From: the human T2T-CHM13v2.0 reference genome, Homo sapiens
DNA: 64,000 nt
Direction: 5' to 3' (one strand)
NCBI RefSeq assembly: GCF_009914755.1
Contig: NC_060941.1
Shown here piece by piece: positions 1 to 64,000 of this stretch. The translations under genes were made by a program, and so were the position numbers. The stretch's first letter is position 1, and the number at the start of each line of letters is the position of its first letter. The notes beneath the pieces were generated by a model, which was not told where the DNA came from, did no database searches, and saw only the letters and a program-made list of their open reading frames with translations.

Positions 1-329
1 CTGGCTGTTCCCTCTGCCCCATCTTCTCTTTGCTCTGATCTTTGTATGGCTGGCTGCTTCCTGTCATTGTCAGCTCCTTAGAGACTCTTTTTTGACCAAC
101 TAATCTAAAGTATTTTAATTTTCTGCATTTTTCTTATTTATATTTTATGTAAATTTATATTTATTCATTTTTGGGGGGAAAACTATAGTCGAGATTATAG
201 AAAATGTTCAATAAGTGTTTTAAAACAGATGGAATTTAAAGCATTCTTGTGATTCCAAGTTATCAATTATCATTATCATTTTTTTATATGACATGGTATC
301 ATTAAGCAACATTATCAACAATAAATTAA

Positions 330-860
330 CAATAGCAACAATATATTACACTTATTGAGTGATTACTTTACGGAGGTACTACTATTCCAAGTGTTTTGTA
401 TATATTATCTTATTTAACCCTCTAGCAATGCTTCAAGGTAGTTATTATTATTATCCCCATTTTACACATGAGGAAACAGGCATGAAAAGGGTATGTAATT
501 TGTCCAAAGTCACACAACTGAAAAATGACAGAGCCAGGAATCAAACCAGGCAGACTGATTTCAGGTCCTCCATGCTTAACTCCTTAATATTTTATTATTA
601 TGATAATTACTGACACCAGTAATGATAGGCAGTGTTAATTAAATAGCTATGATGTACCAGGAATCTAGGCTTTTTACTTAGGTTAATTTCTCATAACAGT
701 CCTATGAAATGTTATTTTACTTATTTCACAGATGCAAAAACAGGGTCATAGAAGTTAAATTTCTGGCCCATGATCAAGCAGCAAGTAAGTGGCATAATCA
801 GAATTCCACCCACAATGTGATTTCAGATCAGTGCTCTTTCTGCTATGCTATGATGCCAGT
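330..860 (-). mobile_element. Two MIR fragments
   Basis: MIR core CCCCATTTTACACATGAGGAAACAGG and ATTTCACAGATGCAAAAAC. Confidence 0.7.
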
Positions 861-1080
861 ATTTCCTCCCAAAAGGCTGAAACTTTTTCATGGTCCATAA
901 ACCATGAATTCAGGGACTCATGTTGAAACTGGGAAAGTCTTTCATATTTGTAATTTCCTCAGCTCTTTTGTTCACCCAACAAATATTTATAGATTGCCTA
1001 ATATGTGCTGATGCACTATTGTACGGGGAGGACTCCCTTATTCTCAGTGAACTAGGCCTCTCTGACGAGTCTATTCTCAC

Positions 1081-1247
1081 CTGTGAAGAAACTTCTCGTA
1101 TGTCTGGCGGAAGGCAAATCCTGCCCGACGCACTCTCACATTTTCCAGTAGTCCAAGATATTCTACTTGGTGCCGGCAGCGTTCATCATCAAATATCTGT
1201 GGAGATTTCTTGTCATTGGGTTTGATGCAACGAACGTAATATGGTTC
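1081..1247 (-). CDS. MYO1D: Myosin-Id coding exon 15 (167 nt)
   Basis: [55 protein letters not shown](R); conserved myosin YVRCIKPN motif; CAG|GTGAG donor. Confidence 0.97.
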
Positions 1248-2301
1248 CTAAAGAAATAAATCAGCAAATGGTAAGTTTCACTGGAGAAAATTTCCCAGCT
1301 AGGGACACTAACATGTAATTAGTGTTAATTGTGTCAAGTTAAGCTCAGTGCCTCTAATTTCTCAGGCATACACTTGTGAATAAAGTAGTTATTCTTCCGT
1401 TCTCCTTCAATTCAAGGTTAGAAGTTCTCATGCATTCAGCCAAATTTTTGTTTAATTATGTTTTAGGGTTTATTAGGAATAGTAGAAAAGGGATAAAACT
1501 AGGAAGTAAATAACAGAGACGTAAAGATCGAGTTTCTGTGTATTTATGAAAACAAGGTTAAAGCAGCTGAAGGAGTAATTCAATAGAAAAAGGCAGCAGC
1601 TAACGATGAAAATGGATGGAGAATGTAAAAGGACATTCTTTGTTAATGTTAATATTATGTTAAGGAATGATAGGGACGGACAGCTCTGGTATATAGTAAG
1701 TGCTCCTTAAGTGTCAGCCATCATTATTAATATTATTGCATTAGTTTGCACTTTCGGAAAAGAGATTAAACTTCACGGGTAAGTAGAGAAGTTCCAAAAC
1801 CACCTACAGGCATCACTGATTCTATGAAGGAGCTCAGCTAGCAATCCTTCCCTCTGTGCCAATTAAGTTTTATACTACATATTAGATCATAACCCCTTTT
1901 AAATATAAAACCATGCTTGGCATAGATCCTGGTACACTGAAGATAATGAATAAATTATCACTGGATGAATCAATGAGGTCAAATGTATCCTACAAGTGTA
2001 AAGAATTTCTTTTTCTTCTCTGAATCTGTTATCTATCAGACACACACAGATGCACTTTGATTAAGATACAGAATACTCTGTAGTTAAATTAGGCAGTTTT
2101 GAGCTCTGCTGAGGGCTAGAAGTAGAAACGGGTAGTAAATAATTTAAGAAGTAGGAGAGATTTGAAGGATGTAAATTTACTTGCATTTTGAACAGAATAA
2201 CAGTTTTCAACACCTAAAAAAAGAAACTCCGATAGTACATTTATCATGCTGTCCTACATGGTGAAAGGTAATGCCATTTTTTGCCTTTTTCTAGGCCCTG
2301 C

Positions 2302-3503
2302 TGTATTAGTTTCCTATTGCTGCTATAGCAGATTATCATAAATCTAGTATATTAAAACAACACAGTTTTATTATCTCACATTTCTGGAGGTCAGAAGTCT
2401 GAAATAGGTTTAACTGAGTCAAAAGTCAATGTGTCAGCAGGGTTGGTGTTTTTGGGAGCTCCAGAAGAAAACCCATTTTCTCTTATTTTCCAGCTTCTGG
2501 AGGCTGCCCACATTCCTTGGCTGGTGGCCCCCTTCCATCTTCAAAGCCAGCAATGGCCAGTTGAGTCTTTTATGATGTCACCTCTTCGTTCTGACTTTTC
2601 TGCTTCCCTCCTTCCCACTGAAGGACTCGTGATAGCACTGGGCTCACTTGGGTAATGGAGGATAAGCCCTTATTTTCAAGCCCATTTATTAGTAGCCTTA
2701 TCTCCATCTGCAACCTTAATTCCACCTTGCCACAGCACATATCATGTTCATAGGTTCTGGGGATTAGGATGTGGACATCTGGGATGACTATGGTATAGTA
2801 ATAGTAAGAATAAAAAATATTATCTACCAGCCTTTGTTCCTGGTTTCTGGCATAGCGCTTCAAAAACTTATGAAATTTCTTCAGTGACAGGAGTGTCTTA
2901 GTTATGATAATGAGGTGACTCATAGCTGGGCATCTAGATAGCTTCAGGATGGGAGCTGGTCACCAGAAAACTCCGTCATGTGCTGGAACTTACAGCTGCC
3001 TGACCTCTGGGCAGGTTAGGGGGACTAAAGATTAAGCTTAATCATGTGACCAAAGATTTAGTCAATCATGCCTTTGTGATGAAACGCTGATAAAACAAAA
3101 AAAACAAAACCTCAGGACGCTGAGCCTCACAACGGCGTCTTGGTTGGTGAACACATGGATGTACTCAGAGGGTGGTGCACCCTGATTCCAGGGGGACAGA
3201 AGCTCCTGCGCTTGGACCCGAGTTCTGTGAATCATTCTAGTGAATTATCAAACCTGAAGAGGGGGGTCATGGGAATCCTCAAATTTATACCCAAGTTATA
3301 TATAAGGGCAGGTGTTCTGTGGACCTCACTTGCAGCTGGTGTCTGAAGTAAAGGAGAGTCTTATTAGGGACCCTGTCCTTTAATTTTTTAGATTAATGCT
3401 AACTCTGGGTAGTTAGTGTAAGAACTGAATTGAATTGTAGGACACTTAGCTGATGTTAGAGAGTTGCTGTTGCTATGCAGAGGCCACTATTCTGCCTAGT
3501 ACA
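2302..3503 (-). mobile_element. MLT1 (MaLR) LTR interrupted by MER21
   Basis: TGTATTAGTTTCCTATTGCTGCT start, GGATTAGGATGTGGACATCT then GGCCACTATTCTGCCTAGTACA; perfect 5-bp TSD CCTGC (2297-2301, 3504-3508). Confidence 0.85.
2790..3475 (+). mobile_element. MER21-type LTR
   Basis: CTTTGTTCCTGGTTTCTGGCATAG..., TTGGTTGGTGAACACATGGATGTACT..., GAATTGAATTGTAGGACAC motifs; boundaries approximate. Confidence 0.75.
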
Positions 3504-3527
3504 CCTGCCCTTTTTCATCTTGTCATC

Positions 3528-3945
3528 TGTAGCAGAAGGAAAAACATGACCTCAATATCTTGCACCACCTCCCAGTAAGAGGTGGAGTCTCTACACCACT
3601 TCTCGAATCTGGCTTGGCCTGTGACATGCTTTAACCAGTAGAATGCAGCAGAAGCAACACTGGGTTACTTCTGGAAGTCCATCCTCGAGAGGGTCTGCCT
3701 GCCCTCTTGGACCACTTCTACCATGTGAAGAAGCCCGGGATTAAAGACTACATGAAGAAAAGATGCTCAGTCATCCAGGCACGCCATTTGAGTGAGCTCA
3801 TCTTAGCCTATCTCGCCCCAGCTGACTGCAGCTGCTTGGTGAGCCCAGCAGAACTGCCCAGTCAACCCCTGAATCATGACAAAGAACCATTATTTTAAGC
3901 ACTATATTTTACAGTGATTTGTTATGGATTGATAGATAACTTACA
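3528..3945 (+). mobile_element. MLT1 (F/G/H-like) MaLR LTR
   Basis: AAGAGGTGGAGTCT..., GGCCTGTGACATGCTTTAACCAGTAGAATGCAGCAGAAG, 3' TTTTAAGC...TTTGTTATG...GATAAC. Confidence 0.7.
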
Positions 3946-5294
3946 CTTCTTCCCTATTCTGGAATACCAACCCTTTCATTAGATATTAAATTTTGGTATA
4001 TTTTATTATAAAGCACAAGCAGAATCCTACTTTAAAAATAGTGATGTGTGATCAAACGTTCACTAAATCTGTAATGATTTTCAAGTGGAGCATCTATATT
4101 GGGGGAACAACTGTAGCTCACTTTAAAAAATGGCTTATAGTAAGTTTTTTAAAAAACTTAATAGGATGGGGAAGTCGGGCGGAGGCACTGTTTACTTAAG
4201 GATTTTCTACTGGTTTGCTGGAATAGAATGCCTTTACTTTTTGGTGAATAAACCAAGAAAAGTGGCACTGAGCACAGTAAATGCCAAAATGCTACCAGAT
4301 TTATCTGCATGTTTGGCACCAGTGTAACAGAATAAGCATTGTACAAAATCAGAACACTTGAGTCTTGGCTGTAAATTCTCTCTGGAACTAATTAGCTAAT
4401 TTATGAAATGAAGATACGGGGGCTTTCTTTGAGTAATGACAGACTAGGTAATTTAAACTGACACCCGTGCTGAGGGTTAACTAGAATAGGTAAACAAAAT
4501 AAACAAAACGTTTGCCAGAAGACATGGGAGATCTAACAACACAGTGGAGAATTTACTGGGTCAGAATCCAGGAGAGGAAGAAAACCGTGGAGGAGAACCC
4601 AGGTTTGAGGCTGCCTTTTTTTCCTGGGGAAATTTGCCAGTTCCAGAGAAGGTAGATGGGATCTGAGTAGTGATTCTGGCAGCTTCATGGGCCTAGTGGG
4701 ACAAAGATTAGCGAGCAAGGCCTGAAAAGGAGGGGACACAGGTAAACCCCTCTCACTTTGGGTTAGGATCCCACCAACAGGAATAAGGATGAAGTAGAAG
4801 GAGGCAGTCCTTTACAGAGCCCATAATTCAGCTTTGAATCACCTAAGTCCTTGAAATTGGAATAGCTGATTTGGAATACTATTGTTCTTAGGTAACTAAA
4901 AGAAGCAAAATTAACTCTTCCCTGAAGAAAAATCACATAAACTTGGGCCTCCAATTATTTCTGCAGATAATTTTGCAAATATAATATTTGGAACAAAATA
5001 AAAAGTAACCAGACATGTAAGTAGCCAAGTAAACTGGAATTAGAAACAGCAAAACAAAATAAAAAAATAAACGAACCTGCAGGTATCCAGACACTGGAGT
5101 TATCAGATAGAGATATTAAAATAACTATGCTTACCATGTTCAAGGTGACAAAAGACAATAATGAGAATTTTGTATAGAACCAGAAACTATGAAAAAGAAC
5201 CAAGCCAAATGGAAACCTAGAACTGAAAAATATAATAAAGGAAATTAAGAACTCAGTGGATCAGTACAAGAGTAGATTAGAAGTAGGTGAAGAA

Positions 5295-5591
<297 letters not shown>

Positions 5592-6131
5592 AGAAATAGG
5601 TGAAGAAAAAAAAAATGAATGTACTAGAAGTTAGGTGAGAAGAAATTTTCTGGAATGAAGCATGGATAGATAAAAAGATGGAAAATAAAGATGGGAGGCT
5701 AAGAGGTATAGAAGACACAGTGAGATGGAGTTCTAAAGGAGAGGAGACAGAAGGGACAGAAGAAATATTTGAAAAGAACTTGCTAAAACTGATTAAAAAA
5801 AAGGGGAGCTACAAATGGAAGAGATTCTACAAACTACAAGCATATTTTAAAAAAAATCTACACCTAAGCACATCATAGTGAAACTTCTGAAAATCAAAGC
5901 AGCCAGAGGGAAAAAAAAGATTACCTTAAGGAGCAACAAAGAGACAGACTGACAGCTAACTTCTCAAAAGAAACTATGAAATCCAGAAGACAAAGGAACA
6001 CTATCTTTGAAGTGCCAAAAGACACTGCTAACGTAGAATTTTACACTGAGCAAAAATATTCTTCAAGAATGAAAACAGTATAGAAATATTTTTTGGTAAA
6101 CAAAAACAACATTTGTCACCCTCAGATTTCA

Positions 6132-6810
<679 letters not shown>

Positions 6811-6837
6811 ACTGGCTTTAAAAATGTATATGCATGT

Positions 6838-6931
6838 TATTTTGGTATATAATTAAAATACATGACCAAATATATTTTGGTATATAATTAAAATACATGC
6901 ATGTTATTTTGGTATATAATTAAAATACATG
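6838..6931. repeat. Three copies of TATTTTGGTATATAATTAAAATACATG
   Basis: Copies at 6838, 6873 and 6905. Confidence 0.9.
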
Positions 6932-7133
6932 ACCAAAATAGCATACAAGTTAGGAGGAAGGTAAATGGAATTAAATTGGCCTTGTATTTCCTAGGAAGGA
7001 GGCAAAAGTACCAAATAACATTAGATTTTTATATTCAAGAATGATATTGCAATAAGTCAAGTAACCACTATAACAGTATTTAAGTAAATCTTCCAAAATA
7101 ATAAAGAGAATAAATAAAATGATAAAAAATACT

Positions 7134-7669
7134 TGCAACACCAGTGGAGGGGAAAGAGTATGATCTTAGGTCTAACTAAACATTTTGACTCAGAATACTC
7201 ATAGGCCACATTTGGCACCAATCTCTTCAAAAGGCCAAGAACACGGTTTGCTAGCAGGTAGCGTCAGTGTCCTTGGAGCAGTCCACACAGCAGTCAAGTG
7301 ACAGCTTAGGTGTAAGGAGATGAGATCCACATTGGACATGTGTGCGAGGTGAACTTGGCTTAAAAGCCTCATGCCCCACAGGACCAAATATCTCTTAGAA
7401 CAGCTCAGAAGACATAGCTTCAAGGGTCCAGCAAAGGACAGACCTAATACAAGAGTCACTAAGCTCAGGCAAACCCAAAGTATATAAAACCCACCAGACA
7501 TCATTCTCCCAAGACAGATGCAATTTACTGACAGGGATAATTCTGACCATAAGTAATGTTGTTAAGTGATACATGTCTTACTAGGTTGCCAGAGGAACAG
7601 AGCTAGAAATTTAACTGAGGTTAAGCTGTCAAGGGGAAGGAATAAAGTTTTGTTTACCTTTCTCCCACA
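7134..7669 (+). mobile_element. Solo LTR, family not assigned, inserted in an old L1
   Basis: TG...CA ends, ATACT/ATAAT near-TSD, TATATAAAA near 7481, AATAAA at 7641; L1 sequence resumes on both sides. Confidence 0.65.
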
Positions 7670-8269
7670 ATAATCAATCTAAAAGAAATACAGAAAAAAA
7701 GAAAATAAATACAGAAGAGTCAAATAGAAGCATTAACAAGATGCCTGATTTAAATGCAACACACACTATATTAAAAGTAAATGAACTAAATGATTTATTC
7801 AAAAGACAAAAATTGTCAGACTGGATTAAAAAAATCAAAGCTAACTATATGCTACTTATGAGAGACACACTTGAAACATAAGGATATAGAAAGATTGAAA
7901 GTAAAAGGATGAAAAAGATATACCATGCAAACTCTAGCCAAAAGAAAAGCTGGCATAGCTATATTATTCATGCAAAGCAGATTTCAAGGCAAAAAGCAAT
8001 ATGGAAATAGAGATGTTTCATAATGATAAATGACTCAAACACCAGGAAGATATAACAGTTCTAACTTGAATGAGCCTAACAAATTCTCTAAATATTTACA
8101 CAAAAAATCAAAGGTACAATAAGGACAAGCAGATAAATTCAGAATCAAGGCAGAGTTTAAAACACCTTTCAATGTTTACAAAACAAAGAAGTCAGGAAGA
8201 AAATAGAAAAGTTGAACAATATTATTAGCAAACTTGACCTAATGGACTTGTATAGAATATTGAATGCAA

Positions 8270-8564
<295 letters not shown>

Positions 8565-10758
8565 GCAAATTATTTTTTAAAGACAAACAAAACATATACA
8601 TAAAGCAAATTTAGCAAATTTCTAAAAATTGAAACCACACAGAGTATGTCTTTTGATGAAATAAGACTAAGCTAGAAATCAAGAGCAAAAAGATAATGAG
8701 AAAATCCTATATGTTGAAAATTAAGAAAAATACTTCTGAACAACTAAACCTTAGGTCAAAAAGGAAATTACAATGTGATTTGGAAAATATTTTGGACTGA
8801 ATAATGTATAAAATCATGTAGGCAACGCAATCTTATAAGGCATCATATGAAGAGTATTAATACAACTTTATTAACCAGAAAATAGTTGAATGGACTATTA
8901 CCAGTACTGAGTGATTACGCATAGGAAGTGGCAATATTGGATGAGACACTAACAACCAACTAAGAAATGGGGGGAAGCCCTTTCATCCTGTTTAGTGATA
9001 TAAAAGTCTTTGGATAAGGAATATAGTGGGAATACTTTCTCTATATTTAATCAGCATTCTGTCTCAATTTATAAATGCTGCCTCCTCTCTCATTTATAAA
9101 TATCCAGACTGACTCAGCCTAAGAAATCCTAAATTTGGCAAATTCAGAGTGTCTTATAAAGGTTAAATTGCAAAAGTTAATAGTGATCTTATTCTCTTGA
9201 ACTTTTTCACCTGTCTCTCCCTATATATTTTACGGGAAAAAAAACACCATTTGTGAAAGTACACCAATCAGTATATAGATTAGCTAGACTACACTATCTA
9301 AATATACCTCTATTTAACTTGCTTTGAACACTGTCAAATAGTCATAGCAAATTCAAGTTCATTTAATAATTTACTGACAATCTGTTTTAGTACCTTATTA
9401 GGTATTAATACATAAAATTAACAAAACCCATTCTCTAGATTCAAAAGATTTATAATCTGGGTGGGGATACAAGTCATGAACTGAAGGCACTATGGACTCT
9501 GTGAAAGTGAGGAGCCAGGGACGTCTACTTCTGGTAATGGAGCACTAGGTAATACTTATCAATCTTCCTGATGAAGTTACTAAAAAAAAGTGCTAGACAA
9601 AATATGGGGAAAAGGTTTTGGTAAGTGCATCTCGGAGCTAATAAGATAGTGAGGAAAGACCTGGCCAAAATCAGAAAACTAAAATCAAGTTGAGTGAGCC
9701 TACACCTCATGGTTGTTTTTGTCTTAGAAGCTACTGTTGATATGGAAAAGACAGTCATAAGGCTGAACATAGCTTCTGGCTTTCATGGGACTTGGGTACC
9801 AAAGTTAGAACCTGGGGTCTTGGATGAGGGACTGTAGTTTGGTCTGGAATCCTGAATAGCTAAACCAGGGAGATAAAGGTGAATGGACGACAGCCCAACA
9901 CTGAGCTACTACAGGCCCTGAAATGGGATAAAGGTGATCCCAGACTGTCGAACTGATATAAACTTTCAGTTGTTCTATTTCCTTACGGGTGTCACTAATA
10001 AATAGCATATATCTGGATTCTTTTTCTTCAGTCTGAATTGGTTTTTATCCATTTACATTCAATGTAATTACTAATATATTTATATTTGTTTCTACCAAAT
10101 ATCCAGCTTTCCCATGTTCTTTTGTTTCTTCTTTTTTATGTTTTTGTTTTGGGGGCAGGGAGGATTCTTTGTTTTTATTGTTTTTTTTTTTCTTTTCCTT
10201 CTCTACTAGTTTGGAATTTATAACCTCTATTTTCTACTATTTTCAATGATTATGTTAGAAAATTTTCACATGTATTTTTAACTCATCAGAGTTGAACGTT
10301 AAACAATATTTTTATTATTTTTTTCTGAACTAAGGACCTTAAACACTGGAATTACAATTACCTGCTCTTCTAATTGATATGCAATTGTTACTGTGATAAC
10401 TCTAATCTGTATTTTCCATTCCACAAAATATTATTTTACAGAGTTCATTTACATGCATCTACGTATTTACCAATTCTTTGCTCTTCTTTTCTTTTTGCAT
10501 TTCAGAGTTTCACTTAGTATACTCTTCCTATTGTCTGATGAATATCTTTTAGAATCTCCTTAAGTGAGGTTGATAAACTCTCTGTTTTTGGTTTTTGTTT
10601 TTCAGAAAGATTCTTTATTGTGCCTTTGTTCTGGAAAAAATGTATTCCCTGGGTATAGAATTTGGTTTACGTTTATTTTCTCTCAGCCTAATTGTCATAC
10701 TTTTGAATCTAATCTGTCTTTTCTCTGGCTGCTTTTAAGATATTTTCTTTGTCTTTAA

Positions 10759-11262
<504 letters not shown>

Positions 11263-11658
11263 ATGTGTCTTAATGTTTCTTTTATATGTTTCATTTCTTA
11301 GTCTAAGTGGAATTCTGGATAATCCTTCAGTTCTTATTTTCATTTCACTACTTTCTCTTCAGCTTTATGTAAACTGATGTTAAACCTATCCATTGAATTT
11401 TTAATTTTAATTACTTAGTTTTTATTTCTATCAATTGTCTAGTTGCTTGTTCTCTCTCATTTTCTGGCCTTTCATTTCTTGATGTATATTAAGCATTCTC
11501 ATATTCTCTTTCTGATCATTTCTGTATCAGAAGTTTTCATGAGTCTGAACCTGCTGTTTGTTGTTTAGTTTGCCTTTTACTTATAGTATCTTGTAGTGAT
11601 TCTTTACTGTGAGCTAATTTTCCTTAGAGCTTTGTGGAAATTCTTTAAGGTCTGGTAT

Positions 11659-13340
11659 TGGTGGCCCATCTGGAGCAGCTGCTGCCATGATGCTGGCTGC
11701 AGTGGGGGAGGTGCATCTGGGGTTGTGTGCTCCGTGGAGCTGGCAGTAGCCAGGAACAGGTGGAAGCCCCGCCCCCTTCCAAGTTGGCTGGGTGGGATCA
11801 TCGCACTTCCTGGGTGCAGCTGTGGCCGCCCAGCTACGGTGCAGGACCCAGGCATCCCTGTGCTCTTGGGGGCTGGGAGCAGGCAGGAGCCCCAACCTCC
11901 TGGGTGAAGCCATAACCACCCAGCCATGGCTGTAGACCTGGGTACCTCTGCACTCCCGGGGACATGGGAAGCTCCCCTGCCCCTGTTGGCTTGGATGTGC
12001 TGCTCCCAACGTCTGGCCTCTCCCTGGTCTTGGCGCCCACTCTGATTTCAGAGCAAAGTTGAGGCTGAGCCTGGGCACTGTTGCAACCCAGCTGGGTATG
12101 CGCACACTTGGGGCAGTGCTGACATGCCAGCCCCCTGCTACCTTGGCCCCCTTCAGACTTTGGATGCCAAAGAGCACAGCGGAAGGCCAACGGGGTGCTG
12201 AGGGCAGCTTGGTGTGGGCCTGGAGGCACCCCTTGGCACGAACAGTCTGGACTCTGTGGGTGCTGTGGATGGCAGGTTAATGGTGGCAGGAGGCAGACAG
12301 GTGCCTGGGCAGAAAGGGGTGGGTCGCTGGTGAAATCCCACCTTTGGGCCAGGCTGCCAGTTCCATGGTCCAGAGTGAGAACTTATAGTGCTTTTTCCAG
12401 GCCTGCCTATGGACCAATCAGCGCACACTTCCCCTCCTCTGAAGCCCATAAAAACCCCAGACTCAGCCAGACTCAGGCAGACAATGGGATAACCTGCCTG
12501 TGGAGAGGAGCTACCCACCATGGGTCTCCTCTCTGCTGAGAGCTGAGCAGATGATGGGACGACCTGCCTGCAGAGAGGAGCTAGCTTCATACTGCTGGTC
12601 TCCTCTATGCTGAGAGATGAGTAGACAATGGGAGGACCTGACTGCAGAGAGGAGCTACCCACTGAGATTCTCCTCTGAGCTGTTCTGTCACCCAATAAAG
12701 CACCTCTTTGCCTTGCTCACCCTCTATTTGTATGCATACCTCATTCTTCCTGGACACAGGACAACAACTCAGAATCCACTGAATGGCAGGGCTAAAAGAG
12801 CTGTAACACAAACAGGGCTGAAACATGCCCTTTGCTTGTCACGTTGTGGGTGACGAGGAGTGAAGAGAGAAGGAGAAGAGCTGTGGCCCTTCAGGGAGCC
12901 CAGACCTAGGAGCTCCCCAAGCCAGGGCTGATATACTCTTTGGGGCTCTGCAGTTCCTGGTATTTCCAAGCTTCTGGGCACCACTGCATTCCCCAGTGCC
13001 AGCCATGGAAGCTGCTTGCAGTATGCCTGGTCCAGCCGCAGCCTCACAGGGAACCAGTGTCTGTGCCGGCACCTGGAGCTGCCCGCTCTGCTGCAGCCTG
13101 TGTGCTTGGCTGTGTGCAGTGGCTGGACCTTATGCTCGCTCATTCACACTCCCCTTGCCATTCTGTGCCTGGCTCACCCTTGGCAAGTGTGGAATCCAGG
13201 CTGGTAGGGCAAGCTGAGTGCAGCCTGCGAGGCTGAGTAGGTGGAACAAGCCTGGCAGGCTTGAGCAAAACTCAGGCAAAGGCACCACCAGGCACAAAGG
13301 TTTCTGGTGAGAAAAGTCACACCCCAAGGATTCTGTGACA
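11659..13340 (+). mobile_element. MER52-type ERV1 solo LTR (~1.68 kb)
   Basis: TG...CA ends, perfect 4-bp TSD GTAT, GC-rich, CATAAAAA near 12447 and AATAAA near 12694, ends ACCCCAAGGATTCTGTGACA. Confidence 0.85.
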
Positions 13341-14846
13341 GTATGAAGATAGTTTCCTAAGGAAAACAGTTTTACTTGCTTTTTTCAGATGCCTGGGGCA
13401 ATTATAAGACCTGGACCACCTTTAATCAAATTGTCAGTTTGAGGCTTTTTCAAGCTACCCAGATAGTATGAGTTTGGGTTGCAAACCACCTAAAAGCTCA
13501 CTTATGATTATAAATTCCCAAGAGAGATTCACACCCCCTCCACCCATGGCTGAGTGCCAAGGACCAAGACAGGCAGTTTTCCTTACTGATAATGGGGAAT
13601 TACTTCTAGTTCACTCTACATGTAGCCCTTTAAAGACTCACCATTGTGTGTGTGTGTGTGCACAGAATTCCTTATTAGATACCCTACTTTGGGCAGGCCC
13701 TGGGCTTCACTTCAAGGACCCAGCCTTGAATAACTATATTCAAAGTTACACACTTCAGCAAATCCCCACAGGGTGAGGGGCAGCTTTAGGGGTTTTTTCC
13801 TTCACTCAGTTAACTTCTGTATTCACTCAGCTCCTGGCTTGTATATTTCTTACTTTTCGTTAGTTCATGGCTAGATTCAAGATGTTGATTTTTATATTTT
13901 ATCTAACATTTTAGTTGTTTTCAGTTGGCTTTAGTGGGCACCTCATTCACCATGTTGCCAGAAAATGCATTATTCATATATTTTTGAGGTCTTTACATCT
14001 GTGTTTCTAAGTTAAATTGATCTCTAATTTTATTTTCTCATATTAAGCTTGTATTAAGGTAATATTAATCTCATTAAATGAGTTGAGTAGTTGCCTCTCT
14101 TCTTCCCACCCTCCAAAACAGTTTCCATATGATAGGGATTAATGGCTCCACAAAGGTTTTATAAAACTGATTTGTAAAACCATCTAGATCTGATGTCCTT
14201 GGCAACGTTGGGAAAAGGTGGATTTATCATCAGTTATTCGGATTCTTTAAGGTTACTGATATATTCAGGTTGCCCCATTCTTCTTGAATTAATTTTGATA
14301 ACTTTTTTTTTCTAGAAAACCATCTACATTTTCAAATTCATTGGCATATAGTTATCCATAATATTCTGATACTTTAAAAAAATCTCCATAATGTCTGCAC
14401 AGTAATAGCCCTTTTTTTGTTCATAATTTTTTAATTTATCAGCTTTATTAGAGGTCTTATTGATTACTTTTTTGTTCCATTACTTTAAAGTTTTACTATT
14501 TTAAAAAATATTTTCTTACTTCTTTCTTCAGGTTTTCTTTGGAGTTCCTTTTCTGGCTTCTTAAGTTGTGCTTAGCTCATTAACTTTTCAGTCTTTCTTG
14601 TTATTTTACAAAGGCAACAAATGGATCACTTTAGCAGTATTCTATAAATTCTGACAAATTTTTTGTCATGCACTTCCTAACATTTTATAATTTCCATTGT
14701 GATTTCTTCTTCAAACTATGACCTGTTTAGGAGAGTACTTTTAAAGTTCCAAAACATATTACATTTTTTTAATGCTGATTTTTATTTTACTTGCTTTGAA
14801 GATGAAAACTGTATCTGTATATGCACTTCTTCAAAATAGTTGAGAT

Positions 14847-15544
<698 letters not shown>

Positions 15545-16272
15545 TGATGTATACTTTAAAGGCATATGTATTTCCTATTCTCTGGGTACAGGGTTCCTTT
15601 GATCTATTAGATAAAGTTTAAATTTGGTTTTCAAAGCTTCTGCATTCTCACTAACATTTTTTGTCTGCTTCATCTATCATTTATCTTTCTGACAGCACTG
15701 GTTTAAAATCTCCCACTATGATGGTGGACTTGTCAATTTTTCCTTTAAAATTTTTCAGGTTTTTTTTTTCTTTATAGAATTTACAAGAAGTATGGGTATG
15801 TTGTTAGGTACCATGTTAGTTCAACATGGCTTGTCTTGGATAATTTTGATATCACTAGTTTATCTGTATTAATACTTGCTTTCTTAAATTCTATGTTCTT
15901 TCACATGAATGTTGCTTTTAACCGTTTTTGGTGAGAGGTGGCTTGATATCTTTCTACGTCTTTGTTTTTGAGCTTTCTGCATAGTGTTATTTATGTGTGT
16001 CTCCTCTAAGGAGCATATAGCTGGATTTTCCACCTATCTAGTCTGCTTAGTCTATTTACATTATGATGAATACCAATTATTTAGATTTATTTCTATCATA
16101 TTATTTTGTTCTAAATGCAACTCTTTTTTTTTTTTTCTGCTGTCCTCTAGAACCTCTCAGTCTGGCTTTACCTTCTTGCCTTCTATTGTACTGATAAGTT
16201 GTCTATATTCTTCTGCTTATCTCTGCTCCCTCCCTTCTCCCCTGATCTCCATACACACATGGATTGGGAAGC

Positions 16273-16700
16273 TGTAGCAGAGATTGCTAGGCTAGTTCCC
16301 TACTTTATGTCCAGTATCTTTTTCTTACTTTAAAACAGAATTCTTATTGCTAGCTGAGTGCACTGCTGACCAGAATGAAAATGTCCTTCCCAGCTTCCCT
16401 GACAACTCTATATAGCAAATGGGGTGTAGCTAAAGTGTGTCAAACTTCCAGGAAGTCTCTTTAAAAAGGAGGAAGTTCCAGCTGCCATCATGGACCAGGA
16501 GGTTGGGTGCCAAGCACTAGGATGGTAGAGCGGAAGGACAGAAAGAACTTGGGTCTCTAATAACTTTGGAGCTGCCATGCCAGTCCTGGGATGCCTTCTT
16601 CTATACTTCATTTATAGGAGAGAGTAATAAATGTCTCTCTTATTTAAGCTACTAATTCAGGGATCTGTTTCATTAGAAGGTGAATGCAATTCCTGATACA
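16273..16700 (+). mobile_element. Old MLT1 (J/K-like) LTR
   Basis: TG...CA ends, CCATCATGGACCAGGAGG..., AATAAATGTCTCTCTTATTTAAGC. Confidence 0.6.
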
Positions 16701-17408
16701 GAAATTATAGAAGGTTCTAGAATTTTTATTTCTTTACATGGCACATTAACTACCAAGTTTAGAAAACAAAACAATTCTTTTTCTAGTTAATTGACTAACT
16801 GTAGTTAACTGAATATTTAAAAGTCTTTCATGAAATTCAGTGTTCAACTGTTTCTTGTGTCCTGTGTCTTCCTTCCAGGTTCACTTTTCTTCTTGCTGGA
16901 TGAAGCAGGCTGCAGTTGACATGCAAAGAAAAGCTGAGATACAAGAGTGAAGAGTCCTAACGGCATTCCAGCCTCCAGTGCCAGTGTCCTTACCCCTGCC
17001 TTTCTGGAGGTTTGATTATATAAGCCAACAAATTGTGCTTATATGCGGTCACTTGAGGCCAAAGAATCCTGACAAAAGGAGATAGAAAGCGACCGCACAG
17101 ATGTGTTCCTGTGGCATTTGCCTAATTTATCTATAGTGAAGTAACCAGAAACAGTATGGATTCAAATTCTTAGAGAGGAAGTTGATTTTTTAAAAAAAGA
17201 TAACGAAGAAGAAACTACATAGGAGAAGCACCAGAAGAGAAAGATAAAAATGAAGAAACTAAAAATAACATGGCTCAGAATGCTGCCTAATTTATCAAAC
17301 TTGCCAACAGCAGCAGTTAGGGGTAGAAATATGTTCTTTAAGGGAAAAAACAGACAAAAGTTATCAAATAGTATTAGTCCTTAAAGAAACAATAAAAAAC
17401 ACAAATAA

Positions 17409-17828
<420 letters not shown>

Positions 17829-18314
17829 AATACGTCTTTATATTTCAATTATTTAAAACAGCCTAAGGACAATACTTGCATCCTAAATTTCCTCTTAAAA
17901 CTCTCTGGCCACTTTGTACTCAAACACAATATATAAATGGTACATTTTACAACTTAATTCAAGACTTTACTTATTTATTTTGGCCAGGTCCTGTTTTCAG
18001 CACAGCGCTAAAGTTCCTTTTGCTGGGCATGCTGTGCCTTATATATTTTTCAAATCCAAGATTTTTCCCTTGACCATGACAGTAGAATAAAAAGCTCAAA
18101 TTCAAGACAGATACTAATCTAGGACACCAACAATCGTTCCACTGAGGTGAGATTTTTAAAAATGCAGGAATAAAAATTCTATTATAACATTCACTTTATA
18201 CATATTCTTCAATCTACATGATTACCTAAAAAGCAAATCATACATACATTCTTTATAATACATCAAGAGGAAATCTATGAGTTAAAATGGATATTTAGAA
18301 AAGAAAATAATTAC

Positions 18315-18447
18315 CTTTGATGCAAGGTTGTCTACTAGAGCAATCATAGAATTCTTAAACAAGGTAGCAGCAGTCAGAGGTCGCTTGGTCACCTCTGTAA
18401 TGCTCAGTTTGCCTTCAGGCCACATATTCTTGAGCACAGGATTTGAA
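18315..18447 (-). CDS. MYO1D: Myosin-Id coding exon 14 (133 nt), loop 2
   Basis: [44 protein letters not shown]. Confidence 0.97.
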
Positions 18448-19299
18448 CTGAGAAGCACAGAAAAAACAATTCAAATGTCACATTCAAATAAGCTGGATAA
18501 AAACTGATAAGCAATTCTGCTGAAATGTATCCTGAGAATCATAATTGGACTACAGATTCAACTCACAAGGCCTAATTGGAATGATGATTCCATCCAGAAA
18601 ATTATGCTACAAGAATAATGACTGATACTGCAATGCAAATTGAGATGTTTTTCCAAACTATAGCATATTTTAAAAATTATTTAAACTTCTTTAAAGTGAC
18701 ATCCTTATTATACCTACCTAGGACCCTCAAATGGTCAATATGGCTCTTACAATACATATATAAAACAAATTCATTTTTGTGATGGTTAGAAAATGAGGAC
18801 AAACCACTAGTAGAAAAATGATCCTCAATGTCACAGCAGAAAACATAAAAGTGGCAATATCTTTGAATTAAAGCAAATAATTTATATATTAATAGAACAG
18901 GTAACACTACAGAAAGCCTGCTCTTTAAAAAAAAACACAGGTAGGAATATAAAATAACCATTTTTATATTGTCCCTCGTAAATCCCTTTACTGCAGTTCA
19001 AATTGTGAACAAATCTGTAGGTAGCATTGGCAGTTACAATATTTTATTGATGTGACATTAGGACTGTTGCAATCCAAATCTAAAAATGCATTTCAGGCCA
19101 ATTTTCAGGTTAAAATTGTATATTCATAATTTTGCTCTGTGGAGATATTTTTAAAAACGTGTAGTGATCTCAACTGTCATTTTTTTTCTGGTTTCATTTT
19201 GGGTGCTTTTGATGTTAAAGCAGTTGGAACTCAAAATGTTGCTTGCTTCCTAGAAACTTTTATCAGAAAAAAACTTTTCTTAAAAAATTGGGGGTTGAG

Positions 19300-19706
19300 C
19301 AACCCAAATGTCCATCAATGATAGACTGGATTAAGAAAATGTGGCACATATACACCATGGAATACTATGCAGCCATAAAAAAGGATGAGTTCATGTCCTT
19401 TGTAGGAACATGGATGAAGCTGGAAACCATCATTCTTAGCAAACTATTGCAAGGACAAAAAACCAAACATCACATGTTCTCACTCATAGGTGGGAATTGA
19501 ACAATGAGAACACTCGGACAGAGGAAGGGGAACGTCACACACCAAGGCCTGTCATGGGGTGGGGGGAGGGGGAGAGATAGCATTAGGAGATATACCTAAT
19601 GTAAATGACGAGTTAATGGGTGCAGCACACCAACATGGCGCATGTATACATATGCAACAAACCTGCACGCTGTGCACATGTACCCTAGAACTAAAAGTAT
19701 AATAAA
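19300..19706 (+). mobile_element. 5'-truncated primate L1PA (L1PA3-5-like) 3' end
   Basis: ORF2 C-terminus WIKKMWHIYTMEYYAAIKK..., G-rich 3'UTR; perfect 18-bp TSD AAAAAATTGGGGGTTGAG (19282-19299, 19707-19724). Confidence 0.93.
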
Positions 19707-20545
19707 AAAAAATTGGGGGTTGAGAAGAGAAAATAATTAACATTAGCATTCATTGCTAATTGCTCTTACTACTGCTAACATTTTACCCACTTTTTTTCCC
19801 TCATATAAAATTTTAAAAATTGAGTTGGATCCCCAAAGCACTCAGAATATTTCTGTATGTAGGTGCTCAAAATAATAGCTGCAAGATGAAAGAGCAGATG
19901 AGCGCAGAGCGAAGAAGACAAATGGTAATGTGTGGATTGACTGGGTCTGTGAACACAGACAGAGCAACACTCCCAGCCCCCACCATCACCAGCAAGCAGT
20001 GCCAACTACTGTCAAAGTGGCTACAAAATGCTGCAATAACCTGTGGCTTATGAACCCAGTTTCATTACTTTCTAGTCCTATTCCATAATTTTCCATTTGT
20101 ACACTTATATCAAAATGACTACATAGATGTATATTGTTTTTCCTTAACTTTTTCATTCTTATCTTTAGCACAGAAATAATTTAAGGCAACGTTCTTAACT
20201 TACAGTGCACATGGTGCCTGAATGCCATTCTAACATTTACTGAATAGAATTTTCAGAAAGTAGAAAATTGCACTTTGTGTACTTTGAAAATTTCGACACA
20301 TGTTAAAAGACTGTGTCTTTTAGTCACTGGTGTTTGGTCTATGCAGTTTCTACTCCAAATTCTTTGTCTACCTTACTCACTGTTGGCCATATTTGGAGAC
20401 TATTCCTGTACTACACTGTAAAGGTTGGAAATGAAGGAAATAAGATAATATGTTAAATAGCAGAATTGATACAAAATGAATCCAAACAGTTGTAGGGAGT
20501 CATTTTAAAGAGAAAGAACTTTCAGGCCAAGTCATGACTGTAATA

Positions 20546-20873
<328 letters not shown>

Positions 20874-21143
20874 TAAATACCAGAACCCTTATCTTAGAAG
20901 GGAAGCTCCTCCAGAGACCCAGTATGTATAATAGGTAAGGCAGATCTCATCTGGCTAACAAGACAGCAGTAAAGAGTAAAAGTTTGTGCACTTGGAATGC
21001 AAAATGCTTGCTCCCTTCCTCCCTTCATTTACACAGACACACACAGACACAGACACACACATACATGCATGCATACATGTGTGTATATTATCAAGGTCTA
21101 CAGAACTAGAATCCAAGGAACATTGCTTAAATATAATTATATT

Positions 21144-21313
21144 GCTGGGTGTAGTGGTGCATGCCTGTACCCCCAGTTACTGGGGAGGCAGAGTTGGGAG
21201 AATCACTTGAGCCCAGGAGTTCAGGGTTACAGTGAGCTATGATCACATCACTGTGCTCCAGGCTGGGCGACTGGGATACCACTTCTAAAAAAAAAAAAAA
21301 AAAGAAAAGAAAA
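21144..21313 (+). mobile_element. Alu monomer (FRAM/FAM-like)
   Basis: Single arm with poly-A. Confidence 0.8.
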
Positions 21314-21764
21314 ATCATTATATTAACATATACAAAGAAAAAATGGATTCAAATTTTGGAAGGTTATTAGCCATGGAAGCATCAAATAGTGTCCAGAGAT
21401 GAAGGTGGCTCATTCCAATACCATCTAGGAGGATGGTTTTATCCAAAAAAAAAAAAAGTCAAGACTTCCCATCTCACAGGCAAGGCCTTTCCTATTATGG
21501 AATATACACAATATGCTGCATTTAATAGACTTTCAATCTTTCACCCCTTTGGCAAAACTATTCCTATTGTGAAATGGATTCATCTTAGCCTGATGCCTTT
21601 ATTTGTTGGGTTTATCTAAGTTCCTTTGTTCTGATTCTGTGCTTACCAGGCAACTAAGTATTCTGGATTCCATGGGTAATAATGAATCAGAGTTCTCACT
21701 GCTATTTGACTTCCCAAGCACGTTTTCCAACAGGGAAAAACAGCCTGTTACATGAACACAATTA

Positions 21765-22392
21765 CAGTTGGCTCTCCATATCCATGGCTTCCACATTCAA
21801 CATATACCATGGATAGAAAATATTTTTCACTTTGGGAGGCCAAGGTGGGCGGATCACGAGGTCAGGAGATCGAGACCATCCTGGCTAACACGGTGAAACC
21901 CCGTCTCTACTAAAAATACAAAAAAAATTAGCCGGGCGTGGTGGTGGGCGCCTGTAGTCCCAGCTACTCAGGAGGCTGAGGCAGGAGAATGGCATGAACC
22001 TGGGAGGCGGAGCTTGCAGTGAGCCGAGATCGCGCCACTGCACTACAGCCTGGGCGACAGAGTGAGACTCCGTCTCAAAAAAAAAAAAAAAAAGTAAATT
22101 AAAAAAAAATTTTTTTTTAAAGATGTTTGTGCCTGTGCTAGACATGTACAGACTTTTTTGAGGGGTCATTATTCTCTAAACAATACAACAACTATTTACA
22201 TAGCACTTACATTTCATTAGGTTTTGTAAGTAATCTAGACATGATTTAAAGTATCTGGGAGGAAGTGTGTAGGTTATATGTAAATACTACACCATTTTAT
22301 ATAAGGGACTTGAACATGTATGGATTTTGGTATCTTCAGTGGAGGAGGGTACCAGATGGAATTAATCCCCCATGGATACTTCGGGACAACTG
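21765..22392. mobile_element. MER2 (Tigger family) DNA transposon interrupted by AluY
   Basis: Terminal inverted repeats CAGTTGGCTCTCCATATCCATGG / CCATGGATACTTCGGGACAACTG with TA flanks. Confidence 0.85.
21827..22093 (+). mobile_element. 5'-truncated AluY
   Basis: GAGATCGAGACCATCCTGGCTAACACGG and GGAGCTTGCAG diagnostics. Confidence 0.92.
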
Positions 22393-22789
22393 TATTCCAT
22401 TCCATGTTACTGTTAGATTTTCCACTAGAAATAAATCCACATGCTGTTTGGTTTCTACACTGGCCTGGAGAGCCTGGGCTATATTAGTTCACCACTGAAA
22501 GGTGAAGCTGTTCTCAGCAGCTGAACCTCTGGGCCATGGTACATTCACAAAGTTAACAAACATCACCTCGTGCAGCCTCTTGGTACAGAGACTGGCAACA
22601 CACCCTGATGGTACTACTGGCCAAATAAGGCTGTTTTTTCTAAGTTGAGCTTTTAACATTTTCTGCACAGAGAAATGCTGGACTCTGTCATTTGTCCCTC
22701 AAAATGAATGTACCTTACCTGATAAATTAAGCATTGAAATTCCCTTCTGAAAGTCCCTTTTCCCCATGCCCAGTTCTTCCAAGGATCCT

Positions 22790-24650
<1,861 letters not shown>

Positions 24651-25273
24651 ACAAATGAGTGAATACAGTTCTTTAACCCATAGAAAGATGACCAGGAATC
24701 CTCTTTCTTCTTCATGGACCTTCTTTTTAAAGTATCCATACTGGATTTAAACTTGTTATCATTTGCCTAGTTTTATTTTGCCATAACTTTTCCACATTTT
24801 GTTGGTTTGTGAGAAGATTCTGTCTGCTCAGTCACTATCAGGGCTCACTGACACTAGATGCCACTCTGATATCAGAGCGGTCTCTTATTTGGGGGTGAAG
24901 ACACTACAGTGGGAATCTGAGTATGCAAAACTTCTAGCTGGGCCAGATGTCACCTGACACTTCTTCATCACACTGGCCTGGCCTGAGGACTGCTGAGTAT
25001 ACTGGTAGGGGATGCTGGAAGGCTGGCAGCAGTGAGCACAGAAGCTGAGGCAACCCAAGGGAAATCAAAGCACATCATATTATTAGCAGGTCCCTGCCCA
25101 AAATTTATAGATTTTATCATCAAGTTAGTTATATGCTATTTATTAAGTCTGATAAAGCAGAACAAGAAAATGTGCCAGAAACTCTTAAAATTGCATATAA
25201 ATATAACCATGTGCATATATTACATATGTCAATGAGCTTAATCTAGAGTTAATTAATAAAATTTCAATCTTAC

Positions 25274-25348
25274 CTGTTATACATAAGGCGCTTGAAATCT
25301 TGAAATAAAGTATCTTTATTTTTGTCAATAAAACCAATGACAGAATAG
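25274..25348 (-). CDS. MYO1D: Myosin-Id coding exon 13 (75 nt)
   Basis: [24 protein letters not shown](S); CAG|GTAAG donor. Confidence 0.96.
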
Positions 25349-26839
25349 CTAACAGGGAAAAATCACAGAAAACATGTATCATTTACCAAGCAAGAGCCAC
25401 ATTTAAGTTTTTCCAGGAGGCAACAAGCCTTTCCACCGTTAATTATGCAATCAATAATCTAAAAGCTGATATTGTTCATCTTGTTCTGTATTAAAGGGTA
25501 CCAAATTTACCTACTAAATAGAAGGGAATTTTCATCAGTACTATTATGATTAAGATGATAATTCCCTACTGGTTTATTGCTTACCTCAAGAAGATGACTT
25601 TTTAAAAGATAGCTGTATTTATCATCCAGCATTCCTAAGATAAAAGCAAAACAGCAACATACAGGAACTAACAGTCTCATCCGTAGGGAGGTCAAGTGAC
25701 TTGCCTAAGGTTCACTCAGTGTTGAGGGTAGGATAAAAGATTCCAAGAAGAACTGCAAAGGATGGTAATAATTGGATAAGCAGAGGAGAAAAAGGCAGGC
25801 AGATCACACAGGGAAACAGATCAAATGGAGTGACGAAAGCAGGCACATGCATGGTGCTCTGGAGAGAGAATGAGGAGGCCAGTATAGATGGTTTGGAAGG
25901 GAGATGAGTAAGGTCTTGAAAGTCCAGCTAAGATTGCAGTTGGTGAGAAGAGTAGGAATAGAATTGTACTACTCCCAGTGACTGGCATGGACTCTAGGAG
26001 GAGTGAATTCATTTTTGGGGTTATAAAAGTAATTGACGACTCTGGGTGATTAAGACAGAGGCTAGGAGATTAAGCAAATAGGAACTTTAGACACAGCTAC
26101 ACCTTACAGTTCTGCTCTCGTGCCTGTTTTCTCTCTTGACAATCAGATCAGTATAAGCAATTCTCAGATCTCTAACCCGGATTCCTTGCCTTACATATTT
26201 AATCCTGCAAGAAAGTTCCTTCAGGCTGTGCTGCCCATGGGTACTTTAAGGTTACCATACCCAAAATTATTTCCTTGCCTGCCCCGACCTAGGTCTTCTT
26301 AATACTTTCAAGTCACTTTTGACTGAACCTTTGTGATTTGATCTCAAGCTACTCTTCCAGATAGTTCTACTTCTCTGTGCTACAAAAAAGGATACACTCC
26401 AATCAGATGGACCTAGTTGCTATTTCCTGAATATTTTGTAGCACCCTTCCCACTTCTTCCTATAAGAATAATTCCTAGCATTCAAAGACCAGCATCAGCC
26501 TTCCTGGGTTTATCACACAAACCTGGAAGTATTTCCTTACTCTAAATTCCAAATGAGTAATTGCTATTACTCATATGGCAATTATTTTAGACCACTGTTA
26601 TTGTATACATGTATATAAATGTTTATGTGTATATATGCGTGTTTTCATGTGTAAAAATAAGAACACATACAACCATACATATATGTATATACGTATGTAT
26701 CTTACATGGCAGCCAGCTCTTTGTGGGAAGAGACCATACCTTATGAAGTACTGAGCACATAGAAGATACTCAGTAAAAATCCAGAAAAGGATTGAAGAGT
26801 TTAAGAAGTGAAGAGGAAGTCTGAGGCATTGAATATCCC

Positions 26840-27015
26840 TCAAAAGGGTTAGTTGAAGTTCTAGACTAAGAGTCTAGAAACCTAGGTATTGTCTCAGTTC
26901 TTCTGTAAATTTGCTATGTGGCATTGCGTAAGAACTTTACTCATTCTGCATAAGTTTCTTCATCTGTAAAATGAAGTGGCTGGTCTAGGTCATCTCTAAG
27001 GCCTCTATCCAGCTC
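26840..27015 (+). mobile_element. MIR
   Basis: Core AGTTTCTTCATCTGTAAAATG. Confidence 0.65.
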
Positions 27016-27436
27016 TGCATTTGCGTCATTCTGAGTGGTATGAAAGTACCCTGTAAGTGAGGCTTGGATTTTTAGTGGGAGATATTTGTATAGTACTGGA
27101 TCTTCCCTCTTCAGTATTATGGAACCTGGGAACAGGACCAGAAAAAGTGGAAAATGGTGCCATTCCATCACTAATGGTTAGTTTGACAGATGGTGTGATA
27201 ATTTTGAGCCATATTATTTTATGGTCCTAGAATTTTGATTTAAATCAGGAACAGCTATTAAAATTTCTTCAAACATCATTTCAGCATTTATAGAGAAGAT
27301 CATTTACCTTTTTTTGTTTAATCTCTTCCTGCAATGGATTACATGTAAAGAATTCCTAATGTAAAAATTAAGAAAAAGAGTTCTTTAAACAATAAGATGA
27401 GGAGCAGTGTTCAGTGGACAGTAAAGGCATAATAAA

Positions 27437-28226
<790 letters not shown>

Positions 28227-28384
28227 TCAATTTCTACTTTATTGTATTGTTAATAAAAATACGGCTAGTAAGAGTTTTACTTTTTAAAATAATATTTGGA
28301 AAATAATGTAGCAAAAATGGTTTTTGCTTATGCAGTTACCCAACTATTTGCAGATCTTCATGTACAGGAGTTATTCTCACCTAG

Positions 28385-28845
28385 GGGCCTTTTTATGCCT
28401 ACTGTTTCTTCTACTTGGAAAGCTTTCTCTTTTCTCTCCCCTCTTCCTAATTCATTCCCCTGACTAACCCTCTTTTACTTTTAGGACTCAATTTGGATAC
28501 CACTTCCTCCAGCAAGACCTCTCTATACCCCTCTCAGTGGGTTAATTATTCCTACCCACTGCTCCTATAATGCCTGTGCTTCTCTAGTTTAACTGTTTCC
28601 ATTCTTCATTATAGTGACCTTTGATGGACGTACATGCCTATACTCTTCACTAAACTGTTGGTTCTTTAGGGCAAAGACCATCTTATCCATCTTTCTATCC
28701 CAGTTCTTAATATACTTCCATGATTTATTGACCCGCCAGCTGATTCTTACTGAACACGAACTATGCCAGGAACTGTACGAAATGTACATGGGCAAGTAGT
28801 GTGTGCTCAATAAATGGTTGAAAAGCAAGGAATGAATGAAGCTAT
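28385..28845 (+). mobile_element. L2 3' fragment
   Basis: Ends GTGCTCAATAAATGGTTG...GAATGAATGAA. Confidence 0.6.
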
Positions 28846-28998
28846 GCCATTTTTAAGTTGAACAAATTAAAATATATTGACATATCAAATGACCAAAACA
28901 TGCAAATGAATATAAAACCAATTTACATTTTTCCTGGTTGTATTTTCTAAAGTGAGGCGGCATGCAAATCATGGTAGGTACCAAGGTAAGATACTCAC

Positions 28999-29069
28999 AC
29001 TACATCGCCTGCATAATGTCGAATTCGAAAATCTCGATCAAACTCCAGAATTTTGTCTGAGGCACAGAG
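28999..29069 (-). CDS. MYO1D: Myosin-Id coding exon 12 (71 nt)
   Basis: LCASDKILEFDRDFRIRHYAGDV(V); myosin HYAGxV motif; GTGAGT donor. Confidence 0.96.
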
Positions 29070-29511
29070 CTAAGGAATCAAGAAGGATATTATTTTGAAA
29101 ACAGACATTTTTGCTTTCCTAAAAATATATTCCAGCTTAATATGAAATGATGATAATATCACAAATTATGACATCACATTGTGTGGGGCTTGATTTAAAA
29201 ATATGGCTTATGTATTATAAAGACTAAACTTTCACTAGAAATCCACACAGCTAGACTACATTTCCTGACCACTCTTACAGCTGGATATGGCCAAGTAACC
29301 AAGTTCTGGACAATGGAGGTAAAGTGTGGCTGTTCTAGGCCCAAACTGGTGAAAAGTGAATGATTCCCCTCTGTGCTTTCTTCTCTCCCCCAACTAGTTG
29401 GATGCAGAGGGTAGTCCCTAAGGCATGGAATAGTCAGAAGATAGAGGAAGTTTGGGTCCCTGAGAGAGACACAGACTTCTACTATCTTATGACACTTTAA
29501 TCTTGGCTACA

Positions 29512-29815
<304 letters not shown>

Positions 29816-30325
29816 TTAGCTACTATCTTCATGCAGTCCAGCCTACCCTGACTGATAGAGTTTCTTTCTCCTCCTTAAGGAGGACCATACTGAAGGAGGA
29901 CTTAAGGAGGACCATACTGAAGGCTTACTAGTTGTTAGGCATACACATCTTATTCAGTCTTCAATGCTGACATATAAGGTACAACAATCTCTCTGTTACA
30001 CACATGGAAACTGAGGTTCAAAGAGGTTAAGCAATTGGCCCAAGATCACATAGCTAGTAAGTGGTACCCCTGGAAAGGACTCCTGGAATCGAATGTAACA
30101 TCTGTGCTCTCTTATGTACATGGAGGCCTGGCTCATCTGTCTGCTAAGCTGAGACTCCAGTTCAGGACTATCATTTCACAGAAGATAAAGCTTCTGCAGC
30201 TCCTTTTCTCCCTGAAGAGGAATAGTTTATGGGAAGGCAGTTTTTATATGGCTGTGGAGGTCTCTATGACTTTCTACAATCTTCCTTGTTACAGTAGCAT
30301 CTAGACTTCTTTGTCTGCCCTGTTA

Positions 30326-30848
<523 letters not shown>

Positions 30849-31497
30849 CTACCATCTACTCACTCTGACTTCTTTAATAATTACTTATCTCAGAGAGTTG
30901 TTCTGAGGATTAAATGAACTATTGAGAACAAAGCATCTACCATACAGAGAGGTCTCCAAAATACTTAGTTCCCCTTTTCTGCTCTCTCTCTTATTAACCC
31001 CTTTTACAAACTGTTTTATTTATAAAACCCCTTAAGGAAAAGGACCCAAGAGATGTCTACACTAATGGAACATTCTTACATTTGGATACTGCAAAGTTGC
31101 AACTGATCTGAACACAGGAGGTTTTAGATTTTTCTTTATTTTTTTTGGTAATAGCAGTTATGTATTTATCATTTAACTTTTTATATTAATAATTTAAATA
31201 ATAATTTTATGCTTTATTGGATTATTTGCCTGTCTCTCCATGGTAACTTTAATACGGAAGAAGCAATGTAGTCCCTAAATGAAATAACTGTCACAAGACA
31301 GAAACCTCTAATTTAACATGCCAATAAGTCTAGCTAATCAGTAACCCGTAGCAAATGATGATATCCAGCTCAACACACAGAATAGCATATGTAATAAACA
31401 GTTCACAGTGATTAAAATATTTTGATAGTTTGATCATTTCTTTTCTTCATTAGGTAAAAATCCCAAAGAAGAAGACATTTAAAAAATCTCTATCTCA

Positions 31498-33480
31498 AAG
31501 AAATAAAAGGTATTCAAACTGGAAAACAGAAGTCAAATAATTCCTGTTCACTGATAACATGATCTAATACCTAGAAAACCCTAAAGACTTCCAAAAGACT
31601 CCTAGACTTGATAAGCAACTTCAGTAAAGTTTCAGGATATAAAATCAATGTACAAAAATAAATAAGCATTTCTATACACGACTGATAACACTGAAGCTAA
31701 GAACCAAATCAAGAACTCAATCCCATTTACAATATCCACAAACACTCACACAAAAGAAAACCCTAGGAATATATTTAAACAGGGAAGTGAAAGATCTCTA
31801 CAAGGAGAACTACAAAACACTGACAAAAGAAGTCATAGATGACACAAAAAAATGAAAAAACATACAATGCTCATGGATTGGAAGAATTAATGTCATTAAA
31901 ATGCCCATACTGACCAAAGCAATCTAAAAATTCAATGCATTTCCTATCAAATTACCAATGTCATTTTTCACAGAATTAGAAAAACAATCCTAAAGTTCAT
32001 ATAGAACCAAAAAACAGCCCAAATAGCCAAAGCAATTCTAAGCAAAAAGAACAAAACCAGAGGCATCACATTACCCTGTCTTCAAAATTATACTACAAGG
32101 CTATTGTAACCAAGACAGCATGGCACTGTTACAAAAATAGACATATAGATCAATGGGACACAACAGAGAGCCCAGAAATAAAGCTGTATACCTACAATCA
32201 ACTGATCTTTGACAAAGTTGACAAAAATAAACAATGGAGAAAGCATACGCTATTCACTAAGTGGTACTGGGAAAAATAGCTAGCCATATACAGCAGAATG
32301 AAATTGGACCCCTGTCTCTCACCATACCCAAAAACTAACTTAAGATGAATTCAAGACTTAAATATAAAACCTGAAGCTATAAAAATCCTAGAAGAAAACC
32401 TAGGAAAAACTCTTCTGGACATTGGCCTAGGCAAAGAATTTATGACCAAGACCTCAAAAACAAATGTGACAAAAACAAATGAGACTTAATTAAACTAAAA
32501 AGGTTCTGCCCAGCAAAAGAAATAACCAACAGAGTAAACAAACAACCTACACAATCAGAGAAAATATCTGTAAATTATGCCTCCAACAAAGAACTAATAT
32601 TCAGAATCTACAAGGAACTCAAATAACTAAATAACAAAAAAATCACATAACCCCATTAAAAAGTAGGCAAAGAACATGAACAGGTATTTTTCAAAAGAAG
32701 AAATACAAACAGCCAACAAACATTTGAAAAAATGTTCAACATCACTAATCATCAGAGAAATATAAATTGAAACCACAATAAGATATCGTCTTATACCAGT
32801 CAGAATGGCTATTACTAAAAATGTCAAAAACAGATGGCATGGATGTGGAGAAAAGGAAATGCTTATACATTGTTGGTGGGAATGTAAATTAATACAACTT
32901 CTATGGGAAACAGTATGGAGACTTCTCAAAGAATGTAAACATTTCTTTTAAATGGTAGTTCTAAAAATAGAACTACCATTTGATCTAGCAATTCCACTAC
33001 CAGGTATAACGAAAAGATATTTGTACTCGTATGTTTACCATAACATTATTCACAATAGCAAAGTCATGGAAACAATCAATCTAAGTGTCTATCGACAAAT
33101 GATTGGATAGAAAGAAAATGTGATATACATATATATAATGGAATACTATGCAGCCATAAAAAAGAATGAAACCATGTCCTTTGCAGCAACAGGGGTAGAG
33201 CTGGAGGCCATTATACTAGGTGAAATAATGTACATTTTCGCTTGTAAGTGGTAGCTAAACAATGCATATGCATGAACACAAAGATGGAAATAAGACACTG
33301 GGGACTCCAAAAGCAGGGGGGTGAGAGTTGAAAAATTACATATTGGGTACAATGTTCACTATCTGGGTGATAGGTAAGCTAGAGGCCCAAAGTTTACCTT
33401 TATGCAATATATCCACGTAACAAACCTGAACATGTACACCTCCCAGATCTAAAATAATAAAAATAAATAAATAAACAAAT
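31498..33480 (+). mobile_element. ~2-kb 5'-truncated L1 (L1PB/L1MA-like): ORF2 3' part + 3'UTR
   Basis: Degenerate ORF2 with stops, (TAAA) tail, degenerate TSD AAAAAATCTCTATCTCA / AAATAATCACTACCTCA. Confidence 0.88.
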
Positions 33481-33680
33481 AAATAATCACTACCTCAGCA
33501 CTTGTCTTAGGGATACCAAAAGAAAGAGCCACTTGGTCTGAAAGTTGGGAAACCTGGGCTCCCATAAATTTGAAAAAGAAAAAGAAAATCCTCTCCACAG
33601 ACAAATTACTATTTAGCATTTCATGTCAAATCAGTAGCAAATACTGATGTGGTATGTACAGTTACTCTTACAAATGACAT

Positions 33681-34017
<337 letters not shown>

Positions 34018-35548
34018 TTAATTCAGGTATATAAATGGCCAAGGTAGAAGATATCAAAATGAGGTGGATTTGATTTCTCATGTGAGACTCATAGCTAATT
34101 TAAATGAAAATTTAAATAAGATTTATTTGACATGATTGGGAACAATTCAATTCAACTTTACAAACACTGATTAAATGTCTACCATCTGGTAGGCACCGTG
34201 CTAAGTGAGTCTCCAAACCTGAACTGTGATTATAAAGGGCATTTATAAACTTTCCCTCAAAGATAGGACATTTGCCCATGTAATCATGCCATCTTTAAAA
34301 GCATCACTCTAAATTATTTAGGTGACTTCTAACTTTGCCCAGTACTCTGTCCCCAGCACCTAGGATTGCACCTGGAAGATGAGAAGCACTTATTAGGTAT
34401 TTGTGGTGTAAATAGGGAATGACTGAAGCAGTACCTCTAACCCAAAACCCTAACATGAAAGAGCAGACTGTAGTATCTGAAAGCCAATTTGTAGTAGGGT
34501 TACTATCAATCCTCAGTAACAGACCAAGGAGAATATTTTAGAAAAAACTGGCCTAAAATAAATGTCAGCTAGTAATCTATTTCTTGACGATTTGGGCTTT
34601 AGCTAGTTAATTGTGGAATTTCTCTGTTCTGATTACATAATTTCAAAGGAGATAAGTTAGAAAATAGACTTTATTCACACTAAAAAATGGCAGTGTCAGA
34701 GATTTACATGGAACTCTGGAGAGGCAGAAATGTTTGCCCCCTTTTTCTATGGATGTGAAGGAGCAAGGGCCTGTTTTCCCTTTAGCATATGGTTACTAGA
34801 CAAGACTATGGGTAGGGAAGTCTCAGGGGCGATGATGATGTGTTCCTCTTCTAACACAAATTTCTTGAACAAATATTAATAGCAAACATATTCCATGCAA
34901 ATGGAATATTCCATGCAAATGATATGTCCATATCAGCACAAAGGTCTGATAAGCACAATTGTCACCAATTACTACAGATCTGTTTATCACTTTTTTAGAT
35001 CCTGAAAAATGGAGAGTTAAAAGGATACCCATTTATTTAATGAATAAGTTTCTCTGTAATAACTAGAATTACAACTAGAATCTCTCTGTTTTCAAGGAAG
35101 TCATATGATCTGAAGAAGTACAGCAGAGTGCACAACACATTTTGTTACTGAGGATTACAGTAAAAAGTCAAGGACAAAAGCTATTTTCCATGCCAGAATT
35201 ATCAGATGCAGGAGTAAAATTCTAGCACATGAGCAAGGACTCTACATCTATTGGTTACAAATGACATCATGCTTTCTAAAGAATCATGCTCATTTTTCCT
35301 GTTTCTACCAAATTGCATAGTCTGGAGCTCCCTCTCCTGGATTAACATGATTTTATCAATTTCTTCATACTATAAACCAGAGAGGCAGAATTTATCCACA
35401 GCAACAAATCATTTAATGAATGTTTATGACTTTTCTTTCTTATTAAAGGGGACATTCTTTTATCCCAACATATAAAGTCGTTGAACTCCATCAAACAATA
35501 AGGAGAACCTCACAGATAAAAGGAAGAAGGTGTCATTAAACACATTAC

Positions 35549-35719
35549 CTTTCGGCTGGAAAAATGGGCGTGTTTGCCCAATTTACTGTTAAGTGCTTCA
35601 AGAAACATTTCATCGGTGACTTTGCCGACATTCATGCAAGCATCATCAAGGATTGCAATGATCCCTTTGTGCTGTTGCTCCACGAGGTCAACAATGATCT
35701 GATTGTTGAAGTAGTCAAT
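35549..35719 (-). CDS. MYO1D: Myosin-Id coding exon 11 (171 nt)
   Basis: [57 protein letters not shown]. Confidence 0.97.
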
Positions 35720-36169
35720 CTGTAGGACACAGCAAGGAGGGAATTCTGAAGAGAACAGTGACCAGGCCAGGTTAAACCCTGATGCCCCCATTTGTATCAG
35801 GAGTTCAGGTAAAACTACTTTGGTGTCAAATGTGTGAATAACATTAAAGAGGTCTTACGCTAAAAAGAGTACACATTCTAACAGAGGTTTATTTTTAAAT
35901 TCCTTTGTTAACTTTCTATCATGAAATACACCGTCTGAGATTAGTACAGCCCAAGGCAAAGATAATAAGGTAGACACCATTTCTCCCATTACAAACTCAT
36001 TTTAATCCTGCCTCCAGATCCCACACCCAACCCTACTCCTTCATACCAATCTGCCTGCCATTAACTGTAAGGTCCACCTTCCACAAAGGGCCAACAAATA
36101 ACCTTAAAGTATTATCTGATATACTACTTCATAATAAAGTTAAGGTACTACACAAAACTTGCAATTTTA

Positions 36170-36647
36170 TAAAAGTAGGGTACAAGTTAAATGTTTAGTT
36201 CTAGAAATTTTGTGCAATATGTTCATAACGATGGCTGCAGTTGCCACAAAGTGCCTCGTTTACCTTTAAATACTGTTAATGTGTCACGCATGCAGATGGA
36301 AGGGGTGGAACTGTGCACTAAAGTGGGGGCTTTAACTGTAGTGTTTGGCAGAGTTGCCTTCTACCTGCCAGTTCAAAAGTTCTGTTTTCATGCAGAATAT
36401 ATATACTAAAAAATTTCAGTCTTTTAAACAGCCTTACTCTGATTCAGCCTCTTCAGATACTCTTGTGCTGTGCAGTAGTGGCTCTATGTGTAAATGCCAT
36501 GCACTGAGGGTACACAAAAATATCAACATTATGTGTACAGGATAATGCCTCATCCCAATCAGATGTCCATTTGTCATTGTGTTTGTTAACAACCCTTTAT
36601 CTCTTAGTGTTAAATAAACTCCACTTAAAACGGAAAAAAAAAAAAAA
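36170..36647 (+). pseudogene. 5'-truncated processed retrocopy of an mRNA 3' end, recognised as the distal PTEN 3'UTR
   Basis: A14 tail at 36634-36647, AATAAA at 36613-36618, flanking direct repeat AACTTGCA(A/T)TTTTA at 36156-36169 and 36649-36662; body matches my recollection of the PTEN mRNA terminus (TGCCACAAAGTGCCTCGTTTACC...CCCTTTATCTCTTAGTGTT..AAACTCCACTTAAAAC). Confidence 0.85.
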
Positions 36648-37335
36648 GAACTTGCATTTTTAGTTACATGACCCTGAATGACTAAAATCCAAAAGAGCAT
36701 TTCTTTTGGTTTCCCCAAAGTTAAAAAGCTTCAATAGAATTTTGAACAATTTGAAAAAATTCAGTAGAATTTTTACATTTTTCTAGGCATAATATAAAGA
36801 ATTTAATTCTGAGAAATAAATATCTATAAAAGATAAGAAAAAGCTTTTCCTTTACTTCCACAAGGTGAATGAAGTTATAAATAACTTCTGGCTTTTCAGC
36901 AACTATACATGTACAAGGTTTGTCCAACAATCCTCTGCCACACCTGTTTATTCTGACAGCCTGCAATGTACCTATCACTACACACAGAAGGCACACAAAG
37001 AAAGGCCAACTCAGGCAAGCTGCACATCTCAAAGAGGGGCAGCTTATGATCACACAGTTTAATCTTGCTATGTCCCATCTTACGCAGGAGTTACCTAAAC
37101 TGATTGCTGTCTCCATTACCTTCTATAAGGTCTATATACTCATAATAGACCATTCAAGTGACTCATGTATTCCCATTTCATGCTTTAAAATCCAAGGTTT
37201 TATGCCAGTTATTTGTACATGGCTTTTAGCTCCATTTCTAGTCTTGCATGTTCTCTTCTGTATCTTATGGACTGAAACCTGTAAACTGGGTAGTTTTTAC
37301 TTTGTTTTTTATACTTTTCTGATCTGTCTAAACTA

Positions 37336-37552
37336 AAGTTTCTCAAATAGGGGAATAGGGGGAATTTTGCTCACCAGGGGACATTTGGCAATATCAGGAG
37401 ACATTTCTAGTCAAAATGGGGTAGGGGTGCTACTGTCATTTGGTGGGTAGAGGCCAGGGGTGCTGCTAAACATCCTACAATGCATAGAACAGCCTCCACA
37501 ACAAAGAACTATCTGGCACAAAATCTCAGTAGTACTGAGGTGAAGCAGTGTA
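37336..37552 (+). mobile_element. MER20 (hAT-Charlie) DNA transposon
   Basis: GGGGACATTTGGCAAT...GGGTAGAGGCCAGGGGTGCTGCTAAACATCCTACAATGCA. Confidence 0.85.
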
Positions 37553-38089
37553 GGTCTAAATATTTACTTTCATTATGGGCATTTATTACATTTCTAATTA
37601 GGGAGAAAAGTTATTTCCATCTTTGGAAAAAAAATCCTAAAAATACTCAAAAAGCAGGAGCTCTATATTAATAGTTGACATCTTAGACTTCGGGACTGTG
37701 AAATTAAAGACGAAGTCTTTTGTCCCAGGGACTAAAGAATTACCTTCCCTAAAATCCCAATTATATTATTAAAAGCTATTGGTCTCTGCTAGTAACTTTC
37801 AGTTTGTAAGTTTAATACTGCTTCAAACATTGCTTAAACCAGTAGTTTTCAAACTAAGTTCTTCCAGCAACTTGGCATTCCCGTAAGGTTTCCTAAGGGA
37901 TACCAGGAGCCAGAAGACTTGTGATGGGGTAGCTTAGGGACATGGGGCTCTGGCCTTTCATACCCACTCCAGATAAAACAGCTTTGTGCTTGAGTATCAA
38001 GTTCTCAATAGATAAAATGATTTGCAAACTACAGCATCGAAAGCTTTTAAAAGTGAATGTACCAGATAACCAGACATTATGAACCTCCT

Positions 38090-38785
38090 GGTGGAAGTTC
38101 ACACACAGTCTATGAAATGGGCTGTGGAAAAAAACTGACTCTGAATCCAGTCAAGACTCTAGATCTAACAACCAATATACAGGACATACAAGAAACAGAG
38201 AAACATATTAAATGGCACCTGAGGAATGCAATTAGCAAAATCCAGACTGTGGGGAACTCCATAACAAATGACTCATTCTCTTCAACACAAGATTGCAAAG
38301 AGAGATCATTCAAGGAAAAAAAGAAACATGGAGAAAATCTATAGATATGCAAGAGACCTATCAATCAATCATAATGTAAGAAACTTATTTGGATCCAAAT
38401 TTAACCTGCAAAACAACAACCAGAAGACAATTAAGGAAATATGAAACATGTATACTGACTGGATATTTTATGATATTAAGGAATTTTTGTTAATGTTTTA
38501 GGTATGATAATGGCATTGTGATTATGGTTTTTGTAAAACTCTCTTAGAGAAATACATGGAAATATTTACTGAATAGATACCCAATTGAATAGATGAAATA
38601 ATGTGATATCTGAAATTTGCTTCAAAATAATCTGGGAGTAGGTGGGTATAGTACAGATGGCATAAGACTGGCAATCAACTGGTACGTGTTAAAGCCAGGT
38701 GATGGGTATATAGGGTTTACTGTACTATAGTCTGTCTTCTTAATGTGTGTTTAAAATTTTCCATAATAAAAAATCTTTTAAAAAG
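38090..38785 (+). mobile_element. L1MC-type 3' end
   Basis: GCAAAATCCAGACTGTGGG, GGATATTTTATGATATTAAGGAATT, TTTCCATAATAAAA. Confidence 0.7.
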
Positions 38786-40346
38786 AATCACTATGTTTAG
38801 AAGTTTGGGGTTTTACCCAGAATAGAGATTCTAATTGTGGGGGGATCTGCCATGTAGTAAGTAACTGTTACCTTGGAGTTAGCCTTCTGCTCCCTCTAGG
38901 ACAAATAGTTCTTGGTTTATTTAGCGAAAATTTTTTGCATTTTGGGATTCTTAATTCTTTTTGAGATGTTTGGAACAGTCCACTGCATTACTTACCCTGT
39001 TGTCAATTATGTCTGTGAAATTTGATATTCTGATTGTGAAAGGATATTTTTGACTAGTACCTTGGAATCACATTTGAATAACAAGTTTTATGATTAAATT
39101 TGGTATTAAAAATCCAAGCTTCAGTTATACCGTGTATTATATTATACAACAGTTTCATTCTTAGAAAGCTTCATATACACTTAATTGAACTGAATTAAAT
39201 TTTAATTGTATTAGGAGAGTTCATTATTTAAGTCAAACTATAGATAATTCTTATATAAAATAGCCCTTTGGTTTATATGCAGATAGGTAAAATTTATGCC
39301 AATATACCTGAGCAACTGTTTTATGGTATTCTAACGTTTAACACATGATGGAAGGCAGATACAATTTTGAGGCGGGAAAGCTATTTGTTATATCATTGTC
39401 TCTTTATTTCAGAATGAGAGGAAATAGAAAATAGGTAGGAAGGAAGATAAAAGTCATTTAAATATAGTATTTCAAATATTTTTTTGCTGCTATTATATTG
39501 GATAACAAAAAACAAATACTGGCTTCATTTCTATTCTCTGGCAAGAGGATGAACAATCATATAAACTCAAACTACAGAAACTTAAAAGTTTTTGTATTTT
39601 TCAAGTTTATTCTCAAAATTGCTTAAAAATACAAACTTACAAGAAAAATTACTATGTCTCATTTCTATCATAAACAGAAGGTCTTATCACAGGAAATTTA
39701 AAAACCAAACAAGTCATGCCTTTTAGCTTTGATCTCTGTGGTTTGCACTGTGCACCCATTATACTTTCCAGCTATATCTTACCAGATTAGTTTGCCTCTG
39801 ACAAATACAAAAGTTCCCAAAGATTGATTAGAGTAGAGGTGATAATTGAAGTGTAATACACAAGAAAATGCAAAGTAAAACAAGTATTTTAATGTGTAGG
39901 TTTCAGAGAATATAAACAACATTAACTGAAGACAATAAAATACCATATAGTCTACAAAGTAGAAGAGGAGAAAAAGGAGGAAAAAGGGAAGAAGAAACTA
40001 GATTCTGAAGCAAAGTTCAGCCAATTTAAGGTATAACTTAATAAAGTATGCTAAACCTAACAGACAGATATAAACCAGTAAGTCCACGTGGTAGCAGCCA
40101 TAAAGTGAAAACAGGTTTACTGGTTCTAACTCAGGATGTTCTGGGCATCAACAAGGCAGTCTATCAAATTATAGCAATCCCACCTAAAAATGATGAAATT
40201 AATTGTATTTACATATCCCAAAAAGGAAAGCTAAGGTTCAGATGTTTCAAATACCCCCAAAAGATCAAGAAATACCTAAAATAAAATTTGACATTATCAA
40301 TAATATGAGAAACACATGAAGGCATTTTCCATAAGAGTCCACTCAC

Positions 40347-40461
40347 ATGTTTCCAGGGGATCCCTTCCCGCTGGTATTCCTCTTGTTCTTGCTTCAGAAC
40401 CAGCTGAATAAATAGCTGCTGCAGTTTCTCATTGCAGTAATTGATACAGAATTGTTCAAAA
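40347..40461 (-). CDS. MYO1D: Myosin-Id coding exon 10 (115 nt), relay helix
   Basis: [38 protein letters not shown]; CAT|GTGAGT donor. Confidence 0.97.
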
Positions 40462-40538
40462 CTACAAGAAAAGGAATAAATTAAGTTTCAACAAATAGAA
40501 AACAGGCAACAAGGTTTTAAGTATCTTTTCCAGTTTAC

Positions 40539-40684
40539 CTGTTGTTGTCAAAGATTTCAAAGCCATAGATATCCAAGACACCAATAACAGTGTTTTTCCC
40601 ATGGATTGTGGTGTCATAGTTCTTGACCTCAATAATATCATTGATGCGAGTAACGATCCAACAAAAAAGGCGCTCATATATTGC
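40539..40684 (-). CDS. MYO1D: Myosin-Id coding exon 9 (146 nt), switch II DIYGFE
   Basis: [48 protein letters not shown](S); GT-AG boundaries. Confidence 0.97.
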
Positions 40685-41379
40685 CTGCAAGGAAAATAGC
40701 ATCATAAATGCTTGCCAATTTGGGAATGAGTCCTCTGTTTGGATTTGTGATCAGTTTTAAATTCCTGTCCACCTTCTCACTGTTTAGCATAGCCATTACT
40801 GGCCTCAGCAGAACAAATGAAAATGTAGACTGTCCATTTAAAAAAACCCAAACTACCTGATGTATGCAAAACTAAAGTAAATAGCTTGTATTTTTAAAAG
40901 ATTATTACCGGTCATTATACCAATTCCAACGACACTCTCCAGGCATGTTTCCCTGCCCGGCTATATCAATAGTTTGCCTGATCCCTTGAATAAGCCAGTT
41001 CATTGCTTTATTATTAATTTCATCAACTATAAAGAGTTGAGAGCTAGTGAGTTAATATCTATGATCCACTAAAGCTATATGAATTCTAAAAAATATAAAT
41101 ATTGATTTCTAATGCTAAATGAAGATCTGAGCCAAAGATCAAGGGTTGAAATTCCCTGAGAATCGAACACACATCCAATGCACAAGAACACACACACTAA
41201 GCCACACATGGACAAAGGTGCCACACGCTAACACACATTCACATCCCGATACACATGTGCTCTGCAACGTCACATCGTTAGAAAACCTTCCTTAACGTCT
41301 CCTGCCAGCTACCCACTCTCTTCACCCATATCCATTACCTCCCCTTTACTCTTCAATCCACTCCAGTCTCCACTTACAT

Positions 41380-42640
41380 CCTATTACTCCATTGAAATGG
41401 CTCATCAAAGACTCCCAGCACCTCTACATAGATATTTCTCGTACCTCATATGGACATCTTGCTCTGTCGCTCAGCATCACTCAACCTAGGTTTTCACTGC
41501 CTTCTTGGAACACTCTTCTCTCTGGATTTCGGATAACAGCCTTTCTGAATTTTACTCTTTGTTCACTGGATGTTCCTTTTTGGTGACCTTTGGTAGAGTC
41601 TCCTCTTCTACCTGACTTGTAAAAGTTGGAGTTCTTCCTGGTCCTCTTCTCTTCACTCTCTAGCACCTTCTAAATCATCTCACCCAGGATTAAATAATAC
41701 AAATATAATATGACTCCCAAAAGTATTATCCAAATCCAGACTCAGAGAACAGTCTCTGAGCTCCTGACTCAAGAGCTTGACTGTCTACCTGACACTGACT
41801 CTTCAATGGCTCACAGCCATCTCAAACTCAAAGGACTCTTGATCTTTCCTCTTCCAACAACTGTTCCTATCCTACTTTTAGCCACAAATAAATAGCACCA
41901 CTTAGAAATTCACTGATTTATTCAACAAATATTTGCCGAATACTTATTATATATAGTTTGTTAGAGATACAGGTCTAGGCAAACACAAACATGGTCTCAA
42001 TGTCCAAGAAACTTAGGGAATAGAGTGAAGGAAAAAATTATTCTCTCTGTCTCTCTCACTTGCCCCCCACCTCGCAGATAAACATCCACACTAAAGGAGA
42101 GGTACATGGGGTCTTAGGGAAATTTAATCTATGCAGTGCTCAGGAAGGTTAGGGAAGGCCTCTCTGGGAAAGTGATACTTGAGACCAGAAGGATGAGTAA
42201 GAGGTAGCCAAGCAAGAGAGGAGAGAAGAGCAGTCCAAGCAGAGGGAACAGATGTGCACAGGCCCTGTGACTGGAAGGAGAAAGGGATCAGGATAATCTG
42301 TGAGGACTGAGAGAAGACTAATGTGCTGGGCTGAAGAAAGGGGGGCTGGGTATAGTATAAAATGAGGTGGGAGAGGTGGGCTGGAGCCAGACCATGTTAA
42401 AGTATTATTCTTGCTTCTCTCATTCTCCACATAATAGGTCCTATGGATTTTATTTTCTCAACACAGTCCATTTCAAATCATCCTCCTCTCCCCATTTGTA
42501 CTTTCACCTTTCTGATTCAAGCTGCCCTCATCTCTTTCCTGGATTAACAAAATATCCCCTTAATTGACCTCTTTGCTTCCATTCTTACTCTAGCCCCCAT
42601 AACATTCTCCATACTAAGGCCAGAGTGATCATTTTAAAAA
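41380..42640. mobile_element. L2 fragments in both orientations
   Basis: TTTATTCAACAAATATTT, GGGAAGGCCTCTCTG, AGCAGAGGGAACAG motifs. Confidence 0.6.
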
Positions 42641-42649
42641 TGCAAACTT

Positions 42650-43253
<604 letters not shown>

Positions 43254-43646
43254 GGCAAACTTGATGTCATTGCCCCTCCTTAAAGTCCTCCCTATTGCTC
43301 TCCATTGCACTTAGGAAAAATTCAAATTCCCCCAAAACTAAAAACCAAGCCTAAGACTTACAAGAGTAAAAAATGAAATAGACAGTAAACTAATCAACCA
43401 GCAAAACAACAACAACGAAAGTTAGACGTGAGAAAATACAACGCTTGCCACACAGATAACAAAGGGTTAAAGTTTATGATATGCTAAGAACACTTAGAAA
43501 TTGACAATAAAAAGATAACAGCTCCAAAGAAAAATGCACAAAAGATATACCCAGGCAATTCTTAGAATATGTTAAAATACTCTACAAAAATATGATAAGA
43601 TGCTCAAATATACTAGTAATGAAATAAAAGTAACAATAAAACATTA

Positions 43647-44129
<483 letters not shown>

Positions 44130-44185
44130 TTAAGAGTAAGGTGGTTAAATAAATTGTGGTACTATCACTGCAGGCTTAGTACACA

Positions 44186-44636
44186 GCCCTGGAGGACATT
44201 ATGCTAAGTGAAATAAGCCAGGCACAAAAAGACAAATATTGTGTGATCTCACCTATATGCAATCTGAAAAAGTCAAACTCATAGAAGCAGAGAATAGAAT
44301 GGTGATTACCAGAGGCTAGAGGAGCGGGGTGGATGGAGAAAGTGTGAGACGTTAGTCAAAGGGTAAAGTTTCAGTTAGACAGGAAGAATAATTTGTGGTG
44401 ATCCACTGCAAAGCGTGGTGACTGTTAATAATAATACTAATAATATTGTTTCAAATTGCTAAGAGTGGATTTTAAATGTTCTCACCACAAATAAATGGTA
44501 AGTAGGTGAGGTAAGAGGTATGCTAATTAGTCTGATCTGATCATTCCATAATGTGTACATGTCCTGAAATATCCCACTGTACCCATAAACATATACAATT
44601 ATTGTCAATTAAAAATAAATAAAACTTAAAAAAAAT
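44186..44636 (+). mobile_element. L1MA-type 3' end
   Basis: CCTGGAGGACATTATGCTAAGTGAAATAAGCCAGGCACA...GTCAATTAAAAATAAA. Confidence 0.8.
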
Positions 44637-44932
44637 GGATCAGAGCTCAGTCAGTTGACTCTGGCGAAGCATTATTGAGTGAGAGAAGCAGCACGTGAAG
44701 CCCTCATGAGCGCCACCCCCAGTCAGCTTCCACTCTTCTCAGAACCTTTTTTGGCAGTGATGCTTACTTACATCTGGGAGTTTTACCGAGGCTTGTATGG
44801 CCAGAAAGTATCATTATGGTTTCTAAAAGCCTTAACCCTCTTTCAAGAATGTCTGAATACATGCTCACAGGATTTCACTCAATTTGCAACTGCGATCAAC
44901 ACCAGGTGACATAGGGTCAGTTACACTCTCAC

Positions 44933-45136
44933 CTTGGCAAAGGCGTCTCTGCCGTAGCTGGCCTCTTGTTCTGTGTGCTGCTTGTCAATGATGTCACGGC
45001 CTGTGGCCACAGTCCGGTAAAGAAGGGCTTTCTCAACCATATCTGTCTTAGTAGAGAGCAATTCTGCTATGATAGATACTACTTTGCCATTCTCAATAAG
45101 AGGCGTGTCACCATCTACTACAAATTTTAAATTTCC
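44933..45136 (-). CDS. MYO1D: Myosin-Id coding exon 8 (204 nt), TEDS-site loop
   Basis: [68 protein letters not shown]; AAG|GTGAG donor. Confidence 0.97.
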
Positions 45137-45507
45137 CTGTATCAAAAGTGAAAAAAATAACACATTATGAAACATTATGTCAAGGATATATTTGCCAATA
45201 TAAAATACAATTCAGGTGACCTTGTTTGTACCTATTTTCCTAAATACATTATACATCTCAACATATAAAAACAGTGTTTCATCTACTTTTTCCCTTTCTC
45301 CGGACACTCATCTATCTTTTTGCTTTCAGTGTATGTTTTTGATAGATAAAAGTTTTACATTTTTATGTAATCGAATCTATGAATCTTTTGCCTTAGGGTC
45401 TCTCTTTCTTTGGTGTCATACTTAGACCATTCCTACTCCAAAGGGTTTATGAGCATTTGATGCTTTCCTCTAATGCTTTTATAGTTTTTGTTTTCCTTAA
45501 ACTTTTT

Positions 45508-45812
45508 ATTTTATTTATTTATTTATTTTTGAGACAGAGTCTCGCTCTGTCGCCCAGGCTGGAGTGCAAGTGGTGCGATCTTGGCTCACTGCAAGCTCTG
45601 CCTCCTGGGTTCACGCCATTCTCCTGCCTCAGCCTCCTGAATAGCTGGGACTACAGGTGCCTGACACCACGCCCAGCTAATTTTTTGTATTTTTAGTAGA
45701 GACAGGGTTTCACCATGTTAGCTAGGATGGTCTCGACCTCCTGACCTCATGATCCACCCACCTCGGCCTCCCAAAGTGCTGGGATTACAGGCGTGAGCCA
45801 CCGCGCCTGGCC
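45508..45812 (-). mobile_element. AluY
   Basis: TSD TTTTCCTTAAACTTTTT at both flanks. Confidence 0.92.
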
Positions 45813-45953
45813 TTTTTCCTTAAACTTTTTAATCCATCCACAATTGATTTTGGTACATGGTATCAAGTAAGAATCTAACTTTATTTTTCACATGATTAGT
45901 TGCTCTAACGGGACTTATTGAACAGTCTAGCTTTTTCTGATTTGAAATGTCAC

Positions 45954-46240
45954 CTTTTTTTTGAGACAGGGTCTGTCACCCAGGCTGGAATGCAGTGGTG
46001 CACCATGGCTCACTGCAGCCTCAACGTCCCAGGCTTAAGCGATCCTTCCACCCCCAGCCCCTCTAAATAGCTGGGACTACAGATGCGTGCCACCATGCCT
46101 GGCTAATTTTTGTATTTTTTGTATAGATGGGGTTTTGCCATGTTGCTCAGGCTGGTCTTGGAACTCCTGGGTTCAAGCAATCTGTCCACCTCAAACTTTC
46201 CAAAGTGCTGGGATTACAGGTGTGAGCAACCCCGCCCAGC
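45954..46240 (-). mobile_element. AluJ
   Basis: TSD TGAAATGTCACCTTTTT at both flanks. Confidence 0.9.
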
Positions 46241-46568
46241 TGAAATGTCACCTTTTTAATATGTTAAATCTCCTCAAGTGTTTGAGTCTATTTATATTCC
46301 ACTCATTCAATAAGCAATACATACTTATAACCATCTACCAAATGTCCAGCACATTAACCAATCAGTTGATTAATCTGTTGATCTGGTGCTGAACTTGTGC
46401 AAAGTTATAAAGTACTATAGCTTTTACTATCATTTTAAGTTTGGTAGAACTAGTCATGTTCCCTCTCCTCCCTTACCCTACCCTATACGACACTTCTTTA
46501 ATATACTTTATTTGATCTTTTTCCAGGTAAATTCTAGAATCAACAGGTCAAGTTAAAAACAAAATAAA

Positions 46569-46963
<395 letters not shown>

Positions 46964-47701
46964 CTAAAGTCTTCCTAGTCAGGAACATTTATTGTTTATA
47001 TTGCTATATAATATTTTTCATAAAGATCCTGCACATTTCTGATTCATTTAGAGTTAAATCTTGCTATATTAAGTGAAAAGTAATTTTTATTCCAGATTTG
47101 AATCCATGTTGTCATTCTTATTGTAAGATTATATGTTCAGTGTATTTTAAGTATCTCTAATTATATAAATGTTAATGAAAGAAATCTAACACACAGTTCT
47201 TCACTTCTAAGTTTGGTGTGGTATAGTGGGAAACAAGTGGCCCAAAAGTGGTCTATGGTGTTGGCTCTGGGATGAGCTGGCTGTGCCTTTGAGGTAGTCA
47301 TGCCACCCATCAGGGCTATTTCCCAATCTGTAAAATGAGATGATTAAAAATCCAGTTCCGATAACCTATGATTCTATGTTTCAAATGCCACTAGAAATTT
47401 ATACCACTAGTAGTCACATCACTGCTGAATTCCTTTATCCTTAAAATTAACCAGTTCAAAGTTTGACAATACCAGTAAGACAATCAACTGAAGTAGTAGT
47501 CTCCAACCCTATAGTAGCTTGGAAAATCCCTCATAATATTATAAAATGATGGCAAGAACCACAGACATAGTAATTTCTTCAAAATACGTACAAAATTTTC
47601 TCTGAATACTTTTTAAATCTACAGGGAAAAAACAAAATCTTCTGAGAAAGCATCCTGTTCTCAGCAGAAGACAATACATTCTGAGAGGTGTCCCTACTCA
47701 C

Positions 47702-47818
47702 CAAGTGCAGAATAGCAGCCAAAATCTTATACACTGTTTGGATCTCCTCAGGTTTGAAGCCAATGACTTTCATGGCATCAGCAACAACTCTGAATTCGGC
47801 AGCATCATTGATAGAAGA
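47702..47818 (-). CDS. MYO1D: Myosin-Id coding exon 7 (117 nt)
   Basis: [39 protein letters not shown]; TTG|GTGAGT donor. Confidence 0.97.
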
Positions 47819-48689
47819 CTGGGGATGAAAATGAAAAACTGAAGTTACAGATATTTCCTATGAGCATTAAAATTCAACAATTATAAAACTAAGTTATACC
47901 AAGGTTTTGCCTTCATAGTAAATCACTTGAGGGGATGGTGAGTCTCCAGAGAAAATAAAAATGATTTCACGAGTTGCAACATTATTCAGCACGTACAAAG
48001 CCCACTTGTGCGTGAAAGCCATCACCTAAAATAAGCACTGTGCCGTTTTTTGGAACCTTCAGTGAGGGAGCAAGTCCTGAGCTGGCTCAGACAAGCTGAT
48101 CCCCCACTCCATGATCAGTGAAGGCAACAGCATGGATGTGAGATCACAAATGCAAGTGCTGAATGTGGGAGCCTCCAAGATACATGCTTGGCTACTGTTG
48201 TTTGTGGCTCTTTGTTCCACAATTGTCTTATTTAGGCTGGCAACAACACTTCACTCTCGTATAATCAGGCGGTTTATTTTCCAGGTGAGGCAAGGCGGGC
48301 CCTCAAAAGCAAAACAGCCAGCCTCAGTCATTTAGTAAGCTATTAAATAGTCTGGGACTATAACTTCATTCTTTCACTCACTTGATACGCATTTCACAAG
48401 TCAGCTCTACTAACTGGTACAGGCAGCTCAAAGATGAATCGCCTGCCCTTTTAGAGCTGTGGCCATCACATTGGAAATACAAGTGCGTAAACAGAAATTC
48501 GCAATAAAGCAATAGTAACTGCTTATATTAGTTTTACCACAGCAGCAGCCGCAGAGGCTTGACCAATTCTTTCCTCAGTAAGTTTCTCCTCTTGTTTGGA
48601 TACAGAGACCTGGCCTGATGCTCACTTGTTGAGGAAGGGCCCTGGAAGGGGACCTCTCTGCCTGGTGAGTACAAGTTCCTCTAGTGTCC

Positions 48690-48912
48690 AGGAGACAACC
48701 AGGCCAGCCCCTCCTCCTCCTAGGTTTTTGTTTTTACCTTGGACAAGATACTTAACCTCATTGAACCTCAACTTCCTCACAAATAAAATGGGCATAATAA
48801 CATATATCTTACAGGGTGGTTGTCAGAATTGAATGAAAATTTATATAAAGCACCTCTCTAGCACCAGCATACAAAAAAAAACCACTCAGCAGTATCAGAT
48901 ATTACTATTATT
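48690..48912 (+). mobile_element. MIR
   Basis: ACCTTGGACAAGATACTTAACCTCATTGAACCTCAACTTCCTC...AAAATGGGCATAATAA. Confidence 0.7.
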
Positions 48913-48969
48913 ATAAACTGCAACCATGTTGAAGTTGGAAAGTAACTGGATAAAATCTAAATGTCCTAC

Positions 48970-49575
48970 TGTGGGGAACTGTTGGCTGCTTACCTAACAG
49001 CCATCCTCTACCCTCATTTCTTTCTTGCCAATCGAACCCTGATTTGTTTACTCCTCTCTAAGTGTGCATGTCCTTTGTGACTGGCATCTACCTAGCCTCA
49101 AGAGGTAAATCTTCACTGGTCTAAACTCATCAGAGTGATCTTATTTCCCTTACTAAATGACTGGTTAGCCACAGGCATGGGATGCCATTCTGATCAATAC
49201 AACATGAGGGAAAGTGTTTATGGGGGATGAGTGGAGGAGGGTTCTTGGGGAGGTTTCCCTAGCTTATAAAGGACATATGCCATGAACATCTCCTTTGCAG
49301 GTGACTCCTGGAAATTCTGATGACATTTTGGGACTAAAAGGAAAACCAGCCTAAGAGGACAGAGCTGTCCATGAGTGTGGCAGAGTTGTAAGTTGGGGAA
49401 ACAACCAAAAAAACACCTGGGTCCCTGACAACATTGTTAAGGCAATGAACTAACTAATTCTGGAATTGTCCTATCTCAGAGTTTCTTGTTATGCTAGATA
49501 ATTAAGTTTCTTATTGTTTTTGGAGACTTTTAATTGGGTCTTCTCCTACTTGCAACCCAAAATATCTTAACTGTA
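48970..49575 (+). mobile_element. Old MLT1 (K/L-like) LTR
   Basis: AACCCTGATTTGTT, GACTGGTTAGCCACAGGCATG, CCTGGGTCCCTGACAACATTGTT. Confidence 0.55.
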
Positions 49576-51190
49576 TATGACTCCTGCATTTTAGAACTGG
49601 TTAAGATACACACAGTGCAATACTTAATAGTTATAAAAATTATTATATTAATTTATATTTGTTTGCATGGAAAGATTATAATAAAAACAGGTTTATTTAA
49701 TTAGGATTTATTGTATGATTCCATTTATAAATATAGATGCAAACCATTATCAATAATCATTTCTGTATGGTAAGATTTAGTGTATTTTTGTTTCCTTTTG
49801 GTTCATAGTTTAGGTTTTGACTATGATCATTTATTAGTTCTTTGTTTTCTTAGGAAGCAAAAAAAAAAAGGTGGGGAAAGCAGACATGGAAATTTTTGAT
49901 AAAAAGGGAATCTAAGCTAAATTTAACCTAGAAAAAAGGCTATTAATTTAATACTTGCTTTCTGTGGGGACTCTACACGACTTGGTCAAAAGTAACTTAG
50001 TCGATAAGACAATTTGAAAACAAACATTCCCAGTCACTGGCTTTCCAGGTGTTGATTTCACAATTCTTTAAGTGCCTCTGGCTAGTTCTCAGAGAGGTGG
50101 AGTGTTGCCCTCTACTGTTTTTTGTTTTTAATTCATTTTCAGCCAAACATCCTGCTCGCTCTCAGATGACCATAAAAGTAAAGTTGTTGTAACCTAAATG
50201 TCAAATAATGGAAAATTAATTGCAAAAACCAAAATATCATTAATTTCTATGCACAGCAATAAAAATACAGCTAAACCAATAATGCAGGTATAATTAGCTT
50301 ATTTTGATTAATAGAATTTTTTAAAGAAATAGCTCCCATATCTTAGATCTTTTTCCTTTACAGTTTCTTTTATTTCTCCCCCAAATATGAAAGCAGTAAG
50401 TTTTTGATGTAGAATTTTTTTAAATAAGGAAAAACAGAACACAAATATCCATAATCTCACCCATCTAGAATAAATAATTAATACTGTGATCTATATCCTA
50501 CCATATCTTATTATATGCATTTATATACCTTCCCTCCTACGAAATAGGATAATAGTGTAACTATTATCAACAAACTATTATTATAATTAGTTGTAAAATT
50601 ACTAGATGAACTAGAAATAAAATGAACTAGAAATAAAAGAGCAAAAATACGCCTGCATGTAAGTGTATGCAAGTGCTTGCATGCAAGAAAAGAGAAAAAA
50701 TGGAAAAACTTGAAAGCTGAATAGGAATGCCTCAAAGGTCACAAAATTATTTCTAGGGTACATCAAAATCAACATTTGAACAAACAGTGAGTGGAGAATC
50801 AAAGTGCATTTTAATTTTGTCTTACTAACTTGCCTTTGGCCAAATCATATGGAATCTTCTTAGGAGGTAGGCTTCCTAGTCCTATCAATATTTTTATAGT
50901 GTGAAAATAAACGGAATAGGGATAGGATTAAAAATTAAAATAAAACATTGAATGTAGGAAAAAACTTCTTTCCTGTCAGATGGTGATAAAATATCATAAT
51001 TGATTTTAAGCAAAGTTGTTGATTCAAAAATGTGCTGAATCTCTGTCCTTGAGAATTTAAAAAATAGAACAGGATAAAAGAGATGTTTATTTGCCTAAAG
51101 ATAGCAGGCTTGACCAGATAATTATTGAATGTCTCTTCTAATCCTTTGACTGATTTTCTATTGGAGCAATCTCAAAGAGGAAATTCTCAC

Positions 51191-51286
51191 CTTTAATTGA
51201 GCTCCCACATGAATATAGTTGTAGGATGAAAGGGATTTCTGGAGATGTAGAGAGCGTAGCATTTGTTCTGAACCTCCTTGGAGTAG
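51191..51286 (-). CDS. MYO1D: Myosin-Id coding exon 6 (96 nt)
   Basis: LLQGGSEQMLRSLHLQKSLSSYNYIHVGAQLK; GT-AG boundaries. Confidence 0.96.
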
Positions 51287-52854
51287 CTGAAAAATATTTA
51301 ATTAGAAATAAATTGGCCAGACATACATTGAACCAAACATGAACTTAGTGGTAATCTAGCTTTTATTCATTTTCTGGGCTTAATTCACTTATGTCTTCCT
51401 GTTTCTAGCTTTGAAGTTTTGCTTGTTTGTTTTTTTAAACATTCAAGGTAAATGGCTTCAATGTCATCAGTTACAGAGAATGTTATGCAGTCATAAAGAA
51501 AATTACTCTGAAAATGTCTCATCTCATTTACAATATAACTGGCATAAAAGTTTCTTGCTTTGAATGCCGTCATTTGTAAAACAGGATCCTATGCTCTGTG
51601 GTGGTTGCTTGCTTAGCAGCCTCACTATAGACAGGATATAGTTCTGTCTCAGAATTTAGAAAAAGTCAATATTGCTACGGAAGTAAGAAACATCAGCAGA
51701 CAGTCATATGCTGAATCACACTGGAAACAAACAGCTTTTCCTCATCAATCTGTACCTCTCAGGAAAAGAGGACAGCTGGGGAACCATGATTGTAGTATTG
51801 GATAAAGATAAATTTTAATACTTTCACCCAAGTGGGAAGAACACTGGGAAAAAGTTACAGGTTATTGAAATAAACAGAACTCTTTTATATTTGGTAGAAA
51901 AATAGCTTATTTAAAACATGGCAAATTGCCAACAGAACCATAAACACAATATTGACAGTGCTTTTATATAGAGCATGTTTTTGGAAGGTATTAGGTTTAA
52001 ATTCTCTAAATTAAACTGTATGCTTTTGTTTACTTAAAAAGTCTAATTATCAGATTTTAAAAATTGATTTTTAAACTTAATATACCAGAACTTATATATA
52101 CAAATGAGTAGTGTCTATTAAAGCAGTTACCTAGAAGAAACTGAATTCGACTGAATTGCATCCAATTGTATTGTCACCGTTCAGTTACTTTCTGTTAACC
52201 TTGATTTACATTAATTTGGGCTTTAAAAACTTACAATAATATATCATACTTGTTTTCTAAGTGTAAAGACTTGCCAACAGGAAGGCTATTTAAAAGATTT
52301 TGCTTTAAAATCTAAAAGCACTCTTGAAAATAAATACTCAAATTTTTTTCTAAACTTGATGGATTAAAAAGGCAATTCTCCCTAGAAGTTATAAATCCAG
52401 ATTGTTTTTTTAAAAGTAATCATATTGCTTTTAGTGTGTATGAGTGAAACAAACTGAATTTGTATTCTGATCTCTAGAACTCCCAAATATGGAAACAACA
52501 GCTTCAATTCAAAATAAAACAAAAATTAATTTAACATTTAGAATGTACCATTTCAAAAGCTTTCACAGTCATTAAAGTGTTATCTGTACTGCAAGAAAAT
52601 ATGGGGGATGCTCACCCAAGGCAGTCATCTGGTTGGCTAAGCTCCTGCCAGCTGGGTGGAACAGTCATGTTCATCCAATCTCTTAAGCAGGTAGGGCAGG
52701 GCATGTGGTGCGTGCGTGCGTGCGTGCATGCGTGACATGTTACGGGGCCAATGGAGATGAGTGATGCATAGGACAGGGGAAAGCCCAAGACACAAATACT
52801 CATTTCCTGCACAACTGGGCAAATGATCAATTATCTGTATAATGGATTACTAAC

Positions 52855-52908
52855 CTGATAGAAAGAATGAAAGCTTCTTTCTCCTGGCTGTTGCACAATC
52901 ACTCGAGA
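52855..52908 (-). CDS. MYO1D: Myosin-Id coding exon 5 (54 nt)
   Basis: SRVIVQQPGERSFHSFYQ; tttttcttag acceptor, CAG|GTTAGT donor. Confidence 0.96.
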
Positions 52909-52985
52909 CTAAGAAAAAACACATTAAAATGGTTAACCCGAAAATGTGCCCCTAAAATAAAACAGGAGCCACTTTCTTAGGGAAC

Positions 52986-54307
52986 TGTCAGGCCTCTGAG
53001 CCCAAGCCTGCACGTATACATCCAGATGGCCTGAAGCAACTGAAGAATCACATAAGAAGTGAAAATGGCAGATTCTTGCCTTAACTAATGACATTTGGTG
53101 CCGTGACTTGGATCGGGGGAGCTCCCTTGGGAGATCAATCCCCTGTCCTCCTGCTCTTTGCTCTGTGAGAAAGACTGACTTACGACCTCAAGTCCTCAGA
53201 CCAACCAGCCCAAGGAACATCTCACCAATTTTAAATCAGGTAAGCGGCCTCTTTTTACTCTCTTCTCCAACCTCTCTTACTATCCCTCAACCTCTTTCTC
53301 CTTTCAATTTCGGCGCCACCCTTCAATCTCCCCCTTCCCTTAATTTCAGTTCCTTTCCTTTTCTGGTAGAGACAGAGGAGACGTGTTTTATCTGTGAACA
53401 CAAAACTTCAGCACCGGTCACGGATTCGGGAAGACAGTCTTCCCTTGGTGTTTAATCACTGCAGGGACGCCTGCCTGATTATTCACCCACACTCCATTGG
53501 TGTCTGATCACTGTGGGGACACTTGCCTTGATCCTTCACCTTGGTGGCAAGCACCACTTTCCTGGGTGGCAAGTACCAACCCCACCCCACTCCCTACCCC
53601 CACCCCCCGACCCCGGCCCATGTCTCTACCCTCTCTTTTCTCTGGGCTTGCCTCCTCCACTATGGTCAACCTTCCACCCTCCATTCCTCCTTCTTCTCCC
53701 TTAGCCTGTGTTCTCAAGAACTTAAAACCTCTTCAACTCACACCTGACCTAAAACCTAAACACCTTATTTTCTTCTGCAATACCACTTGACCCCAATACA
53801 AACTCAACAATGGTTCCAAACAGCCAGAAAACAGCACTTTAAATTTCTCCATCCTACAAGGTCTAGACAATTATTGTCGTACAATGGGCAAATGATCTGA
53901 GATGCCTGACGTCCAGGCATTCTTTTACACATCGGTCCCTCCCTAGTCTCTGCTCCCAATGCGACTTGTCCCATATCTTTCTTCTTTCTCTCCTGTCTGT
54001 TCCTTTAGTCTCCACCCCAAGCTCTGAGTCCTCTGAATCCTCCTTTTCTACAGGACCTCTCCCCTCCTCCCCAGGCTGTGCCTTGCCAGGCTGAGCCAGG
54101 TCCCAATTCTTCCTCAGCCTGTGCTCTCCCACCCTATAATCCTTTTATCACCTCCCCTCCTCACACCCGATCTGGCTTACAGTTTCGTTCCATGACTAGC
54201 CTTCCCCCACCTGCCCAACAATTTCCTCTTAAAGAGGCGGCTGGAGCTAAAGGCATAGTCAAGGTTAATGCTCCTTTTTCTTTATCCGACCTCTCCCAAA
54301 TCAGTTA
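52986..54307 (+). mobile_element. Truncated HERV-H: partial LTR7 (B/C-like) + PBS-His + leader/gag, no 3' LTR
   Basis: Starts TGTCAGGCCTCTGAGCCCAAGC; PBS TGGTGCCGTGACTTGGAT at 53096-53113; donor CAG|GTAAGC at 53240; C/T-rich HERV-H gag-like sequence with stops. Confidence 0.92.
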
Positions 54308-55048
54308 AATATCCTAAAGACCCCCATGGATTGTATACTCATCTAAGAATGAGTCTTCTCTATGGGGTTTCCCCTGCAATTCTTTGATAATTCTTTTTAT
54401 TGCTTAAAACAGAGGTCCCTAAAACTTTCTGAAGAATGAAGCTATTTTGATTTTTTTAACCTGGAGCCTAAAGATGGAATTTGGTGGTTGGGGGTGGGGT
54501 AAGAATTAGAAGTGGGGAGAATAGGAAGGAATGCTTAGGGAGGAATATTCTCAACATTCCTTTCCCCAGGGTCTGCTGGCATTTCAAAGAGCAATGCCTT
54601 ATATCCTGTAATAAAAGTCAGTTGAGCAAGATCAATCCATAGAGACCTCTGCCTTAGATGGTTCCAAAAATACTGCTGTTAGGAGAGGGTTCAAAATATG
54701 AGTTCATTCAAAAGGATCCTTTTGATTGAATATGTATTACACATAAAGTGAACTGATGAAACATTCTGGAAAAAGGACTGATAATAATACCTGGCATTTC
54801 CTGTCCTTTTTCAACTGACTCTGATAATACATTTATTTCCTTAACAGTCCGACTTCAATATAACAAACAAAAATAAAGATTATACTTCATTATATGGCCA
54901 TAAAGGATGCTATGGCCTAACTGGGATAGGAAACCCTTAACTGAGAAAACCTGTCGGCTTAGATCTGTGTGAATTCAAGGTGGAGACTTGATTTTATAAA
55001 GCACAAGCTTAACTGTAAAAATGAACTCTATGTATTCTCTTGCAGTCA

Positions 55049-55386
<338 letters not shown>

Positions 55387-55929
55387 AGACACAACCTCTC
55401 TGGTGGTCCCAAGAAGAAAATTCTAATTGGAATCCTCTAGAAATTGGGCCTATTTTAAGTTTTTACTGACCAAATACAGTTCGCTTCATAATTAGGATGT
55501 AAGATCACAAAATACATATATGTTACTATAAAGCAATGAACAAATAGAAACTAGAAGAAAATGAGATATCAAATTAATTAAAATTAAAATGTATAGAAGA
55601 TGGTGATGTATAAAAAGGCTAGAACTGATTAGTCTTAGATTGACTTTCGGTTAAACCTTACCCAGAAGCTGGCACACACTCATACCTGTGCCCCCACCCA
55701 TTCACACGCATGGCTAAATCTATCTACAAAGTCCACAACTTTTTCCAACTTGACAGTGTAAGTGCTAAGAAGAGAAGACAAAAGGAGAATATCTTATCAT
55801 AAAAAGCTAATGAAGAAGGGAGAATAGGATTTAAAGCTATTTTGAGTCAATAAAATAAATTCTATAAATATAATTTGTTTAAACATTCAGCACTTAAAAC
55901 ATTACCCTCAGAAATTAAGCATATTTTAC

Positions 55930-56095
55930 CTTTTCTAGTAAGTAGTTATTGATATGCCCACCAATAGGGTCACCCTTGAAGTCAAAGTTGATATCCATGT
56001 ATTTTCCAAACCTGCTTGAGTTGTCATTACGGTTGGTTTTGGCATTTCCAAAAGCTTCCAAAACACAGTTGGACTTAAGCAACATATTCTTCACT
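55930..56095 (-). CDS. MYO1D: Myosin-Id coding exon 4 (166 nt), switch I
   Basis: [55 protein letters not shown]; GT-AG boundaries. Confidence 0.97.
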
Positions 56096-56413
56096 CTTTA
56101 ACACAGATAAATGAAAGTCATTATAAAAACTTATAGAGACTAGAATTTTTTAAAAACTGGATTTTGCTAAACCACATACAAATATTTATACAAAGATGCT
56201 AACTCCAGCACTGTTTGCAATATCAAAAAAAAAACAAACAAATTAATGTCCACCAATAGGGATAAAAATAAATTTTTGTTTCCCAATATAATGAAATACT
56301 ATACAGGTGCTAAAAAGAATGAGGTACATCAATATGTACTCACATGGAAATGTCCAGCATATATTAATGAATATAAAATCAAGTTGTCAAATAACATGCA
56401 TTGCAGGATCCTT

Positions 56414-56458
56414 GTGTGTGTATGTGTATGTTCACGTGTGTGTGTGTGTGCATACACA
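56414..56458. repeat. Imperfect (TG)n within an old L1 3' fragment
   Basis: TGTGTGTGTATGTGTATG...TGTGTGTGTGTG. Confidence 0.75.
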
Positions 56459-57729
56459 TGTATCAGCAAATGCTTAAAAATCTGGAGGGATCAGCACACC
56501 TTACTATGGTTATCTAGACAGGAGACTGATGGAATGGGCAAGGTAGGATTTCAGGGAACTTTTACATCTTCAACTTAATTCTGTAATTTTTGTTTTTCAT
56601 TTTATAAATGTACATATTTTATCTACATAAAGAAAATTTTTAAAAAGATGTGTTCTGAAAAGGGAAAGAATAGGTGATACAGAAAATGATACAATTTTTA
56701 AGGCACTTGCTTATAAAACCTGGAATTGTGACATTTTATTGTACTTAGTTATACATCATAAATTTAATCTTCACTAGTTCAGAAATTGCTCATTATTTTC
56801 TTTGAAGCTGTATGGAATTTCTCCTTTGTACCAGCCATTTAATGCATTCTTTATTCGACGAATGCTAACTTTCTATACAGCAGTCCCTCCCAATGGATAC
56901 ATTTTAAACTTCATGCTATATCCTTGTTTTCATTCCACTGATAAAATTCTTCTTATACAGGCATACCTGCAGAAATAACTTTGGCCTCTGAAATAACTTG
57001 ATGTAGAAGATCTACTGTTACTCCCGCTAATACTGGAGAGTTCAACCTTATCGCCTCATAAATGAAAGCATATTTTAAAAATATGTGTGTGGGGGGAAAC
57101 TGCTTGTGATAAGATATGTTTGTGAAAGACTAGTAAATTTATATATGCCTTACTCTACTATTGTAGGTGTGAAATTAATTTATTTCTCATCTAGTTGCTC
57201 TCCTGAGCTCCTAAGGAAATTAAGAAAATTTACACATATCCCTGTCCTTGTCAAACTAGATTGTAAAGTCAGAGTAAGAAGGAGGGATATGTTACAATTA
57301 AGAAAAATGCCTCTCCTGGCCCAGCAATGCAGCCCAATATGATGAAAAGAAGAAAGGCTACGCAGGGTAGTGAAGTGTAAGTTCTCTTCTTTTACATCAA
57401 CCCAATATCCTTTCTTCCTATTTATAAAACTGAAGATTGTTATGTGTAGATGAGGTGGGACTCTTTACTAAATTAGTACTGAGCTTTGAAGTAACCAATT
57501 AGGAAAACAGTTTCTCTCTTCAAAAAGGCTGCACCACATAAGAAAGTGAGTCTTGTTGCTTTATAGCTATCATCCATTCATCCCTTAAGTATTTGTTAAG
57601 CAAATACTATGTGCCAGCTGCTCCCCTAAATGCTGGGCCCCAGACAGTAGAGATCAGCTTTATTACTCATCTTCCCATGAGCAATAGCACAGTATGGCAT
57701 GAAATCCTTTTAGAAAATGAATCCTGTTC

Positions 57730-58115
<386 letters not shown>

Positions 58116-58545
58116 TCAGAACACAGTTTTTTAAAAACCCTGATGTGGTGCAAAGAGCAAGGAACCTGTGAGAGTTTGAACAATAAAACCTACCAGTGTA
58201 AATTATAACAGCTCTGCTGACCACATTTAAGTCAACAGTAATAAACCAGGATGGGAACACTTTCAACTGTTTCAGAGTAATGATTCTTTTGGTCTCATAA
58301 TTAGGTAAAGCTTACCATAGTATTATTTTTCTATTAAAAACAAATCTAGAAATGGATACAGTGAAATAAATAAAAGTACAGAGACAATATGCACTTAAGA
58401 GAATCAAAGTAGCTTAATCATCAAAAAATGCTCAGCCCATAGGTTTAGACCCCCAAAATGCTCAACCCCTAGAGTTTAGGTCTAGCCAAGTCCATAGAGA
58501 AAACAGAGTGCTAAGAATTCCTCCCCATTATTAGAGTGCTCTTAC

Positions 58546-58639
58546 CTTTCAACCTCTGCTCTCTGACTGGGGTTGGTGATGGCCGCAATATACTGCATAA
58601 TGTACTTACTGGCTTCCGTTTTACCAGCTCCACTTTCCC
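58546..58639 (-). CDS. MYO1D: Myosin-Id coding exon 3 (94 nt), P-loop GESGAGKT
   Basis: (G)[30 protein letters not shown](R); tttttccccccag acceptor, AG|GTAAG donor; phase matches neighbours. Confidence 0.97.
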
Positions 58640-59809
58640 CTGGGGGGAAAAATTGTTCAGGGCTTAACATAATAATTTAAACCAAGAGTAAGCTAATTTT
58701 TAATAGAATAATTTAAAAATCTGATACTGGTGATGCATTTAAAATCCCACATGTTGCACTGTTTCATTTTTTTGCTTTTTTGAGTTATTTCGTCCTGCCT
58801 TGATATGGTTAGTGGTTCTAACAGACCTGAATATGATGAAGAAAATAAAACTATTATAAAACTAAAATAATGAGTAGACTACAAATAAAGATTTACTTAG
58901 GAAAAAGGTACTGATGTGGTAAACTAAGACTAAAGTTTTAGTACTTGGTAGGGACTCATAAGTCTAGCAGAAATGAAATAAGGTAGTGAGTCAAACAGTG
59001 GTTACAACTAAATTCATATAATCTTATTTTCTATAAGAGAATTTCTTTTAATCTTAAAGGGGACAAAATAATTCGTCTAAAAAATTAAGGTTAGAGTAAT
59101 TTTAGTGAAAAAACAAAACAGCAAGCTCCAGACACAAGGTATCATAGAAAAAGCATGACAATTGGGATAATGCTGGGGGATGGGGAAAAAGGAACCAATT
59201 TTGAAGTATCTTCGAAATGTTAAATGCTTATGCCTTCTGACTCAAAAATTCCACTGGTAGAAATTTCTCCTAAGGAAATACTAAAAAATACTAACATAAC
59301 CAAATAATAATAATGTTCAAAGCTTTTAAAACATTTCTATAGACTGTACTGTAAGTCATGGCTAAAATCTGGAAATTATATATCCATCAGTAGATAACTG
59401 GATAAATTATGATTCAATTATTTAAATGGAATACTATACAATTATTAAAAAGAATGCACTAGCTCTATAGAAACACCAATGAAAAGATATTTACTATATA
59501 TTATTAAATGGAAAAATTAGTTATATAACAGACATAATTCTATATATAATTATATATTTATAATATAATTACACATGCAATTATGACTGTATTTGTTTGC
59601 ACATCCAGAGAAAATGTATAAAAGGATAAACACTAAACTGTTAACAGCTGTTACTGCTGGAATTTTGGGAAGAATAAGGCACTCAAGGCGAAGAAACGTT
59701 TTGCTTTTACTCCACACACTCATATAATTGTTTTTATTCTCCCCTTTAAAACCCAGTAATACTGTTTTTGTGATTTGTTTTAAATAAAACATAGTCCTAG
59801 GATATAATT

Positions 59810-59985
59810 TTCTAACTCCAACACTAAGTTACTTAACTCCTCTGACCTTTAATATTCTTATCTATAAAGTAGAAAAATAACTGTTCTACATACCAGAGAG
59901 TTGTTTTGCTCACCAAAATGGAATAATGATTATAAAAGTGTTTCTAAAAGCATAAAACCACCAGTGCAAATGTGAGGTATTATTA
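59810..59985 (+). mobile_element. MIR
   Basis: AAGTTACTTAACTCCTCTGACCTT...ATCTATAAAGT. Confidence 0.55.
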
Positions 59986-60641
59986 GCACCTGAAGAAATT
60001 CCCACAATTTGGGAGAGGCCATCCTGGGTCAGTGAACAGATATTTTTCCTGTCCCCATTTCACTACATAAGGGTCCTTGAAGGGCTCCCCTTAACGTAGG
60101 CAGTTTGGCTCCAGTCCTCAAACATGTGAGGTGTGTACCCTATCTCGTGCCTATCTCCCCCCTTGTTGGGCTTCAATAACTCAGCCCCTCAGCTCTGAAA
60201 GCTTATTTTTGGCCCCCACGCCTCAGTAGGTCCCTCAACACTAGTTCCCAAGCACCAGTCTGATTTTGAGTTGATTCTTCCTTTTCACACCTCAATATTT
60301 CATTTTCGTTGGTTTCATTTTGCTATTTAAAATAATTTTGTTACATTTTATCCAGACTTTTATGTGTTTGAGATGGAAACATTTTCCATGTCAGCTCAAT
60401 CTAACAAATTGGCCAGAAGTCATCCAAGTGTAATATGTATTCATAAATGAACCAAGATTAGAGGATGATCAGAAATGATATAAATAATTTGGTATTTAAC
60501 GTTCATCACTTTTCTCTCTCCTATAGAATTGCTCAGGCTTCTACCTTTAAAAAAATATTTAATCAATTGTTTGGATTCTTGAGTATCAAACAAATTAAAC
60601 ACATTGTGACTTTGGAAATACAGGGGATCCCCTCCAATTAC

Positions 60642-60850
60642 CTGATATCACAATACAAGTGTCTTTTGATCGCCTCTTCATAGCCTTGTAAGCAGCATCC
60701 GCAATAGCAAAAAGGTGAGGCGGTCTCTCATACAGCTCACGGCCTTTATACTGCTCAATTGTGTCTCTTCCATAGATGTTCAACAACTTGTAAGGGTTCA
60801 CAGAAACGACGACTTCTCCAATGAACGTATAGATGCGCCCTTTTTCAAAT
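60642..60850 (-). CDS. MYO1D: Myosin-Id coding exon 2 (209 nt)
   Basis: Translates (R)[70 protein letters not shown]; polypyrimidine+AG acceptor (ct at 60851-52), GT donor (ac at 60640-41). Confidence 0.97.
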
Positions 60851-62389
60851 CTGTACAGAAGCAAAAGAAAAGGAAGACGTAGCTGTGGTTACGGAGAAAT
60901 GATGTATCTGTCCTGTGAGTCTCTTATTTCCAAGGAAGTCCAAATATCCTAGGAATGATTTCTGAACTGACGTTTCATTGGCTCTGAGTTAACTTGTAGA
61001 GAATGTTTGAGGCTGTGCCCCTTCAGATGCCATTGGTAGAAAAGACCAGTAGGGGTTAAAAGCCAGGCAAGAAGGAAGAATTTAACTTGTTGGAGGCTGG
61101 GATTTCCTGTTTCCAAAATACAGAAGGGTAAGAAGATGAAAAAGCTAAAAAGAGTTGAAGACAATCTCAGAGCTCTAGGAGGAAAAGAAATAGAAGTTAA
61201 AGTAGATCTTGAAATCCACTTAGTCAGATTTTCAATTTTAAAGAGGACTGTCATATACATTTATTTTTTTCTCCCTCTTGAACCTCACTAAAATGTTAGT
61301 AAATTAATATAAACAGTAAAATCCATAACAGAGAGAATGGTGGAGGAGACACTTCTGCTCTAAATCAAACTTATTTTTTTATGACTGCCTAAAGTTCCAT
61401 GGTGTCGATATATCATTATATATTCAACGATTCCTGTTCCTTCCTGCTTTCTATGAACAATACTGCAGAAAACACTCTTGATACATAATCTTACAGATTG
61501 GTGCTTTTACTTCTGTGGTATAGATTCTCAGGAATGGGACAGCTGGTTGAAAGGCATGTGTATTTTTAAAGTATATATAATATGATTCTACCTTTTCCCC
61601 ATAAAATAGGGTTAAAAATCTAATCATACGTATTTGTATCTGTACATAGATATATTTTATAAATGAGTACATAAGTGTGAAAAAATATAGACAAATACAT
61701 GTTATATTTTATGCATCATTTTATACACACAGTAGGGTTATGTGGAAGGAGAGAAATAAAGAGGAAGGCCACATGGGCAGGTGAGAAGAGGCCACAGGAC
61801 AAAAAAAAAAAAAAAAAATACAAAGCTTGAGTAGGTATGCTATGACTGCAATTGTGCAACTTTATGTGTCTATTTAAGAAAATTTTTAAATATAAAATTC
61901 AGAAAACCCATATATGTCCACTGTTTTTACACAGTAATCCACACATAGAAACATATGTGGCCCAGAGCTTAGATGTTTCCACATAACAAGTGGTTACCAC
62001 CAACATGCTCTACCAGCTGAGAGATACTGGTAGACATCTCTCTCACGTCCAAGAACTGAACAAAGGGTGTGCCCTGACAGGCAAAATGCTGGTTCACAGA
62101 CAGCATGTCTCTAAGCACGCTTGCTTCATGGCTGGTGGAGCAGGAGAAATAACTAAGCATTTGGGACCAAAAAGCAAGAACCTTAAATTTCCTTTAAGCT
62201 GGAATGAAGGCTGTTGGCTATAATTAGGAATGGAAACAAACAGATGTTGATAATTTCAACAATAAATTCAAACCAAGATTTTTATCAAGTATTTAGAGTA
62301 TTTTAACAGTTATTAACTACTTCAAGGTTTTCAGTGCATTTTTCTACTATGGGTTTTCTATGTATCCTCTCAGTTGTTAGGAAGTTTAC

Positions 62390-62540
62390 ATGGCAGCTAA
62401 AAGCACTGATTTCGAGTCCTTTACATCTGGGTTTGAATGCTCACATTGCAAACTCAATAGCAGTGATACCTTGTGAAAGCTACTTAACCTCCATGTGTTT
62501 CAGCTTATTCATCTGTAAAATGGTCATAATTATACCCCTC
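62390..62540 (+). mobile_element. MIR
   Basis: CTGGGTTTGAAT...TTCATCTGTAAAATGG. Confidence 0.65.
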
Positions 62541-62720
62541 TACCCTCGGACATTGAATAAGTACTTTTTAAAAAAGATCATTAATAGTATGCTTCTGATT
62601 ATGTTATGCATAAGGGAGATTTTTAAATAACATTTTTGTTTTATAAACATTGCTACTGAAATCACAACAATCCTTACACATGAGGAATGAATGAATTCAA
62701 TTATCATAATCCAATTCTCT

Positions 62721-63036
<316 letters not shown>

Positions 63037-63475
63037 TCAGTCAACTACAAGTCACAAGCAAAATATCTATATAACAACTGTTCAAAGACTCGCGAAAATA
63101 AGCTAAGATTCACTACGCAAGTTTTTCTGGCTTAACCTGCAAATTTGCAGTACATGCTCAAGTATCTCCAAGGAAAAGAATCAAAAGGGCACGATTGTTT
63201 AGTTTTGAATAAGCACTGTCCAAACAAAAAAAAAAAAATGAAGAAAAGCAGCAGAAGAATGTCTCATGAGCCGGGAACTCTGCAACTAAGAGTCACAGCA
63301 AATTATGTATGAGATTAGACTATTTTAAGATTCCATGTTGGTCCAATGATGTACCTTCTTTTTCACTGGATAATTTTTAGAGCCACTAATAGACCATTAT
63401 GCTCTAAAATAATATTTTATTACAAATAAAATATTTTCTATTAACCTATAGGCACCATGTATAAAATAATTAAAT

Positions 63476-63600
63476 GGCTTGGCACAGTGGCACATGCTTG
63501 CAGACCCAGCTATTTGAGATGCTGAGGCAGAAGGATCACTTGAGCCCAGGAGTTTGGGTCCAGCCTGGACAACACAGCAAGATCTCATGTCTTAAGAAAA
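63476..63600 (+). mobile_element. Alu monomer (FLAM-like)
   Basis: Single diverged arm. Confidence 0.7.
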
Positions 63601-64000
63601 TAATTGAATGCATAACTATTAACTCAAAGATAGTGGCAAATATTAACAGAATATGATATTAAATACAATGCTTCAGCAATTCACAAAACGTTAGAAGCTC
63701 ATTTTACTTGAAATTCTAAGTTTGGTTATCAAATACAAAACTTTCAATTTGGTTGGGTCTTAAAAATCACCACTAGGTGGTGCCAATATACACCTTAACA
63801 GCAACTCAAATTTCAGTTTGCATTGGAAAGCCATAGGGTAGTAAGTAAGCACTAAAGTAATATAGTCGCTTACTCTGTTTGCCTCCAGGAAGAACTACTA
63901 ATTATCCTAGATGACAAATAGGATGTTATCATCTCTTACAAGAGACCAAGGAAGGTGTTCCTATGACTTCTGTGTGCAAACCTTTCATGACAAACTTTTA

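What the first reader, a model, noticed from the sequence alone, without database searches (positions are those of the whole stretch)
36156..36662. Retrocopy of the distal PTEN 3'UTR hidden in MYO1D intron 10, antisense to the host gene
Seen: ~465 nt that match no repeat I recognise, ending in AATAAA, 15 nt and an A14 tail, flanked by a 14-bp direct repeat with 1 mismatch. This is the signature of L1-mediated retroposition. Recalled: the body closely matches the last ~500 nt of the long PTEN mRNA 3'UTR, with scattered substitutions. It has no coding sequence, so ORF-based pseudogene pipelines would miss it, and it is separate from the known PTENP1 locus. Inference: each MYO1D pre-mRNA carries ~465 nt complementary to PTEN/PTENP1 3'UTR RNA, which allows duplex formation in trans. 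It could also cause cross-mapping of PTEN probes, siRNAs or reads.
Basis: partly seen in the sequence, partly recalled or inferred. Interest (0 to 1): 0.85.

Follow-up and report, generated by a model that had tools for sequence, protein, structure and literature searches.

The report
PTEN 3'UTR retrocopy in MYO1D intron
A 466-base stretch in a MYO1D intron is an old, 5'-truncated, reverse-transcribed copy of part of the PTEN messenger RNA's untranslated tail, an ordinary kind of genomic fossil with no sign of a function.

Summary
Window 36169-36634 (+) matches PTEN 3'UTR nt 2815-3282, counted from the stop codon, at 447/470 identity (E 1.4e-211). The differences are 17 substitutions, a 4-nt deletion and a 2-nt insertion. 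An A14 tail that the parent does not template follows, and a 14-bp target-site duplication (13/14) abuts both ends. It lies antisense in a 4.6-kb MYO1D intron, probably intron 10.

Three corrections:
- The AATAAA is not parental. PTEN and three other PTEN-tail retrocopies (chr5, chr2, chr18) read TATAAA, and a 2-nt insertion private to this copy made AATAAA.
- The copy ends 20 nt upstream of the cleavage site recorded by the other three. Both ends lie in the published 3.3-kb polyadenylation cluster.
- PTENP1 covers only UTR nt 1-1086. This copy therefore has no PTENP1 counterpart and comes from PTEN itself.

Divergence (K2P 0.038, mostly private to the copy) suggests an age of roughly 17-38 Myr.

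No tool result supports trans duplex regulation of PTEN. Antisense intronic retrocopies are common. No exon overlaps it in the supplied RefSeq table, and no Rfam family matches it. I read it as a neutral 5'-truncated processed-pseudogene fragment. Its practical relevance is limited to cross-hybridisation: perfect runs reach 55 nt. I could not check pseudogene or retrocopy catalogues or primate genomes.

The parts
36156..36169 (+). 5' target-site duplication, AACTTGCAATTTTA. The last A is ambiguous with the first base of the PTEN homology. Preceded by AA, so the bottom-strand nick site reads TTTT/G.
   Evidence: chance 1.6e-7 at a fixed offset.
36169..36634 (+). Retrocopy body, equal to PTEN 3'UTR nt 2815-3282 after the stop codon (T2T chr10:88852188-88852655). 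447/470 identical: 17 substitutions (13 transitions, 4 transversions), a 4-nt deletion after 36381 and a 2-nt insertion at 36612-36613.
36613..36618 (+). AATAAA hexamer made by the copy-specific AA insertion. The parent and the chr5, chr2 and chr18 copies read TATAAA here (UTR nt 3261-3266).
36634..36647 (+). A14 poly(A) tail, not templated by the PTEN gene, which continues with ATTAAA and 15 more nt to the major cleavage site.
36649..36662 (+). 3' target-site duplication, AACTTGCATTTTTA.
35720..40346 (-). Host MYO1D intron (4627 nt, GTGAGT...CAG on the minus strand), probably intron 10 of NM_015194.3. The retrocopy is antisense to it.
   Evidence: Hub gene table.

Best explanation
This is a 5'-truncated processed-pseudogene fragment. 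A polyadenylated PTEN mRNA of the 3.3-kb-UTR class was cleaved about 15-16 nt after the TATAAA hexamer. LINE-1 machinery reverse-transcribed it by target-primed reverse transcription at a TTTT/G nick in unique DNA of a MYO1D intron. Copying stopped after about 466 nt. The result is a UTR-only insert with an A tail and a 14-16 bp target-site duplication.

It has since drifted neutrally by 17 substitutions and 2 indels. One of those indels created the AATAAA by chance. I estimate the insertion at roughly 17-38 Myr ago, in an ancestor of catarrhine or anthropoid primates.

It is transcribed only passively, as the antisense part of the MYO1D intron, is spliced out and degraded, and has no function.

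Shown: identity, parent, boundaries, tail, target-site duplication and orientation. Inferred: the LINE-1 mechanism, the age and the lack of function.
For: - Parent and collinearity: 95% identity over UTR nt 2815-3282, E 9e-211. The chr10 locus is identified as PTEN exon 9 by the ORF ending in the protein's C-terminus and by the match to 7jvx_A.
- The tail is not templated. PTEN continues with ATTAAA plus 15 nt where the copy has A14.
- The 13/14 target-site duplication abuts both ends exactly.
- The flanks are single-copy.
- The 3' end lies in a published polyadenylation cluster at 3.3 kb, functional in human and mouse cells (PMC6212768, passages read).
- Three further independent copies (chr5, chr2, chr18) have A-rich tails and end at nt 3302.
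- Neutral drift: at 8 of the 9 substitutions in the 166 nt shared with other copies, at least one other copy agrees with PTEN, so those changes are private to this copy. The transition to transversion count is 13:4.
- No sign of function: 0 Rfam matches at E<=1 in 35500-37300. The hub table lists no exon and no functional element there.
- About 40% of retrocopies lie in introns of other genes (review PMC8071448, passages read).
Against: - Lack of function is inferred from absence of evidence. I had no expression, conservation, editing or RNA-RNA interaction data.
- Absence of introns, the usual proof of an RNA intermediate, cannot be tested because the copied segment lies within one exon.
- The nick site is TTTT/G rather than the textbook TTTT/A (consensus recalled, not tested here).
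- One substitution (nt 3160, G) is shared with the chr2 copy. Some divergence may therefore lie on the PTEN lineage, which would make the copy younger than estimated.
Confidence: 0.9

Rival explanations
1. Trans natural antisense regulation. The antisense copy in the MYO1D pre-mRNA or its excised intron pairs with long-UTR PTEN transcripts in the nucleus. The duplex would trigger A-to-I editing, nuclear retention or small-RNA production, coupling PTEN dosage to MYO1D transcription.
For: Orientation and complementarity are real. Perfect runs of 55, 52, 48, 47, 44, 38, 36 and 29 nt exist. The computed heteroduplex energy is -806 kcal/mol, against -99.8 and -105.2 for the two strands folded alone. 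Retrocopy-derived antisense RNAs acting on parent genes are discussed in the review PMC8071448 (passages read), including an antisense PTENP1 RNA acting on PTEN.
Against: No call gives evidence of pairing in vivo. The cases listed in the review involve retrocopy sequence that is part of mature transcripts, and here no exon overlaps the insert (hub table). Introns are short-lived and nuclear. The sequence drifts like neutral DNA. Only PTEN isoforms with UTRs of 3.3 kb or more carry the target. Literature searches found no paper that links the two genes in this way: one search returned 6 papers, one search listed 12 of 19, and one search listed 15 of 601. Judged by title and abstract start, none concerns it.
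Confidence: 0.03
2. Sense-strand transcription of the copy gives a small PTEN-UTR-like RNA that competes for microRNAs or RNA-binding proteins, as reported for PTENP1.
For: The copy keeps 95% identity to a UTR segment and now carries an AATAAA on the + strand.
Against: No + strand gene is listed here. The nearest + strand lncRNA begins about 70 kb away (hub table). A 5'-truncated retrocopy carries no promoter. I ran no promoter or microRNA-site analysis.
Confidence: 0.02
3. The antisense insert supplies a cryptic MYO1D exon. On the minus strand, the T14 tract followed by AG (36625-36624) would act as an acceptor and GTAAGG (36437-36432) as a donor, giving a 186-nt cassette.
For: The motifs are read from the minus-strand sequence. 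Antisense retrocopies have donated cassette exons to host genes (PMC2584115, passages read).
Against: The hub table lists no such exon among the 7 transcripts; the only extra exon is 39869-40183. I did not score the splice sites.
Confidence: 0.03
4. The copy arose by DNA-level duplication, or from PTENP1 rather than from PTEN mRNA.
For: None beyond the similarity itself.
Against: Homology stops exactly at an untemplated A14 tail and at a target-site duplication. PTENP1 matches only UTR nt 1-1086.
Confidence: 0.01

Closest known systems
PTENP1 (processed pseudogene of PTEN, T2T chr9:33692871-33693950 for its UTR part)
   Same: Retrocopy of PTEN mRNA on another chromosome, 97% identical to the parent over the part compared.
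   Different: PTENP1 carries the coding region and only UTR nt 1-1086, so the two copies share no sequence. PTENP1 is transcribed in both directions and has reported decoy and antisense roles (review PMC8071448, passages read). The MYO1D copy is UTR-only, 466 nt, intronic, and has no transcript of its own.
Other 3'-end PTEN UTR retrocopies in the same genome: chr5:178892482-178892667, chr2:53526797-53526948 (-) and chr18:44533595-44533636
   Same: 5'-truncated copies of the same 3.3-kb-UTR mRNA class, each followed by an A-rich tail.
   Different: They are shorter (186, 152 and 42 nt) and end at nt 3302, 15 nt after ATTAAA. The MYO1D copy ends at nt 3282, 15-16 nt after TATAAA.
Intronic antisense retrocopies proposed as trans antisense regulators, for example KRT18P29 in PPP1R1C (review PMC8071448)
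   Same: A retrocopy antisense to its host gene, so host transcripts carry sequence complementary to the parent mRNA.
   Different: In that example a 63-bp piece is an exon of mature host isoforms. Here the insert is purely intronic in the supplied annotation.

Membership tests
LINE-1-mediated processed pseudogene / retrocopy | Collinear with the mature mRNA of a parent gene located elsewhere | tested here: met
   447/470 identity to PTEN 3'UTR nt 2815-3282 on chr10; the copy is on chr17.
LINE-1-mediated processed pseudogene / retrocopy | Parental introns absent | not testable with these tools
   The copied segment lies wholly within PTEN's last exon, so no intron could be missing.
LINE-1-mediated processed pseudogene / retrocopy | 3' end at a parental polyadenylation site, followed by an untemplated poly(A) tail | tested here: met
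   A14 lies where PTEN reads ATTAAAGTC.... The end falls in the 3.3-kb signal cluster of PMC6212768, 20 nt upstream of the end recorded by three other copies.
LINE-1-mediated processed pseudogene / retrocopy | Target-site duplication of about 7-20 bp abutting both ends | tested here: met
   14 bp, 13/14 identical, at 36156-36169 and 36649-36662.
LINE-1-mediated processed pseudogene / retrocopy | Endonuclease nick site resembling TTTT/A on the bottom strand (consensus recalled) | tested here: inconclusive
   The pre-insertion site reads CACAAAAC on the top strand, which is TTTT/G on the bottom strand. The four T are present but the following A is not.
Copy of PTENP1 rather than of PTEN | Sequence overlap with PTENP1 | tested here: not met
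   PTENP1 matches UTR nt 1-1086 only. A search with the insert gave no chr9 hit.
Trans natural antisense transcript acting on PTEN | A stable transcript carries the complement, and the two RNAs pair in cells | not testable with these tools
   Only the complementarity is shown. No exon overlaps the insert in the hub table. No expression or interaction data were available.
Interspersed repeat family | Many dispersed copies in the genome | tested here: not met
   Searching the insert gave 4 places in the genome. Searching the whole 3.3-kb UTR gave 5 places that match the part of the UTR this insert covers: PTEN itself, this copy, and the chr5, chr2 and chr18 copies. The tool warns that its counts are lower bounds.

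The most novel reading that the evidence does not exclude
MYO1D transcription continuously supplies a nuclear 466-nt antisense RNA specific for PTEN isoforms with long UTRs (3.3 kb or more) and blind to PTENP1. The pairing would lead to editing, nuclear retention or small-RNA production. PTEN dosage in catarrhine primates would then be tuned by an unrelated host gene through an intron-borne UTR retrocopy.
Probability: 0.03. Interest if true: 0.6.

Novelty: new member of a known kind. Interest (0 to 1): 0.15.

Why it matters
The finding is mostly of practical and descriptive value.
- The insert and its shorter relatives on chr5, chr2 and chr18 are off-target sites for probes, primers and short reads aimed at the end of the 3.3-kb PTEN UTR. 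Perfect runs reach 55 nt.
- The copies act as a fossil record of germline PTEN mRNA 3' ends. They show two cleavage positions 20 nt apart in the 3.3-kb cluster, and shorter isoforms ending near 0.9 and 1.1 kb.
- The finding illustrates that UTR-only retrocopies escape protein-based pseudogene finders, a point already made in print (PMC2584115).
- It would matter biologically only if the antisense pairing idea were shown experimentally.

Tried and rejected
- Rfam scan of 35500-37300 at E<=1: 0 matches.
- Repeat-family reading: rejected, because the insert has few copies and the flanks are single-copy.
- PTENP1 as parent: rejected.
- The first multiple alignment used the wrong strand for the chr2 locus and aligned it badly. 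I redid it with the right strand.
- Soft-masking as a clue to repeat status: window.fa is all upper case, so it tells nothing.
- Literature on this copy. 'PTEN, MYO1D, pseudogene' returned 6 papers, none relevant by title or abstract start. 'PTEN, retrocopy, PTENP1' returned 19 papers, 12 listed. In passages from three of those (PMC8071448, PMC6486473 and bioRxiv 10.64898/2026.06.26.734816) PTENP1 is the only PTEN retrocopy named; the preprint also counts 10 PTEN retrocopies in primates without placing them, and its supplements are closed. 'MYO1D' plus retrocopy terms returned 601 papers holding 2 or more terms, 15 listed. The only listed paper holding MYO1D (PMC4122923) concerns a CpG island in intron 1, unrelated to this insert. 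A search on UTR-only truncated pseudogenes found nothing specific.
- Dating by empty site: not possible, because no primate genome is held.

Full report
**Observation**

- AATAAA lies at 36613-36618, followed by 15 nt and then fourteen A at 36634-36647.
- A 14-bp direct repeat sits at 36156-36169 (AACTTGCAATTTTA) and 36649-36662 (AACTTGCATTTTTA), with 13 of 14 positions identical. The repeat finder reports it inside family D1.
- A 14-mer with at most one mismatch at one fixed offset has probability 1.6e-7.

**Identity of the body**

The window's assembly is held as G000, and the window is C17:33666001-33730000. I searched 36156-36662 against it. It matched four places:
- itself;
- C10:88852188-88852655, at 95% identity over query nt 14-479, E 1.4e-211;
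- C5:178892482-178892647;
- C2:53526817-53526948.

To name the chr10 locus I fetched C10:88843000-88852999. A + strand open frame ends at locus position 6371 and is followed by a stop codon. Its 61 residues match PDB chain 7jvx_A at residues 343-381, E 6.6e-30. The depositors name that chain phosphatidylinositol 3,4,5-trisphosphate 3-phosphatase and dual-specificity protein phosphatase; the output cuts the name off, and I know the protein as PTEN from recall. The chr10 locus is therefore the last PTEN exon.

Counting from the first base after the stop codon, the MYO1D insert corresponds to 3'UTR nt 2815-3282.

**Alignment detail**
- 447 of 470 columns are identical.
- There are 17 substitutions in 464 ungapped positions: 13 transitions and 4 transversions.
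- There is one 4-nt deletion after window 36381.
- There is one 2-nt insertion at 36612-36613.
- Homology starts at 36169, directly after (and sharing one A with) the 5' repeat.
- Homology stops at the first A of the tail.
- PTEN itself continues past that point with ATTAAA and 15 more bases, so the A14 is not templated by the gene.
- The 436-nt 5' flank and the 538-nt 3' flank each match only themselves in the genome. The insertion therefore went into unique intronic DNA.

**What the other copies add**

I searched the first 3326 nt of the PTEN UTR against the genome. The PTEN-derived matches were:
- PTEN itself;
- PTENP1 on chr9, UTR nt 1-1086 only, 97% identical;
- a copy at chr17:57.24 Mb;
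- the MYO1D copy, nt 2815-3282;
- a chr5 copy, nt 3117-3302;
- a chr2 copy, nt 3151-3302;
- a 42-nt chr18 copy, nt 3261-3302.

The remaining matches were short (34-61 nt) hits to nt 2370-2430, which I did not examine.

The chr5, chr2 and chr18 copies each run into an A-rich tail directly after nt 3302. That position is 15 nt after ATTAAA (nt 3282-3287).

The MYO1D copy ends at nt 3282, which is 15-16 nt after the hexamer at nt 3261-3266. That hexamer reads TATAAA in PTEN and in the chr5, chr2 and chr18 copies. Only the MYO1D copy reads AATAAA, because of its private AA insertion.

Two cleavage positions 20 nt apart fit the 'cluster' of polyadenylation signals at 3.3 kb that 3'RACE and northern blots found in human and mouse cells (PMC6212768, passages read). 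The same paper validated further sites at 5.5 and 6.1 kb in mouse. The segment is therefore the end of the 3.3-kb isoform and not necessarily of the longest PTEN transcript. My recollection that the current human RefSeq model runs further was not tested.

**Mechanism**

The anatomy has five features:
- the parent mRNA's 3' end;
- an untemplated A tail;
- 5' truncation;
- a 14-16 bp target-site duplication;
- a target that begins with AAAA on the top strand, which is TTTT/G on the nicked strand.

This is the standard product of LINE-1 target-primed reverse transcription acting in trans on a cellular mRNA. That is established knowledge recalled by me; only the sequence features are shown here. 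Absence of introns cannot be used as evidence, because the segment lies inside one exon.

**Age**

The K2P distance is 0.038. The Poisson 95% interval for 17 substitutions is 9.9-27.2, or 2.1-5.9%.

In the 166 nt shared with other copies, the MYO1D copy differs from PTEN at 9 positions. At 8 of those 9, at least one other copy agrees with PTEN, so the change is private to the MYO1D copy. At 1 of 9 (nt 3160) the chr2 copy shares its G. Nearly all the divergence therefore sits on the copy.

With neutral rates of 1.0-2.2e-9 per site per year (recalled values), this gives about 17-38 Myr. That points to an ancestor of catarrhine or anthropoid primates. It is an inference, because no primate genome is available to look for the empty site.

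**Host gene**

MYO1D is on the minus strand (hub table). The insert lies in the 4627-nt intron 35720-40346, which has GTGAGT and CAG ends on the minus strand.

The 14 in-window exons form one open frame of 605 codons. The first of them starts at position 23 of the Pfam Myosin_head profile (E 1.1e-24). About 30 codons lie upstream. I regard this as consistent but not proven.

The insert is antisense, so every MYO1D primary transcript does contain the complement of the PTEN segment.

**Function**

Nothing I could run supports a function.
- Rfam gave 0 matches at E<=1.
- The hub table lists no exon and no functional element over the insert.
- The substitution pattern looks neutral.
- The computed heteroduplex energy is -806 kcal/mol, against -99.8 and -105.2 for the separate folds. 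This only restates the complementarity.
- A review states that almost 40% of human retrocopies lie in introns of other genes. Its example of a candidate trans-antisense regulator (KRT18P29 in PPP1R1C) concerns retrocopy sequence that is an exon of host transcripts (PMC8071448, passages read).

What remains is a cross-hybridisation caveat. Perfect matches of 55, 52, 48, 47, 44, 38, 36 and 29 nt could mislead short probes or short reads.

**Novelty**

I found no paper that mentions this copy (with passages read). These searches cover open-access text only.
- Protein-based pseudogene finders do miss UTR-only and antisense copies. This was said in 2008 by the authors of an mRNA-alignment catalogue of over 12,000 putative retrocopies (PMC2584115, passages read).
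- Whether that catalogue, or GENCODE or RetrogeneDB, lists this locus I could not check.

**Verdict**

This is a real, correctly recognised retrocopy of PTEN's 3.3-kb UTR end. It is one more member of a very common class and most likely inert. Interest is low.

Noticed in passing
L013:1347-2727 (G000 C17:57244241-57245621, +): A second 5'-truncated PTEN retrocopy on chr17. It holds the last ~150 nt of the coding region plus UTR nt 1-904 (93-96% identical). A ~300-bp Alu-like insert with a long T run splits it. It ends in an A10 run 17 nt after ATTAAA, which implies a PTEN mRNA isoform with a ~0.9-kb UTR. PTENP1 ends at UTR nt 1086.
   Followed up: partly
L011:1501-1686 (chr5), L012:1501-1652 (chr2, minus), L014:1501-1542 (chr18): Three short UTR-only PTEN retrocopies (186, 152 and 42 nt; 97%, 97% and 100% identical). 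All end at UTR nt 3302 and run into A-rich tails. The chr18 copy is followed by an (AATA)n-like tail. I did not examine their target-site duplications.
   Followed up: partly
window 36624-36647 and 36432-36438, minus strand: On the MYO1D sense strand the reversed tail gives T14 followed by CCGTTTTAAG, which looks like an acceptor. 186 nt further on lies AGA/GTAAGG, which looks like a donor. This resembles the way antisense Alu tails become exons. The supplied table lists no such exon, and I did not score the sites.
   Followed up: no
PTEN UTR nt 3160 and 3225 (window 36510 and 36575): At nt 3160 the MYO1D and chr2 copies share G where PTEN and the chr5 copy have A. This is either the older PTEN state or a parallel change. 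At nt 3225 the MYO1D copy (C) and the chr5 copy (G) changed independently.
   Followed up: no
PTEN UTR nt 2370-2430 (L005:8744-8804): A short segment of the PTEN UTR matches about a dozen scattered genomic places at 84-97% identity over 34-61 nt (L015-L025). It is presumably a fragment of an old interspersed repeat or a low-complexity tract inside the UTR.
   Followed up: no
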